A stretch of 64,000 nt of DNA from Spirochaetales bacterium (GTDB lineage Bacteria > Spirochaetota > Spirochaetia > Treponematales > Treponemataceae). Of this stretch, positions 1 through 64,000 are shown one piece after another. Each line of letters opens with the position of its first letter. Position 1 is the first letter of the stretch. Position numbers and translations under genes: made by a program. The stretch spans positions 256,005 through 320,004 of the forward strand of contig JAQXNX010000032.1 in NCBI GenBank assembly GCA_029098225.1. Reading direction: 5' to 3'. The notes under the pieces were generated by a model. That model was not told where the DNA came from. It did no database searches and worked only from the letters and a program-made list of their open reading frames with translations.

Positions 1-517
1 CCACAGAAACAAATGGCTCAGGAACAATTGCATAATCAAATTTTCCAGAAAGAAGCATTGGTGCAATCTGAGCATTTGGAGTAGAAAAATCGAGTGTAAC
101 ATTTTCTATCTTTTTTTTAGAAAGAATATACTCAGTTACATATTCAGGAGTAGCTCCCTGTCCGGCACAGGCAACAGTTTTTCCGCTTAGCTCAGATAAA
201 TCAGAAAAATCTTTTTTTGTAATAAGAAATATATTTCCGTTTCCACAAACACCAAGACATATAATTGCCTGATTATTTTCTGTATAAACCTTTGCTGCAA
301 TATTCGGAGGAAGAAATCCGATTTCAGCTTCACCTTTAATAAGCTTTGGCAAAGCAATCTGAGCAGAAGCACAAATTTCATAATCAAATTCAGAGTTTTC
401 TTCCATAAGAAAGGCACAGGGAATAGAAGAAGGACCATTTAAAACTGCAACTTTCTGCGCATAGAAAGTCGAAATACATAAAAACAAATATAAAAATATA
501 CATGATTTTTTTTTCAT
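1..517 (-). CDS. ABC transporter substrate-binding protein, NitT/TauT (NMT1/SsuA-like) family; runs off the left edge
   Basis: Not in the ORF track. Hand translation from ATG at 517: MKKKSCIFLYLFLCISTFYAQKVAVLNGPSSIP...GFLPPNIAAKVY...LSGKTVACAGQGATPEYV...IVPEPF; signal peptide plus typical family motifs; frame stays open to the window edge. Confidence 0.75.
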   Translation of the reverse strand, partial: MKKKSCIFLYLFLCISTFYAQKVAVLNGPSSIPCAFLMEENSEFDYEICASAQIALPKLIKGEAEIGFLPPNIAAKVYTENNQAIICLGVCGNGNIFLITKKDFSDLSELSGKTVACAGQGATPEYVTEYILSKKKIENVTLDFSTPNAQIAPMLLSGKFDYAIVPEPFVSV

Positions 518-693
518 ATTTAAACCTGCAGAAAAAAAATGATTTATATATTACAGAACTTCTATAATATAAAATAATTCTAGCACATTTATTTTTAAAG
601 TGGTATAATTTATTTTACTTTCTTAAACAACACATGAGAAAAAGTCTTTATATTACATAATGTTTTTCAATTTTTATTTTATAGGATGCAAAT

Positions 694-2772
694 ATGGAAA
701 ACTTAAAGGCTGTAATTTCTGTAGACCCGGAAAAATGTGTGAACTGTCATCGTTGTATAGCAGTTTGCCCTTCTAAATTTTGTAATGACGCTTCAGGTTC
801 ATTTGTTAAAGTAAATTCCGAAATATGTGTTGGTTGTGGACGATGTATTGCAGCTTGTGATCATGGAGCAAGAAAAGGACTTGATGACTTTGAAGAATTT
901 ATGAATGCGCTAAAGCATCATGAAGATGTACTTGCTATTGTTGCACCGGCAGCTGCTGCTAATTTCCGTGGCAAAGATCTTGAATTAAACGGCTGGCTTA
1001 AATCAATTGGTGTAAAAGCAGTTTTTGATGTTTCTTTTGGAGCTGAACTTACAACTAAATCTTATGTTGAATTTTTAAAGCATAATAAGCCTGAACTGGT
1101 AATAAGCCAGCCATGTCCTGCACTTGTAAGCTGGATTGAACTTTATAAACCAGATTTAATTCCTTACCTTTCTCCTGCAGATTCTCCAATGGCGCACACC
1201 TTTGCATTAATAAAAAATTTTTATCCAAAATATAAGAATTATAAAATGGCAGCAATTTCTCCATGTTATGCAAAACGTCATGAATTTGATGAAAACGGAC
1301 TTGGAGATTTTAATGTTACAATGGCTTCAATCAGTTCTTATCTGGAAGCAAATAACATTAATCTAGACAGTTTCCCAAAAACTACATACGACAATCCTCC
1401 GGCAGAACGTGCTGTGCTTTATTCAACTCCTGGTGGTCTTTTACGTACAGCAGAACGTTTTGTTCCTGGAATAAGTGCTAAAACAAGAAAAATTGAAGGT
1501 CAGCCGACAATGACCGAATATTTTAAGGAATTGTCTGAATCTCTTGCAAAGGGCAAAAAATGCAACTATCAGCTTGTAGACTGTTTAAATTGTGAACGAG
1601 GCTGTAATTGCGGAGCCGGTACTGTGAATCAAAAAGTTCCTCTTGATGAACTTGAAAATTATATTGAAAAGCGCAGTGAAGCACGAAAAAAGCAGTTAAA
1701 AACAAAAACTCTTTTTGGAAAAAGAAAACTCGAAAAATCAATAAATAAATACTGGAAGAGTGATATTTACACTCGCGAATATACAAACCGAAGTTCGACC
1801 TTCAGTTCTAATATCAGAATACCGGATAAAGAAGAATTACAGAATATTTATCTTATAATGGGTAAAACAAAAAAATCTGATTTTCTTAACTGCGGTGCCT
1901 GCGGATATTCCTCTTGTGAAGAAATGGCAATTGCCATTTTTAATGGAATTAATAAATACGAAAACTGTCACCATTATTTATTAAATGAAAATGTCAGAAA
2001 GCATGAAAAAGAATTAAAAGAAAAGCTTCAGACTTCTGTAAAACACATTACAGACACAAGTGTAAATGAACTTAAAAATTCTCAGGTAAATGTTCAGTCG
2101 CTTGTTCTTAATACAGAAAATATGAACAATGCAGTTTCCAGTTCTTCCGAAGCTGTAAACCTTATGGTAGAAAAAATTAACGCAATCAATACAATTCTGG
2201 AAACAAATGCAGTTGCTGTAGAAGCTTTAGGAAATGCAACTACCGTTGGTAAAACAAACCTTGCAGATGTTTCTGTGCTTGTTTCAGAAATTGAACATAA
2301 TTCTGCCGGCCTTGTAGAAATGAGCCATGTTATTCAGCAAATTGCAAGCCAGACCAACCTCCTTGCAATGAATGCAGCCATTGAAGCCGCCCACGCTGGA
2401 GAATTTGGAAAAGGCTTTGCAGTTGTTGCAGGCGAAATCCGTAAGCTTGCCGAAGATTCAAGTAATCAGGCAAAAAGCATTAATGACGTACTAAATAAAA
2501 TCAAGCAGCTTATTGATAATGCTTATGGAAAAACTGTAAATACTCAAAAAGAATTTGAAAATATTGTAGAATTAACATCGCAGGTAAAAGAACAGGAACT
2601 TCAGGTAAAAGAAGCGGTTTCTCAGGAAAGTTCGAGTGGAGAACAATTAATTGAAGCTATAAAAAATCTACAGGAATCTGAAGAATCCGTAAATTCTGTA
2701 GCTCAAAAATTAAAAACCGAAACCCAGGATGTAATGCTTGCAATTCAAAAATTAGGCAATAATGAGGAGTAA
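694..2772 (+). CDS. [FeFe]-hydrogenase-like sensor fused to an MCP signalling domain (group C, chemotaxis-linked type)
   Basis: N-terminal 2x[4Fe-4S] motifs ([23 protein letters not shown]); H-cluster-like motifs [29 protein letters not shown]; extra FeS motif CGACGYSSC...C; MCP hairpin [38 protein letters not shown]; no transmembrane segment. Confidence 0.88.
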
Positions 2773-2775
2773 TAA

Positions 2776-5022
2776 ATGCAGCCAATTTCATTTAATAAAG
2801 ATTTTCAAACTTTTCGTATAGACACGCCTTCTTCTACTTATGGAATTTCTCTAGTTAATGCGGGCGGAGAAGCTAACGGAAAATATATAGTTCATTCATA
2901 TTATGGTTCTAAGCTTGGTGATGATGATTTTACCTATCTTAGCCGTCCAAAAGAATATTGGTTTGCTGATTCTACAGTTTATAGAGAAAAACATTCTTTT
3001 CTTGATTATATTCCACAGGAAATGCCAACAGATGGAGTTGGAGATTTCAGGGAATCAGCTCTGGCTGTTACAGATAAAAACGGTTGCAACGCTATTGAAC
3101 TCAAATATAAATCACACAAAATTCTACAGGGAACAGAAGCACTTCCGGGACTTCCAGCTGTTTTTGGCACAAAAGAAAATGCTTTTCGTCTGGAAATTAC
3201 CGCAATTGATGAAGTTTTAAATGTAGAAGTTACTCTAATTTATACTGTTTTTGAAAATCTTGATGCCATTATCCGTTCAACACGTATAGAAAACAAAAGC
3301 CAGAATGCAGTTTATTTAAAAAAAGCGCTTTCTGCTGCTTTTGATATTGATGACAATAATTTTGACGTAATTACTCTGCATGGTTCCTGGGCAAGAGAAC
3401 GCCACATTGAACGCCATCCTGTCCACAATGGAAAACAGGGAGTATGTTCAATGAGGGGAGAAACAAGCCATCAGGAGCATCCTTTTATTGCTTTACTTGA
3501 TCATAATACTGATTATAATAGCGGACGTGTATGGGGAATAAATTTTATTTATTCCGGAAATTTTATTGCCGACGTTCAAAAAAATCAGTTTGATTCAATC
3601 CGAATTTTAATGGGAATAAATCCAGATAATTTCTGCTGGAAGCTGAATCCTGGAGAAGCTTTCAACACACCTCAGGCAGTTCTTGTTTTTTCCGATAAAG
3701 GCTTAAATGCTATGAGCCAGACTTTTCATAATCTGTATCGTGAACATCTAATACGTTCGCCTTACAAAAATTCTCCGCGTCCAATTCTAATTAATAACTG
3801 GGAAGCAACCTATTTTGATTTTAATACAGAAAAACTTCTTGATATTGCAAGAGAAGCTAAAAAAGACGGAATAGAAATGCTTGTCATGGATGACGGCTGG
3901 TTTGGAAAACGAAATTCAGATAATAACAGTCTTGGAGACTGGATTGTTAATGAAGAAAAAATAAAGGGTGGATTAAAACATCTTGTAGATGAGGTAAATA
4001 AAATAGGACTTAAATTTGGAATCTGGTTTGAACCGGAAATGATTTCTCCAGATTCAAATTTATATCGTACTCATCCGGATTGGGCAATTCAAATTCCTGG
4101 AAGAATTCCGGGAATGAGCCGTGAACAGCTTGTACTTGACATTACGCGAAAAAATGTCCGCGATTATGCTTACGAAAGCATTGCAAAAATTCTTCGCTCT
4201 GCAAATATTGAATATGTAAAATGGGATATGAATCGTCAGCTTTCAGATATAGGTTCACCTGACCTCTCTGACGACAGAACTGGTGAATTTTACCATCGTT
4301 ACGTGCTTGCATTATATGAAATGCAGGAACGCCTTATTAAAGACTTTCCAAAACTTCTTTTGGAAAACTGTTCAGGTGGAGGAGCAAGATTTGATCCGGG
4401 AATGTTCTATTACAGTCCGCAAATCTGGTGCAGTGATGACACAGATGCTTATGAACGTCTTGCAATTCAAGAGGGAACCGCTCTAATTTATCCTTTATCC
4501 ACAATGGGTGCACATGTTTCTGTATGCCCTAATCATGCAGTGGGTAGAGTAACTCCATTTAAAACCCGCGGTTATGTAGCATTAAGCGGAACTTTTGGCT
4601 ATGAGCTTGATATTACTAAACTTTCACAGGAAGATCGTTCATTAATTCCTCATCAGATAGAACTATATAAAAAATATGGGGATCTGATCAGAAACGGTGA
4701 TTACCAGCGAATATTAAGCTGTTCAAACAGGATGCCCCCGGGAGACACTGATGCTGACTGCTGGGCTTGTGTTTCTAAAGATAAATCAAAAGCCCTGATA
4801 ACTTTTGTTCAGGTTTTAAATCATCCAAATTATAAAAGCCGTTTTATTAAAGTAACAGGCTTAATTCAGGAAGCAAGTTACCGCATAACATTCCCGGATG
4901 AAGACCAGAAGGACTTCCCGGAACAGATTTTAAGCGGAAGAACACTGGAAAATGCAGGTTTTTCAATAAAGCGCGACTGGGGCGATTTTCAGGGAAAACT
5001 TATCTATATAGAACAAATCTAA
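2776..5022 (+). CDS. alpha-galactosidase, GH36
   Basis: Motifs NNWEATYFDF, VMDDGWFG, FGIWFEPEM, YVKWDMNR, ENCSGGGARFD, WCSDDTD. Confidence 0.95.
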   Translation: MQPISFNKDFQTFRIDTPSSTYGISLVNAGGEANGKYIVHSYYGSKLGDDDFTYLSRPKEYWFADSTVYREKHSFLDYIPQEMPTDGVGDFRESALAVTDKNGCNAIELKYKSHKILQGTEALPGLPAVFGTKENAFRLEITAIDEVLNVEVTLIYTVFENLDAIIRSTRIENKSQNAVYLKKALSAAFDIDDNNFDVITLHGSWARERHIERHPVHNGKQGVCSMRGETSHQEHPFIALLDHNTDYNSGRVWGINFIYSGNFIADVQKNQFDSIRILMGINPDNFCWKLNPGEAFNTPQAVLVFSDKGLNAMSQTFHNLYREHLIRSPYKNSPRPILINNWEATYFDFNTEKLLDIAREAKKDGIEMLVMDDGWFGKRNSDNNSLGDWIVNEEKIKGGLKHLVDEVNKIGLKFGIWFEPEMISPDSNLYRTHPDWAIQIPGRIPGMSREQLVLDITRKNVRDYAYESIAKILRSANIEYVKWDMNRQLSDIGSPDLSDDRTGEFYHRYVLALYEMQERLIKDFPKLLLENCSGGGARFDPGMFYYSPQIWCSDDTDAYERLAIQEGTALIYPLSTMGAHVSVCPNHAVGRVTPFKTRGYVALSGTFGYELDITKLSQEDRSLIPHQIELYKKYGDLIRNGDYQRILSCSNRMPPGDTDADCWACVSKDKSKALITFVQVLNHPNYKSRFIKVTGLIQEASYRITFPDEDQKDFPEQILSGRTLENAGFSIKRDWGDFQGKLIYIEQI

Positions 5023-5178
5023 TAGATTAAATAATCAGAGAGAGCCTTATAATAAAAAATTCAAATTCTATAGAGTTTTATACTTTACTAATTTTTTGAG
5101 TTTTTTATAATAAATGAAATGTTCGCATTGGCTTAAAGTAGTTTTCTATTTATGCCGAAAAAGACAAAAGGAGTATTT

Positions 5179-7254
5179 ATGTCTGAATCTGAAACTAACA
5201 AAATGAAAAAGAAGACTCTTTATGTTACTTTAATTGTTCCGGCACTTATTGTTTCTATAATTGGTACAGTTGTAATTCGGCTGGCTCTCTCGCAAGGCAC
5301 TCAGTCAATTATGACAGAAATAGAACGTGAAACTGTTTCTAAAATGCCTGAACTGATGTTCAATGTAATAGAGGAAGAAAAAGACAACTTATTGGGAATT
5401 GCAGAATTTTTAAATGACGAAAATTCTGCTATAGATCTTCAAAATATTGAAAATTCAATTGATCTTAACAGGATTATAAATGAATTTAAATTATTCAATG
5501 CGCTTTATGTTACACCAAGAGGACAGACAATTAAATCATATATAAGCACAGTTATTACCACAAATGCAGAGCGAATGGCTATTGATGCCGCTCTTTCCGG
5601 AAAACCGAAGGTATATGTTTCTGTAAAAGGAAAGGAAGTCCTTGCAGTCTCTGCTACAAAAATGGGAGAAAATGTTCTGGTTCTGGAAAAAGAGCTTTCT
5701 AATACACAGTTTCTTGAACTCCATGCTTCAGAAATGGATGTGGTAATGACAATCTTTGTAGATGATATCCGCGCCTCTACAACTATTAAAGACGCAAATG
5801 GAAATTATCTGGTAGGAACTCTTCTTAATAATGAAGTAATTTATGAACAGGTTTATTCAAAGGGAATTCCTTATAATGGAAACAACATAATACAGGGAAT
5901 TCCATATGTTACAATTTACGCTCCGTTAGCCAACGACGATGACGCTAAAACAATGATTTTTATGGGTATTTCTGTTGGTCATATCAAAGATATATCAAAC
6001 AGAATTGCCAGACAGTCACTTATTTTTATCCTTTTAACAATTTACCTAATTATTTCATTAATAATTGTTGTTATAGCCGCGACAATTATGCGTCCATTAA
6101 AGAAAAACGTAATAGCATTCGGTTCATTAAATGGAAATTCCGGAATTGCAGATATGACAATCCGAATTCCAATAAAGACAAATAACGAAATTGGTTCTAT
6201 GGGAACAGAAATCAATAAGTTCGTTGCAACACAGCAGGATCTTTTGAATAATGTAAAAGAAGCCAGCGATTCTCTGCAGGAAGTTGGTTTAAGTCTTGCC
6301 TCTTCTTCACAGCAGTCCGCAAGTGCCGTTTCTCAAATTATGGCAAATATCGAAAGTGTTAAGCATTCTACAGAAAAGCAGTCACAGGCTTTATACGAAG
6401 TAGAAAATGAACTCAACAAAAACATTTCTGGAATAAGTCATCTTGATGGCCTTATAGAAAATCAATCAGCTGGAATTGTTGAATCTTCTGCAGCAATTGA
6501 AGAAATGATTGGAAATATTGATTCAGTAACACGTTCAATTAATAAAATGGCAGAAGAATTTAAAACTCTTATATCCATTACAGAAGACGGCAAATCAAGA
6601 CAAAATGATGTATCTGTTCAGGTTACAAACATGGCAGAACAATCTAAAAAGCTTGCAGATGCAAACAACGCTATCTCGCAGATTGCATCCCAGACAAACC
6701 TTCTTGCTATGAACGCTGCAATTGAAGCTGCTCACGCCGGAGAAGCCGGAAAAGGTTTTGCCGTTGTAGCAGATGAAATCCGTAAGCTTGCAGAAGATTC
6801 TTCTAAGCAATCAAAAGTAATTAAAGAAAATATTACAGATATTACAAAGAGTATTTCCGGCGTAGTTGAATCTTCAGAGCTTTCTGTAAGAGGCTTTGAA
6901 CAAATTACAGATAAAGTAAGTTCTACAGACGAGCTTGTAAAACAGATTGATAATGCTATGGAAGAGCAGCAGGAAGCTTCTAAGCAGGTTCTTGTTGCCC
7001 TCCACGAAGTTACAGATTCTACGGCTCAGGTTCAGTCTACTTCAAAAGATATTTCGAATGGAGTTCAGCTTGTAAAAACTGCTACAGATAATCTTTCTCA
7101 AATTACAGAAATGGTTTCTGGAAGCATGGACGAAATGGCTGCCGGAGTTACAGAGATTAATTCTTCTACGCAGAATGTTTCTGATCAGGCTACTACAACA
7201 AAGGAAAATATTGATATTCTTCACGGAATTATCAGTAAGTTTAAACTTGAATAG
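5179..7254 (+). CDS. methyl-accepting chemotaxis protein (TM - Cache-like sensor - TM - HAMP - signalling)
   Basis: Two hydrophobic segments, HAMP-like [17 protein letters not shown] core [35 protein letters not shown]; AGGAG SD precedes ATG 5179 (ORF track starts 5152). Confidence 0.92.
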
Positions 7255-7258
7255 ATTC

Positions 7259-7870
7259 TTATACCAGCTGATTTTCAGCGTTATGAATCTGTTTTAAAGT
7301 GAATCCGGATTTAATTAATGCGGCGATTAGTTTATCGCCGCTTTTTTTATTTTTTACAGCTTTAGTATAAGCTTTAAGACAAATTTCATCTTCATCATTT
7401 TCTGTAAAAAATTCCTGCAATGCATTCTGTGCAGTCTCGCGAGAAATTCCCCTTGAAAGAAGCTCTGAAAGTAATCTTGTATGACCTTCATAATGATTTA
7501 TTTTTCTTGTATTAAGCCAGGCTCTTGCATAACGTTCATCACTTAAATAATTTGCCTGCTCAAGATAATCAAGGGCATTTTTGATATATACATCATTATA
7601 ATTTTTTTGTTTAAGCTTTCGGGTTAAGCCAAATCTACTCTGCTCTGCCCTTGCAAGATATTCCACAGCTTTTAATTCAACAACACAACAAAGCCCTGCA
7701 TCCAATAGCTCTTCATGCTGTTCTTCAGAAAGTTCATAACCTTCGCAAAGCTCTTCAAAATTTACAGAACAAAGATAATCTTTACGGATAAAAAAAACAG
7801 AACCAGTTTTTTCCAGAGTAATACGATACATTCCTTTATAGGAAGTTTCTTCTAAAGAAATAATTGTCAT
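7259..7870 (-). CDS. recX: regulatory protein RecX
   Basis: AVEYLARAEQSRFGLTRKLKQK, YLSDERYARAW, ELLSRGIS: RecX repeat pattern. Confidence 0.85.
   Translation of the reverse strand: MTIISLEETSYKGMYRITLEKTGSVFFIRKDYLCSVNFEELCEGYELSEEQHEELLDAGLCCVVELKAVEYLARAEQSRFGLTRKLKQKNYNDVYIKNALDYLEQANYLSDERYARAWLNTRKINHYEGHTRLLSELLSRGISRETAQNALQEFFTENDEDEICLKAYTKAVKNKKSGDKLIAALIKSGFTLKQIHNAENQLV
7320..7348 (+). terminator. intrinsic terminator for the MCP gene, embedded antisense in recX
   Basis: GCGGCGAT-tagttt-ATCGCCGC followed by T7. Confidence 0.6.
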
Positions 7871-7945
7871 TCAATTTTCTCCCAAATTTTGCATACTCCA
7901 GACACGCAGCCTGCTTTATAAATTCATGCGCAAAAAAAAGTGCTC

Positions 7946-7976
7946 AAAAAAAAAGACGGTGTAACCCACCGTCTTT
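7946..7976 (-). terminator. intrinsic terminator of rplM-rpsI
   Basis: Stem AAAGACGGT/ACCGTCTTT with a T-run on the minus strand, about 40 nt after the rpsI stop. Confidence 0.8.
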
Positions 7977-8017
7977 CTGAACAAAACAGGAAGTGGAAAA
8001 CCACAACCTGAAATAAA

Positions 8018-8410
8018 TTAACGTTTAGAGAACTGGAATCTTCTACGAGCACCCTTCTGTCCGTACTTCTTACGTTCAACCATACGAGAGTCACGAGTAA
8101 GATATCCGTTAGCTTTAAGAGCTGTTCTTGCATCCTGATCAATCTGAATAAGAGCACGTGAAATTCCGTGAAGACAAGCAGCAGCCTGTCCGTTCATTCC
8201 GCCACCCTGAACGTTAATCAAGATATCATATTTGTTACCCATAGAAGTAACTAAAAGTGGCTGCTGAACAACCTGCACCTGCTGAGCAGTTGCAAAATAA
8301 TCATTAACATCTTTACCGTTTACTACAATTTTTCCTGAGCCGTCGCGAACAAAAACTCGGGCTACAGCTGTCTTTCTTCTTCCTGTACCAATAGCAATAT
8401 TCTTTACCAT
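8018..8410 (-). CDS. rpsI: 30S ribosomal protein S9
   Basis: GTGRRKTAVARV, LTRDSRMVERKKYGQKGARRRFQFSKR. Confidence 0.99.
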   Translation of the reverse strand: MVKNIAIGTGRRKTAVARVFVRDGSGKIVVNGKDVNDYFATAQQVQVVQQPLLVTSMGNKYDILINVQGGGMNGQAAACLHGISRALIQIDQDARTALKANGYLTRDSRMVERKKYGQKGARRRFQFSKR

Positions 8411-8426
8411 TTCCTAACTCCCAAAA

Positions 8427-8855
8427 TTAAAGTTCAACTGGCTGTGGATTCTGTGCTGCGTGAGGATGTTCTGCACCAGCATAAATCTTTACATTGTTAA
8501 TCATCTTGCGGCCAAGTCTTCCGTGTGGAAGCATTCCTTCTACAGCAATCTGCATTGGATCCGTAGGATGCTTTTCCAAAAGCTTTTCATAAGTGTGAGC
8601 TTTAAGTCCACCTACAAAACCTGTGTGATGATAATAAATTTTCTTCTGTTCTTTTCCACCAGTTACAATTGCTTTATCAGCGTTGATAATTACAACAAAA
8701 TCACCCATCAACTGGTTTCTTGTGAAAGTAGCCTTATTTTTACCGCGTGCAATATAAGCAGCCTTTGCAGCAACACGTCCGAGCGGTTTTCCTTCTGCAT
8801 CAATAATGTACCATTTACGAGCCTGGTCACATTCATTTACAAAAATAGTTTCCAT
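8427..8855 (-). CDS. rplM: 50S ribosomal protein L13
   Basis: WYIIDAEGKPLGRVA, GMLPHGRLG, YAGAEHPHAAQNP. Confidence 0.99.
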   Translation of the reverse strand: METIFVNECDQARKWYIIDAEGKPLGRVAAKAAYIARGKNKATFTRNQLMGDFVVIINADKAIVTGGKEQKKIYYHHTGFVGGLKAHTYEKLLEKHPTDPMQIAVEGMLPHGRLGRKMINNVKIYAGAEHPHAAQNPQPVEL

Positions 8856-8966
8856 GATATACCTTACTTATAATAAAAGTTTATCTGCAGTTACAAATAC
8901 TTGCATCTTATCTGAAACTGCCAAGGATTAATGATGAGCAGTCAAAAATCCTATAACGGGTAGAGT

Positions 8967-8996
8967 ATAATACCAAAAAAACCGTTTTTGTGTCAA
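8967..8996 (-). promoter_or_regulatory. sigma70-type promoter of rplM-rpsI
   Basis: Minus strand TTGACA (8996-8991), 18 nt, TATTAT (8972-8967). Confidence 0.65.
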
Positions 8997-9016
8997 TATA
9001 TGCGTTTTTCTATTTT

Positions 9017-9241
9017 TTATTCTTCTTTTTTACTTTCTGCTTCTTCTTTTTCTGATTCTTTTTTATCTTTTATATCTGCAGCACCAATAAAAAGACAAAT
9101 AAGTCCTACAAAAGCTGCAAATACAGGAAGACATCCTTTTAAAAACGAAATAACATCCGGTCCCCAGGCAAGAGGTCCCATTGGAAGAACAGAGAAAACA
9201 GTAAAAGCAATAAAAATCAATCCAAGAATTATAGAAATCAT
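9017..9241 (-). CDS. small two-TM membrane protein with charged C-terminal tail, function unknown
   Basis: Two hydrophobic helices, K/E-rich tail; GAGGAG SD precedes ATG 9241 (ORF track starts 9259). Confidence 0.7.
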   Translation of the reverse strand: MISIILGLIFIAFTVFSVLPMGPLAWGPDVISFLKGCLPVFAAFVGLICLFIGAADIKDKKESEKEEAESKKEE

Positions 9242-9327
9242 GACAATTCTCCTCGTCAAAAATCGTTCCTTTGATTATAGCTTATACATAAAAAAAATGC
9301 AAAATAATAAAAACTCATTTTTATGAC

Positions 9328-9428
9328 AGGGCGTACCCCTGCTTTCGCAGGGTCGGGTGTTCCGCACTTCGCCTGCAGGCTCATCCCGCTTAAAAGCGGG
9401 ACTAAAGGTGCTCCATACCCTTACGCGG
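9328..9428 (+). ncRNA. structured intergenic element, Flavo-1-like RNA/repeat (copy 1)
   Basis: GC-rich multi-stem element GGGCGTA...GGGTCGGG...CCATACCCTTACGCG; aligns with 60813-60926 with compensatory changes; family name is from recalled consensus, not a covariance search. Confidence 0.55.
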
Positions 9429-9463
9429 TTGAAAAAAAAAATATTTCAGTTATAATAAATTTT

Positions 9464-10531
9464 ATGTATTCCAGAACTTTTAAAAAAGCACCGGAAAAAA
9501 TAATAGAAAAAGGTTCAGCGCATTTCGGAACATACGAAGAAGTTCCTCCTAGACTCGATATAAGAGGAATGCATGCACCTTATGCAGGTATTCCTGTTCC
9601 ATCAATAATTTCTAATCTTAGAATTAAAAGCCGGCTTGAATATGCTTTTTCGCTTGATAATTATATAGGCATTGCAATTTTTTATGACTTTAAGGCAATT
9701 GGTCTTGGCGAAATAATTTTCTGGAATAAAGAGACAGGTAAACGAAATGCTTATCATACAATAATGGCTCCACGCCGCCGTTTTGTTCCAATTCACACTA
9801 CTAAAGGAATCTGTGCCTGCTACAGAAATTCCCGTTACTTAAAAATCGCATGGGGCAGAAATCATCAGCATCATTCTCTTTCTTTTAAAGTAAAAGGAGA
9901 TAAAAGACGACCTAGTGCAAAAGGATTTTTATTTTCTCCTATTGATGATAAAAATCATTGTGATGTAAGTTTTGTTTCTCCATCACCATCATTTTCCAGA
10001 TGTTCTGCAACCTGGATTAGTACAATGAGTTTAAACGGTCAGATTTCTTTAAAAAACAAAAAACAGAAAGAACAAATTTCTGCAAATTCTAAAGGGCTTG
10101 GAATGATGGTTCTTAACAGGACTTATATAAAAATGCATTCAAAGTCAACCTATATTTATGGAATGCAGAAAATCAATAATGATGATGTATATTTTTACCT
10201 TCGTTCATCTAATCTTGATGCCGCCGACTCAGATTCCTACAACGATAATGTACTTTTTGTAAACAATGAACCTACAGCACTTCCTCCAGTTTATATAACG
10301 CATCCTTTTGGAATGAAAAAACGCTGGATTATCCAGGATACAGAAAGCATGGTCGATTTAGCTTTTACACCTGTTTCACTGGCGCCAAGGACTCTAAACC
10401 TGATTGCACTCAGAATGGATTATCAGTTAATATACGGTACCTTTGAAGGCACCTTATTAACAAAAGACGGCAAAAAAATATCTCTTAAAAACTTTTCCGG
10501 AATATTGTATAAAAATCTTTTAAGACTTTAA
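9464..10531 (+). CDS. DUF2804-like protein
   Basis: C-terminal NVLFVNNEPTALPPV...WIIQDTESMVDLAFTP...YGTFEG resembles DUF2804; the ORF-track extension to 9323 merely reads through the structured element. Confidence 0.65.
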   Translation: MYSRTFKKAPEKIIEKGSAHFGTYEEVPPRLDIRGMHAPYAGIPVPSIISNLRIKSRLEYAFSLDNYIGIAIFYDFKAIGLGEIIFWNKETGKRNAYHTIMAPRRRFVPIHTTKGICACYRNSRYLKIAWGRNHQHHSLSFKVKGDKRRPSAKGFLFSPIDDKNHCDVSFVSPSPSFSRCSATWISTMSLNGQISLKNKKQKEQISANSKGLGMMVLNRTYIKMHSKSTYIYGMQKINNDDVYFYLRSSNLDAADSDSYNDNVLFVNNEPTALPPVYITHPFGMKKRWIIQDTESMVDLAFTPVSLAPRTLNLIALRMDYQLIYGTFEGTLLTKDGKKISLKNFSGILYKNLLRL

Positions 10532-10576
10532 TACTTGGTGTATAATCATAGTTATTATATAGAAGAGGTTTTTGTA

Positions 10577-12526
10577 ATGGCTGAAGAAATTAACAAAACT
10601 GCAGATTGGGCTCCCGGTACTCTGGATAAAACCAGAAAAAATATTGGTGATATCAGCGATAAAGATGCAGCTGCAATGGCTAAAAAACTCGGCGGACAGG
10701 TAATGTACGAGCGAAGTTCAACAGATTCCGCACCTACCCAAAATAAAGGCGGACGAATTGTTCGCCAGCAAGCTTCAGGTTCTGGTTCAGGCTCTTCTTC
10801 ATCTTCTTCTATGCCAGATTTTTCAGGACAGAAAAAGCGCTATCAGAGAGAATTACTTCCTAACATTTCTAAAAAAACAGCAAATGCCATAGACAAATTA
10901 ATGATGGCTCCTGAATATAAAATCAAACCAAATTACGGAGTATTTAATTTTGTAAGAAACTGGCAGAAAAACGGAACAGAAAAAATTATTCCTGAATTCT
11001 ATGAATATAAAATGAAGCAGATGCTCGACCACATGGAAGCATTTATTACTGTTATTAAAACTTTAATTCAAGTTGCACCTGCTACCTATAAAACAAAAAT
11101 TGCAAATGGCACCGAACCCAAATTTAAATTTTTAAGAATGGTTGCCGGATGGACAATGCAGGGAATTAAAATAGAGTATTTTAATGTTCAAAATGCACCA
11201 CAGCCTCTTCTTGTTGCAGATTTAATTCCTACAACCCGTGCAATTTATAAACCACTTATTACAGTATATTATTATGGAAACAGCAAAATTCCAAAGCTCA
11301 TAAAAGAAATCTATTCAGACGAAGCTGCATATCCGGATTCTCCTCAGGAAAAGCTTTCGGGCTATGCAAAACAGGCTATTACTGAATGGCTTTATCTTGA
11401 AACTGAAATTATTAAAAAGCTTTATCCTCTGCTTTTACGAATGTGTTCAGATACATTTGAACCTTATCCAACATTCTTTAATACAAAAGCAGGAGAAATA
11501 TTAAAATTTGTGGGGCTTCATAAATTTGATCTTCTTCTGCCTGAAAAACCTAAGGAACCAGCACCTGAAGAAAAAGCTAAAAAACCTGAACCTCCACAAA
11601 AGGGTATAAAAGATTCAACAGTTTTAACAGGTTTAAAATTATTAAATCAGATGTTCCCGGAAGCAGGCTTTGATAAACTGGATGAATATCCCGATTTTTA
11701 TCCATATTTCCAGCCTATATTTAAATTTGATGACGGCTTTAATCTGCTTGCTCCAGATAATCCGCTGCAGACTATTATGGTTTTACAGCAGATTATTGAA
11801 GAATGTTTTCAGGGCTGCCGGAACATTCATTTTGTAGAACCAGAAAATCCTAAAAAAGGAGCAGATTCAATTGTTCAGGTTCTGGATGACTGGTCTGCTT
11901 ATCGCGAAGAATCCTTTGAAAATTTATACTGCCAGCCTCTTGAAGATCTTGTAAATTCAATTTATTCACAACCAGATTTTGCAACAACTCACAGCGGAAA
12001 AAGAACTCTAACAAATTTATTATGGCAGATAACCTACACCTTCCTTCCAAACTTTAAATTTGAACAGCTGTTACTTGAGCATCCTTCTAACGAAAGTAAA
12101 TACCGTCCTTTATTTCATAGAACCGATTTTGCACGTAAATTCCTAACGTTAGTAATTAATGAATGTGATGCAGCTGCAAAAACAAAGGGAAAATGTAATC
12201 TTATAGAAAATCCATGGGAGCATTATAAGTTTGATATTCCTAATGAAGTTTCAAAACGACTTGATGTTCTTCTTGGCGCACAAAATAAAACTGCAAACAC
12301 AACTGCAAATAATGCAAATCTTTTAAAGTACACACTATGCTTTATAGCTGTACTTGACTGGTATGTTAATAATCCGGACAGTCCGGCATATCAGTCAGAT
12401 CCAATGCATATATTCAGAATTTCACCGGCAGATGGAAAACCAATATTCTCTGTACCGGAAAGAAACGATCAGAATAAATTATTTGCAGAAGCAATCAGAG
12501 CAAGCTATAAAAACGCTGCAAAATAA
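10577..12526 (+). CDS. large soluble hypothetical protein
   Basis: 649-codon ORF, GAGG SD before ATG 10577; Ser/Gly linker and Pro/Lys linker; no motif recognised. Confidence 0.75.
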   Translation: MAEEINKTADWAPGTLDKTRKNIGDISDKDAAAMAKKLGGQVMYERSSTDSAPTQNKGGRIVRQQASGSGSGSSSSSSMPDFSGQKKRYQRELLPNISKKTANAIDKLMMAPEYKIKPNYGVFNFVRNWQKNGTEKIIPEFYEYKMKQMLDHMEAFITVIKTLIQVAPATYKTKIANGTEPKFKFLRMVAGWTMQGIKIEYFNVQNAPQPLLVADLIPTTRAIYKPLITVYYYGNSKIPKLIKEIYSDEAAYPDSPQEKLSGYAKQAITEWLYLETEIIKKLYPLLLRMCSDTFEPYPTFFNTKAGEILKFVGLHKFDLLLPEKPKEPAPEEKAKKPEPPQKGIKDSTVLTGLKLLNQMFPEAGFDKLDEYPDFYPYFQPIFKFDDGFNLLAPDNPLQTIMVLQQIIEECFQGCRNIHFVEPENPKKGADSIVQVLDDWSAYREESFENLYCQPLEDLVNSIYSQPDFATTHSGKRTLTNLLWQITYTFLPNFKFEQLLLEHPSNESKYRPLFHRTDFARKFLTLVINECDAAAKTKGKCNLIENPWEHYKFDIPNEVSKRLDVLLGAQNKTANTTANNANLLKYTLCFIAVLDWYVNNPDSPAYQSDPMHIFRISPADGKPIFSVPERNDQNKLFAEAIRASYKNAAK

Positions 12527-12528
12527 AA

Positions 12529-13368
12529 TTATTTATCCTCTAATCTCTTAATTAGATAAGGAATTGCTGTCTCAAAATCCACACCATACCAGTTATAATC
12601 TGGATGGCTTAATGTACAGCTTATTGCTTCTACAACAAAATCTCCCGCCAGAGCTGCTGCTGATTTTAAATTCATGCCGCGCATAAGAGCACCAGTAAGA
12701 ACACTTGCAAAAATATCGCCGGTGCCATGAAAACTTTGAGGCATTTTTTTATGAAAATACCATTCTATTTTATCATTTAAAGAATCAAATATTGCAATAC
12801 CTATTTTATCATCTCCAAACTGAACACCTTTTAATACAACTTTTTTTGCTCCAAGAGCTGCAAGCTTATGAAGAATATCTTCTATATATTCTTTATCATA
12901 ACCGCTATCTTTATATTCAATTCCAAGCATAAAAGAAGCTTCTGTCATATTCGGAACAATTACATCTGCCTTTCCACAAAGCTCTGCCATTGCATATGCA
13001 AAATCCTGAGTAAACCCGGAATACAATTTTCCATTATCAGCCATACAAGGATCTACAATAATAATTGAATCATTAGCAGCAAAATCCTGAAACATTTTTT
13101 TCATAAGATTAAGCTGTTCAAAAGACCCTAAATATCCTGTATAAATTGCATCAAAATGAAACTGCTCTTTTTTCCAATGCTCACATACTGGTGTAATTTC
13201 TTTAGTTAAATCACAAAATGTAAAATTCTTAAATGCCGTATGAGTTGATAAAACAGCAGTTGGTAAAATACAAGCTTCAACACCCATTGCAGAAATAATT
13301 GGCAAAGCCACAGTAAGAGAACATTTTCCAACACAGGAAATATCTTGTACAGTTATAATTCTTTTCAT
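12529..13368 (-). CDS. pdxK: pyridoxal/pyridoxamine kinase (PfkB/ribokinase superfamily)
   Basis: QDISCVGKCSL, AIYTGYLGS, VDPCMADNGKLY, PNMTEA, FHGTGDIFAS. Confidence 0.85.
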   Translation of the reverse strand: MKRIITVQDISCVGKCSLTVALPIISAMGVEACILPTAVLSTHTAFKNFTFCDLTKEITPVCEHWKKEQFHFDAIYTGYLGSFEQLNLMKKMFQDFAANDSIIIVDPCMADNGKLYSGFTQDFAYAMAELCGKADVIVPNMTEASFMLGIEYKDSGYDKEYIEDILHKLAALGAKKVVLKGVQFGDDKIGIAIFDSLNDKIEWYFHKKMPQSFHGTGDIFASVLTGALMRGMNLKSAAALAGDFVVEAISCTLSHPDYNWYGVDFETAIPYLIKRLEDK

Positions 13369-13492
13369 ACAGATAATTTAATGCTTAACGCAATTTATTA
13401 AAAGTGCTGGAAGAATAATTTCTATATTTTTACTTTTCTATATGTAATTTTTTTATTATATTATTTATATAAATATCATTGAATAAAGAAAA

Positions 13493-13558
13493 TGTAAGGA
13501 ACTCTGTTTGTGAAAAGATTCCATTCTGTTTATCTCTTCACAAACAGATCTCTTTACA
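13493..13558. repeat. 27-bp imperfect inverted repeat between divergent pdxK and COG0523 genes
   Basis: TGTAAGGAACTCTGTTTGTGAAAAGAT / ATCTCTTCACAAACAGATCTCTTTACA, 12-nt loop, 4 mismatches. Confidence 0.8.
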
Positions 13559-13591
13559 ACGATTCTTTTTCATTTTATGAGGTTAATATAA

Positions 13592-14803
13592 ATGAATAAT
13601 AAAAAAATCCCTATTACATTATTGTGTGGTTATCTTGGAGCAGGAAAAACTACTCTTCTTAACCGGGTTCTTACAAATCAGAAGGGCTACAAAGTTGCCG
13701 TAATTGTAAATGATATTGGAGAAGTAAACGTAGACGAGCGCCTTATTTCTAAAGAAGCAAAAATTGAAGATTCCAGCAGCCTTGTTCCTCTTACAAACGG
13801 CTGTATCTGCTGTACTCTCAAAAGCGACATGGTAAATCAGATTGAAAACCTGATGAAAAGCGGAAAATTTGATTACATTATGATTGAAGCCAGCGGCGTT
13901 TGTGAACCTATGCCAATTGCTCAGGCTATAGAACAGATTGAAATTGGTAAGCTTGATAATGTTGTCGGCGTTGTTGATGCAAGCCGCCTTGTTGAAGAAT
14001 TTGATGAAGGAAAAGCTCTTCTTAAGAAAGATATTGATGAAGAAGATATTGAATCACTTTTGATTCAGCAGATTGAATTCTGTTCTACTTTGATTGTTAA
14101 TAAGCGCGACCTTGTTACTGATGAACAGATGAAGATGGTTCGTGCCGTAATCAACAAGATTCAGCCAACTGTAAAGGTTATTGAAACTACACGCTGTGAT
14201 GTTCCTGTAGAAGAAGTCATTGGAACAGACCGCTTTGATTTTGAAACAGTTTATTCTAGTGCAGGCTGGGTAAAAGCATTAGAAGAGCACGATGCCGAAG
14301 AAGAAGATGATGATGATCATGACGAACACGAACATCACCATGAACATGAAGAGCACCATCATGATGATGATCACGACGAACATGACCACCACGAACATCA
14401 CCATCACCACGAGCACAAACACGAAGGCGAAAGCGAAGATGAATATGGAATTGGTTCATTTGTCTATTATCGCCGCCGTCCGTTTAACCGCCAGAAGCTT
14501 GATGCATTTGCATCTACCTGGCCTCGCAATATTATCAGATCTAAAGGTGTAGTATGGTTCAGCGATGAAGAGGATATGGCTTACGTACTTGAAACTTCTG
14601 GCCGCCAGATTCAGGCTGGTTATTCAGGAAACTGGCTTGCATCCTGCCCTCCTACAGAACAAAAACGAGTACTTGCAGAAGAACCAGAAATGAAAAAAGA
14701 CTGGGATGAAAAAGTAGGCGATAGAATGATAAAAATGGTTATCATTGGCCGTCACTTAGACCGTGCAAAAATCGAATCTGATTTAGATTCCTGCCTGGAC
14801 TAG
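13592..14803 (+). CDS. COG0523 (CobW/YjiA/ZigA-type) G3E GTPase metallochaperone with His-rich insert
   Basis: GYLGAGKTT, VIVNDIGEVNVD, GCICC, IEASG, NKRD, His/acidic tract, CobW_C-like IRSKG. Confidence 0.93.
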   Translation: MNNKKIPITLLCGYLGAGKTTLLNRVLTNQKGYKVAVIVNDIGEVNVDERLISKEAKIEDSSSLVPLTNGCICCTLKSDMVNQIENLMKSGKFDYIMIEASGVCEPMPIAQAIEQIEIGKLDNVVGVVDASRLVEEFDEGKALLKKDIDEEDIESLLIQQIEFCSTLIVNKRDLVTDEQMKMVRAVINKIQPTVKVIETTRCDVPVEEVIGTDRFDFETVYSSAGWVKALEEHDAEEEDDDDHDEHEHHHEHEEHHHDDDHDEHDHHEHHHHHEHKHEGESEDEYGIGSFVYYRRRPFNRQKLDAFASTWPRNIIRSKGVVWFSDEEDMAYVLETSGRQIQAGYSGNWLASCPPTEQKRVLAEEPEMKKDWDEKVGDRMIKMVIIGRHLDRAKIESDLDSCLD

Positions 14804-14882
14804 TAAAATATTTGCAGATAATCGGACGTGTCTTTGTAATATTTTAATTAAGCACGTCCATAAGTAAACATATTAAAAATAA

Positions 14883-14938
14883 TAAAAGCGATTTCAAAAT
14901 CGGTTCATTATCGTTTACCAATTTGGAAATCGCTTTTA
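14883..14938. terminator. probable bidirectional terminator between convergent genes (second hairpin GGACGTG/CACGTCC at 14824-14859)
   Basis: TAAAAGCGATTTC (14883-14895) / GAAATCGCTTTTA (14926-14938), A/T-rich on both sides. Confidence 0.65.
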
Positions 14939-14989
14939 TCTTTTAAAATAGAAATATATTTATTAACTCGTGGCGCACTTAATTAAAAA

Positions 14990-16636
14990 CTATGCGGCTG
15001 TTAATATTTCTGAAATATTAAAGCAGTTATCGCCAATATGCTCAATTGTTCTGACAATATCAATATAAAGGAGCTCAGCCTTTACATCTGCTCCACCTTC
15101 AAGTCGTTTGCGGGCAACTTTCTTTAAATCTTTTCGGAAGGCATCTATTCCGTCTTCAAGCTCGCGTGCAAGCTCAAGCTTTTCCGGAGTCAGCTGCTTA
15201 TTAATATTTATACGGATAAACTGCAAAAACTGTCTTGCAAGTTCTATGTATGGTAAAAGACGTTCCATATCTTCGCTTTGGAATTTCATCTTCTTTTCTA
15301 TACTGCGGGTAATAAGCATAATTGTCCCATAACAGCTGTCGCTCATATTTTCCAGTTCATCTACAATTTGAATCATGTTCGATATATGATTAAGCTGTTT
15401 TTCTGTAACCTGCAGGGATTCACATTTGATAAGATAATGTGTAATCTGCTCGTGCATCTGGTCTGCATAATCTTCTGCAAGCTCGCTTGCTTCGCTGTGT
15501 TTTTCTATAAAATCATTATTGCGCTTTGTAACGCCAATCTGGATTTTATCAAACATATCTGTTACAACATCAGTCATATCTGCAATAGCCTTTTCTGCCT
15601 GAATAATATGTGTTGCAACACTGTCTTTGGAAACAAGCTCTGTAAATTCCAGCTTGTAAACATTTGAATTTTTTTCCGGATCATCCTTAATGATTTTCTT
15701 AGAAAGAAGAACAAGAGGATTCTGCATTGGCAGCAAAATCAAAGTAGAAAGGGTTTTGAATACTGTATGCAGCATTGAAATGCGGATTGCGATATTTGAA
15801 TGCTGTCCGCCAGGAGTAAGCATCATCACTAAATTCAGGAATGGATGGAAGAAGATAAGGGCCAGCACAGTACCAAAGACGTTGAACATAACGTGAATCA
15901 AAGCAGAACGGCGCGCATCGGCATTTGTTCCTATAGAAGCAAGAATTGCATCTATAGTAGAACCAACGTTACTACCAAGTGTCATGGCCGCAGCCATTTC
16001 CCAGTTGATAAGCCCGTTAAAGGCCATTGTAATTACAATTGCAGAAAATGCAGAACTGGAATGAAGCAAGGCTGTTATCAGAATACCGATTGCAAAACCA
16101 ATTAAAATTGCAAGAGGACCATCTCCCTGAATCTTAAAAAGCCAGCCAAGCTGTTCCGGTGTAAATACAGCTGAAAGTCCGCTCAAACCAAGGAAAAGCA
16201 TACCAAAACCCATAAGAGCTTCGGCCCAGTTTTTATATTTTCCTTTTCTGATTAAAGCGCTGAAATAACCGATTCCGAAAACCGGAATGGCAAAGGCAGA
16301 TATTTTAAAGTTAAAGCCAAAAATAGAAACAATCCAGGCAGTAATTGTATTACCAATGTTAGCACCAAAAATAACACCAACAGACTGTGCAAGAGTCATA
16401 AGTCCGGAATTGACGAAGGTAACAACCATTACAGTAGTTGCACCCGATGACTGAATAATCATCGTAACAACAAGTCCGGTCAAAAGGGAAGCAAATCTGT
16501 TTCCTGTAAGAACAGAAAGTGCACGCTGCAACTTTTCGCCGGAGCTCTTCTGAATACCGTCAGACATGAGCTTCATTCCGTAAAGAAGAAGACCCAGGCT
16601 GCCAATCAGTTCTAAAACGGGCTGTATGACATTCAT
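14990..16636 (-). CDS. Na+/phosphate cotransporter (NptA type) with C-terminal PhoU-like domain
   Basis: IIQSSGATT, GANIGNTITA, LLHSSSA, GSNVGST, helical PhoU-like tail ELENMSD...IEHIGD. Confidence 0.92.
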   Translation of the reverse strand: MNVIQPVLELIGSLGLLLYGMKLMSDGIQKSSGEKLQRALSVLTGNRFASLLTGLVVTMIIQSSGATTVMVVTFVNSGLMTLAQSVGVIFGANIGNTITAWIVSIFGFNFKISAFAIPVFGIGYFSALIRKGKYKNWAEALMGFGMLFLGLSGLSAVFTPEQLGWLFKIQGDGPLAILIGFAIGILITALLHSSSAFSAIVITMAFNGLINWEMAAAMTLGSNVGSTIDAILASIGTNADARRSALIHVMFNVFGTVLALIFFHPFLNLVMMLTPGGQHSNIAIRISMLHTVFKTLSTLILLPMQNPLVLLSKKIIKDDPEKNSNVYKLEFTELVSKDSVATHIIQAEKAIADMTDVVTDMFDKIQIGVTKRNNDFIEKHSEASELAEDYADQMHEQITHYLIKCESLQVTEKQLNHISNMIQIVDELENMSDSCYGTIMLITRSIEKKMKFQSEDMERLLPYIELARQFLQFIRININKQLTPEKLELARELEDGIDAFRKDLKKVARKRLEGGADVKAELLYIDIVRTIEHIGDNCFNISEILTAA

Positions 16637-16703
16637 ATTCTAATTTTACCGAAAAGCCCCCTTCTTTTCAAGAAAAATAAAATATTGTAGAATAAAACTA
16701 TCT

Positions 16704-17528
16704 ATGGGTGCGGAAATGAAACATACAAAAACCTTAAAATCAAAAATTGCCTCTAAAACTATTCTGATTTCTGGGCTTATCTTTTTATTTTTATTTATTG
16801 CCGGTTGCAGCAAAAATAAAAATCAGATTCAGGAAGACACACCTGTTCTGACACTTCTTGAAGGTAATAAAAGTGAATTAGTTTCCAAACCTCAAAAATG
16901 GCACCTTACAGAAAAAAAAGTGTGCATTTTATTTGGCTATAATTATAATTCAGAAGAAGTTATTAATTCCATTCTTGAAAAACTTGGCGAAGAATTTGGC
17001 TTAGACGAAGACGGAGGCCTTATTTACGGCATTGTTTATCCTACAGATTTTAAGCATGGCTCAAGAAGTTACGCAACAGATTTTTCTCAGCTTCTGCAGA
17101 ATTCAGAAAAAGATATTTGTGCCTTAATTACTTTGGGCGCACCGGAAAATACCCATTATGCACTTGCAAAGAATCAGGATTTTTGGAACCAGAATGTTCC
17201 TTATCCTATTGTTTCGCTTTTTCCTCAGGACGACGTTTTAGGAATAGAAGCCGAAAGTGATATAGTTATTGATAAGAGTCAGACTGCCGGAATAACAGGA
17301 GAACTTGTTCTTGAAGAAAAAGATGAAAATCATGTGTCAGATATTCCAGAAATTTTAACAAACGTAATAAATTATCTTCTATGTACAAAAGAGCCTTTTC
17401 CAAGAAGCGATGATCTTTCAAAGCACGCTGCTGCAATGCTGACTGGGAAAGTAGTCAGACCATATTCAGATCCGGAAACAGGCCTTTTTTCTATCAATCA
17501 TTTTGTAATGGAAGATACAGCTCAATAA
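16704..17528 (+). CDS. hypothetical lipoprotein
   Basis: Basic N-terminus, hydrophobic core and lipobox-like FIAG-C; start may be 16716. Confidence 0.7.
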   Translation: MGAEMKHTKTLKSKIASKTILISGLIFLFLFIAGCSKNKNQIQEDTPVLTLLEGNKSELVSKPQKWHLTEKKVCILFGYNYNSEEVINSILEKLGEEFGLDEDGGLIYGIVYPTDFKHGSRSYATDFSQLLQNSEKDICALITLGAPENTHYALAKNQDFWNQNVPYPIVSLFPQDDVLGIEAESDIVIDKSQTAGITGELVLEEKDENHVSDIPEILTNVINYLLCTKEPFPRSDDLSKHAAAMLTGKVVRPYSDPETGLFSINHFVMEDTAQ

Positions 17529-17540
17529 TTTGGAAAAGAA

Positions 17541-18188
17541 ATGAAGCAGAATTCATCGGGACTCATAGGAAAAGAAGAAGATATAAAAGCTCTTGAATCT
17601 AAAAAAGGAGCCAGAATTCTCGTTTATTCAGATTCTCACGGAAATGCAGGAATTGTTGAACAGATTCTTCTTAATTACGGGAAAGCTTGCGATATGCTTG
17701 TTTTTTGTGGAGACGGAATCTGCGACCTGGCACAAATTCTTTCTAAAGCTGAATACGACAAAAAGCTTTCTCAAGCTATTCCAAAAGTTATTTGTTTTGT
17801 TCAGGGAAACGGAGATCCTGGAACTTATCCTGTTACAGATAACTATTCATTAAAAAATCACAGAATGCAGAATTTTGTTGTAAATCACAAAATTTTCTTA
17901 GCTGTTCATGGGCATTATCAGGGAGTTGACTGGGGACTGGAAAATCTTGGAATGGATGCACAGCTTACAAACAGTTCAGTTGCATTTTACGGACATACTC
18001 ATGTTGCAAGAGAAGAAACAATCGGAAACTATAAATTTATTAATCCCGGAAGCTGTGCACGTCCACGAGGCGGCCAGCCAAAAAGCTTTGCAATAGTAAC
18101 TGTAGAAGACAATTTTGTAGATACAGCATTTATTAAAATTGAATTTACAGGATTAGAAACAAAATATACGCTCTGGCAACCATTTTAG
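17541..18188 (+). CDS. YfcE/MJ0936-family metallophosphoesterase
   Basis: SDSHGN, GDG, GNGD, HGH, GHTH, NPGS motifs. Confidence 0.9.
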   Translation: MKQNSSGLIGKEEDIKALESKKGARILVYSDSHGNAGIVEQILLNYGKACDMLVFCGDGICDLAQILSKAEYDKKLSQAIPKVICFVQGNGDPGTYPVTDNYSLKNHRMQNFVVNHKIFLAVHGHYQGVDWGLENLGMDAQLTNSSVAFYGHTHVAREETIGNYKFINPGSCARPRGGQPKSFAIVTVEDNFVDTAFIKIEFTGLETKYTLWQPF

Positions 18189-18192
18189 AATT

Positions 18193-18828
18193 CTAAAACA
18201 TAAAGCCAAAGCTATCGTGACCAGGATAAACCAGAGTACCTGCAGGTATTATTTTTTTTAACCTTTCAAGACTTTTTAAAATTTGAGCTTCGTCTCCGCC
18301 TTCTAAATCTGTTCTTCCATAACCGCCGTAATCAAACAAAGTATCACCAGAAATTAAAACATTTCTTTCTTTACTGTATAGACAGATTGAACCAGGTGTA
18401 TGCCCCGGAGTATGAATAACCTTAAAATCAAAAACAGAATCTCCATCTTCCAAAAGAGTATCGGCAGCGGGCTGTAAAGAAATAGCATCTAAAAGTGAAG
18501 CTTTGCCAAAAAAACTGATAGCAGAACTATTCATTGGACCAGGAGCATAACGAAGTTCATCTGAATCATTTTTATGAATTGCTATTTTAGCTTCTGGAAA
18601 ACAGTTTTTTACAGTATCTATTCCTGTAATATGATCAAAATGGGCGTGAGTTAAAACAATTTCCCTGCAGTTAAGTTTTTTGGATTCAAGAAAAGAAGTG
18701 ATTTTATATTTATCATTAGATAGAGAACATGCAGCAGGATCTACAACAAAACAGTCGTTTTGGGATAAAGGAACAATTAAAGTGTTTACCCCAAAAACTC
18801 CTGTTCTGATAACGTGGATTTTATCCAT
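18193..18828 (-). CDS. MBL-fold metallo-hydrolase (glyoxalase II/YcbL-like)
   Basis: THAHFDHITG, HTPGHTPGS, SGDTLF, YPGH. Confidence 0.92.
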   Translation of the reverse strand: MDKIHVIRTGVFGVNTLIVPLSQNDCFVVDPAACSLSNDKYKITSFLESKKLNCREIVLTHAHFDHITGIDTVKNCFPEAKIAIHKNDSDELRYAPGPMNSSAISFFGKASLLDAISLQPAADTLLEDGDSVFDFKVIHTPGHTPGSICLYSKERNVLISGDTLFDYGGYGRTDLEGGDEAQILKSLERLKKIIPAGTLVYPGHDSFGFMF

Positions 18829-18837
18829 TATAAGTAA

Positions 18838-19581
18838 TTACACACCAAAAGGTTCTTTATCGGCAGCGGCACGTTCTGCAGCAGCATAAGCAGCAGCATC
18901 TTCTGCAGCCATTTCCTGCTGATCAGCAGAATAATCTGAATTTACATCTTCTGCAGAAACTTCTGCTTCAGAATCAGGCTTCTGTTTAGAAAAACTAACA
19001 GCAAGTCTTCTTCCGCGATATTCATAACCATTTAATTTATCAATAGCCATTTGCGCATCTTCTGCATAAAGCTGAACAAATGAATAATTTGCAAGGACTT
19101 TAATATCTCCAATTCTTTCGCGGTCTAATCCGCCAACGGCAATTAAAATACCAACTAAGTCGCGTGGATAAACACGACGATTCTTTCCAATACTTACAAA
19201 AATTGAAGCTGCCTGATCTTCCGGAATTTCTACACGCGGATGACGAGGTCTTTCTTCTTCTGTTACTTCAGTTTTTTCTGTCTGTTCATAAGTTCTTGAA
19301 GCTTTTTCTGTGTGAAAATCTGAACGTTCGCGATGAGGATTTCGTTCTGTTCTTTCCTGATGGCGAGCTCCAAATGAATGGAAATGCTTTAATGATTCTT
19401 TGAGCATATATGCTACAACATACTTTCTTATTGAAAGTGGAACATTCTTTTTAAAAAGTTTATTCAAATCGCTAAGAATATCAACATTTTCTGTTGTTTT
19501 TACTTTATTTACTGACATTGAAAGATAATTAGCAATCTGATCTTCGTTAATTTCAAATTCTCTTCTATTATTATAAGACAT
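18838..19581 (-). CDS. stand-alone DbpA-type RNA-binding-domain protein (no helicase core)
   Basis: IFVSIGKNRRVYPRDLVGIL...IGDIKVLANYSFVQL...LNGYEYRGRRLAV; no DEAD motifs. Confidence 0.85.
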   Translation of the reverse strand: MSYNNRREFEINEDQIANYLSMSVNKVKTTENVDILSDLNKLFKKNVPLSIRKYVVAYMLKESLKHFHSFGARHQERTERNPHRERSDFHTEKASRTYEQTEKTEVTEEERPRHPRVEIPEDQAASIFVSIGKNRRVYPRDLVGILIAVGGLDRERIGDIKVLANYSFVQLYAEDAQMAIDKLNGYEYRGRRLAVSFSKQKPDSEAEVSAEDVNSDYSADQQEMAAEDAAAYAAAERAAADKEPFGV

Positions 19582-19657
19582 TTAATTCCTCCAAAATTTT
19601 GCTATAAAGGTCGTCGTATCTGCAAATGCAATAATTACGCTTTATACAAAAAAAATT

Positions 19658-20542
19658 TTAATTTAATACTAAAATGTATCCAGAACGAGTTTTTTTAAAA
19701 TCCATTCTCTCCAGTAACGGAGTTAAAAATTCTGGAATTATGAAATCCGGTAAAATAACCCATTTTTTACCAGTTTCTTTAATTCTGGAAATAGAAAGTG
19801 AAAGTAGTTCTGTCCCTATTCCAAGTCCACGAAAATTTTCAGAAACATAAAAACTTGTTACAAAAACAAGATTTTTCTGATTTTCTAAACAGGGTGAGTA
19901 AGTTATACAACCCGCAAATTCATCCGAAAGACTGTAACAAATTTGTCCTGATTGACCGATTTTTTCAGCCCTTTCAAACTGATTTTTCCACATTTCATAA
20001 AATGCATCAGTAACTTTAGACGGTAACTCATCATCACACCATTCTGCTGTTGAAATATTTAAAAGGATTTTTTCTTTATCTTCAGACTTATAATCCGTAA
20101 AGGAAAAATCATCTTGAACAAGATATTCATCTGAAGAAGGAATACTATCTAATTTTTCTAATCCCCATACTTCACACAGTTGATTGTACCATTCAGTTAT
20201 TACGGCACGCATTGTTCTATATTTAAAAGTGTGCCATCGCTTTTCAACTTCAGGGTACTTTTTTAAAACATCCCTAAAATTTCTAAACACCCCCCTTCCA
20301 GAATGCAGTGTTTCCTGTAAATCTTCTTTTGCCAATGGAACATGAAGTAAAGAAACAAAAGTTTCCCTCATAGAAAAACCATCAGCCGAACTCCATCCCG
20401 GTATCTTATACAATCTTTCCTCATCAGACTCTTTACTCTCAACAATTGATTTTGTCTGAGCATCTACACAAAATTCTCCCGTTTGATTTTCCATGGCAGA
20501 GAGAATTTCGTCTGTCAATGTATCCGATAACTCAAAGGTCAT
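19658..20542 (-). CDS. UPF0158-like N-terminal domain fused to GNAT acetyltransferase
   Basis: LQETLHSGRGVFRNFRDVL...EKRWHTF (UPF0158-like); FYVSENFRGLGIGTELL (GNAT motif A). Confidence 0.75.
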   Translation of the reverse strand: MTFELSDTLTDEILSAMENQTGEFCVDAQTKSIVESKESDEERLYKIPGWSSADGFSMRETFVSLLHVPLAKEDLQETLHSGRGVFRNFRDVLKKYPEVEKRWHTFKYRTMRAVITEWYNQLCEVWGLEKLDSIPSSDEYLVQDDFSFTDYKSEDKEKILLNISTAEWCDDELPSKVTDAFYEMWKNQFERAEKIGQSGQICYSLSDEFAGCITYSPCLENQKNLVFVTSFYVSENFRGLGIGTELLSLSISRIKETGKKWVILPDFIIPEFLTPLLERMDFKKTRSGYILVLN

Positions 20543-20554
20543 ATATAAATAATT

Positions 20555-21178
20555 TTATTTTTTCTTAAAAAAATCTTTCTTTTCTACTATCTTGCTTATA
20601 AGACCATAATTTACAGCTTCTTCACTATCAAGCCAGAAATCACGTTCTGTATCTTTTACAACCTGTTTTAAAGCCATTCCAGTTTCATCAGAAATGATTT
20701 TATTTAATTTTGCACGGATTTTTTCCATGTCTTTTGCATAAATTTCTATATCTGTAGCAACACCGCGCATTCCACCTAATGGCTGATGAATAAGATAACG
20801 GCTGTTTGGAAGACCAAATCGCTTTTCTTTTGGAACTGCAAGCAATACCAGAGTTGCAGCAGAAGCTATTAAACCCATTCCAATAAGGATAACTGGAGCC
20901 GTTACAAACCGAATCATGTCAAAAATTGCAAATCCGGCATCTACATCTCCGCCCGGAGAGTCAATATACATATAAACAGGTGCTTTTGAATCTTCAGAAT
21001 CAAGAATAAGCAGCTGGCGAACAATACTGTCTGCTAATTCTTTATTAATTTCGCCAGTAAGAATAATCTGACGTGTCTTTAAAAATCTGTCAGAAAAAGG
21101 ATCCGGCGCCTTCTGATTTTTTTTCTCTTCTTCGTCATCATCTGCCAGAGGCATATTATAAATTGAACTAAATTTCAT
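20555..21178 (-). CDS. clpP: ATP-dependent Clp protease proteolytic subunit
   Basis: YIDSPGG, IASAAT (Ser), YLIHQP (His), DTERDFWL. Confidence 0.96.
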   Translation of the reverse strand: MKFSSIYNMPLADDDEEEKKNQKAPDPFSDRFLKTRQIILTGEINKELADSIVRQLLILDSEDSKAPVYMYIDSPGGDVDAGFAIFDMIRFVTAPVILIGMGLIASAATLVLLAVPKEKRFGLPNSRYLIHQPLGGMRGVATDIEIYAKDMEKIRAKLNKIISDETGMALKQVVKDTERDFWLDSEEAVNYGLISKIVEKKDFFKKK

Positions 21179-21218
21179 ATTACTAATATAGCGAATTCCC
21201 TGTTAGTTTTCAATTAAA

Positions 21219-23117
21219 TTAAACAATAAACTGTTCCACGTGATTATGAATTTTGTCTACAGAATTCATGTTACCGGCTGCAGAGCTGTCTACAAGCGAA
21301 ATTGTATTTTTCATGTTTGCAGTAGCCTCAAAACTTTCTTTTACAGCTGCACGCGTAGATTTTGAAGCCTGAACTACAGCATTCATGGAATCACGAAGCT
21401 TTCCGGCTTCTTCAGTTTCTTCTTCAGCAAGACCACGAATTGCTTCAATTGCTTCTACCATAGCTTCTGAAGCCTGTTTTGTTTCGTTAGCACCTTGATT
21501 CTGCTGAATCATTGCATCATAAATATCTTTTACCAAAAGTGCATTTTCTGAAACATTTTCAGTAATTTTTTCGAACGCTTGTCCGGCAGAAGAAATAGCT
21601 TCTGCACCAGCCTGCGTTTTTTCCATCATTTCTTTAATTTTTACCTGAATATTTCGTGCGCTTGAAGATGAAGAAGCAGCTAGAGATCGAACCTCATCTG
21701 CAACAACAGCAAAGCCGGCACCAAATTCGCCGGCATGGGCTGCCTCAATTGCAGCATTCATCGAAAGAAGATTTGTCTGCGCAGCAATTGTCTGAATAAC
21801 AACAAGCAGTTTTTTAACTTCTTCCGAAACACTCTGAATTTCTTTCATAGTTACAACAGCATGTTCAACAGCATTATTTCCAACTGAACTTCTTTCAGAA
21901 AGATCCATAGAAACTTCCTGTGCTCTTTTTGCAGTTTCTGTAACACTGGAAATATTATCTGTAATTCTTGCGATTGCTCCAGAAATATTTTTTACAGATT
22001 CAGTCTGCTGCGTAATATGAAGTTTTACTGTATCAATACTGTCAGAGAGCATTTTGATGTTTTCTTCGGTAATATCAACCAGTTCATCCTGTTTCTGACT
22101 GTTTTCATCAATTCTGGAAAGAGAATTAGAAACTACATCCAGAGCTCCATTTGCAGTATCTGCAGACTTGGATAAAACTGCAGCAGATTCTGTAACAAGA
22201 GAAGTTTCTGTTTTAAAGTCTTTTATCATGCTCGAAAGCTTGGCAATAAGAGTATTTATGGAAGAAATTAATCCGCCAATATCATCAATTACAGTAATAT
22301 CAATTCGGCGGGTAAGATCTCCGTTATTTGCAATATCGCCTAAAAGCTTTGAAGTAATTTTAATACGCTTTGAAAGTCCTCTCAAAACTGTAAGGAATGG
22401 AATAATACCAATCATAGTAGAAAGAACTATACAAAGAGAACCTTTCTTAAAGAATTCAGTCAAAAGATCACCTTTAAAAACCCCATTATGAGATTCCAGA
22501 AGAATTCCATAAGGAACGGTAATCATATTAATTCCCAGAAAATAAATTACAAGAAAAAATACAAGAATTATAGAAACAGAGATTCCATAAGTTTTCCCCT
22601 TATACGCTGAAATTGAAGAAATACCAAGTCTCTGTCTTTTTTTAATAAGCATATAATCTACAATTTTAATTGCCGTAATTGCAGAAATTCCTCCGAATCC
22701 CATAGCCTGAGCAACTACAAGGAAAACTCTGGAAAAATAATAAACATTGCTTCCATTAACAATTCCAAGAATTACTATAATAATCTGTCCGATAAAAAAA
22801 CCAATAATATTTGCAGTAATAATAAGTCCGATGATTTTTTTGTAACTCTTTATACAGATTCCAATTTCTTCTTCTGTAGCAGACCTGTTTTCTTTTTTGA
22901 TTCTTTTAAGAATCTGATCAAAAGGCTTTGCAAAAAAGTATCCAAGGATAACTGCAATAATTAAAAGCAGGGAAGCAACCATAATATTTGGAAGCGTTCC
23001 ACCCCACATTGCTTCAATCTCATTGTAAATAAACTCCAGCGCAAACCATCTCAACACTAAGACACTTGTATAAGTGACTGACAACAATACAACAACAAAT
23101 GTTCCAAAAACTGTCAT
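21219..23117 (-). CDS. MCP with multi-TM membrane-embedded sensor region
   Basis: About six hydrophobic segments in the first 250 aa, HAMP-like [14 protein letters not shown] core [17 protein letters not shown]. Confidence 0.9.
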
Positions 23118-23242
23118 AATATTACAATTATAAGAGAGGATTATTCAAAAATCTAGAAAAAAAGAAATAAACGCTTTAGACGGTATTCTAGTATTTTTAG
23201 CCAAAGTTTTATTACAGCAGAAGTGACAATCCATACACGTTC

Positions 23243-23271
23243 TTCACAGACCGCTCAATTTTTACTATAAT
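23243..23271 (+). promoter_or_regulatory. sigma70-type promoter of leuS
   Basis: TTCACA, 17 nt, TATAAT. Confidence 0.65.
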
Positions 23272-23294
23272 ATTTCAATCATTTTAAATAAATT

Positions 23295-23388
23295 GTGAGG
23301 CGCTTATACGTCCACGTCAAGGCACGCTACGCTTAAAGCTGATGCCTTGTCCGTTTACGTGCCTCACTAAAAATCGTGAGGCGCTTAT
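23295..23388 (+). repeat. hairpin element bounded by a 13-bp direct repeat in the leuS 5' UTR
   Basis: GTGAGGCGCTTAT at 23295-23307 and 23376-23388; GCCTCAC at 23361-23367 is complementary to both; inner CAAGGCA/TGCCTTG stem. Confidence 0.85.
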
Positions 23389-25939
23389 GTCAAAATATCC
23401 ATTTGAATCGATTGAGCCTAAATGGCAGAAGTATTGGGACGAACACAAAACTTTTAAGGTAACTGAGGACGAAAAGTATCCTGCAGATAAACGCATGTAT
23501 GTCCTTGATATGTTCCCTTATCCAAGTGCAGCCGGACTACATGTAGGACATCCGGAAGGCTACACCGCAACAGATATTTACTGCCGCTACCTAAGAATGA
23601 ATGGATATAACGTACTCCATCCTATGGGATACGACGCTTTCGGTCTTCCTGCAGAAAACTATGCAATTAAGACTGGAACTCATCCAAAGACAACAACTAA
23701 CGCAAACATAGAACACTTTACACAGCAGATTAAATCTCTTGGCTTCAGCTACGACTGGGACCGCTGTGTATCTACCTGTGAGCCTGACTATTATAAATGG
23801 ACACAGTGGATTTTCCTCCAGCTCTACAAGAGGGGCTTGGCATACGAAGCACAGACTCCAATCAACTGGTGTCCTTCTTGTATGACAGGTCTTGCCAACG
23901 AGGAAGTAAAAGACGGCAAGTGTGACCGCTGTGGTGCAGAAGTAACTCACAAAACAATCCGCCAGTGGATTTTGAAGATTACTGATTATGCAGACCGCCT
24001 TGATGCAGACCTCGAAGGACTCGACTGGCCGGAAAGCGTAAAGGCAATGCAGCACAACTGGATTGGAAAATCAACAGGTGCCGAAGTTACCTTTACTGTA
24101 GCAGATAAGGACGGAAAGCCAACTGATAACAAGCTCACCGTTTACACTACCCGCTGTGATACTCTCTTCGGAGCAACTTACATGGTAGTTTCGCCGGAAC
24201 ACAAGATTATTCCGGAAATCACAACACCAGAACAGGCAGATGCTGTAAAGGCTTATCAGGAAGCAGCAGCTAAAAAGTCTGACCTTGAGCGTACAGACCT
24301 TGCAAAAGATAAGACCGGTGTATTCAGCGGAAGCTATGCAATCAACCCTGTAAACGGAAAGCTCATTCCAATCTGGATTGCAGACTACGTTTTGATTTCT
24401 TACGGTACTGGTGCAATTATGGCCGTACCTGCTCACGATGACCGCGACTGGGAATTCGCCAAGAAGTTTAACCTGCCAATCATCGAAGTTTTGAAGAGCG
24501 AAGTTGACGTACAGCAGCAGGCCTGGACTCAGGACGGAATCCACGTAAACTCAGAATTCCTCGATGGTCTTAACAAGGCAGACGCAATTGCCAAGATGCT
24601 GGAATTCCTTGAAGAAAAGAAAATCGGCCGCAAGGCTATTAACTATAAACTGCGCGACTGGGTTTACAGCCGCCAGCGCTACTGGGGTGAACCAATTCCT
24701 CTGGTACACTGTCCAGACTGTGGAACAGTTCCAGTGCCGGAAGAAGAGCTCCCATTGAAGCTTCCTGAGGTAAAATCATATCAGCCTACAGGAACCGGTG
24801 AGTCTCCACTTGCTGCTATTGATTCCTGGGTAAACTGCAAGTGTCCAAAGTGCGGAAAACCTGCTAAGCGCGAAACAAACACAATGCCTCAGTGGGGAGG
24901 AAGCTGCTGGTACTACCTCCGCTACCTTGACCCTCACAACGATAAACAATTCTGTGCTCCGGAAAAAGAAAAATATTGGATGCCTGTAGACCTTTACATT
25001 GGTGGTGCTGAGCACGCCGTACTTCACCTGCTCTACGCACGCTTCTGGCACAAGGTACTTTATGATATTGGAGTTGTTTCTACAAAAGAACCGTTCCAGC
25101 GCCTTGTAAACCAGGGTATGATTACTTCATTTGCCTTCCAGCGCAAAAATAAAACCCTCGTTCCAGTTGATGAAGTTGAACAGCGTGATAACGGAAAATA
25201 CTATGAAAAGGCAACCGGCGAAGAGCTTGAGCAGATTGTTGCAAAGATGTCTAAGTCTTTGAAGAACGTAGTAAATCCTGATGATGAAATTAAGGCTTAT
25301 GGTGCAGACTCTGTTCGTATGTACGAAATGTTCATGGGACCACTTACAATGTCTAAGCCATGGGCAACACAGGGTATTGTTGGTATTCACCGCTTCCTCG
25401 AAAAAGTATGGTCAGTAAGCGAAAAGCCAATGGCTGATATCGACATCAACGGCAAGCTCGAAGACAAGGCACTTATCAGCGCCCGCAAGACCTTTGCCCA
25501 GACAATCAAAAAGGTAACTGATGATACTGCTACATTGAACTTCAACACAGCAATCAGCCAGATGATGATTTTCATCAACGAGCTTTCAAAGCTTCCGGAA
25601 GTTCCTCGCGCTATGTGGTCAGATTTCGTAAAGGTACTCTCACCTTACGCACCACACCTCGGCGACGAGCTCTGGGAAAAACTTGGCAACAAAGAAACTA
25701 TTGCTTACGTTGCATGGCCAACAGTAAATGCAGACTTCACAAAAGATGATGCAAAGACAATTGTTGTAATGGTAAACGGAAAAAAGCGCGATACCTTCGA
25801 AGCAGCACCAGGCAGCTCTGACGCTCAGCTTAAAGAAACAGCATTTGCGCGTGATGGTGTAAAGAAATTTACAGACGGCCATGAACTCGTAAAGGTAATT
25901 GTTGTTAAGGATAAACTGGTCAATATCGTTGTACGCTAA
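23387..25939 (+). CDS. leuS: leucyl-tRNA synthetase
   Basis: [34 protein letters not shown]; GAGG SD before ATG 23387. Confidence 0.98.
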
Positions 25940-25946
25940 TAAGCTG

Positions 25947-25991
25947 GTCAAGGCACTTTTTACTTAGATAATTTATACAAAGTGCCTTGAC
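25947..25991. terminator. 13-bp perfect inverted repeat after leuS (terminator or REP-like)
   Basis: GTCAAGGCACTTT / AAAGTGCCTTGAC; lacks a clean U-tract. Confidence 0.55.
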
Positions 25992-26016
25992 TCAACTGTT
26001 TTTGCGGGAGTTAAAA

Positions 26017-26700
26017 ATGTCAAAAGAAATCATCTCAAAATTATTTTCTGTTCAGGATTCTGAATATAAAGAATTTCAAAGCAGGCTTGTTCCGAATATT
26101 TCTCCAGATTCCATGATTGGCATAAGAACTCCGCAAATGCGCAAAATTGCAAAAGAAATCAACGGCACGCAAATAGCAGAAAATTTTTTATCTGAACTTC
26201 CACATAAATATTACGAAGAAAATCTAATTCATTTTTTTCTTATAGCTATGGTTAAAGATTTTAATGAATGCATAAATAAACTCGAGACTTTTCTGCCATA
26301 TATTGACTGCTGGCCGGTATGTGACCAGTCCAGCCCAAAAGTTTTTAAGAAAAACCATGAACAACTCTTGCCATACATAAAAAAATGGATTTCTTCGCCG
26401 CACGTTTATACAGCAAGATTTGGCATGCGTATATTAATGAATGAATTTCTGGATGAAGATTTTAAGGAAGAATATCTGGAACTTGTAGCTTCAAAAAAAG
26501 GGGATGATTATTATTTAAAAATGATGATTGCCTGGTATTTTGCTACAGCACTTGCAAAACAATATGATTCGGCTATCAGCTTTATAGAACATCGAAAACT
26601 TGAACAATGGACTCATAACAAAGCTATTCAAAAAGCGCTTGAAAGTTTTAGAGTTTCAGAAGAACATAAAGATTATCTGCGCACATTGCGATGGATTTAA
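26017..26700 (+). CDS. DNA alkylation repair protein (AlkD-like HEAT-repeat family)
   Basis: GIRTPQMRKIAK, YIDCWPVCD, YYLKMMIAWYFATAL; GGAG SD before ATG 26017. Confidence 0.88.
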   Translation: MSKEIISKLFSVQDSEYKEFQSRLVPNISPDSMIGIRTPQMRKIAKEINGTQIAENFLSELPHKYYEENLIHFFLIAMVKDFNECINKLETFLPYIDCWPVCDQSSPKVFKKNHEQLLPYIKKWISSPHVYTARFGMRILMNEFLDEDFKEEYLELVASKKGDDYYLKMMIAWYFATALAKQYDSAISFIEHRKLEQWTHNKAIQKALESFRVSEEHKDYLRTLRWI

Positions 26701-26717
26701 ACCCATAATATTAAAAA

Positions 26718-28568
26718 ATGGAGTTACAAATGAAAGAAAAAAAGTCTAAAACTCGGGTCAACGCCCTGCGTAATAATTTTTACGCCCTGCGCCTTGTCTG
26801 GAAAATCTGTCCCGGACCTGTTCTCCACATGGCAATTGCAAGACTTCTCTCTTACTTCGGCTGGCTTTTTTACAGCGCCTTCTTTATGCGCTATGTAATT
26901 AATGCCCTGCAGTCGGGTGAAAGCTTTAAGACAATTATGATTTTTATTGGAATCACGATTGCAGTTTTTGCGAGCATGGCTCTTTACAACAGCTACATTC
27001 AGGGCTATATTGCACCGGTTGCAAATGCAAGACTAAACAAAGGACTTTATCAGCAGCTCTTCAAAAAATCCAGCAATGTTGAACTGGAATGTTTTGAGAA
27101 CTCAGATTTTTATGATAAATATACTCTGGCCATGAAGAATGCCGACACAAATCTTTATAACACCGTAGACCAGTTATTCGGCGTTATATTTGGATTTATT
27201 GCCAGCATTTTTGCCTTCTTCTTTATGTTTCAGGTAGACAAGTTTTCCGTTCTCTTTATTATCTTTCCGATAATCGGAAACTTTTTCTTCCGCCGCCTTT
27301 TAAACCATATTGAGTTTAACCGTCAGAAGGACATGGCTCCTCATAACCGCCGCGTAGACTACATCAACCGCGTAATGTACCTCAAAGACTACGCCAAGGA
27401 AATTCGTCTTACAAATATTTTCAATCTCCTCAAACGCCAGTACACCGATGCGATTCAGGGGCTGGTAGAAGTTATTAAAAAGTACATCGCAAAATCTGTA
27501 CTCTTCCACTGGTTCTGGGTTCAGTTCACCTTCTCCTTTATTTTTGAAGGCCTTTTGATTTATGGTGCCTACCGAACGTTAGTTAGTTCTACTATGTCAC
27601 TGGCCCAGCTTGCCGTTATTACCAGCATGATGGTTTCTACCACCTGGATTCTCATTGGCTTTACAGACTCTGTTACTGCCAGTTTAAAAAACGGCCTTTT
27701 CGTAGAATACCTTCGTTCCTTCCTTGAATACGAAGAAAAAATTCCGGAAGATTATGATGGAGCCGATCCTGGCCGGACAATTGAATCCATCGAATTCCGT
27801 AACGTCGGCTTTGCCTATAAGGATGCACCTGTCCTTTCAAATCTCAACATGAAATTTGAAGGCGGCAAAACTTACGCTCTTGTAGGCCATAACGGAGCCG
27901 GAAAATCTACAATCATAAAACTTCTTCTCCGCTTTTACGACCCGACTCAAGGAGAGATTCTTCTCAACGGACGCAACATCAAAGAATATAATCTTCAGAA
28001 ATACCGCGCTCTTTTTGCAACCGCCTTTCAGGATAACCGAATGTTCTCTATGAGCGTTGCAGACAACGTAACACTTGGCGAAGACCTTCCGGCTGACAAA
28101 CGCGAAGCAATCGTAACAGAGGCCCTTAAGCTTTCCGGAGTTTACGACAAGGTTACAAGTCTTCCAAAGGGAATCAACACTACCCTCACCCGCGAATTTG
28201 ATGACGAGGGCGCTGTTCTTTCCGGCGGAGAGTTCCAGAAAATAGTTGTATCGCGAGCCTTCGCCCGCTCCTGCCCTGTTAAGGTTTTTGACGAACCTTC
28301 CAGCGCCCTGGACCCGATTGCTGAATATCAGCTTTTCGACAACATTTTAAAGGCCTGCAAGGAAAACACCCTGCTCTTTATTTCGCACCGCCTTTCTTCT
28401 GTTCAAAATGCAGACCACGTATTCCTGCTTGAGCAGGGCCAGGTAAAGGAAGAAGGCACCCACCGCGAGCTTTTAGACTGCAAAGGTCTTTACGCAGACA
28501 TGTACCAAAAACAGGCAGAAAACTACCTGGCAGACAAATCAAAACAAAGGGAGGGAATCTGGGCATGA
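26718..28568 (+). CDS. ABC exporter, fused permease/ATPase (subunit 1)
   Basis: TM domain, GHNGAGKST, LSGGEFQK, VFDEP, ISHR; start may be 26730. Confidence 0.93.
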   Translation: MELQMKEKKSKTRVNALRNNFYALRLVWKICPGPVLHMAIARLLSYFGWLFYSAFFMRYVINALQSGESFKTIMIFIGITIAVFASMALYNSYIQGYIAPVANARLNKGLYQQLFKKSSNVELECFENSDFYDKYTLAMKNADTNLYNTVDQLFGVIFGFIASIFAFFFMFQVDKFSVLFIIFPIIGNFFFRRLLNHIEFNRQKDMAPHNRRVDYINRVMYLKDYAKEIRLTNIFNLLKRQYTDAIQGLVEVIKKYIAKSVLFHWFWVQFTFSFIFEGLLIYGAYRTLVSSTMSLAQLAVITSMMVSTTWILIGFTDSVTASLKNGLFVEYLRSFLEYEEKIPEDYDGADPGRTIESIEFRNVGFAYKDAPVLSNLNMKFEGGKTYALVGHNGAGKSTIIKLLLRFYDPTQGEILLNGRNIKEYNLQKYRALFATAFQDNRMFSMSVADNVTLGEDLPADKREAIVTEALKLSGVYDKVTSLPKGINTTLTREFDDEGAVLSGGEFQKIVVSRAFARSCPVKVFDEPSSALDPIAEYQLFDNILKACKENTLLFISHRLSSVQNADHVFLLEQGQVKEEGTHRELLDCKGLYADMYQKQAENYLADKSKQREGIWA

Positions 28569-30433
28569 CACACAATTTAAGACCACACATTTACGGACCA
28601 GCATCCAAGGACACAGACAACACAGGAAAGAAGAAGTCCCGCAGCACCGTCTGGAAAAATCAGCTTTTTCTCTGGAAGCTCTGCTTTAAAACCTGCCCGG
28701 CCTTTATGATTTATCATCTTTACGACGCCTTCCGCTATCAGGGAATGATATTTCTTGAGCACGTACTGGGAATCCGCTACATATTGCGCTGTGCAGAATT
28801 TCACGAGCCTTTCACAAAAGCTGCTTTCTACATCGGCATGATTCTTCTTATCAATATGATTCAGATTATCCCGGACGGCTTTTACTGCTACAGCTGGAAG
28901 TTCAAATGTAAGCCAAAGCTTTACCGGGCCCTTAAGGAAGAGATGTTCAAAAAGGCCTCTAAGATTGACCTCTACTGCTACGACGACCCGGCCTACTACA
29001 ACGACTTTGTCCTCAGCGTTTCTGAATCGGAAAATGCAATAGACCGCTTCCTCGACCTTTTGAACATGGCAGTTCAGGCACTCACGACTCTTTTCACAAC
29101 AGGAATCTTCTTCCTTGTTCTGGACCCGATTGGAGTTGTCTTTGTTTTTGCTTCCTTTATTTTCCGCTTCTTTGTTTCTAAAAAACTCAACAAGGTTAAT
29201 TACGAAAACCGCCTTGCAACAAATCCTTCTATCCGAAAGCGTGATTATGTTAGCCGTGTTTTTTATCTTAAGGATTATGCCAAGGAGCTTCGCCTTCACC
29301 CGAATGCAGGAAAGCAGCTGGAAGAAGAGTTTGCCCAGGCCAATGATGTGATTATCAGCGAGCACAAAAAGGTTGCCGCAAAGCGTGTCTGGTTCCAGTT
29401 CTTAAAGGATTATGGTGTCGGCGACTTTTTGATTGACGGACTTTACATTTCATACCTTGTTTACAAGGCAGCAGTTCTTCACACGGTAAATTACAGTGAT
29501 GCGGTAATCCTCTTCAACCGCACCGGAAGCTTGCGTGGCTCTATGGGTAAGTTTGCCGACCTGGGACCTAAGGCTCATGAAAACTCAATGTTTGTCGACA
29601 AGATACGTTCTTTCCTTGCCTACGAACCTCGTCTTAAAGATGATTTGGGAGATGCAGTACCTGAGGGAGCCGGTGAACTCAAACTGGAGCATGTAACTTT
29701 CAAGTATTCCGAAAACGGCCGAACCGTTCTTGATGATATTTCCCTCAGCGTAAAGCCTGGAGAACACATAGCAATCGTAGGCTACAACGGTGCGGGAAAA
29801 ACTACCCTCATCAAACTGCTCATGCGCCTTTACGACCCGACCAGCGGCTCCATAAGCTATCACGACCGCAAGATTACAGAGTTCTGTCCCCGCGAATATC
29901 ATAAGCGAATTGGAGTTGTATTCCAGGACTTTCAGATGTTCGGTGCAAACCTTGCAGAAAATGTTGTAATGGATAATATGACAAAAGAAGAAGAGGAAGA
30001 GCGGGCCCCTCAGATTACAGCTGCCCTCACTTCTGCAGGCTTTGGCGAAAAGCTGTCTCATCTGCAGGACGGACTCTTTACTCAGGTAACCACCGAATTC
30101 GACAAGTCCGGCGTAGACTTCTCCGGCGGCGAAAGTCAGAAGGTTGCGATTTCGCGTGCCTTCTACAAAAATGCCGACATTTTAATTATGGACGAGCCAT
30201 CCAGTGCCCTGGACCCTATTGCCGAATACGAGCTCAACAAGGCCATGGAAAGTGCGGCAAAGGGAAAGACAGTATTCTATATTTCTCACCGTCTTTCCAC
30301 GACCCGCGACGCAGACCGCATCATCATGCTGGAACGCGGCCGCATAATTGAAGAAGGCACCCACACCGAGCTCCTTGCGCGTAAAGGCAAGTATGCCGAA
30401 ATGTGGAACGCCCAGGCCGGAAAGTATAATTAA
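28565..30433 (+). CDS. ABC exporter, fused permease/ATPase (subunit 2)
   Basis: GYNGAGKTT, FSGGESQK, IMDEP, ISHR; ATGA overlap with subunit 1. Confidence 0.93.
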   Translation: MTHNLRPHIYGPASKDTDNTGKKKSRSTVWKNQLFLWKLCFKTCPAFMIYHLYDAFRYQGMIFLEHVLGIRYILRCAEFHEPFTKAAFYIGMILLINMIQIIPDGFYCYSWKFKCKPKLYRALKEEMFKKASKIDLYCYDDPAYYNDFVLSVSESENAIDRFLDLLNMAVQALTTLFTTGIFFLVLDPIGVVFVFASFIFRFFVSKKLNKVNYENRLATNPSIRKRDYVSRVFYLKDYAKELRLHPNAGKQLEEEFAQANDVIISEHKKVAAKRVWFQFLKDYGVGDFLIDGLYISYLVYKAAVLHTVNYSDAVILFNRTGSLRGSMGKFADLGPKAHENSMFVDKIRSFLAYEPRLKDDLGDAVPEGAGELKLEHVTFKYSENGRTVLDDISLSVKPGEHIAIVGYNGAGKTTLIKLLMRLYDPTSGSISYHDRKITEFCPREYHKRIGVVFQDFQMFGANLAENVVMDNMTKEEEEERAPQITAALTSAGFGEKLSHLQDGLFTQVTTEFDKSGVDFSGGESQKVAISRAFYKNADILIMDEPSSALDPIAEYELNKAMESAAKGKTVFYISHRLSTTRDADRIIMLERGRIIEEGTHTELLARKGKYAEMWNAQAGKYN

Positions 30434-30456
30434 CCGTCCCCCTGAACACACGTGAT

Positions 30457-30482
30457 GTCACCCTGAACTTGATTCAGGGTCT
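30457..30482. repeat. REP-like palindrome overlapping the stop codon of the hydrolase gene
   Basis: GTCACCCTGAACTTGATTCAGGGTCT; ACCCTGAA/TTCAGGGT stem. Confidence 0.65.
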
Positions 30483-32654
30483 CCTTACAAAGCCTATATC
30501 GTCAACCTCTACGATTCCCTTTTCGTAAGGGAAGCGTATTTCTATTTTCTCAACATGGCTAAAATCAAATTCATTATTTTGTGTAAAATCCTCTTTGCCC
30601 ACAAAGACTGTCGTAAACTGATGCTTATAATCATAATGCTTAGAGAGCACATCAACCTTATATAGCTGAACTGCAAAAGGCGGATAAAGCTTTCTCAATT
30701 CAGAGGCAGTTTTTCTCATTCCGTTTACATCATAAAAAACTACTTCATAATTCATAAAGGAAGTATTTTTTGAATCATCATTTTTATCTGCCAGCTTAAA
30801 GGTAAAATACTTATCTGTAAAATCAAAATCCTTCAACTCAATTTCAAGGCAGGTATTTTTCTTTTTATTGTTTTCCCAGTTAAAACCAAGGCTGTAATTT
30901 TCTGATGGACCGTATTCTCCTGTTTCCCGAATATTTTCATACCAGCAATTTGCATTTTGAACCTGTAAGTTTATATCTGGATTTTCCGTTTTACCAAGCT
31001 GACAGTTTCCGTCAAAATCAAAAAGATATTCAAAGCCACTGTCATCATAAGTCTGTTCATAAGCTGTTGCTGGCAGAGCAGCCACGTATTCCTCAACATC
31101 AGAAAATAGCGATTTGTAAGTCTGCTCCCCTTTAAGGGTAAGGTCAAGAAAAGTCTTTACAAAGCTGCACAAAATCTTTCTCTGGTCTTCCCCGCTGATA
31201 AAATCCTTTACATCAAAATACCAGCTGATCGGAGCCGGCAAATCATAGAGCCCCCAGAGAGTATTAAACTGCCCGTGATTTGCACCATAAACATAAAGTG
31301 AAGATTTAAAAGAATCCGTCTTGCCGGAAAATTTAATATTGTTATACTGCTTTTCGCCCTCCATAGAACGAACATCCTGATCATTACTTCCATGAATTAA
31401 AAGATAATTTACGTCTTCAAGAAGCACTGCTTTATTTGCCGGCTTATACTGATCCACTGTCGGTGAAATTGCAATCAGGCCCTTTATATTAAAGTCATAG
31501 CCCAGCATTGTGTTTCCGTTATCCACAAGCCTTTCCGACTTATTAAAATACTGGGCAGTAGCAATTGCCTCGCCACCCCGCGAATGTCCGGCCAGAACAA
31601 TATTTTCCATATCAAATCTATGGTATAAAGGACTTTCCTTCCATGCATTCTCTTCTTTTATTTTTTTGATATTTTCAAGCAGGAGGATTGCACGCCCGTC
31701 ATTTTCGCCCCACAAGTCATTACAGCACTGCTCGTCGACAGAAACCATAGCATAACCCCATGAAGCAAGAAATTCTCCAAGATATTCATAACCAAGATAT
31801 GATTTTACAGGATACTCATGATTTCCATGAATTATAAAAATCACAGGAGCCTTCTCAGTATTTTTAGGAAGCCAGATTTTTCCTGCTATTGGAACTTCGG
31901 TTAAATCATATTTAAAAAAGAATTTTTTAATCTTGCCATCAAAACCATTTCTATTCGCATAACCAGAAATATCAGCGCTCGCAGTTGCGATATCAGAATC
32001 CTTGTAACCGTAAGTCAGTGTCTCAACTTCATAACTTCCCTTTGTGACTGATTTTTCAAAACCTTCAGGAGCCGCTGGGAGCTCCCCCTGCATTTCAAAA
32101 TATTTTTTAACGTTCCCCCGTGCAAAGCCTTTACAAACTATAAAGAAGATTCCGCCTGCCAGCACAAGGCAGGTTACAGGCGTAACAATCCAGAATAAGA
32201 GACTGCGCCCTTTTTTTATAAAGAAGGAATAAAGGCAGCACCCGAAAAAATCAAGACTAAGCAGAAAAATGATTACTCCCAAAACAAAGCCTGTACCACC
32301 ACGTGGGGTACAACTTACAATCAGAGAATAATTAATTATAAAAATAATTTGTGCAGGATAAGTTTTCTTAAAAACAACTTTAAAAAGCAGATTTATAAGA
32401 CAAATTAACAGAGGAATAAGAAGAAGTGCTGCTAAAAAAAGCCAGATATAGGAAATAAACTTAAAATTTTCTCTAAGCCCAAAAGTGAGGTATATTGCGC
32501 ACACAATTCCCAAAGCAATTACAGCCCCACTTTTTCCTGAATGAAGAAATTTTATACCAGGAGAGCACTTTGATTTTATAAATGCAGCCAGTTTTTTTAC
32601 AAAACACCAGATTTTTGAATTCGCAATCTTTTTTAAAAATTTTATATTTTTCAT
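30474..32654 (-). CDS. membrane-anchored alpha/beta hydrolase
   Basis: Several N-terminal TM helices, IIHGNH, GHSRGG nucleophile elbow, HGSNDQDV, GANHGQFN, beta-rich C-terminal domain. Confidence 0.85.
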   Translation of the reverse strand: MKNIKFLKKIANSKIWCFVKKLAAFIKSKCSPGIKFLHSGKSGAVIALGIVCAIYLTFGLRENFKFISYIWLFLAALLLIPLLICLINLLFKVVFKKTYPAQIIFIINYSLIVSCTPRGGTGFVLGVIIFLLSLDFFGCCLYSFFIKKGRSLLFWIVTPVTCLVLAGGIFFIVCKGFARGNVKKYFEMQGELPAAPEGFEKSVTKGSYEVETLTYGYKDSDIATASADISGYANRNGFDGKIKKFFFKYDLTEVPIAGKIWLPKNTEKAPVIFIIHGNHEYPVKSYLGYEYLGEFLASWGYAMVSVDEQCCNDLWGENDGRAILLLENIKKIKEENAWKESPLYHRFDMENIVLAGHSRGGEAIATAQYFNKSERLVDNGNTMLGYDFNIKGLIAISPTVDQYKPANKAVLLEDVNYLLIHGSNDQDVRSMEGEKQYNNIKFSGKTDSFKSSLYVYGANHGQFNTLWGLYDLPAPISWYFDVKDFISGEDQRKILCSFVKTFLDLTLKGEQTYKSLFSDVEEYVAALPATAYEQTYDDSGFEYLFDFDGNCQLGKTENPDINLQVQNANCWYENIRETGEYGPSENYSLGFNWENNKKKNTCLEIELKDFDFTDKYFTFKLADKNDDSKNTSFMNYEVVFYDVNGMRKTASELRKLYPPFAVQLYKVDVLSKHYDYKHQFTTVFVGKEDFTQNNEFDFSHVEKIEIRFPYEKGIVEVDDIGFVRRP

Positions 32655-32699
32655 GCCTTTATTATCATGAAAAGTATAATATATGTCTAGAAAAGAAAA

Positions 32700-34094
32700 T
32701 TAAAATATAAGCGTAAATACTGCTCCGTGCGGCTCAACATTACCGGCACTTATTTCTATCTTCAATGCTTCTGCAAGAGTTTTTGCAATTGCAAGGCCAA
32801 GTCCATTTCCACCATTAGTACGTGAATGAGCTTCATCAGCTCTATAAAATCTTTCAAAAACATGAGGCAAAGCTTCTTCTGAAATTCCAGGTCCATCATC
32901 ACTTTCTTCAATAATAACATGACCATGATCTTTCATAACCGACAGCTTTACCTTACATTTTTCTCCGGCAAATTTTACACTATTACTAACAAGCACTGTA
33001 AGAATTTGATGAAGCATTTCCGGATCCGTATGCAAACAAAGCTTTGACTTGCAATTAATCTCAAATTTTACCTCTGGCGCCACAGACATAAACTCATCAG
33101 AAATCCTCTCAAAAAGTTCCAGAACATCAACCTCATAAAACTGTGGCTTAACACGCCCGCTTTCTATCCGAGAAATTTTCAACAGATTTTCAATAATCGC
33201 ATGCATAGAATTTGCTTCGCTTTTTATGGCTTTCAGAGATTTTTCCAACTGCTGGGGATTATCCTTACCCCAGCGCAACAACAATCCTGCCTGCCCCGAA
33301 ATCACCGTAAGCGGCGTATTTAATTCATGCGAAACATCACTTGAAAACTGGCGTTCCCTGTCAAAATCCGCTTTAATCCGCATAAATAAATCATTAAAAG
33401 TTGAAGACAGTTCATCTATTTCATCTCCAAAACCTGTAAGCGGAAGCTGCCCGTCAAGATTTTCTGTTGTCATTGCTTTTGCAGTTTTCGTAATTTTTAC
33501 AACCGGGTGAATCGTATTCTTTGTAATAAACAGACTAACAAAAAAAGAAATTAAAAGAATTGGCAGTGCCATCACTAAAAGAGCAATCGGTAACTTTAAA
33601 ACAATTTTAGCAAAAGAATCGTTTTCCATATTCATTGCAACTGCAACAACAAGTTTTTGTGAATTATTATTCCAGACATTTTTTATATCATGGGTTTCCG
33701 CATAATAAAAAATATCAAGATCGCCATCCAGAAAAAAATTCTTTTCAAAATAATGTACTGCTTTACCACCACTATCCTCAAGAAGAGGAAGAAAAGGATC
33801 ATTTGTAGCAAGTATATTTTCATTTTCCTGATTGTAAACAATATAAGTCAGATAATATGGAATTTCTCGTATCTGAAAAACATCTCTATCTTCTAAATTG
33901 TTCTGGTTGTACAGCTGCTCAATAATTATAAAAACTTCATTTTCTGCTTTTTTAAGTTCTTTAGTCTGATTTGCTTTTACAAGAGAACGAACAAAAAATA
34001 ATAGGAGCACAGAAAGAAGAATTATAGAGGTTGTAAGTATAAACATAAAGCGAAGTGAAAGTCTGACCGAAAACGAGCTTTTTATTCTGTTCAT
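32700..34094 (-). CDS. sensor histidine kinase (TM-TM-HAMP-HisKA-HATPase)
   Basis: DEIDELSSTFN, SDVSHELNTPL, NSVKF, DDGPGI, FYRAD, GNGLGLAI. Confidence 0.95.
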   Translation of the reverse strand: MNRIKSSFSVRLSLRFMFILTTSIILLSVLLLFFVRSLVKANQTKELKKAENEVFIIIEQLYNQNNLEDRDVFQIREIPYYLTYIVYNQENENILATNDPFLPLLEDSGGKAVHYFEKNFFLDGDLDIFYYAETHDIKNVWNNNSQKLVVAVAMNMENDSFAKIVLKLPIALLVMALPILLISFFVSLFITKNTIHPVVKITKTAKAMTTENLDGQLPLTGFGDEIDELSSTFNDLFMRIKADFDRERQFSSDVSHELNTPLTVISGQAGLLLRWGKDNPQQLEKSLKAIKSEANSMHAIIENLLKISRIESGRVKPQFYEVDVLELFERISDEFMSVAPEVKFEINCKSKLCLHTDPEMLHQILTVLVSNSVKFAGEKCKVKLSVMKDHGHVIIEESDDGPGISEEALPHVFERFYRADEAHSRTNGGNGLGLAIAKTLAEALKIEISAGNVEPHGAVFTLIF

Positions 34095-34098
34095 TTCT

Positions 34099-34794
34099 TT
34101 AACCCATCATATAGCCGGCACCGCGAACTGTTTTTATGTATTCATCTTTTGTATACTCCGAAATCTTAGAGCGCAGATAACCGACATAAACATCTATAGT
34201 ATTTTCATCAATATAATGATTTTTACCCCATATTTCATCTATAATCTGCTGGCGTGAATGAACCTTTCCCTGATTTTCCATCAGCAGTTTTAGAAGAAGA
34301 AATTCTGTTTTAGACAGCTGAACTTCAACGAGTTCATCTCCTTCAGCACTCCTATCATTTTTAATCGAAAAACTCATACGGTCATGATTGAGAGTCAGAT
34401 TTTTGATTGAAACAGGTATCGCTTTTTCCTTTACATAATTCAATCTGCGAAAAATTGCATTTATGCGTGCAAGCAGCTCTTCAATTTCAAAAGGTTTTGA
34501 AATATAATCATCTGCTCCAAGATTTAATCCAGTTATTTTATCTATAGTTTCTCCTCTTGCAGTTTCAATAATTACAGGAACCGTAGATATAGCCCGTATA
34601 CGACGAAGCACTTCCAGACCATTTAATTCTGGAAGCATTATATCCAGCAGAATAAGATCAGGATTTTCAACTTTGAATTTTTCCAGGGCTTCATGTCCAG
34701 AAACAGCAAGAGTGGTTGTATAACCTTCATAATTAAGCTCTGATATAACAAAATCAGAAATTCCAGCATCATCTTCAACTATAAGAATCTTCAT
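34099..34794 (-). CDS. OmpR/PhoB-family response regulator
   Basis: ILIVEDD, LLDIMLP, GADDYISKPF, IDVYVGYLRSKI, TVRGAGY. Confidence 0.96.
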   Translation of the reverse strand: MKILIVEDDAGISDFVISELNYEGYTTTLAVSGHEALEKFKVENPDLILLDIMLPELNGLEVLRRIRAISTVPVIIETARGETIDKITGLNLGADDYISKPFEIEELLARINAIFRRLNYVKEKAIPVSIKNLTLNHDRMSFSIKNDRSAEGDELVEVQLSKTEFLLLKLLMENQGKVHSRQQIIDEIWGKNHYIDENTIDVYVGYLRSKISEYTKDEYIKTVRGAGYMMG

Positions 34795-34797
34795 ACT

Positions 34798-35259
34798 TTA
34801 CCTCGTCACTTCTATCTGCATCTGCATTGGCTCAATTACAGAGCCATCAAAAGAACTGATATTCTGCATTTTTATTTTAAAAGAATTATTTTGAACAGGA
34901 ATGATGATTCTAATCATATCTCCCCTTTTATTAAAATCAAATCTTGTATCAGCAGGAAGAGGAATATCATTTATAAAAAAGGAATCAAAATGCAATGAAC
35001 GAGGATTGATGCTTTGATTAAAAAAAATCATAATGCTTACAAATTCCTCATTCACCCGCTCACAGTTTATTTTATTTACTTCCAAAGGAAGATTATTTTT
35101 ATATGTACGTTTACCTCTATAATTGATTATATTATCAGGATCTTTTGGAGGATGAGGAAATCCATCTTGTCTTGGAACCGCCCAGGAATTAGCGCAAAAA
35201 ACAAGCATTAATATAGAGAAAAAGAAAAAATGAATAAAACTTTTCTTCCAACTATTCAT
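34798..35259 (-). CDS. small secreted hypothetical protein
   Basis: Signal-peptide-like MNSWKKSFIHFFFFSILMLVFCANSWA; ends 3 nt before the response regulator; start uncertain (ORF track 35307). Confidence 0.6.
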   Translation of the reverse strand: MNSWKKSFIHFFFFSILMLVFCANSWAVPRQDGFPHPPKDPDNIINYRGKRTYKNNLPLEVNKINCERVNEEFVSIMIFFNQSINPRSLHFDSFFINDIPLPADTRFDFNKRGDMIRIIIPVQNNSFKIKMQNISSFDGSVIEPMQMQIEVTR

Positions 35260-35312
35260 AAGTGAATTATACGTCATAATCAGAAAAAATGTATGAGATT
35301 TCCCCAAGTTTT

Positions 35313-35342
35313 TTCTAAGAAAATTCTTAGAATAGTCTTAAG
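35313..35342. promoter_or_regulatory. candidate response-regulator operator
   Basis: TTCTAAGAA-aa-TTCTTAGAA palindrome; also three related heptamers at 11-bp period (35313, 35324, 35335). Confidence 0.4.
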
Positions 35343-35480
35343 CCCTTTTCAAGATTTCCAGAATAATTAGCATTATATTTTTTTCAGAGCAGTTAAAGTG
35401 CAGCTGATAAAGGCCTGTCAATGCACAAAAAAACTGCAACTTCCATAAAAATATAATAGGATTTAAGGAGATTTATAATT

Positions 35481-37499
35481 ATGAATAATAAGAAAAATTA
35501 CTTTTCATTAATAAGTGCACTACTTGTTTTTGCAAGCTGTTCTAACGGAAAGATTGCTTATGCAGAAAGCAGAAATATAGAAAACTCTTCAAACTATATT
35601 AGTGCAATTAAAGCATTTCCGAATGCCGTTATAACAGAAGACTTATATGAAAACTTTGCAGCAGAAGGTACAGTATCCATTAAGTTTTCCGGCAACAGCT
35701 TTACCAGCAGCTTTGAAGGAGCTGCCAGTGAAAATGAAATCTCTATTAAGAAGGTTGAAAATTCAGAAAAAGATGAAACTTCTTCCGGCGTAGAGATTCA
35801 ATATAAAGGAAGCGCAAAAATCAAATATGTTCTTTCCGGAAGCTACACAGGCACAGTTTTCATTAAAAACAAAAAGGCTGATGCTGCTGTCGTTCTTAAT
35901 AATGTAAATCTTACAAGTGCAGACGGTTCCGGCCCTGTTCTCCGTTTCAGTGCAGAAGATACAAGAACCTTTATCGTAGTTCCTGCAGGCACCACAAACA
36001 CCCTTACAGACACCCGCCTTTTGAACCAGAGCAACACAATGTATGATGATAAAAAAGGCTCAGTTTATGCCAAAGGTACTCTGATTTTTACAGGAGAAAC
36101 TTCTACCAAAGCCGGCGGAACTCTGAACATTGTAAACACAGGCTACAAGCACGCAGTTTACAGCAAAGACTACATAAGAATTGCAAACCTTAATCTTAAT
36201 GTAACTGTTGAAGGCAAAACCGGCCGCGACTGTATACGTGCCCTGAATGCAATTATTGTTGATGACGGAAATCTTAAGCTTGTTGGAAACGGAACTATTA
36301 CAGATGATGAAAGCGCCGGACTCAGGGTTGATGGAGAAGATGCTGATGATGACGACATGACAGTTGAATACACAGCAGGAGCCGGCTTTATCATTATCAA
36401 TGGCGGAAACATAAACATCACTACTGTTGCTAAAGGAATTACTGCTCACTGGAAATCTGCAAACACTGTGATTGGAAATTCAAAATACACAGCAACAGCA
36501 AATAAATCGCTTTTGTGCAGCAGCTATCTTAAGGGAACTAGCGCAACAAAGCCTAATCCTTTTGTAGAAATAAACGGCGGAACAATTAATGTTGTTACTA
36601 CAGGTCAGCCTTATGAAGGACGCAGCGACTCAGACCCAAGCTGTTCACCGGAAGGAATTGAAGCAAAAGCCGATCTTACAATTAATGCCGGAACGATTAC
36701 TCTTAATACAACAGATGATGCAATTAATGCCGGCGGAAACATTGTTATAAACGGCGGTGCAATTTATGCCTGCAGTTCCCTTAATGATGGAATTGATTCA
36801 AATGGAAGCGCTGGAATTGTAATCAATGATGGAGTTGTAGTCGCCCTGGGTGGAAACGGAGGCGAATGTGCCTTTGACTGTGACAATGCGCCTCTTACAA
36901 TAAACGGCGGTTATGTTCTTGGACTTGGAGGCGGAAACTACACTGCTCCAAAAGGCGGAAAACAGACAACACTCGTTCTGGGCAGCAGCAGCACCGGTTC
37001 AGCCAACACAAGCTTTGCAATAGTAGATTCAAAAAATAATCCGGTCTTTGTTTACACTCTGCCGGCAGCTCAGGGAGAAGTTCTGATTCTTTCCAGCCCG
37101 GAACTTAAGACAGACACAAGCTACAGTGTAAAAACAGGCATAACTATAAAAGCAGACAGCGGAACCCATTTCCATAGCCTTTACACAAAGATGCCGTCAA
37201 TTAGTGGCGGTAAAGAAAGCCTTACAGATATTTCTACATCAAGCAACAACACAGTCTACACAGATTCAAATGCGGGCCGCGGCGGTTTTGGCGGACGAGG
37301 CGGTTTTGGTGGACGTGGCGGTTTTGGCGGCGTCCGTGGAGACAATGGCAACTTTGGTAAAAGAGAAGCTTTAGATGATCAGGAAGAATTTGATAATCGT
37401 GGCGGTAATTTTGACAGAGATTCTGGAAGAATACATGATGATAACTTTAACGGGGAGCATAGAAACAAAGACAACTTCAGGGAAGGTTTTAGAAATTAA
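35481..37499 (+). CDS. carbohydrate-binding beta-helix lipoprotein, Cthe_2159/DUF4353-like
   Basis: Lipobox-like VFAS-C; repeated EGIE/DAINAGG/DGIDSNG, INGGxI rungs; FDCD; Gly-rich GGFGGR tail. Confidence 0.8.
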   Translation: MNNKKNYFSLISALLVFASCSNGKIAYAESRNIENSSNYISAIKAFPNAVITEDLYENFAAEGTVSIKFSGNSFTSSFEGAASENEISIKKVENSEKDETSSGVEIQYKGSAKIKYVLSGSYTGTVFIKNKKADAAVVLNNVNLTSADGSGPVLRFSAEDTRTFIVVPAGTTNTLTDTRLLNQSNTMYDDKKGSVYAKGTLIFTGETSTKAGGTLNIVNTGYKHAVYSKDYIRIANLNLNVTVEGKTGRDCIRALNAIIVDDGNLKLVGNGTITDDESAGLRVDGEDADDDDMTVEYTAGAGFIIINGGNINITTVAKGITAHWKSANTVIGNSKYTATANKSLLCSSYLKGTSATKPNPFVEINGGTINVVTTGQPYEGRSDSDPSCSPEGIEAKADLTINAGTITLNTTDDAINAGGNIVINGGAIYACSSLNDGIDSNGSAGIVINDGVVVALGGNGGECAFDCDNAPLTINGGYVLGLGGGNYTAPKGGKQTTLVLGSSSTGSANTSFAIVDSKNNPVFVYTLPAAQGEVLILSSPELKTDTSYSVKTGITIKADSGTHFHSLYTKMPSISGGKESLTDISTSSNNTVYTDSNAGRGGFGGRGGFGGRGGFGGVRGDNGNFGKREALDDQEEFDNRGGNFDRDSGRIHDDNFNGEHRNKDNFREGFRN

Positions 37500-37591
37500 G
37501 TTCAAAAAATAATTTCTTATATTATTGGGGCTTTTATCCTATTGAGAATATATTTTAATAAAAGTAAAATAATTAAAATATATTCTCAAGG

Positions 37592-39103
37592 ATGGCTTTT
37601 ATGGATTTAATGAAATTACAGAACGGAAGCGATGTCCGTGGTGTAGCTATAGAAGGTGTGGAAGGAGAAAATGTAAATCTTACTCCACAAATTGCAAAAC
37701 AAATTGGCTGTGCTTATGTAAGCTGGCTTGCAAAAAAGCTAGATGTTGATGCAACAGCTCTTCGACTGGGAGTTGGACGCGACTCGCGGGTTACAGGACC
37801 AGCTCTGGCAGATGCTTTGATTGAAGGAATGGTAAGTGCCGGTGCAACTGTAATTGACTGCGGTATGGCAACAACTCCGGCAATGTTTATGTCTATTGTT
37901 TTCCCGGAAACAAACTTTAATGGATCTGCAATGATTACAGCAAGCCATCTACCTTTCAACCGAAATGGAATTAAATTCTTTGATAACGATGGTGGTCTTG
38001 AGCATGAAGATATTACAGAAATACTTAATCTTGCAGGAATGCTTAATCCTGCAAAAGTAAATGTCTTTGCCGAAAAACTGGATCTTCTATCTATTTATGC
38101 TGATTATCTCCGAGGAAAAATTGCTGATGGGCTTTCTTCTCTTGGAAAAGGCGACAAGCCGTTAAGCGGGCTTCACATTGTAGTAGACAGTGGAAACGGT
38201 GCTTCGGGATTTTTTGTTGATAAAATTTTACAACCACTCGGTGCTGACACTTCAGGAAGTCAGTTCCTTGAACCTGATGGAATGTTCCCGAACCATATTC
38301 CAAACCCGGAAAACAAACAGGCAATGGAAGCTATAAGAAGCGCTGTACTTAACAACAAGGCAGACCTCGGTTTGATTTTTGATACAGACGTTGACCGCAT
38401 GTCAGCAGTTCTCAGTGATGGCAGCGAAATCAACCGCGACTCAATCATCGCTATGATTGCAGCAATTCTTGCTCCTGAATATCCTGGTTCTACAATTATT
38501 ACAGACAGTGTTACTTCAGACCGTCTTACATACTTCCTTCAGGACGTGCTTGGCCTTAAGCATCTGTGCTACATGCGAGGTTACAAAAATGTAATCAACA
38601 AGCAGAAGGAATTAAATGCTAAAGGAATCGTTGCGCCACTTGCTATGGAAACTTCTGGTCACGGAGCTTTGAAGGATAACTACTTCCTTGATGACGGAGC
38701 CTTCCTTGCAGTTAAGCTGGTAATAGCTTTGGCTCAGGCTGCAGTACAAGGCAAAAAACTCGACAGTCTTATCGAAAAACTTCCTCCTCTAGTTGAAGAA
38801 GGAGAATACCGATTTAAGATTAATGAAGAAAATTTTAAGGATTATGGAAAACGAATCCTTGCAGAATTTAAACGCAGGGCAATAGAAGCAGATTATGAAA
38901 TGCCTGAATCTTATGAAGGTGTTCGAATCAGCTTTAAAGGTGAAGACGTTCAGGGCTGGATGCTTTTGAGACTTTCGCTCCATGATCCTGTAATGCCGCT
39001 GAATATTGAAGGCGCCCGAAAAGGTGATCTTGCTAAACTCGTAGAAATTGCACGCAAGCTTACAGACGGCTTTGATGGTTTGGACAGAAGTTGTTTAAAA
39101 TAG
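37592..39103 (+). CDS. phosphomannomutase/phosphoglucomutase
   Basis: QNGSDVRG, ITASHLP, FDTDVDR, METSGH. Confidence 0.92.
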   Translation: MAFMDLMKLQNGSDVRGVAIEGVEGENVNLTPQIAKQIGCAYVSWLAKKLDVDATALRLGVGRDSRVTGPALADALIEGMVSAGATVIDCGMATTPAMFMSIVFPETNFNGSAMITASHLPFNRNGIKFFDNDGGLEHEDITEILNLAGMLNPAKVNVFAEKLDLLSIYADYLRGKIADGLSSLGKGDKPLSGLHIVVDSGNGASGFFVDKILQPLGADTSGSQFLEPDGMFPNHIPNPENKQAMEAIRSAVLNNKADLGLIFDTDVDRMSAVLSDGSEINRDSIIAMIAAILAPEYPGSTIITDSVTSDRLTYFLQDVLGLKHLCYMRGYKNVINKQKELNAKGIVAPLAMETSGHGALKDNYFLDDGAFLAVKLVIALAQAAVQGKKLDSLIEKLPPLVEEGEYRFKINEENFKDYGKRILAEFKRRAIEADYEMPESYEGVRISFKGEDVQGWMLLRLSLHDPVMPLNIEGARKGDLAKLVEIARKLTDGFDGLDRSCLK

Positions 39104-39112
39104 AGGATTAAA

Positions 39113-39805
39113 ATGGAAGCTTACAAAAAAGAATTTATTGATTTTATGGTCAAATGCGGAGTACTTAAATTCGGATCATTTACACTCAAGAGCGGCCGCC
39201 AGTCTCCATTTTTCATGAATGCCGGAGCTTATGTGACCGGCGGGCAGCTTGCACAGCTTGGAAAATATTATGCTCAGGCAATTCACGACAACTTTGGTGA
39301 TGACATTGATGTTTTCTTTGGACCGGCCTATAAAGGAATTCCTCTGGCAGTCGTAACTGCGGTTGCATACAGCGAGCTTTTCGGAAAAGAAATTAAATAC
39401 TGCTGCGACCGCAAGGAAGAAAAAGATCACGGTGCAGATAAAGGTGCAATTCTTGGTTATAAAATCCAGGATGGAGACCGGGTTGTGATTATCGAAGACG
39501 TAACAACTAGCGGAAAATCTATTGAAGAAGTTTATCCGAAAATCAAGGCGCTGGAGACTACTCCGGGTGCAATCAAGATTGTTGGTGAGATTGTAAGTCT
39601 TAACCGCGAGGAGCGCGCTGGTGATTCAGAAAAATCTGCACTTGAAGTAATTACAGAAAAATACGGCTTCCCGGCAAAGTCTATTGTTTCTATGAGTGAA
39701 GTCTTAGATGCCCTTTATACAAATGGCGATAAGAAAGTTATTACTGATGAGATTAAAACTCAGCTGGATGCATATTATAAGCAATGGGGATGCAGCAAGA
39801 AATAA
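39113..39805 (+). CDS. pyrE: orotate phosphoribosyltransferase
   Basis: FTLKSGRQSPFF, GPAYKGIP, DRKEEKDHG, IIEDVTTSG. Confidence 0.96.
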   Translation: MEAYKKEFIDFMVKCGVLKFGSFTLKSGRQSPFFMNAGAYVTGGQLAQLGKYYAQAIHDNFGDDIDVFFGPAYKGIPLAVVTAVAYSELFGKEIKYCCDRKEEKDHGADKGAILGYKIQDGDRVVIIEDVTTSGKSIEEVYPKIKALETTPGAIKIVGEIVSLNREERAGDSEKSALEVITEKYGFPAKSIVSMSEVLDALYTNGDKKVITDEIKTQLDAYYKQWGCSKK

Positions 39806-39896
39806 TTATTAATAAAATAATTCTTCTTACTGCTGGCAATTTTTGCTTTGCAAAAATTGCCTAAAACATGTTTTAGTATTTTACAAAAGTATTGAT

Positions 39897-40772
39897 ATGA
39901 AAAAAGATAAAATATTTTCTATAATTACAATTGCCTGTTTCTGTACAATTATTCTTATTCCAATCGGGCTTGCTCTTATGTGGTTTACAACAAACTGGAA
40001 AAAGAAACCCAAAATTATTTTTAGCTGCACCTTATTTCCGTTTTATATAGCACTTGTAATTTTTCTTCTGCTTCTTGAACCTTCCTATAATACAAGTGGA
40101 ATCGGCTTACCTTTCAGTTATTCAAAAGGATACACAGCATTCGATTCTACCGGCGGAAAACAGGCAGAAAATAAATCCAAAAAGGACAGTAAATCAAAAA
40201 AGAATGGAAAAGATTCTAAATTCGATTCCGAAGAAGCTCAATTAAAAGCAGAGCTTGGAATTGAAGAACCAAAGGAAGAACGTTTACCAAAAAGCTTAAA
40301 AAAACAAAATGGAAAAAAAGCATCCCGAAGCTGGATTCCAATTTTATTTTTTCTGGCTATAATTGCTTTTATTATTATTCAGAATTTGCGAAATAGAAAT
40401 AAAAAAGGTGGATACGAAAATCCATACGTTGATACTAATCAGTACAAGCTTCCGTTTACAGAAGATACAAAAATGCCGATGGTTCACTTTTTGGGCCTGC
40501 ATTTAAATAACGGTGAAAGGATTCTGTACGCAACAGAAACGAATCAGAAAGACAATGAAGGAAACTTTGTAGTAACTAACCAGCGAGTTCTTTTTTATTC
40601 AAAAGAAGGTGATTACGAATTTCCTCTTAATGTTCTTAGCGCAATTTCATCTGTTTCAAATACTGTAATGCTTCTTACTTCCGGAGAAAGAAAATACTAC
40701 ATTTTTGTTCCGGAAAACCAAATGAAATATGCTCTGGCAGTTGTGCGCTGGGCTTATTCAAAAGCATCATAA
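39897..40772 (+). CDS. hypothetical membrane protein with PH-like C-terminal domain
   Basis: Three TM segments, Lys-rich linker, GNFVVTNQRVLF (bacterial PH-like); start re-called to ATG 39897. Confidence 0.65.
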   Translation: MKKDKIFSIITIACFCTIILIPIGLALMWFTTNWKKKPKIIFSCTLFPFYIALVIFLLLLEPSYNTSGIGLPFSYSKGYTAFDSTGGKQAENKSKKDSKSKKNGKDSKFDSEEAQLKAELGIEEPKEERLPKSLKKQNGKKASRSWIPILFFLAIIAFIIIQNLRNRNKKGGYENPYVDTNQYKLPFTEDTKMPMVHFLGLHLNNGERILYATETNQKDNEGNFVVTNQRVLFYSKEGDYEFPLNVLSAISSVSNTVMLLTSGERKYYIFVPENQMKYALAVVRWAYSKAS

Positions 40773-40805
40773 TTTTAAGCCCAGCAGTCAGATACAGCAA
40801 AATAT

Positions 40806-41102
40806 TTATATATTGTATTTTCGCTTTTCTTCCTGTTCTGCGGGCCTATACAAAATAGCCGTAAAGCCGATTATTCTTACAAGCGAAGCATCTGTTTTTT
40901 GAGAAAGCTCATTTACTAATTCTCTGATTTCGTCTTTAAATTCATTAAACTTTATTTTAATAAGTTCATGAGCAGCAAGAGAATTTTCTACCATAGAGAC
41001 AACTCCATCTGTAACACCGGCACCACCAACAATCACAACCGGCTGAATATCATGAGCTTCTTTTTCTAAAAATTTTCTTTGTTTGCTATTCAATTCAATC
41101 AT
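40806..41102 (-). CDS. yhbY: YhbY/CRM-domain RNA-binding protein
   Basis: LNSKQRKFLEKEAHDIQPVVIVG, HELIKIK, IIGFTAILYR. Confidence 0.92.
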   Translation of the reverse strand: MIELNSKQRKFLEKEAHDIQPVVIVGGAGVTDGVVSMVENSLAAHELIKIKFNEFKDEIRELVNELSQKTDASLVRIIGFTAILYRPAEQEEKRKYNI

Positions 41103-41115
41103 ATGCCTATTCTAA

Positions 41116-42237
41116 TTATTTAACGAGTTTCACGCAACCATATAAAGTATCATTATAAGTCTTAAAATCTTCAATGATTCTAAAAGCTGTATCAGAAATT
41201 TCTGAAAGTCTTTTTCCTTTTATTATTCCTTCTGCTGCTTCATAATTTTCATAAGCCACCAGAGGGTTAATATATCGCTGCTTTACTTTTAAACTTACAC
41301 AAAAATAACTATCGTTAGTTAGTTCATACTCAGTATGCTCAATTTCTGTCATTGTCCTGAAGGTTTTATAATATTGCTCAAGTCTTTCAGATTTTTTTGC
41401 ATTATCTAATTTCTCAATAACCTCTTTTTCGCTTAAACTCATAAAATCATTTTCAGTTAAAATAAATTCCTTTTCAGCCATGTTCATTATCTGGCCTAAT
41501 AGTTCAAGGGTGAGTTTATTTTCGTTTAATTGAAGAATATGCCCTATCATACAAAAATGACGACAATAAAGTTCTGCAATTTCTAAAGTTTTAAATCCAA
41601 GTTCATCAACTCCGTTTTCATTTTTTAAAATTGTTATATCATCATAACATTTTTTAATTTCTTCAATTTCCCAGCTGCCATCCAGAGCCATTCCCGAAGG
41701 AAACATATACTCAAGACGATCAGCACTAAGACAAGGAATTTCATTATCAGCAATCGGATATATATGATAATCGATAATCTGCTCTGCGCTAAGTCCATCT
41801 TCTGAAAGTAAGTCAGCTAATTTTTTATCATTGTAAATAATCTTTGCAGTCGGCGCTTCTGTAACTGTTTGAGTTAATGCATCGCCTTTGCGAAAATCAG
41901 ATACATGACTAAAAACCGGAGTAGAAACATCATGAAATAAACCTGCAAGAGTCTGTGCCTTATCATGAGTAAAATGCCAGATTATTAATGCAACACCTAT
42001 ACTATGATCAAGACGTGAATAAAAAAATCTGTTTTTATAAAGACGAGTCCAGTCAGTTCCGCATAAAAGCCCAACACCACTTAAACGCTGCATAACAGGA
42101 AGAGAAATATATTTATCCAGAAAATCAGGATAATCCTGAGGCGGACATAAAATATTAAAGTATTCAGAAATGTTATATTCTTTTTGAGGATGAAGCGAAA
42201 GAATTTTATGCCAGTTATAAGGTTCAAAATAATTCAT
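41116..42237 (-). CDS. HD-domain phosphohydrolase (COG1078/YdhJ-like)
   Basis: SRLDHSIGV, GLFHDVS, FSHVSD, SADRLEY; start re-called to ATG 42237; TTGACT-17-TATAAA at 42284-42256. Confidence 0.88.
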   Translation of the reverse strand: MNYFEPYNWHKILSLHPQKEYNISEYFNILCPPQDYPDFLDKYISLPVMQRLSGVGLLCGTDWTRLYKNRFFYSRLDHSIGVALIIWHFTHDKAQTLAGLFHDVSTPVFSHVSDFRKGDALTQTVTEAPTAKIIYNDKKLADLLSEDGLSAEQIIDYHIYPIADNEIPCLSADRLEYMFPSGMALDGSWEIEEIKKCYDDITILKNENGVDELGFKTLEIAELYCRHFCMIGHILQLNENKLTLELLGQIMNMAEKEFILTENDFMSLSEKEVIEKLDNAKKSERLEQYYKTFRTMTEIEHTEYELTNDSYFCVSLKVKQRYINPLVAYENYEAAEGIIKGKRLSEISDTAFRIIEDFKTYNDTLYGCVKLVK

Positions 42238-42321
42238 TTTTTTCCCAGATAGGTATTTATACACTTGACTAATAACCAAGTCAAGCAGTAACTTTAACAA
42301 AAGATTATTATAAAAAAAGGT

Positions 42322-43605
42322 ATGAATTTGAAAAAACGAAGATTATTTTTATCAATTCTTTTATTATTTTTCAATAACATTTTTGCATCAATGTCTGTAG
42401 ACGAATTTGGCTCTGCAGTTAATGTATCTTCATCTGAACTCTATATAACTGATCCTCTTGGAATCGATGTAAAAGCAAGTCCAAGTGAATATGCAGAAAC
42501 AATAATACATCTTCCGGTAAATACACAGGTCAGGCTTATGTCTCTTTATGGACCAGAAACGACTGTATCTAATGAATGGTCTACATGGGATAGCAACTGG
42601 TGTGCTATTTATATTCCTAGTGGAACCGACTATGAAAACGACTATCAGATTGGATGGATATCTAGTCCATATGAATTATGGTGGTCTCCGACAGAGTTTG
42701 ATACATCCAGCTGGAGAGAAACACAACTCCAGAGTTATTTAATGAGCAGCGTATGGGAAATGGAATATCGAAGTAATGGCTCTGTAAAAAGACGTGCTGT
42801 TGTAACTTTTGATAAATATTCAATCAGAGGATTTGAAGTAATTCCTTACGGAACAGCTGGCTTAGATTTAGGATCTTATGAAGCTTTCAGCGGATCAGTA
42901 ATAGAAATAAAAGACAGCAGAGAACTTTCAAACGGAAATAAAAGACTCTCCATTCGGGAAACTTGTTTTTCTTTTGATGACAAGAACGGTACATATTTCT
43001 TTAAAAAAGTAAATATAGGTTCCATTAATGATATGGATATTTTTAAAGAATATGGAAAAGAAAGTTTTGCAATCGGAATGCTTTATTCAGATTCAAGACA
43101 TTATTTCAGAATGTACTCCAAAGATTATTATAATGATAAAACCGTAGCTGATTATGCATTGCTAAACAGTCCGCAGCAAAATAATCTTATGGCAGTTGCA
43201 ATCACATACGGAATTGTTGCAGATGATTATAAATATAAAAATGTACTTTCAAAATACTGGGATCCATTTATTGAAGAATGTGAAAATAATGCAAAAAGAA
43301 AAAACTATTCATTTAGTAAAATAAAAAAAGAAGCAGATTTCTTTAGCATAAATAAAATGTATGTTACAGACGACAAACTGAAATTGCGTAAAACACCGGA
43401 TATGTCCGGAGAAGTTATTACTGTAATGAACTCCAATACTTTTGTTAACGTTATTGGCTATGGAAAAATGGTAAAAATTGACGGAATGCTTTCTGTATGG
43501 GTAAAAATTGAAGTTTGTGAAAATGCAACAGACAGTTCTGGAAACCCGATTCCATCAGAAACAAAAGGCTGGTGCTTTGGTGCATATCTTTCTGATGCAG
43601 GATAA
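42322..43605 (+). CDS. secreted protein with two bacterial SH3-like domains
   Basis: Signal peptide; C-terminal LKLRKTPDMSGEVITVM...WVKI...GWCFGAYL; N-terminal IDVKASPSEYAETIIHLP...GWIS. Confidence 0.7.
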   Translation: MNLKKRRLFLSILLLFFNNIFASMSVDEFGSAVNVSSSELYITDPLGIDVKASPSEYAETIIHLPVNTQVRLMSLYGPETTVSNEWSTWDSNWCAIYIPSGTDYENDYQIGWISSPYELWWSPTEFDTSSWRETQLQSYLMSSVWEMEYRSNGSVKRRAVVTFDKYSIRGFEVIPYGTAGLDLGSYEAFSGSVIEIKDSRELSNGNKRLSIRETCFSFDDKNGTYFFKKVNIGSINDMDIFKEYGKESFAIGMLYSDSRHYFRMYSKDYYNDKTVADYALLNSPQQNNLMAVAITYGIVADDYKYKNVLSKYWDPFIEECENNAKRKNYSFSKIKKEADFFSINKMYVTDDKLKLRKTPDMSGEVITVMNSNTFVNVIGYGKMVKIDGMLSVWVKIEVCENATDSSGNPIPSETKGWCFGAYLSDAG

Positions 43606-43615
43606 TAAAAAAATA

Positions 43616-45919
43616 ATGACTGACAAAGAAAAAGTTTATTGGGGCTCAGTAATTAAAAAAAGTTTTTATTACACAGAATATACTGCCTATGAAATAAATG
43701 AACTTTCTCAAGGAATAATCCTTACAAAATGGGAAAAAACATATGATCAGGAAGATTGTGCCATAGGAAGACTGGAAAGAATATATTTTAAAACTGAATG
43801 GATTCTCCCGGTTATAAATTTAATCCGTTCAATACCTAAAAAGGAACTTGACCGGGGAACAGATGATTCCGGTTATGGTGAATGGGAAAGAAAAATTTCG
43901 TTAGCTTCAGATAACAGCACAGAAAAATCCGAAACAACTATAGTTTTTACAAACCGGGATTATGACCGCTCATCACCAAAACTGGAAATTTATATCTACT
44001 CTGATAAATCTGAAAAACTGAATGACGAACTGTCTCCTTACGCTGTCTGGGAAAATGACAGATTAAATAATATTTATCTTCCTCACGGCCACCATACTGA
44101 AGGTTATATAGAATACATAGAACCAATTCTAATTAAACTGGAAAAATATGTTCCGCAGAAAGAACGTAAAAAAATAAATTCGCCGCTTGGAAAACCAAAA
44201 ACAGAACTGGAAAAAATTACAGAAATCTACGAACATAGAATTTCGGAAAATCCGCAGAAAAAAAATGAACCGTATTTGCAATGGATAAAAAAACAAACTG
44301 ATAATAATTATTACGACATCACAGCTCTGGTATTTTTTGAAGGAAAGCTTAACTATGAAAAAACACTTTCCTGCAATGTATTCCAGATGGCAATGATAAA
44401 TAAATACTTCAAACAATGGTCTAGTGACATAAAAACGATTCCATACAAAAAAGAAAATATTGATTTAAAAATAGAAATTTCTGATAAATCTGAATATGAA
44501 AATTATTTAAACGTTAAAATTTTCATATTCGAAGATGAAGACGATTATTTTGAAATTCCAGTTTCAACTGCTGCTGAACAAAATCCATTTTATGATTTAT
44601 GCAGTTTTACAGAGGCCGAAAAGATTTCCACTCATTACCTTCGCGGACTTCATGCATTTTTAGAAAACGAAAATCTTGTCCTTAAATGGTATTACGAAAA
44701 TTACAAAATAAGTGATGAACACTCAAATCAGTTTTTAATTGAAAAAACTCAGGTTTCACAGTTTTTAAAATTATTTAAAGAGCTTGAAAATATTTATTTA
44801 TTATGGCATGGAGATTTTGGAGGAGAATATATTAATAATCCAAATGTTTTCCTTGAATACGGCTATCGCGAAAAAGGTGATTTTGAATTCAGATTGCCTG
44901 GTTCAACAGCTCTTCCTGTTACAGATTTTTATGTCAGGAATAATAAAATAAACGGTTCCGAAAGCCTGCTTTCTCTGAAATGCTTTGGAGGAGATTTTTT
45001 ATCTGAGCTTCAGAAAATAATAAAATGTGTAGAAAAAGCTTTTTATGAAAATCCTGCTGCCTTCTTTAAGAAAGATTATGCAAAAGTTTACTGGGAACTT
45101 GACTACGATTATGCAGGACAATATAGCGTCCATTATTTTATTTGGCAATTTGAAGGTCATAACAAAAATAAAAAAATAAAGCTTCCGAAAGAATTAATTT
45201 ATAGAATTGAAGAATATTCTTTCTGGTGGTGGCAGGCAACAGATCATAATGAAAAACTTACATTTGAAGATGTTCGTCTTTTCTTTGAAATTAATCCCGC
45301 TTCTGATAAAACTGGCTTAGGTACTGTAGAAATAAATTTTAAGAAAATAATAGATGCTTCTGTAAAAGCATATTTTGATTTATCCGATGGAAACAATCTT
45401 CCAAAATCTTTTTATGGGAACACTTGCAAAGAAAGGATTGTAAGAAAAGTTGAAATTAATAAAACCCCTGATTTAAAATATCGTTCAAGATTTTTTTCTA
45501 AAAAAGATAAAATGAAACCTTCAAATTATATTTTCATAAATTATTATGAAAGCAAATATCTTGAAATTGAAAAAAATGAAGAAAAATTCTGGGCAATAGA
45601 AAAATGTTATTTTGATGATTTTAAAAATTCTTTGAATGAAATTTATGAATATTTAAAAATCAAAAAAAATAAAATCGCAAAATTACTTGAACCGGAACTT
45701 AAAAACATATACGATAAGAAAGGTTTTCATATTGATATAACTGAACAGAGGCTTGCAATAAACTGCGATATAAACCTTAAACCGGATGATTATATTCCTC
45801 TGGACATTACAATTTATTCAAAATCAGGATTTGACTGCGACTGTATTTCTTTAATAGGTTCAAGAAAAATACTTCTCTGGCAGATGGAAATTTTAATCGC
45901 AGCATTAAATAAAATTTAA
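43616..45919 (+). CDS. large AT-rich hypothetical protein
   Basis: 767-codon open frame, aromatic/Lys/Glu-rich, no signal peptide; start re-called to ATG 43616 to avoid overlap with the SH3 gene. Confidence 0.75.
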   Translation: MTDKEKVYWGSVIKKSFYYTEYTAYEINELSQGIILTKWEKTYDQEDCAIGRLERIYFKTEWILPVINLIRSIPKKELDRGTDDSGYGEWERKISLASDNSTEKSETTIVFTNRDYDRSSPKLEIYIYSDKSEKLNDELSPYAVWENDRLNNIYLPHGHHTEGYIEYIEPILIKLEKYVPQKERKKINSPLGKPKTELEKITEIYEHRISENPQKKNEPYLQWIKKQTDNNYYDITALVFFEGKLNYEKTLSCNVFQMAMINKYFKQWSSDIKTIPYKKENIDLKIEISDKSEYENYLNVKIFIFEDEDDYFEIPVSTAAEQNPFYDLCSFTEAEKISTHYLRGLHAFLENENLVLKWYYENYKISDEHSNQFLIEKTQVSQFLKLFKELENIYLLWHGDFGGEYINNPNVFLEYGYREKGDFEFRLPGSTALPVTDFYVRNNKINGSESLLSLKCFGGDFLSELQKIIKCVEKAFYENPAAFFKKDYAKVYWELDYDYAGQYSVHYFIWQFEGHNKNKKIKLPKELIYRIEEYSFWWWQATDHNEKLTFEDVRLFFEINPASDKTGLGTVEINFKKIIDASVKAYFDLSDGNNLPKSFYGNTCKERIVRKVEINKTPDLKYRSRFFSKKDKMKPSNYIFINYYESKYLEIEKNEEKFWAIEKCYFDDFKNSLNEIYEYLKIKKNKIAKLLEPELKNIYDKKGFHIDITEQRLAINCDINLKPDDYIPLDITIYSKSGFDCDCISLIGSRKILLWQMEILIAALNKI

Positions 45920-45975
45920 AATACATTAATTCCCGCTACCCCGCCAATAACGCGGACAATAAATATGGATGAAAT

Positions 45976-47757
45976 ATGAAAAAAATAGTAGCAATTATTT
46001 TTGCATTCGTTATCGCAGGTACAGTTTTTGCAGACGATGGAGGTTCTTACAAGCCCGAAGACTGGACATATGGCAATATATATGTAAAAGAGCCTAACGA
46101 CAAAATCGCTTTAGAAAAAGAACTGATAATAGTTGAGCAGACCAGTACATGGTATAGCGATGAAACAATAAGTGAGAAAGTTCACGGAAACGAAGTAACC
46201 GCAATTTTTGGTTTTAAAAACACTACTCCACAAAAAGTTGTTGTACCTTGTGCCTTTCCTGTTGTAGTAACTACACAGGTTGTCGTAAACAGCGATGGCA
46301 CAGTTTCAAATTATATAAATACTGGTAACGGTTTTTCTTCAGATATAAATTTATTGTCTTTCGCAATGGGGAAAAAACTGGAAATAAATAGCAATGATTA
46401 TTCATACAATTTAAACACAGATAAAAATGAATTCTTTGCTCTGGATAAAAAACTAAGAACACTTAGTATTAATCAATATCTTTCTGAACTGAAAAAATAC
46501 AATACTGAATATGGTGAATTAAATCCATGTCAGATAATACAAAATGGAAAACCTGTTCAAATTCAAACAGTTGGAATAGAAACTTCAATAGAAAAAAATA
46601 GTGAATACACAGAAGATCTGCAATATTATAATTCATATTACCGCTCTGAAAATACAGATTCTGAAGTTTATACACTCAAAATGGTTCTTCATTTTTACCA
46701 CGAATTGACTTTTGAACCTTCAGATTCTTCTGTGCTAAATGTTCATTATTCTATTTATACAGAAAAAAGAAATTACCGCTCAATTAATTACAATTTTTAT
46801 TATGATATTTCTACAGGAGGAACCTGGAAAGGAAATATAAAATCCTTTGTTATTATTACAGACAGCGGAATCACTTTTGAAAATTCTGAACAAAGATTCG
46901 AAAACTCAGATCTCGGCGAGTTAGGCAATTCTTACAGTACTTATATTTATGCGACAGAAAATTATAAACCTCAGAAAAATGAATATTTCATTTTTAATAC
47001 AACAGATATGTTCCAGGAATCAAATTTATATTTACCAAACAATGATGGACCACAGGATTTTGTTACTAATATCAAGGCTTCATCAACACTTCCCGGAACA
47101 TACAAAATGGCCTGCGATAACAGCGGTGACTGGGCAAATATGGACAATAATTTAATAGATTCAAATTACGCAGCAAAAACTTCATTTGATGGAAATCTTT
47201 TAAACGGCTGGGTTGAAGGTGTTAAAGGCGATGGAATTGGAGAATGGATTGAATTCACTCTCACAAAAAATGCGATAGGACCATTTGCTACAAACGGGCT
47301 ACGACGTTTTGGCGGTTCAAAAGACTATGAAAATATGCAATTCGACAAAGGAAATTATGATTACCCGGACTACAGTATTTATAATAAGACAGGCGCACTC
47401 GATGGCACATGGAAAGCAAACAATCGTATAGAATCAATGACTCTAAGTAACTCAGCTGGTAAAAAAATCTCAACTCTATATTTTACCAATACTTTTCCTG
47501 AATTATATAACGCAAAATATACCTGGCTTGCAATTAACTCGATAGTTAATCCAATGGTATTAGGAAAAGGCACATACAGAATGACTATAGAAAATGTTTA
47601 TAAAGGCGAAAAATGGGATGATACAGTTTTAGGTGAAGTATGGTTTATTCCTATCAATAATTTAGCTGCAAAAATTATTATGCAAGACAAGTTTTTCAGC
47701 ACACCTTTAAATAACTTTATCAAAAAATGTCTGTCTGTTTACCATTTTGTAGAATAA
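45976..47757 (+). CDS. secreted DUF4424-like protein with C-terminal NADase-type/discoidin-like glycan-binding domain
   Basis: Signal peptide; IALEKELI...FKNTT...AFP...YDISTGGTWKGNI; FDGN...WVEGVKGDGIGEWIEF...NNRI...VYKGEKWDDTVLGEV. Confidence 0.65.
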   Translation: MKKIVAIIFAFVIAGTVFADDGGSYKPEDWTYGNIYVKEPNDKIALEKELIIVEQTSTWYSDETISEKVHGNEVTAIFGFKNTTPQKVVVPCAFPVVVTTQVVVNSDGTVSNYINTGNGFSSDINLLSFAMGKKLEINSNDYSYNLNTDKNEFFALDKKLRTLSINQYLSELKKYNTEYGELNPCQIIQNGKPVQIQTVGIETSIEKNSEYTEDLQYYNSYYRSENTDSEVYTLKMVLHFYHELTFEPSDSSVLNVHYSIYTEKRNYRSINYNFYYDISTGGTWKGNIKSFVIITDSGITFENSEQRFENSDLGELGNSYSTYIYATENYKPQKNEYFIFNTTDMFQESNLYLPNNDGPQDFVTNIKASSTLPGTYKMACDNSGDWANMDNNLIDSNYAAKTSFDGNLLNGWVEGVKGDGIGEWIEFTLTKNAIGPFATNGLRRFGGSKDYENMQFDKGNYDYPDYSIYNKTGALDGTWKANNRIESMTLSNSAGKKISTLYFTNTFPELYNAKYTWLAINSIVNPMVLGKGTYRMTIENVYKGEKWDDTVLGEVWFIPINNLAAKIIMQDKFFSTPLNNFIKKCLSVYHFVE

Positions 47758-49206
47758 AAATAAACAGACAATAATTGAAAAGAATGATCCTATTGGGGCC
47801 GCGAGTCCCATAGGGTAAAGTGTCTGTGGAAATTTAATGGAAGCCAAAAGTGCACCAGGAATTCTGAAAATTACTATTGAAAGAATATTATGGATAAATG
47901 AATAAAAGGATTTTCCATAGGCACAGAAAAATCCGCTGAAGCAAAAATGAACGCCGGCAAAAATACAGTCCAGCGTATATGCGCGAAGATAACCCGCTCC
48001 AAGTATAATAACCTGCGGTTCATTCGATGAAAAAAACTGAAGGATTCTTTCTGCCCAAAACTGGCAGACTGTAAAAACAACTGCACCAAATCCAATACAA
48101 ATTAAAACAGCGTAAAAGAGTGTTCTTTGTGCCCGCATATGCTGCTGTGCTCCTGCATTCTGAGAAGAAATTGCAGAAACAGAAGAAAGCATAGCAGAAG
48201 GAACAAGAAATAAGAAACAGATGATTTTTTCTACAATTCCAACAGCAGCAGCTACCTGAACTCCACGAGAATTTGCAATGGCTGTAATAACCATAAAAGA
48301 AACCTGAATTAAACCTTCCTGAATTGCAATTGGTAAACCGATTTTGAGCATATGAGAAATTATAGAAGTATTAAAACTAAAATCAGATTTTGAAAGAGCT
48401 AATTCACCAAAAGTTTTTTTTGCTCCGGAAGGATTTCCACCACCGGCAATGTTTTCGCTATGAGAAATATTTCCACCACCGGCAATGTTTTCCCGGCGCC
48501 CAAAATCTGAAGTCATTTTTCTTAAAGAAAACAATGCAAAAATTACGCTCAACGCCTGAGAAATAATTGTTGCACTTGCAGCACCTGCTGCTCCCCAATG
48601 AAATCCGCCAATAAAAATAAAATCAAGAATAATATTAAAAACACCGGCAAAAAGTACAAAATACATCGGACTCTTTGTATTTCCCAATCCCCGAAAAATA
48701 CTGCTTAAAAGATTATAGGCCGTAATAAATGGAAGCCCGGCAAAGCAGATTATTACATATTTATAAGTTTCAGAAAAAGCTTCTTCCGGTGTAAAAATTA
48801 AATGCAAAATTGGATTCGCAAAAATAATAAGAACTATAGTTGAAAATGCAGCAATTATTGAAAAAATTAAAATAGAATTTCCAATTACACAAGAAAGTTT
48901 TTTATTATCTTTTTCACCTACACAACGACCAATACTTACAGTTACTCCCATAGCAAAACCTGCCAGCATAACTGTAAACATATGCATAAGTTGACTTCCC
49001 GAAGAAACAGCAGAAATAGAAGTTGCTCCGTAAAACTGACCGATTATAAAAATATCTGCAAGTCCATAAAAAGTCTGCAAAAAACACGAAAGCAGATAAG
49101 GAAGCGAAAATTTTATAAGAACAGAAAAAACGTTTCCCTCTGTAAGATTTTTTGAAATTTTACTACCTGAACTTACAACCTGAATATCTGCATTATTTTT
49201 CGACAT
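47707..49206 (-). CDS. MATE family efflux transporter
   Basis: LTEGNVFSVLIKFSLP, LQTFYGLAD, IFRGLGNTKSP, about 12 TM segments. Confidence 0.93.
   Translation of the reverse strand: MSKNNADIQVVSSGSKISKNLTEGNVFSVLIKFSLPYLLSCFLQTFYGLADIFIIGQFYGATSISAVSSGSQLMHMFTVMLAGFAMGVTVSIGRCVGEKDNKKLSCVIGNSILIFSIIAAFSTIVLIIFANPILHLIFTPEEAFSETYKYVIICFAGLPFITAYNLLSSIFRGLGNTKSPMYFVLFAGVFNIILDFIFIGGFHWGAAGAASATIISQALSVIFALFSLRKMTSDFGRRENIAGGGNISHSENIAGGGNPSGAKKTFGELALSKSDFSFNTSIISHMLKIGLPIAIQEGLIQVSFMVITAIANSRGVQVAAAVGIVEKIICFLFLVPSAMLSSVSAISSQNAGAQQHMRAQRTLFYAVLICIGFGAVVFTVCQFWAERILQFFSSNEPQVIILGAGYLRAYTLDCIFAGVHFCFSGFFCAYGKSFYSFIHNILSIVIFRIPGALLASIKFPQTLYPMGLAAPIGSFFSIIVCLFLFYKMVNRQTFFDKVI
48433..48492. repeat. 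24-bp direct repeat (36-bp period) inside the MATE gene
   Basis: ATTTCCACCACCGGCAATGTTTTC at 48433-48456 and 48469-48492; encodes ENIAGGGN twice. Confidence 0.9.
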
Positions 49207-49408
49207 TGAGTCAGTTTATATAAAAATCTCTCTTCATGCAATAATTCTTTCATTTACATTATGTTTTTTTCATGCTATATATTTATCAAAATGTAAGGCA
49301 TTCAAGCCATGCAAGAAAATGATTTCTCATGCAATAACAAGAGCTTTGCAAAATCTTTTTGAAAACGAAATAAAAATGCTGAATATTTAAAAAAGCGAGG
49401 ACTAAAAA

Positions 49409-49927
49409 ATGAATTCAAATTTTGATGATATAAACGAAGACTCACTTCCACTTACAGATGAAGCCGAAGACTATACACAAATTGAAGAAAAATTTTTTGA
49501 AAACGTTCGCAACGGAAAAAAATATCAGCATTTTTTAAATTTAAGCGCTCAAATTGATTGTTTCATGATTCGCAGCATGCTTGCTTCTATGGACATTCCA
49601 ACATACACAGAAGGCGAAAATGTAAATAATATTTATGGCGGCGCTTCGACATGCTTAACTAGTGTATTTAAAATAAAATTATATATTTTAATTGAAGATT
49701 ATGAAGAAGCATTTGAAGTTGTAAAAGGTTATATAAAAAATAAAGCAGAAACTCTCGCTGGGCGCGACGGAAAAGACAAATATATTAAAGTATTTGAATT
49801 GCTTGCCGCGCCATACATAATTTCAAATTCGCAGGAAATGCTTGGAATTGTAGTTTTGCCTAAAAAAACAGAAGAAGAAAAAAAATCAAAAAAAGGATTA
49901 TTCCGTCGACTTTTCAAAGATGAATAA
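49409..49927 (+). CDS. DUF2007-like (putative signal-transducing) domain protein
   Basis: AQIDCFMIRSMLASMDIPTYTEGEN...IKLYILIEDYEEAFEVV; GAGG SD. Confidence 0.6.
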   Translation: MNSNFDDINEDSLPLTDEAEDYTQIEEKFFENVRNGKKYQHFLNLSAQIDCFMIRSMLASMDIPTYTEGENVNNIYGGASTCLTSVFKIKLYILIEDYEEAFEVVKGYIKNKAETLAGRDGKDKYIKVFELLAAPYIISNSQEMLGIVVLPKKTEEEKKSKKGLFRRLFKDE

Positions 49928-49985
49928 ATCTACAAAATCTATTTTAACCATCTCAATCTGAATCTGTTAAAATTCTTCTTTAGTC

Positions 49986-50696
49986 TTAATTACTTTTAAA
50001 TCCAATCAAATCCATAATCTGATAAAAATATTCCCAGTAAAAATCTGCACTATCTTGCAGCTGCTGAATATTTTCTTCACATAACTGAACTTTATATTTT
50101 CCATTAAAAATCAGATAATTGAATAAATGATAAACCTTTTTTTCATCATCAGATAAATCCGAAAAACTTATTTTTTCCAGAACAGATTTATCTTCCAGAA
50201 AAATATACGACTGAATTCCATAATCAAGATCCATACAGTAATAATAAAGTCGTTCATCAAAGGTTGTCGGATCATCCTTTGCATTTCCCCAAATCATCCA
50301 TGGAAAAATATCCAGATTAAATTTATCTATTGGCTTGTCATAAGAAGCGTAATTGAATGACCCCTTGTTCCAGGAATTTGTAACTAATTTTCCATTTTTA
50401 TCATATACAGCTTCACGGCCATCTTCGTTTACATAAATCTCGTTTTCATTTTCGCCACGCATTCTATGAATATTTATTTCATGTGTATTTTTCAAAATAA
50501 AATTTATTATAGAAAGATTTTCATCGGGAATTTCTTTTAAAATATTTATTCCCATTTTCTTTAAACCTTTATCAAGACATTCAGCAGATTCTTTTTCTTT
50601 ATAAGATTTTTCAAATGCTTTCAGCATATTAGTTTCAGCAAAAATACTTACGGCTGCAATCACTAAAAACAAACCAAAACAAAAACCTTTTTTCAT
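49986..50696 (-). CDS. secreted hypothetical protein
   Basis: MKKGFCFGLFLVIAAVSIFA signal peptide; AAGGAG SD. Confidence 0.75.
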   Translation of the reverse strand: MKKGFCFGLFLVIAAVSIFAETNMLKAFEKSYKEKESAECLDKGLKKMGINILKEIPDENLSIINFILKNTHEINIHRMRGENENEIYVNEDGREAVYDKNGKLVTNSWNKGSFNYASYDKPIDKFNLDIFPWMIWGNAKDDPTTFDERLYYYCMDLDYGIQSYIFLEDKSVLEKISFSDLSDDEKKVYHLFNYLIFNGKYKVQLCEENIQQLQDSADFYWEYFYQIMDLIGFKSN

Positions 50697-50866
50697 ACTT
50701 CTCCTTAAACACCGCGTTAGCGGTGCTGCATGTATGTAATTTCTTTTAATGTTCCTGATGTAAATATATAAAACATTGCCAATTAAATCAAATGTTATTA
50801 TATTAAAAATGTAAAGCCTGCTGCACAGAAGAATGTATCCAGTAATTTAATGAGAATTATTAGTAT

Positions 50867-51364
50867 GTGCGGTTATATGATTGCTGCCTTGACTCGTCGT
50901 ATTTGCACCACAAAGAAACTGATAAAAAGATAAAAGAACTCTTTTCCTTTATGAACAAATACAACGTAAAGGAAACACAAGGAATCTTCTTCCAGGGCCA
51001 GATATTCGACGCCTACGCCAAGTTTGAAAGTTTTCTGGCTGCGGCAAAGAAAGAAATCATTCTCATAGATAATTACGTCGATTTATCAATCTTACAGCGA
51101 CTCGCAAAAAAGAAAAAAGGCGTTAATGTGACAATCTACACCGACCCCAGAACAAAACTAACCGCCCAGGATGTCCAGACTTTCAATGCTCAATACCCCA
51201 CACTTACCGTGAATCATACAACAAAAACTCACGACAGATTTTTGATTATCGATAATTCGACGATTTACCACATTGGAGCAAGCCTCAAAGATTTGGGAAA
51301 GAAGTGCTTTGGATTTAGTATACTTGATTCAAGTTTTTTTCCGATGATTTTGAATAATATGTAG
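50867..51364 (+). pseudogene. 5'-truncated ORF6N-type gene retaining its C-terminal PLD-like domain
   Basis: GIFFQGQIFDAY...IILIDNYVD...HDRFLIID...YHIGASLKDLGKK matches the C-terminal half of ORF6N-family proteins; no N-terminal DNA-binding domain and no SD at the ORF start. Confidence 0.65.
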
Positions 51365-51405
51365 AAATTTATTATATAGGTAATAATAATGCTTGTAATT
51401 GTAAT

Positions 51406-51443
51406 AAAAAAACGCCAGTTCCAACCAAAGTCAGAACTGGCGT
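51406..51443 (-). terminator. intrinsic terminator downstream of carB
   Basis: ACGCCAGTTC/GAACTGGCGT stem with T7 on the minus strand. Confidence 0.75.
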
Positions 51444-51455
51444 CCTATATGATTT

Positions 51456-51559
51456 AAACCGCATGCCCAGGGCATGTCGGTTTTGAAATTAGTTTGACAC
51501 GCACGGCAGTAGCCGTGTCGTGTTCATGACGTCTTTGCCGGTTTTAGTCCGGCAAAGAC
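51456..51559. repeat. three tandem GC-rich hairpins directly after the carB stop
   Basis: AAACCG-CATGCC/GGCATG-CGGTTT; ACACG-CACGGC/GCCGTG-CGTGT; GTCTTTGCCGG/CCGGCAAAGAC. Confidence 0.75.
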
Positions 51560-54500
51560 TTATTTGATTAATGAATGATACTCCTGCAATGACTTAACTC
51601 CGCCCTCGCCACCATTGCCGTTTTTAACTGCAGCAATTCCTTTTACGGCTGCTAAAGCTCCGGCAAGAGTAGTAATGTATGGAACCTTGTATTTAAGACA
51701 AGCCTTGCGGATTGTCTTACGGTCTTCTGCGTAGTTGCGTTTTGCTTTTGGTGTATTGATTACAAGACAAACATCTTTGTTCATAATCATGTCTACAACG
51801 TCCGGACGACCGGCACCAATCTTATTTACAACTTCACATTTAATGCCATTTGAGTTGTAGAAATCTGCAGTTCCCTGAGTTCCTACCAGAGTAAAGCCAA
51901 GATCTTTCAAAGTCTTTCCGATTGTGATTACCTGGTCTTTTAAATTTTCCTTGTTGCTCAAAGAAATCAAAACCTTTTTGTTTTCCCAGGCAGCAGGAGC
52001 GTGTGGAAGTTCATCTCCGGCAGCTTCCTGAGCTTTGTAATATGCAAGAGGGAAATCTTCAGCAAGCCCAAGAACTTCACCAGTTGAACGCATTTCTGGC
52101 CCAAGAATCGGATCAACTCCAGGGAAGCGGGCCCATGGAAGAACTGCTTCTTTTGCTCCATAGTATGGAATCTTTTTGTCTTTGAGACCGAGTGATTTTA
52201 ATGATTCACCAAGCATCATGCGTGTTGCAAGACGTGCCATCTGTGTATCACAGACCTTTGATACAAGCGGAACAGTACGAGATGCACGTGGGTTTGCTTC
52301 AATTACATAAACCTTTCCGTCTTCAATAGCATACTGCATGTTCATCAAACCGCAGACATGAAGTGCTTCTGCAATTTTCTTTGTATATTCTTTAATTGTT
52401 TCCTGACAGTTCTGTGGAATAGATACAGGTGGAATTACACACGCAGAGTCACCTGAGTGGATTCCGGCAAGCTCAACGTGTTCCATGATTGCAGGAATAT
52501 AAACGTGCTCGCTGTCTGCAAGAGCATCAGATTCACATTCAAGCGCATTCTTTAAGAAGCGGTCAATCAAAAGCGGGCGATCCGGTGTAACACCTACAGC
52601 CTTATCTACATATTCGCGTAAAGTTTTTTCATCATAGATTACTTCCATTCCGCGTCCGCCAAGAACGAAAGAAGGACGAATCATAATAGGATATCCAATC
52701 TTATCTGCAATTGCCTTTGCTTCATCAAAGTCTACAGCCATTCCGCTTTCAGGCATAGGGATTTCAAGCTTTTCCATCATGTGGCGGAAGAGGTCGCGGT
52801 CTTCTGCAATGTCGATTGAATCGATTGAAGTACCAAGAATGTTTACGCCGTTTTCCTGAAGCTCGCGAGCAATGTTCAATGGAGTCTGTCCGCCAAACTG
52901 AACGATAACTCCAAACGGCTTTTCTTTTTCGTAAATCTGAAGAACGTCTTCTGTAGTAACAGGTTCAAAGTAAAGTTTGTCTGAAGTATCGTAGTCAGTA
53001 GATACAGTTTCAGGGTTACAGTTTACGATGATTGTTTCGTAGCCCATTTCCTTAAGCTGCATTGCCGCATGACAGCAGCAGTAGTCAAACTCAATACCCT
53101 GACCAATTCTGTTAGGGCCACCGCCCAAAATCATAATTTTCTTCTTGTTGTCTGTTGCAACAGAGGTATCTTTTTCTGCGTTGTATGTTGAGTAATAGTA
53201 GCATGCATTTTCTACGCCGGAAACCGGAACACGAAGCCATGCTTCCTTAATTCCAAGCTCGTTACGGCGGGTACGGATATCTTTTTCTGAAACCTTAAGA
53301 ATCTTAGAAAGATATTTATCGCTGAAGCCGTCTTTCTTTGCCTTGATAAGTAAATCATCAGCAGGAACACGTCCAGGATTTTTAAGCATTTCTTCTTCAA
53401 GGTCAACAAGCTCTTTCATCTGCTGGAGGAAGAATTCTTTTACATAAGTAATTTCCGAAAGCTTAGAAAGCGGAACACCCTTACGGATTGCTTCGTAAAG
53501 CTGGAAATAGCGTTCGCTAGACTGCACTTTAAGCATTTCGCAAAGTTCATCAGCTGATTTTTTATTAAAGTCCTTTGCAAAACCAAGACCAGAGCGTCCG
53601 TTTTCAAGACCACGGATTGCCTTCTGGAAAGTTTCTTTAAAAGTCTTACCGATGGCCATAACTTCACCAACGGCTTTCATAGAAGTTCCAAGTTCATCCT
53701 TTGCACCGCGGAATTTTTCGAATGCCCAGCGTGCAAATTTTAATACAACATAGTCTCCGTCCGGAGCACCGCCGAGTGTATATTTATCAAGAGTTCCGTC
53801 ACGCCAGTAAGGAATTTCGTCGAGAGTAAGGCCTGATGCAAGCTTTGCAGAAATGAGCGCAATCGGGAAACCTGTTGCCTTAGAAGCAAGAGCAGAAGAG
53901 CGCGAAGTACGAGGGTTAATTTCGATGATTACGACACGGCCAGTCTTAGGATTATGTGCAAACTGAACGTTAGTTCCACCGATTACACCAATGCTTTCTA
54001 CAATCTTAAATGCCATCTGCTTAAGGCGTTTATCAAGCTCCTTATCGATAGTCATAAAAGGAGCGGCACAGAAAGAGTCACCTGTGTGAACACCAACCGC
54101 ATCAATATTTTCAATAGAACAGATTGCAACCATCTGATTTTTAGAATCGCGGACAACTTCGTATTCAAGCTCTTCCCATCCAAGAATACTCTCTTCTATT
54201 AAACACTGATGAGTAAGGGAAAGATCAAGACCGTTAGAAACAATTGTTCGAAGCTCTTCTACGTTGTAGCAGAAACCACCGCCAGCCCCTCCCATAGTAT
54301 AAGCAGGGCGTACAACAATAGGATAACCTATTTCTTCTGCAATCTTTTCTGCACCTTCAACAGTGTGACAGATATCAGAACGTGGTGTATCAATTCCAAG
54401 ATTCTTCATAGTCTCTTTAAAGATTTCGCGGTCTTCACCACGTTCAATGGCATCAAGATTTACACCGATAACCTGAACACCATATTTATCAAGAACGCCG

Positions 54501-54811
54501 GTCTTGTTTAATTCCATAGCCATATTAAGACCAGTCTGTCCACCAAGGTTTGGAAGAAGTGCATCCGGGCGTTCCTTTTCGATAATCTGACTCAAACGCT
54601 CAACATTAAGCGGTTCAATATAAGTAGCATCTGCCATAACCGGATCAGTCATAATAGTTGCCGGATTTGAGTTTACAAGAACAATCTTATATCCAAGCTC
54701 GCGCAAAGCCTTACAAGCCTGAGTTCCTGAATAGTCAAACTCACAGGCCTGACCAATAACAATCGGTCCCGAACCGATAATCAAAACCTTCTTAATGTCT
54801 TCTCGTTTCAT
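51560..54811 (-). CDS. carB: carbamoyl-phosphate synthase large subunit
   Basis: IGSGPIVIGQACEFDYSG, EINPRTSRSS, GGGPNRIGQGIEFDY, IEANPRASRTVP, MGS-like C-terminus; GGAG SD. Confidence 0.98.
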   Translation of the reverse strand: MKREDIKKVLIIGSGPIVIGQACEFDYSGTQACKALRELGYKIVLVNSNPATIMTDPVMADATYIEPLNVERLSQIIEKERPDALLPNLGGQTGLNMAMELNKTGVLDKYGVQVIGVNLDAIERGEDREIFKETMKNLGIDTPRSDICHTVEGAEKIAEEIGYPIVVRPAYTMGGAGGGFCYNVEELRTIVSNGLDLSLTHQCLIEESILGWEELEYEVVRDSKNQMVAICSIENIDAVGVHTGDSFCAAPFMTIDKELDKRLKQMAFKIVESIGVIGGTNVQFAHNPKTGRVVIIEINPRTSRSSALASKATGFPIALISAKLASGLTLDEIPYWRDGTLDKYTLGGAPDGDYVVLKFARWAFEKFRGAKDELGTSMKAVGEVMAIGKTFKETFQKAIRGLENGRSGLGFAKDFNKKSADELCEMLKVQSSERYFQLYEAIRKGVPLSKLSEITYVKEFFLQQMKELVDLEEEMLKNPGRVPADDLLIKAKKDGFSDKYLSKILKVSEKDIRTRRNELGIKEAWLRVPVSGVENACYYYSTYNAEKDTSVATDNKKKIMILGGGPNRIGQGIEFDYCCCHAAMQLKEMGYETIIVNCNPETVSTDYDTSDKLYFEPVTTEDVLQIYEKEKPFGVIVQFGGQTPLNIARELQENGVNILGTSIDSIDIAEDRDLFRHMMEKLEIPMPESGMAVDFDEAKAIADKIGYPIMIRPSFVLGGRGMEVIYDEKTLREYVDKAVGVTPDRPLLIDRFLKNALECESDALADSEHVYIPAIMEHVELAGIHSGDSACVIPPVSIPQNCQETIKEYTKKIAEALHVCGLMNMQYAIEDGKVYVIEANPRASRTVPLVSKVCDTQMARLATRMMLGESLKSLGLKDKKIPYYGAKEAVLPWARFPGVDPILGPEMRSTGEVLGLAEDFPLAYYKAQEAAGDELPHAPAAWENKKVLISLSNKENLKDQVITIGKTLKDLGFTLVGTQGTADFYNSNGIKCEVVNKIGAGRPDVVDMIMNKDVCLVINTPKAKRNYAEDRKTIRKACLKYKVPYITTLAGALAAVKGIAAVKNGNGGEGGVKSLQEYHSLIK

Positions 54812-54845
54812 AATCTATTTACTCCTATAAAATGCAAATTCCTAT

Positions 54846-54952
54846 GGCTTGACCCGCGCGCGAAGCAAGTCGGGTCGAAGCTGATTTACAAGGCGCGAAG
54901 CGTCCTTGTATGCTTTAGCTAAACGGTGGCAGGCTTGACCTGACATCCGTTT
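54846..54952. repeat. three-hairpin GC-rich element in the carB upstream region
   Basis: GACCCG/CGGGTC, TACAAGG/CCTTGTA, AAACGG/CCGTTT; GCGCGAAGC at 54858 and 54893; GGCTTGACC at 54846 and 54932. Confidence 0.75.
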
Positions 54953-54958
54953 TGAGCG

Positions 54959-54989
54959 AAAAAAAAAGCGGAATTCAAAAGAATTCCGC
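54959..54989 (-). terminator. strong intrinsic terminator upstream of carB (attenuator or end of the phosphatase transcript)
   Basis: GCGGAATTC-4 nt-GAATTCCGC followed by T9 on the minus strand. Confidence 0.8.
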
Positions 54990-54991
54990 CG

Positions 54992-55048
54992 TTAAAATCC
55001 ATAAATAAAAATAGTATGAATAACCATAAAAACCTTGAGAATCGTCAT
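54992..55048 (-). other. candidate 18-codon leader ORF MTILKVFMVIHTIFIYGF
   Basis: Hand translated; stop ends 2 nt before the terminator stem; no clear SD. Confidence 0.3.
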
Positions 55049-55121
55049 GTTTTTAATCTGTTCAGCTTTCATACTGAAACCGAACTATATCATAAATATA
55101 GATTTTATGCTAGTACTGCCA

Positions 55122-55577
55122 TTATTCTTTTAAGCAGTATTTTAAAAATGCAGTACAACCTTCTACAATGTCATCATATGTCTGATCAAAATTTCCGGTA
55201 TACCAGGGATCTGCAATGTCTCGGGTTTTGCCGGCAAAAGCTAATAACCTTACAATTTTTCGTTCTGAATCTGGAGCCCAGCATCGGTTCATGTAATAAA
55301 CATTCTCATCGTCCATTGCAACAAGAAAATCATATTTATCATAATCATCTGCACGAATTTGCCGGGCTGCACGTCGGCTGAATGGAATTCCCATCTCGCG
55401 AAGCTTCTGACGGGTTCCGTAATGCATATCGTTTCCCAGTTCTTCACGACTTGTAGCAGCAGACTCAATTAAAAAATCATTTTCCCTGCCTGCCCTGCGA
55501 ACCATATCCTTCATAACAAATTCTGCCATTGGAGAACGGCAGATATTTCCGTGGCACACAAATAAGATTCTTGTCAT
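55122..55577 (-). CDS. low-molecular-weight protein-tyrosine phosphatase
   Basis: FVCHGNICRSP, DPWY. Confidence 0.95.
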   Translation of the reverse strand: MTRILFVCHGNICRSPMAEFVMKDMVRRAGRENDFLIESAATSREELGNDMHYGTRQKLREMGIPFSRRAARQIRADDYDKYDFLVAMDDENVYYMNRCWAPDSERKIVRLLAFAGKTRDIADPWYTGNFDQTYDDIVEGCTAFLKYCLKE

Positions 55578-55683
55578 AATTAATTATGGAAAATTTACCC
55601 GCTTTTTGCAAGCCGCAAAATTTTCACTCCGCCGGAGAATTTTTTATCCAGTCTGCTATTATTTTTCAGCTGGGGAAATTTAT

Positions 55684-56802
55684 TTAGCCGGCAAAAGTTT
55701 CTGTAACAGTCTTCAATAAATCAATAATCTTCAGTTTCTGCGGACAGTGCCCTTCGCAGTTACCGCAGCCAACACATTCAGCAGGATTTCCAGATTTCTT
55801 AAGCTCTTCATTATAATGCCACTTGTAAGGACCAACACCATAACGTTTTGTTTCATTTAAAAGTTCAAACATTCGCGGAATATTTATATTCTGCGGGCAT
55901 CCACCGTTTGTTTCATCAACACAATAACGGCAGGCTGTACAAGGAATTGCAATTGTAGATTTTATAAGCTCAGTAGCTTTTTGTACACAAGCCTGTTCGT
56001 CTTTATTAAGCGGAACAAAATCCTTCATATAAGACATATTGTCACGAAGCTGTTCCATATTGCTCATCCCGCTCAAGACAACAAGAATGTTATCCATACT
56101 TGCACAATAGCGGACAGCCCAGCTTGCAACACTTGCATTCGGGTTATAATCTGTAAATACTTTTTTAGCATCATCCATAATGTTTGCAAGACTTCCGCCC
56201 TTTACCGGCTCCATAACGGAAACTGGAATTCCATAACGCTTACAAATTTCGTAACACTTGCGGCTCTGAACATTATCGCTTTCCCAGTCAATATAATTAA
56301 TCTGCAGCTGAACAAGCTCAACTTCAGGATGTTTGCTGAGCATCATCTCAAGAGCATCTGCGCTGTCATGAAATGAAAATCCCGGATGCTTGATTTTTCC
56401 TTCAGCCTTCATTTTCTGCATCCATTCAAAAGCACCAAGCCTTTCTGCATTTGCAAAAACTTCACGATTCAACGCATGCAGAAAATAATAATCAAAATAT
56501 TCAACGCCACATTTTCTTAGCTGCTCATCAAAAGTTTTTTGAAGTTCAGAAGGATCCTTCATATTCCATAGAGGCATTTTTGTTGTAACCTGAAACTTTT
56601 CCCGTGGATAACGCTTTGCAACAAGTTCTCCAAATACACGCTCAGAAAATCCTCCATGATAAACCCACGCAGTATCAAAATATGTAAAGCCTTCAGACAT
56701 ATAAGCATCAATCATCTCTCGTGTCTTTTCTAAATCAATATTTCCCCAGGTTTTATCTTCCGTATAGGGAAGTCTCATAAGTCCAAATCCAAGTTTTTTC
56801 AC
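55684..56802 (-). CDS. aldo/keto reductase with C-terminal 4Fe-4S dicluster
   Basis: LGFGLMRLP, YFDTAWVYH, MEPVKGG, CTACRYC, CVGCGNCEGHCP; GTG start at 56802 after AAGGA. Confidence 0.93.
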   Translation of the reverse strand: MKKLGFGLMRLPYTEDKTWGNIDLEKTREMIDAYMSEGFTYFDTAWVYHGGFSERVFGELVAKRYPREKFQVTTKMPLWNMKDPSELQKTFDEQLRKCGVEYFDYYFLHALNREVFANAERLGAFEWMQKMKAEGKIKHPGFSFHDSADALEMMLSKHPEVELVQLQINYIDWESDNVQSRKCYEICKRYGIPVSVMEPVKGGSLANIMDDAKKVFTDYNPNASVASWAVRYCASMDNILVVLSGMSNMEQLRDNMSYMKDFVPLNKDEQACVQKATELIKSTIAIPCTACRYCVDETNGGCPQNINIPRMFELLNETKRYGVGPYKWHYNEELKKSGNPAECVGCGNCEGHCPQKLKIIDLLKTVTETFAG

Positions 56803-56815
56803 AATATATTCCTTG

Positions 56816-56878
56816 AGGGGAAAGCCTTCCCCTACGTCCGCACTTCGTTGCGGCCTACCCCTTCGCCTAGGGGGACGC
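56816..56878. repeat. three short GC-rich hairpins upstream of the aldo/keto reductase
   Basis: AGGGGAA/TTCCCCT, CCGCA/TGCGG, CCCCT/AGGGG; TCCGCACTTCG identical to 9361-9371. Confidence 0.7.
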
Positions 56879-56932
56879 AACAATTTGCTTACCCCCTAAA
56901 ACCCCCATTATATTATAACCCCAAAAAGCCTT

Positions 56933-57877
56933 TTACAACATTCTTGTCGCTTTTTTATATTCTTCAAAGCCAGGCTTGCGCGACTGTCTTTTATCTGCCA
57001 TAGGAATACTGATAAAAAGGAACATCAGAGTATTTACAAGAGCACCGGCTAAAAGGTAAAATCGCTGCCAGCCAAGAGCACTTACACTTGCAAGACCAAT
57101 TCCCCACCACATAAGAATTTCGCAGGCATAGTTTGGATGGCGCGAATGCTTCCATAATCCGGTTCGAATAAAACCGCCGCTTCCAGACTTTCTGAATCTG
57201 TGCATCTGAATATCGGCAATTCCCTGTAATATTGCAGCGGCAAAGCTAAGAGCTATAAAGACAGCACACCAAGGCTTAAAATCTGCTCCCTCCACAAACA
57301 AAGTAACCGCAGGCAGCACGCAAAGATAAACTACACAAGTTGGAAAAAGGTGAATGCCAAAAAAGTTTACCAGCGGATAAAGTTTACCGGATTTTTCCTT
57401 CAGCATTACATAGCGCCAGTCCTGATACTCAAAGCTCTTAAAATTATAAATCCAGTTGGCGGTAAGGCGCAGGGCCCAGAAAAGAACTGCAGACAGTAAT
57501 AAAATACCAAAAGGCTCAAGTCCAAAACCAGATACTTCTTTTGTTCCAAAAGTTTCTGCAAACCAGGAAGCAAAAAGTTTTAAGACAGTATTGATTTTAT
57601 AAATAGTAAAAAAGAGGATAACCGCTGGCTGCACACTCCAGTAAGGGTCGTACACAGAAGCATTATTAAATATCAGACTGAAAATAAAAACCAGAACTGT
57701 TGCAGCTACATCAGCAAGAAAAAAAGAAAGCTGCCAGGAAAGATTTAAGCCCACCCCGGCTGGCATTCCAAAACCACCGGAAGAAGAAAAATAATCAAAA
57801 GAAAAAAAGCCAAAGGCGGCAGCAAAAACATAAATCAATAAAATTACAATAAGTGCTGCTGCACGATTTTTAATCAT
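56933..57877 (-). CDS. DUF1295 (steroid 5-alpha-reductase-like) membrane protein
   Basis: SVYDPYWS, WALRL, DWRY, ADIQMHRF, GLWKHSRHPNY; CGGAG SD before ATG 57877. Confidence 0.88.
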   Translation of the reverse strand: MIKNRAAALIVILLIYVFAAAFGFFSFDYFSSSGGFGMPAGVGLNLSWQLSFFLADVAATVLVFIFSLIFNNASVYDPYWSVQPAVILFFTIYKINTVLKLFASWFAETFGTKEVSGFGLEPFGILLLSAVLFWALRLTANWIYNFKSFEYQDWRYVMLKEKSGKLYPLVNFFGIHLFPTCVVYLCVLPAVTLFVEGADFKPWCAVFIALSFAAAILQGIADIQMHRFRKSGSGGFIRTGLWKHSRHPNYACEILMWWGIGLASVSALGWQRFYLLAGALVNTLMFLFISIPMADKRQSRKPGFEEYKKATRML

Positions 57878-57932
57878 AATTTTTCTCCGTCTAATCTGTT
57901 TAAAAGCCGGTTCCAGCATTAGAAAGACAGAT

Positions 57933-58955
57933 TTATTCTACCCGCTTCCATTCGCCAAAATCTCCGACTGTTAAGACATTATCATCCAAAGTATAGGGAA
58001 TAGTCAATATTTCTTTTGTTGTATAAATCTGCAAGTTTATATATGACGGATCTGCACACCACCACCACTGCTCCCAGGCGCCGTCTTCAAAATCCAGTCT
58101 ATAGTATTTATCCGTATTAAGTGTAAGAGTTGCCTTAAGCCCGTTGTAAGAACCTTCCCATTTTCCTACCAGTTTCTTTTCAGAATCAAAAAGATAAATA
58201 CCTCGGATTTCATCTCTTGTATTTGCAATCAGATATTCATCAATAATAAGATCATTCTCTTTTATGATTCTTGAAATTTCCTGTTGAAAAACTGCTTCTG
58301 CATCGTCATTAACAGAAATTGTGATATATTGATACGATTCCTGAACTCTATTGTTTTCTGGATTTCTCTGATTTAAAATTATCCATCGGCGACCTTCATC
58401 TAATTTCTTTTCTCTTTCTATGTAAGTATATGAACCGGTTGAAATATGTCCCATATGATAATCATCCCAGCCCGGACGATACATCCATGTATCAAAATCT
58501 TCTTTTACGATAATTTTTGAAACACCATTACCATACCCAAGTTCTGCACTACCGCTAGAATAATTATAAGTTCCTTTATATTCTACGCCCCACTGGAAAC
58601 TGCATCTGCCTTCAGTTCCTTTTTTTACAGAATATGTATAAATGCCGGAAGTTTCAGGAGGCACAGAAATTTCCTGCCATACAGCAGGCTGTGCATAGCC
58701 TTCAGAATCAAGTCTGTTAGTGTCAAATCTGATTACATAAAACGGCACCTGCTCTTTAGATTCATTTGTGATGTCAAAAACAAAAGTATATTTACCACCA
58801 TGCACGCCAACAGAAGGAATATCTTCTGCATCTCTTTCATAAAATTGCACGGCAGCGGGATTGCCTTTTCCAGTTTCAACAACAGGTTTAGTAGCACAGG
58901 AAATAAGCACCAAAGCAATAGCAAAGATTGATAAAACACGAATATATTTTTTCAT
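57933..58955 (-). CDS. hypothetical lipoprotein
   Basis: MKKYIRVLSIFAIALVLIS-C lipobox; start re-called to ATG 58955. Confidence 0.75.
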   Translation of the reverse strand: MKKYIRVLSIFAIALVLISCATKPVVETGKGNPAAVQFYERDAEDIPSVGVHGGKYTFVFDITNESKEQVPFYVIRFDTNRLDSEGYAQPAVWQEISVPPETSGIYTYSVKKGTEGRCSFQWGVEYKGTYNYSSGSAELGYGNGVSKIIVKEDFDTWMYRPGWDDYHMGHISTGSYTYIEREKKLDEGRRWIILNQRNPENNRVQESYQYITISVNDDAEAVFQQEISRIIKENDLIIDEYLIANTRDEIRGIYLFDSEKKLVGKWEGSYNGLKATLTLNTDKYYRLDFEDGAWEQWWWCADPSYINLQIYTTKEILTIPYTLDDNVLTVGDFGEWKRVE

Positions 58956-59019
58956 TGAAAACCTCTGTTCAATGATTGTATGGCCAGATAGGCTTGAAAA
59001 CAAGTGAGTTCTACTCACT

Positions 59020-59101
59020 AAAAAAATAACCCCGACAGTTTGAAACCACCGGGGAACAAAAGATAAATCATTGCAAGCGCAGCATTCGGCTCGCAACGAC
59101 G
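59020..59101 (-). terminator. REP-like hairpin plus terminator-like stem after gltX
   Basis: Minus strand GTCGTTGCGAGC...GCTTGCAAT then CCCCG...CGGGG followed by TTATTTTTTT. Confidence 0.5.
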
Positions 59102-59108
59102 TAATTAA

Positions 59109-60680
59109 TTACAATGTAGCAATAGTCTTTTCAATTCTTGCAAGAGCGCGCTCTTTTCCAAGAACAAGGATAGAACCGATGAGCGGTGGTGAAACACGGC
59201 TGCCAGTTACTGCCATACGGATTGGCATCATGAAATCGCCAAGCTTAATTCCAAGCGCTTCTGCCTTTGTCTTTGCCAAAGCTTCTGCACCTTCGTGATC
59301 CAAACTGAAGCACTGGTGAACAAAGTCTTTTGCAGCTTCCAAAACTTCCTTTGTCTTAGCAGCATCAATGCGCTTTGGAATAATCTGATCTACAGGAGGA
59401 ACAGCAGGCTCTGTAAACATAAAGTGAACCATTTCTGCTGCTTCTGTAAGGAACTTAAGGCGTTCCTGAATAAGTGGCATAAGTCCCATTAATGTTTTTT
59501 CAACATCTTCTGTAGACATATTCATTGACTTATCTACGCAGTATGGGCGGCCGTCTTCGCCCATAGCAACGCCAGAAAACTCTGGACCAACATTTGGTTT
59601 TGGCTGTGGGTTTTCAGGATTGATTTCGAGAAGGGCATCGCCGGTTCCTGTAATAAATGGAAGTGTCCACTTGTAAAGCTCTTCGGTGCTCAGCTGGCGG
59701 ATATAGTTTCCGTTGTAGTACTCAAGCTTTTTGTAGTCAAAAACTGCTGGAGCCTTGTTCAGGTGCTCAAGCTTAAAGGCCTTTGCAAGCTCTTCCAGAG
59801 TATAGAACTCTTTTCCTTCTTCGTAAGAACAGCCGAGCATTGCAACGTAGTTTACAATTGCCTGTGGTAAGTAACCGCGTGCACGGAACTCGTTCAAGCT
59901 TGTAGAACCGTGGCGCTTGCTTAATTTCTTTCCGTCTGCACCATTTACCATTGGAAGGTGGCAGAACTCAGGGTGTTCCCAGCCAAAAGCGCGGTACATC
60001 TGAACGTGGAGCGGAGTTGAAGGAATCCATTCCTGAGCGCGCATAACGTGGCTGATCTTCATAAAGTGGTCATCAACAATGTTAGCAAGGTGATAGGTTG
60101 GGAAGCCGTCAGACTTAAGCAAAACCGGGTCCGGAGAAATATCTTCGTTCTTCCATACGATGTCGCCAAGCAGGTGGTCAGAGAATTTTGTCTCTCCTTC
60201 CATTGGAACCTTAAGGCGGATTACATAAGGCTTACCTGCGTCGAGATTAGCCTTTACTTCTTCCGGAGTAAGGTGGCGGCAGTTGCGGTCGTAACCAGGA
60301 GCCATCTTATTTTCTGTCTGAATCTTTCTGATGCGGTCGAGGCGTTCTGCATCACAGAAGCAGTAGTAAGCCTCTCCCTTTTCTACAAGTTCATAAGCAT
60401 ATTTTTTGTAAAGCTCAAAGCGCTCGCTCTGAACGTAAGGACCGTATTCACCGCCCTTAGAACCGCCTTCATCCCAGTCAATTCCAAGCCATGCCATTGT
60501 ATCGTAAAGGTTCTGAACATATTTTTCGTCATAACGGGTGCGGTCTGTATCTTCCAGACGAAGAATGAATTTTCCGTTTTGTGAACGTGCAAAAAGATAA
60601 TTAAAAAGCGCAGTGCGGACACCACCAATGTGCTGCATTCCAGTTGGAGACGGTGCATATCTAACTCTAACTTCACTCAT
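59109..60680 (-). CDS. gltX: glutamyl-tRNA synthetase
   Basis: RVRYAPSPTG, HIGG, LRLEDTD, GKKLSKRHG; GAGGAG SD before ATG 60680. Confidence 0.98.
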   Translation of the reverse strand: MSEVRVRYAPSPTGMQHIGGVRTALFNYLFARSQNGKFILRLEDTDRTRYDEKYVQNLYDTMAWLGIDWDEGGSKGGEYGPYVQSERFELYKKYAYELVEKGEAYYCFCDAERLDRIRKIQTENKMAPGYDRNCRHLTPEEVKANLDAGKPYVIRLKVPMEGETKFSDHLLGDIVWKNEDISPDPVLLKSDGFPTYHLANIVDDHFMKISHVMRAQEWIPSTPLHVQMYRAFGWEHPEFCHLPMVNGADGKKLSKRHGSTSLNEFRARGYLPQAIVNYVAMLGCSYEEGKEFYTLEELAKAFKLEHLNKAPAVFDYKKLEYYNGNYIRQLSTEELYKWTLPFITGTGDALLEINPENPQPKPNVGPEFSGVAMGEDGRPYCVDKSMNMSTEDVEKTLMGLMPLIQERLKFLTEAAEMVHFMFTEPAVPPVDQIIPKRIDAAKTKEVLEAAKDFVHQCFSLDHEGAEALAKTKAEALGIKLGDFMMPIRMAVTGSRVSPPLIGSILVLGKERALARIEKTIATL

Positions 60681-60812
60681 TTTTATACTCCTCATAATTT
60701 CCGCGTTAGCAAGCGCGGTCGCTCAAACAAGCGCAAAACAAATCGTATTTTTATAAAAGTTTATTATAGTGAGAAAACTATTTTTATACAATTAATAATA
60801 CTAAGAAGAACC

Positions 60813-60926
60813 TGGACGCATTTTTGCGTTGCAAAAACCAGGCTTTTCGCCCTTCGCCGACTAACCGCGGCTCATTCCTCCGCAAAGCTACGGAACGCCT
60901 TCGGCGGGGCTACAATCCTTTGCGCG
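60813..60926 (+). ncRNA. structured intergenic element, Flavo-1-like RNA/repeat (copy 2)
   Basis: GGACGCA...CCAGGCTTTTCGC...GCTACAATCCTTTGCGCG; same architecture as 9328-9428. Confidence 0.55.
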
Positions 60927-60979
60927 TTTTTTATTCTCTTCCCTATACTCAAACAATTTTTATTATTATAATATTCACT

Positions 60980-61918
60980 ATGATTGATTTTCTTGCTTCC
61001 ATGTTAAAACTTGCAAAAATTCCATTTACTCAAAACGAACCGCTTGCTCAAAAATCTACATTTAAAATTGGAGGAACATCAAAACTATATATAACTCCTC
61101 AAAATCCTGAACAATTAGAATCATCTATAAATGCCGTACGCAATGCAGAAATTCCTTATTTTCTAATTGGAGGAGCAAGCAATGTAGTTTTTCCAGACGG
61201 CGAATTTAATGGAGCAATAATTTCAACACAGAATCTCAAAGAAATATTTTATGAATCAGATGCTTCTACAGACAATACAGCTTTAGTTACCTGCCAATGT
61301 GGTGTTCCAATGGCATCCTTTGTTGACTTTTGTACAAAACATAATCTTTCGGGCGCAGAACAATTTGCAGGACTTCCAGGTTCTGTTGGCGGAGCTGTTT
61401 ATATGAATGCCCGATGTTTTGACCGTTCAATAAGCGACATTCTTGTTTCAACAAGACACATAGAATTTCACGAAAAAAAGTCAGTACAAATCCAAAAAGA
61501 TTTTTGCAACGAAGAATGGGATTATAAAAAATCACCATTTCAAACCTCAGATAATTCAAAATTTATTTTAGAAGCAGCCTTCCGTTTAACTAAACTTTCA
61601 TCTAACGATTCAATTTCTCAAAAATGTAAATTCTATATTGCTGAGCGTGTAGATAAAGGACATTTTAAATTTCCAAGTGCTGGAAGTGTTTTTAAAAACA
61701 ATCATGCCTTTGGAAAACCAAGTGGAAAACTAATTGATGAAGCCGGTTTAAAAGGACTTCAAATAGGCGGCGCACAAATCGCTCCCTTCCATGGAAACTT
61801 TATAATTAATGTAAATAATGCCAAAGCAGCAGACGTCAAACAGCTGGTAGAAAAAACTCAGCAGGTTGTAAAAGAAAAATTCGGCTTTTTACTTGAGCCG
61901 GAAATTATATTTATTTAA
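60980..61918 (+). CDS. murB: UDP-N-acetylenolpyruvoylglucosamine reductase
   Basis: STFKIGG, IGGASNVV, GLPGSVGGAVYMNA, PSAGSVFKN, HGNFIIN, LEPEI; ORF-track extension reads through the structured element. Confidence 0.96.
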   Translation: MIDFLASMLKLAKIPFTQNEPLAQKSTFKIGGTSKLYITPQNPEQLESSINAVRNAEIPYFLIGGASNVVFPDGEFNGAIISTQNLKEIFYESDASTDNTALVTCQCGVPMASFVDFCTKHNLSGAEQFAGLPGSVGGAVYMNARCFDRSISDILVSTRHIEFHEKKSVQIQKDFCNEEWDYKKSPFQTSDNSKFILEAAFRLTKLSSNDSISQKCKFYIAERVDKGHFKFPSAGSVFKNNHAFGKPSGKLIDEAGLKGLQIGGAQIAPFHGNFIINVNNAKAADVKQLVEKTQQVVKEKFGFLLEPEIIFI

Positions 61919-62024
61919 ATTCAGAATTTCTCTTTCCGGAATTTTTAATTTAATATATATTCTTATATATTTCATAATATTCCAGTCTATTCAGTATACA
62001 ATTCAAATCCACTTCATTATCAAT

Positions 62025-62053
62025 TTGACAAATCAGCAATATGTTTTTATAAT
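62025..62053 (+). promoter_or_regulatory. consensus sigma70 promoter
   Basis: TTGACA, 17 nt, TATAAT. Confidence 0.85.
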
Positions 62054-62081
62054 TAACAGATAACATTAAAGGAGTGAGACC

Positions 62082-63314
62082 TTGTTACAACTTCAGGTAA
62101 TAAACTTCCGGAAAGGAAGCTACATAGTAGTAGAAGGAAAAGAAGATTCTGCTAATTTTTATATTATTCAACAAGGTACTGTAAGATCACAGAAAGTCTA
62201 TGGTGGTATGCCTCCTGTAAATTATGGACCTGGAGACTTCGTTGGCGTTGTTCCATGTATGTCTGGCCATGCCCAAATTGAAACAGCCGTTGCTGTTACA
62301 GATGTAGTTGCAATTTCTGTAAGAAAAGAACAATATCCGGAACTTATTTCTCAAAATACTCCCGTTGCTCTTAAAATAATCAAAACCTTTTCTAACCGAA
62401 TGCGTGTTATGAACGAAATGCTTTCTAAAGCAACTCTTAAATCAACAACACGCGACGATTATGAACAGCTTTTTTATGTAGGCCAATTTTATGAAAAAGC
62501 AAGAATGAATAATGTTGCTGCCTTCGCCTACTACCAATATTTAAAAACTCATCCTACTTCAGAAAATCTTGAAATAGCTAAACAACGCTTTGTTGCTTTA
62601 AAACAAACTGCTCATCCGGTATTTCTGGAATCTACTCCAGATTTAACCAGAGCTTATCCTAAAAACACAATGATTTTTTCCGAAGCTCAAAGTGGTGCTG
62701 ATATGTTTATTATTCAGCAGGGCGAAGTTACAATTTCTAAAATTGTAGATGGAAATGTCGTTACATTTGCAATTCTTGGAAAAGGCGATATGTTTGGCGA
62801 AATGGCATTACTGGAAAATAAACCTCGTTCTGCAAGTGCTATTGCCCACAGTGATTGTGTTCTTATGGTTGTAAACCGTTCAAACTTTAATCAAATGGTT
62901 TCTACACAACCGCAGATGATAGCAAAACTTACAACAACTCTTGCCGACAGACTCTGGTCTATGTACCGCAATCTTGATAATGCAAATATCGTAGATCCTT
63001 TATTCAAAATGCTTGATATGCTTTTACTTCAGCTTGAGAAACAACGCAAGCATATAGATTTCCATTCCGCACTTAAACAGCCTTATCAGACAGAATACAC
63101 TCCTCTGGATTTAGCAAATATGTGCGGAATTCCATCAGAAAATCAGCCACTTGCAATAGGTAAGTTCATGCAGGAACCAAATTTCCAGATTCAAAAAGAA
63201 AAAATCTTTATAAAAGACATGCTTGAACTTGCAAAGCAGGTTGCTTTCCTTAAAAAACAGCAGGCTATTTCTAACAGTATCAATAATTCAGAAAAAGCAA
63301 CTGGTGTTCTTTAA
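62082..63314 (+). CDS. tandem cyclic-nucleotide-binding-domain protein (Crp/Fnr-like)
   Basis: Two cNMP domains (FYIIQQGTV...GDFVG; MFIIQQGEV...GDMFGEMALLENKPRSASA); TTG start after AAGGAG. Confidence 0.85.
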   Translation: MLQLQVINFRKGSYIVVEGKEDSANFYIIQQGTVRSQKVYGGMPPVNYGPGDFVGVVPCMSGHAQIETAVAVTDVVAISVRKEQYPELISQNTPVALKIIKTFSNRMRVMNEMLSKATLKSTTRDDYEQLFYVGQFYEKARMNNVAAFAYYQYLKTHPTSENLEIAKQRFVALKQTAHPVFLESTPDLTRAYPKNTMIFSEAQSGADMFIIQQGEVTISKIVDGNVVTFAILGKGDMFGEMALLENKPRSASAIAHSDCVLMVVNRSNFNQMVSTQPQMIAKLTTTLADRLWSMYRNLDNANIVDPLFKMLDMLLLQLEKQRKHIDFHSALKQPYQTEYTPLDLANMCGIPSENQPLAIGKFMQEPNFQIQKEKIFIKDMLELAKQVAFLKKQQAISNSINNSEKATGVL

Positions 63315-63388
63315 TCAGTCTTTTATAATTTCATTTTCGTTTTAAAACTCACTCTTATGTATATATTTTTTTTTCCGATAATTTATTT

Positions 63389-63928
63389 ATGAAAAGAAAA
63401 TTTTTATTCACATTTTCATTTCTTTTTTTAATATTCTCTCTTTGCTCCGAAGACTTACCAAATGGTTATAAAAATATAAAGCTTGGAATGTCTCTTCAGG
63501 AAACAAAAGATGAACTTGTTAAAAATTCTGAATTTGGTTATAGGGGTGAAAGAGATGTTTCTTTATTGCCAAGTGCAAATAAAGAGCTTATAGAAACAGA
63601 TTCTTCTACTGGACTTGGTTCAAACTTTTTAGAGCGCTGCTGGTTTCAGTTTTTTGATGACGAACTTTATATTATTACAATCAATATGAATAAAGAACGC
63701 ATTGATTATTACAGTATTTTTACAACTCTCTGTAATAAATATGGAGAACCTGTAAAAATTAGTCCGCAAGGCGCAACCTGGAAAAATGACAAAATTACAA
63801 TGTCTCTTGAAAAGCCTTTAACTTTAAAATATATAGATAATTCAATCTATGATAAAACTCAAAATTATTCAAATGTTGAATTATCTGCCACTGAAATAAC
63901 ACAACAAATGTTTTTGGACGAACTATGA
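63389..63928 (+). CDS. secreted hypothetical protein
   Basis: Signal-peptide-like N-terminus; YKNIKLGMS...FQFFDDELYII...KYGEP. Confidence 0.7.
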   Translation: MKRKFLFTFSFLFLIFSLCSEDLPNGYKNIKLGMSLQETKDELVKNSEFGYRGERDVSLLPSANKELIETDSSTGLGSNFLERCWFQFFDDELYIITINMNKERIDYYSIFTTLCNKYGEPVKISPQGATWKNDKITMSLEKPLTLKYIDNSIYDKTQNYSNVELSATEITQQMFLDEL

Positions 63929-64000
63929 AACAAAAATTTCCTTTTATTTTGATTTTTTCATTTATATGTGCAGCAACTATAAGCTGTAAAAATGGCAAGC
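63925..64000 (+). CDS. start of a probable lipoprotein, truncated by the right edge
   Basis: ATG 63925 overlaps the previous stop: MKQKFPFILIFSFICAATIS-CKNGK. Confidence 0.55.
   Translation, partial: MKQKFPFILIFSFICAATISCKNGK

Follow-up and report, generated by a model that had tools for sequence, protein, structure and literature searches.

A candidate hydrogen-sensing cytoplasmic chemoreceptor with a sensory-type [FeFe]-hydrogenase input in a gut Treponema

A single gene in a 64-kb stretch of spirochete DNA (hereafter the window) encodes a 692-aa protein without a membrane helix, in which a hydrogenase-like half precedes a chemoreceptor (MCP) hairpin. We consider it probable, at roughly 60%, that this fusion protein is a cytoplasmic chemoreceptor with a sensory-type [FeFe]-hydrogenase input that biases swimming along H2 gradients. 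This H2-receptor reading, put forward in an earlier note made from the sequence alone, is supported in silico by the domain architecture, the conservation of metal ligands, the use of the sensor half as a modular input, the linkage to hydEFG in relatives, the direct helix connection between the two halves and a hairpin tip shared with a neighbouring membrane receptor. The spirochete host supposed in that note was likewise the right one, a gut Treponema going by the closest homologues and gut-sample occurrence. The gene was found in pig and sheep gut samples, and sheep-gut metatranscriptome contigs cover it in parts at an identity of at least 95%, which, these being assembled contigs, is weak evidence of transcription.

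The open reading frame starts with ATG, and its fusion architecture, described in the earlier note as two [4Fe-4S] motifs, H-cluster motifs, an extra FeS motif and an MCP hairpin without a transmembrane (TM) helix, is borne out by Pfam, hydropathy and motifs (Table 1). All the families that the note had named for an HMM scan were matched in Pfam, namely Fer4-type motifs at aa 7-59, Fe_hyd_lg_C (PF02906) at aa 78-307 (E=1.4e-33, profile positions 2-244 of 245, 117 bits against a gathering cut-off of 22.1), FeS (PF04060) at aa 398-425 (E=3e-8) and, on the same polypeptide, MCPsignal at aa 508-671 (E=4.9e-29, 101.8 bits against a cut-off of 34.6). These matches lie far beyond chance. The absence of a TM helix follows from a peak 19-residue Kyte-Doolittle mean of 1.11, compared with 3.34 in the neighbouring membrane MCP. 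An AlphaFold2 (AF2) model displays a hydrogenase fold at aa 1-440 (pLDDT ~90), with aa 426-689 folded into a helical hairpin; by Foldseek it matches the [FeFe]-hydrogenases CbA5H, CpI and DdH over ~440 columns (best E=3e-20), while sequence matches to aa 433-674 include Aer2 and MCP structures.

Table 1. Coordinates of the fusion gene, its parts and neighbouring features in the 64-kb window.
Feature	Position	Strand	Basis
TGnTATAAT-like extended -10	601-609	+	sequence reading only, low confidence
Shine-Dalgarno-like AGGA, 7 nt 5' of ATG	683..686	+	sequence reading alone, low confidence
CDS, soluble [FeFe]-hydrogenase-like chemoreceptor	694..2772	+	ORF, Pfam, full-length homologues
N-terminal F-domain, aa 7-59; two [4Fe-4S] motifs, C15/18/21/25 and C45/48/51/55, plus invariant C30	712..870	+	Pfam Fer4 families
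H-domain (H-cluster binding), aa 78-313	925..1632	+	PF02906, PDB phmmer and Foldseek matches, pLDDT ~90
Motif 1 SQPCP, aa 138-142; C141, [4Fe-4S]H ligand; P140 in place of proton-relay Cys (CpI C299)	1105..1119	+	phmmer alignment
Motif 2 SPCYAKRHE, aa 189-197; C191, ligand; K194 and E197 kept; S189 in place of M353	1258..1284	+	phmmer alignment
Motif 3 DCLNCERGC, aa 296-304; C300 and C304, ligands; L298 in place of M497; C297, extra invariant Cys	1579..1605	+	phmmer alignment
Segment with helices 317-335, 340-352, 367-373 and 379-388, pLDDT 85-93	1633..1884	+	AF2 model
C-terminal cluster motif Cx2Cx4Cx16C: C400, C403, C408, C425; Pfam FeS PF04060	1885..1968	+	Pfam, motif
N-arm of MCP hairpin, single continuous helix aa 426-567 starting directly after ligand C425	1969..2394	+	AF2 secondary structure
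Hairpin tip, aa 550-590, tip Glu570; CheA/CheW-binding region in characterised MCPs	2341..2463	+	conservation, MCP alignment
C-arm of hairpin, aa 569-689, ~17 heptads	2398..2760	+	AF2, heptad count
GH36 alpha-galactosidase, 3 nt downstream of fusion gene	2776..5022	+	Pfam Melibiase E=7e-152
Membrane MCP, sCache_3_3 and HAMP; same hairpin tip, longer arms (~24 heptads each)	5152..7254	+	Pfam, alignment
Second long-armed MCP	21219..23117	-	Pfam/heptads

The motif deviations to which the earlier note drew attention, SQPCP, SPCYAKRHE and DCLNCERGC, are real and begin at aa 138, 189 and 296. Alignment by phmmer with the solved group A enzymes 7qv7_D, 7q4v_A and 8a6t_A sets SQPCP and SPCYAKRHE against their group A counterparts, the latter falling on MPCTCKSYE, with EVMTCPEGC opposite DCLNCERGC. 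C141, C191, C300 and C304 are thereby aligned with CpI C300, C355, C499 and C503, and K194 with the CN-binding Lys358, and it follows from the same alignment that the proton-relay Cys has become Pro140 and the two Met have become Ser189 and Leu298. As for the proton pathway past C299, the counterparts of E279, E282 and R286 differ between two phmmer alignments. Among 120 full-length Treponema homologues of the same architecture (55-99% identity), the 16 metal-ligand Cys are conserved, with the eight of the F-domain present in 118-120 of the 120 and C400, C403, C408 and C425 invariant. Furthermore, Q139, P140, C141 and P142 of motif 1, C191, K194 and E197 of motif 2, and D296, C297, L298, C300, G303 and C304 of motif 3 occur in all 120 homologues, S189 occurs in 119, and the H-domain is conserved more strongly than the MCP arms. 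An exact search for the fusion protein itself gave no entry. The four Cys ligands persist in 149 of the 150 closest 50%-identity cluster representatives and the Lys in 143. Published frequencies agree with the note that such substitutions typify sensory enzymes: among putative sensory [FeFe]-hydrogenases, just 17% keep Cys at the C299 position and ~10% have Pro there, and ~32% have Ser at the M353 position (PMC10055695). The hallmarks of groups A and B are missing, as Pro140, Ser189 and Leu298 stand where Cys299, Met353 and Met497 would be expected, and the catalytic-group HMMs score only 141 (TIGR04105, cut-off 450) and 112 (TIGR02512, cut-off 406).

Sensors of this kind were reportedly already proposed in termite-gut treponemes by Ballor, Paulsen and Leadbetter in 2012. 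Our literature search agrees with the earlier note, which knew of no functional demonstration for the MCP-fused type; the search found no experimental study of an MCP-fused [FeFe]-hydrogenase, biochemical or behavioural. Judged by domain architecture, from which the class is read, the fusion gene joins a sensory-type H-domain to an MCP and is another member of the type already predicted as HydDB group C2, listed there as ‘Chemotactic (putative)’ with an ‘undetermined’ role (Sondergaard, Pedersen & Greening 2016, PMC5037454). HydDB confirms the note's placement of MCP-linked forms in this subgroup, from which the fusion protein differs in nothing of kind. The sensor half also carries every feature used to define HydS-type enzymes: the N-terminal 2x[4Fe-4S], the loss of C299 and the C-terminal Cx2Cx4Cx16C motif, the last of which is common to sensory groups C and D (PMC8163306, PMC13104023).

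By reported features, TamHydS of Thermoanaerobacter mathranii (group D/M2e) shares these three traits, likewise has no PAS domain and has the same pocket pair, M353 to Ser and M497 to Leu (PMC8163306). It stands alone and has no known output partner, whereas the module of the fusion protein is covalently joined to an MCP hairpin. TamHydS assembles an H-cluster, taking up [2Fe]adt spontaneously (PMC8163306), and combines high H2 affinity with low turnover and a change in secondary structure on H2 exposure (PMC8163306, PMC13104023). Exposure to O2 leads rapidly to a distinct Hair state, and unusual CO tolerance has been reported for sensory-type enzymes (PMC8163306). In CpI, the M497L substitution leaves the [2Fe] site improperly integrated (PMC10055695); we nevertheless rejected Leu298 as a bar to [2Fe] insertion, because TamHydS natively has Leu at this position, yet matures (PMC8163306). 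TmHydS of Thermotoga maritima (group C/M2f) shares the cluster complement, the proton-relay Cys loss and a proposed H2-sensing role (PMC10055695, PMC8163306), but has Ala/Gly/Ser at C299/M353/M497 and a PAS domain after its C-terminal cluster, where the fusion protein has Pro/Ser/Leu and then the MCP helix directly. Pfam detected no PAS or HAMP domain in the fusion protein (PAS E<=0.01), and in the AF2 model a continuous helix runs from residue 426, so that the PAS expected of group C/M2f is missing. The choice of Thermotoga HydS as an example in the earlier note therefore holds for the sensory-type substitutions but not for the pocket, which has the Ser/Leu pair of TamHydS rather than the Gly/Ser of TmHydS (PMC8163306), nor for the PAS domain.

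Likenesses extend to unrelated systems. For example, in the regulatory [NiFe]-hydrogenase HoxBC with its kinase HoxJ (HydDB group 2b), a slowed hydrogenase likewise acts as an H2 sensor on a standard signalling output (PMC5037454), although the metal site and fold are unrelated and the signal goes to a separate histidine kinase that governs transcription rather than motility. HemAT and Aer2 similarly have no membrane anchor and carry a gas- or redox-binding cofactor domain on the N-terminal side of an MCP hairpin, but their cofactor is haem, housed in a globin or a PAS fold, and their signal is O2, whereas the fusion protein would use an organometallic H-cluster and three [4Fe-4S] clusters.

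The sensor half recurs in combination with different signalling outputs. In a survey of its 150 closest 50%-identity cluster representatives, with outputs identified by local phmmer, 50 were joined to an MCP, 53 to a histidine kinase with or without a response regulator, 3 to a response regulator and 1 to GGDEF, while 7 were stand-alone. A Pfam sample of 50 gave MCPsignal in 18, HATPase_c in 22, PAS_9 in 16, Response_reg in 13 and SpoIIE in 3, with PAS present in many of the kinase-fused relatives. The sensor half was N-terminal in every fusion surveyed, and this position together with exchangeable outputs marks it as an input domain. As judged by these sequence matches, the survey shows the sensor half to be a module exchangeable between MCP, kinase and phosphatase outputs.

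A second line of evidence comes from the H-cluster maturation genes. In the cultured T. rectale and four metagenome-assembled genomes (MAGs), the fusion gene is flanked by hydE, hydG and hydF, arranged in one of two ways; in T. rectale, hydF-hydG and hydE bracket it. The absence of hydEFG, which the earlier note had set as a ground for giving up the H2 reading, is contradicted in these relatives. HydG, HydE and HydF score 916, 529 and 460 bits at locus L009, 911, 536 and 545 bits at L034, and 919, 555 and 542 bits at L083 (T. rectale), far in excess of the NCBIfam equivalog cut-offs, and no other H-domain gene lies in the flanks of these three loci. The location of the fusion gene inside a maturase cluster argues for a real H-cluster, even though such adjacency was confined to 4 of the 63 related loci that had sufficient downstream sequence. 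Within the window itself, neither hydEFG nor cheA/W/Y/R/B was found (Pfam of ~40 other ORFs; tblastn with Treponema HydE/F/G); two further MCP genes there imply a chemotaxis system in the organism.

The fusion protein has an MCP-type helical hairpin, as modelled and aligned, with a conserved tip predicted to bind CheA/CheW. The tip (aa 550-590) is the best-conserved part of the MCP half among the 120 homologues, and 39 of its 41 residues are identical to those of the membrane MCP encoded 2.4 kb away, with which the hairpin aligns gap-free over 213 aa. This membrane MCP likely addresses the same kinase. The hairpin arms comprise ~17 heptads in the fusion protein and ~24 in the two membrane MCPs, so co-assembly in one array is not assured. 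No strict methylation consensus site occurs in the fusion protein; the sole candidate, Q644-E645, is a relaxed and weak match present in 92 of the 120 homologues.

Taken as an H2 receptor, the fusion protein could work as follows. HydE, HydF and HydG would add the [2Fe] subcluster to the [4Fe-4S]H cluster, whose ligands are C141, C191, C300 and C304, and the break in the canonical proton relay at Pro140 would, we propose, make turnover slow. A change at the H-cluster would then travel through the C-terminal cluster domain, whose last ligand, C425, caps the signalling helix, and a helix shift or altered dynamics would reach the hairpin tip, modulating CheA through a CheA/CheW set common to the membrane MCPs and resulting in a swimming bias along H2 gradients. 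We infer occupancy of the H-cluster in this organism and H2 as the physiological signal. The signal may pass by redox of the C-terminal cluster or by a purely conformational change, and H2 may attract the cells or repel them. The C-terminal cluster of TamHydS, unlike an N-terminal one, is not reduced by H2, which undermines a simple electron relay to the output (PMC13104023). More speculatively, and against the odds, some gut treponemes such as T. rectale might retain H-cluster maturation mainly or only to build this receptor. Acting as a Nernst-type gauge of pH2, with clusters whose redox state equilibrates with H2 and sets kinase activity, it would then be the first bacterial H2-taxis receptor of defined molecular identity and would place spirochetes in relation to H2 producers and consumers.

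Other signals could be read by the same architecture. A redox (energy-taxis) receptor, in which the N-terminal clusters swap electrons with the ferredoxin pool and report intracellular redox poise, the H-cluster being only a slow vent or reference, is unlikely; the earlier note already allowed for ‘H2 or redox level’. The two-cluster F-domain, the usual route of electron entry and exit in hydrogenases, is fully conserved, and the reduction by H2 of an N-terminal but not the C-terminal cluster in TamHydS (PMC13104023) fits this reading, as does the cytoplasmic location, although the free diffusion of H2 means that this location is no bar to sensing external H2. However, a plain FeS or flavin sensor would suffice for redox taxis, and the strict retention of the H-cluster ligands and Lys194, together with the linkage to the costly HydEFG, points to a [2Fe] site, whose known chemistry is that of H2/H+. 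We regard as still less probable a sensor of O2, CO or oxidants, in which inhibitor binding or damage at the H-cluster or FeS clusters would drive avoidance in a strict anaerobe. In Treponema denticola, a di-iron protein serves as an O2 sensor for chemotaxis. H-clusters and FeS clusters do react with O2 and CO, as the Hair state of TamHydS illustrates, and two loci have a divergent upstream hemerythrin gene, but that neighbour is limited to one homologue cluster, destructive sensing is ill-suited to a reversible response within seconds, and CO tolerance is reported to be unusually high in sensory-type enzymes (PMC8163306).

The H-domain might instead hold a [4Fe-4S] cluster only and never [2Fe], forming a generic FeS redox or structural module of the Nar1/NARF-like apo type. 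Eukaryotes have such hydrogenase-like proteins without the [2Fe] site, and the poor [2Fe] integration of CpI M497L (PMC10055695) and the lack of hydEFG in the window would suit this reading. The apo form is nevertheless made quite improbable by the maturase genes on either side of the fusion gene in T. rectale and four MAGs, by the invariance of the CN-binding Lys and pocket residues among the 120 homologues, and by the uptake of [2Fe]adt in TamHydS, whose Ser/Leu pocket is identical (PMC8163306). Finally, the complete H-domain fold and ligand set would also be compatible with a working hydrogenase that is only anchored to the chemoreceptor array, or to some other coiled-coil scaffold, and takes no part in signalling. 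This is very hard to credit given that Pro replaces the proton-relay Cys in each of the 120 family members, that the catalytic-group NCBIfam scores fall far under their cut-offs, that the same module is found on kinases, receivers and phosphatases, and that the MCP tip is as conserved as in bona fide receptors.

To date, H2-taxis has been demonstrated only in the archaeon Methanococcus maripaludis (PMC3817446). Reviews still call the H2-sensing assignment of HydS-type enzymes ‘putative’ (PMC8924675), and a 2026 study of TamHydS ruled out one proposed route of signal exit (PMC13104023). The MCP fusion joins the sensor to the best-understood bacterial signalling output, so that kinase, FRET and swimming assays could read out H2 sensing, and T. 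rectale, a cultured carrier with hydEFG around the fusion gene, offers a practical lead. Moreover, H2 is central to fermentation in the rumen, the hindgut and the termite gut, habitats in which the gene family is common, and an H2 receptor would help explain the positioning of motile spirochetes beside H2 producers or consumers.

The surroundings of the gene vary between lineages. A conserved operon was sought across 80 related loci, but once the fusion gene and the ORFs antisense to it are set aside, no family of neighbours recurs in more than 9 of them. In the window, a promoter/terminator scan yielded no significant promoter consensus site, promoter-like sites being rarer than in shuffled sequence, and an Rfam scan gave no RNA family at gathering score. 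The hemerythrin genes lying divergently upstream of the fusion gene belong to loci L086 and L087. The GH36 gene immediately downstream is probably co-transcribed with the fusion gene; it is also present in a 99%-identical strain and is not conserved in the 80 other loci, and its adjacency is lineage-specific and no part of the sensor system.

It is probable, at roughly 0.6, that the fusion gene encodes an H2-responsive cytoplasmic chemoreceptor. The 692-residue product is read from an ATG with an AGGA 7 nt upstream, and its architecture is that described in the earlier note from sequence alone: the two [4Fe-4S] motifs, the H-cluster motifs, the extra FeS domain and the MCP hairpin are all present (Pfam, AlphaFold2, Foldseek), with all four families of the proposed domain scan matched. 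The absence of a TM helix likewise holds, as 19-residue hydropathy windows contain no hydrophobic segment (maximum 1.11, versus 3.34 in the neighbouring membrane MCP). The AlphaFold2 model, from 71 family members, has a pLDDT of about 90 over aa 1-440 and shows a pair of long helices running antiparallel (426-567 and 569-689), and its Foldseek matches are the [FeFe]-hydrogenases CbA5H, DdH, CpI and HydABC, over about 440 columns (best E 3e-20).

Features of the fusion protein (aa), maturases linked to related loci, and other genes of the window (nt)
Feature	Position	Evidence
Fusion ORF	694..2772 (+)	read from sequence
Two ferredoxin-type [4Fe-4S] motifs	aa 7-59	Pfam
Fe_hyd_lg_C, essentially full-length	aa 78-307	Pfam, E=1.4e-33
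H-cluster motifs 1/2/3 (SQPCP, SPCYAKRHE, DCLNCERGC)	start at aa 138, 189, 296	
Small 'FeS' domain PF04060	aa 398-425	Pfam
C-terminal cluster motif	C400-x2-C403-x4-C408-x16-C425	
MCP signalling domain (MCPsignal)	aa 508-671	Pfam, E=4.9e-29
L009 maturases		NCBIfam, HydG 916, HydE 529, HydF 460 bits
L034 maturases		NCBIfam, HydG 911, HydE 536, HydF 545 bits
L083 (T. rectale) maturases		NCBIfam, HydG 919, HydE 555, HydF 542 bits
GH36 alpha-galactosidase gene	2776..5022 (+)	
Cache/HAMP membrane MCP	5152..7254 (+)	
Second membrane MCP	21219..23117 (-)	
Run of large ORFs (394-803 aa)	41116..47757	few or no Pfam matches
Two cyclic-nucleotide-binding domains, without recognised output domain	62082..63314 (+)	E=1e-37

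Alignment by phmmer to solved group A enzymes places motif 2 (aa 189) on MPCTCKSYE and DCLNCERGC (aa 296) on EVMTCPEGC; all four [4Fe-4S]H ligands are therefore retained, as are the motif-2 Lys and Glu. In CpI numbering, the proton-relay Cys C299 is replaced by Pro140, M353 by Ser189 and M497 by Leu298, bearing out the deviations from catalytic consensus, including the lost proton-transfer Cys, that had been noticed earlier. Across an alignment of 120 listed homologues, the eight Cys of the N-terminal F-domain are conserved in 118-120 sequences, while C141, C191, C300, C304, K194 and E197, the four C-terminal cluster Cys, and Q139, P140, S189 and L298 are invariant or almost invariant; apart from the MCP tip, no part of the protein is as well conserved as the H-domain. 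Two Cys beyond the 16 expected cluster ligands, C30 (781-783) and C297 (1582-1584), are also invariant in this family and co-occur in 125 of 150 wider cluster representatives, C297 lying within the signature DCLNC, one residue ahead of the M497-equivalent Leu.

Such substitutions do typify putative sensory enzymes, as the earlier note held: only 17% have Cys at the C299 position, with Ala in 43% and Pro and Ser in about 10% each, Gly, Ser or Thr takes the M353 position, and the M497 position varies (PMC10055695). For example, TmHydS of Thermotoga maritima (group C, M2f) has Ala/Gly/Ser at C299/M353/M497 and a PAS domain, and TamHydS of Thermoanaerobacter mathranii (group D, M2e) lacks PAS and carries Ser at M353 and Leu at M497 (PMC8163306). 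The Ser/Leu pair and the absence of PAS are common to TamHydS and the fusion, although HydDB would label any MCP-linked form 'C2'. TamHydS matures spontaneously with [2Fe]adt and tolerates CO (PMC8163306), and shows high H2 affinity, low turnover and a secondary-structure change on H2 exposure (PMC8163306, PMC13104023). Its spontaneous maturation removes the concern raised by CpI M497L, in which [2Fe] integration failed (PMC10055695). H2 does not, however, reduce the C-terminal cluster of TamHydS, which tells against a simple electron relay to the output (PMC13104023).

The sensor half behaves as an exchangeable input module. Searched exhaustively by phmmer with aa 1-440, 1.84 billion cluster representatives yielded 739 matches at E<=1e-30, the best 150 of which share 41-61% identity with the query, always match at the N-terminus and belong to proteins of 271-1629 aa. 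Local classification of these 150 assigned 50 to MCPs, 53 to histidine kinases with or without a receiver, 3 to receivers only and 1 to GGDEF, leaving 7 stand-alone proteins (<500 aa) and 36 others. In a Pfam sample of 50, the C-terminal extensions comprised HATPase_c (22), MCPsignal (18), HisKA (16), PAS_9 (16), Response_reg (13), Hpt (6), SpoIIE (3), the diguanylate-cyclase sensor domain PF24820 (3) and GAF_2 (2). Whatever the output, the Pro/Ser/Leu pocket triple recurs in 124 of the best 150 representatives, the four Cys ligands in 149 and the Lys in 143. Constancy of the hydrogenase-like half while the signalling outputs are swapped classically marks a sensor domain. Moreover, hairpin length varies among MCP-fused relatives, suggesting that these members were joined or adapted to different chemotaxis systems.

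Neither hydE, hydF or hydG nor core che genes occur within the 64-kb window, and no generally conserved neighbour of the fusion gene emerged across 80 related loci. Four of these loci, however, carry the order hydE (divergent), fusion, hydG, hydF, the genes overlapping or lying 80-110 nt apart; three (L009, L015, L018) are close relatives, and the fourth, L034, is diverged (HydG 72% and HydF 38% identical to the L009 proteins). Cultured Treponema rectale has a different order: hydF-hydG (divergent), fusion, hydE (convergent). The maturase scores greatly exceed the NCBIfam equivalog cut-offs (HydG 312, HydE 255, HydF 326 bits), and the flanks of the hydEFG-linked loci hold no further H-domain gene. 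That two arrangements occur in diverged lineages speaks for the receptor being a maturase client, which would carry a genuine [2Fe] subcluster. Other neighbours that may be redox- or O2-related are a hemerythrin gene that in one lineage lies upstream of the fusion and divergent from it (L086:571-1044, L087:356-832) and a flavodoxin/Fer4/cupin protein gene convergently downstream in another lineage (L084:12086-13411).

The earlier interpretation as an H2 or redox receptor thus gains in silico support from conservation, modularity and the hydEFG linkage in relatives. That linkage, together with the strictly conserved [2Fe] pocket, counts against a sensor of O2, CO or oxidants and a Nar1-like apo protein, both of which we judge improbable, and against a tethered catalytic enzyme, which is scarcely credible. 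A redox or energy-taxis sensor acting via the F-clusters is unlikely, if less readily dismissed. In the favoured H2-responsive receptor, redox or conformational coupling would relay the H-cluster state through the C-terminal cluster domain and on to the signalling helix.

The N-arm helix of the hairpin begins in the model at residue 426, immediately after the last cluster ligand, C425, and neither Pfam nor AlphaFold2 revealed a PAS or HAMP domain in the protein. Across the family, the last cluster Cys and the tip Glu are 142, 145 or 146 residues apart, and the C-arm mostly spans 118-122 residues, about 17 heptads, which we take to be about 34H in the Alexander-Zhulin scheme. In the window's two membrane MCPs, whose tips are nearly identical to that of the fusion, 168-169 residues follow the tip Glu, about 24 heptads (presumably about 48H); given these unlike arm lengths, receptors of two length classes are encoded by a single genome. 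A gap-free alignment pairs fusion aa 475-687 with aa 436-648 of the adjacent Cache/HAMP MCP, with 39 of 41 tip residues identical, so the fusion should dock to the same CheA/CheW. Short and bulky-headed as it is, it may either fit among the long receptors of the array or form a separate cytoplasmic cluster. Only one methylation-consensus site was found, the relaxed Q644-E645 (kept in 92 of 120 homologues), and aa 489-490 (2158-2163) are Asn-Leu where most members and the neighbouring MCP ('AIEEMI') have Glu-Glu; if that pair is a methylation site, it would be lost in this orthologue. Adaptation of the fusion by methylation is therefore uncertain.

The 120 homologues, among large-database matches listed, share 55-99% identity, nearly all at about 690 aa with an identical domain set. 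Those named come mostly from 'Treponema sp.' or 'Treponemataceae' MAGs and cultured T. rectale, under generic annotations ('4Fe-4S binding protein', 'chemotaxis protein', 'iron only hydrogenase large subunit-like protein'). When one genome per GTDB species was scanned, at least 560 loci coded for a sensor relative. MCP fusions make up all of the best 80, which belong to Treponema or Spirochaetaceae MAGs that originate from the rumen, from deer, goat, horse and Hadza human gut and, to go by the MAG names, from termite gut. The window's own sequence occurs in pig and sheep gut metagenomes. Some Treponema MAGs hold second or tandem copies (L031, L074, L081), about 50% identical side by side in L031, and two MAGs have two separate loci each (L054 and L062; L034 and L082). 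A typical Treponema-type fusion in MAGs labelled Bacteroidaceae/Bacteroides (L006, protein P0093), 55-64% identical to Treponema members, probably reflects the mis-binning of a contig.

Such sensors were reportedly proposed already for termite-gut treponemes by Ballor et al. 2012 ('...hydrogen sensors encoded by treponemes...'). MCP-linked forms also appear, as the earlier note stated, as 'C2 Chemotactic (putative)' in HydDB Table 1 (PMC5037454); the literature already predicts this class, to which the present gene adds a member. Our literature search found no experimental study of an MCP-fused hydrogenase-type receptor, consistent with the earlier note, and H2-taxis has been demonstrated only in Methanococcus maripaludis (PMC3817446). 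Beyond the database label stand the hydEFG synteny, the exchangeable-output survey, a pocket like that of TamHydS, a signalling helix joined directly to the sensor and the hairpin-length mismatch. The fusion, while no surprise to a specialist, offers a good handle on H2 sensing by HydS-type hydrogenases, both on whether it takes place and on its mechanism.

At >=95% identity, assembled contigs of a sheep-gut metatranscriptome match parts of the fusion, of the GH36 gene and of the MCP that follows, hinting that the fusion gene is transcribed. The GH36 gene starts 3 nt past the fusion stop codon, making co-transcription likely; this adjacency is lineage-specific. One contig (sheep gut X29, depth ~10) joins 799 to 2608, omitting 1808 nt of the fusion, and could reflect either chimeric assembly or a variant with a deletion. 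In a 99%-identical strain (ENA metagenome scaffold L001:14496-16570), the Cache/HAMP MCP downstream of GH36, a single 700-aa ORF in the window, is split into two genes (407 and 249 aa), either a frameshift/pseudogene or an assembly error. Further along the window, the run of large ORFs yielded only SH3_3 and an F5/8-type-C-like segment, and its G+C falls to 0.29 (0.33-0.46 elsewhere); it may be a surface-protein or acquired region.
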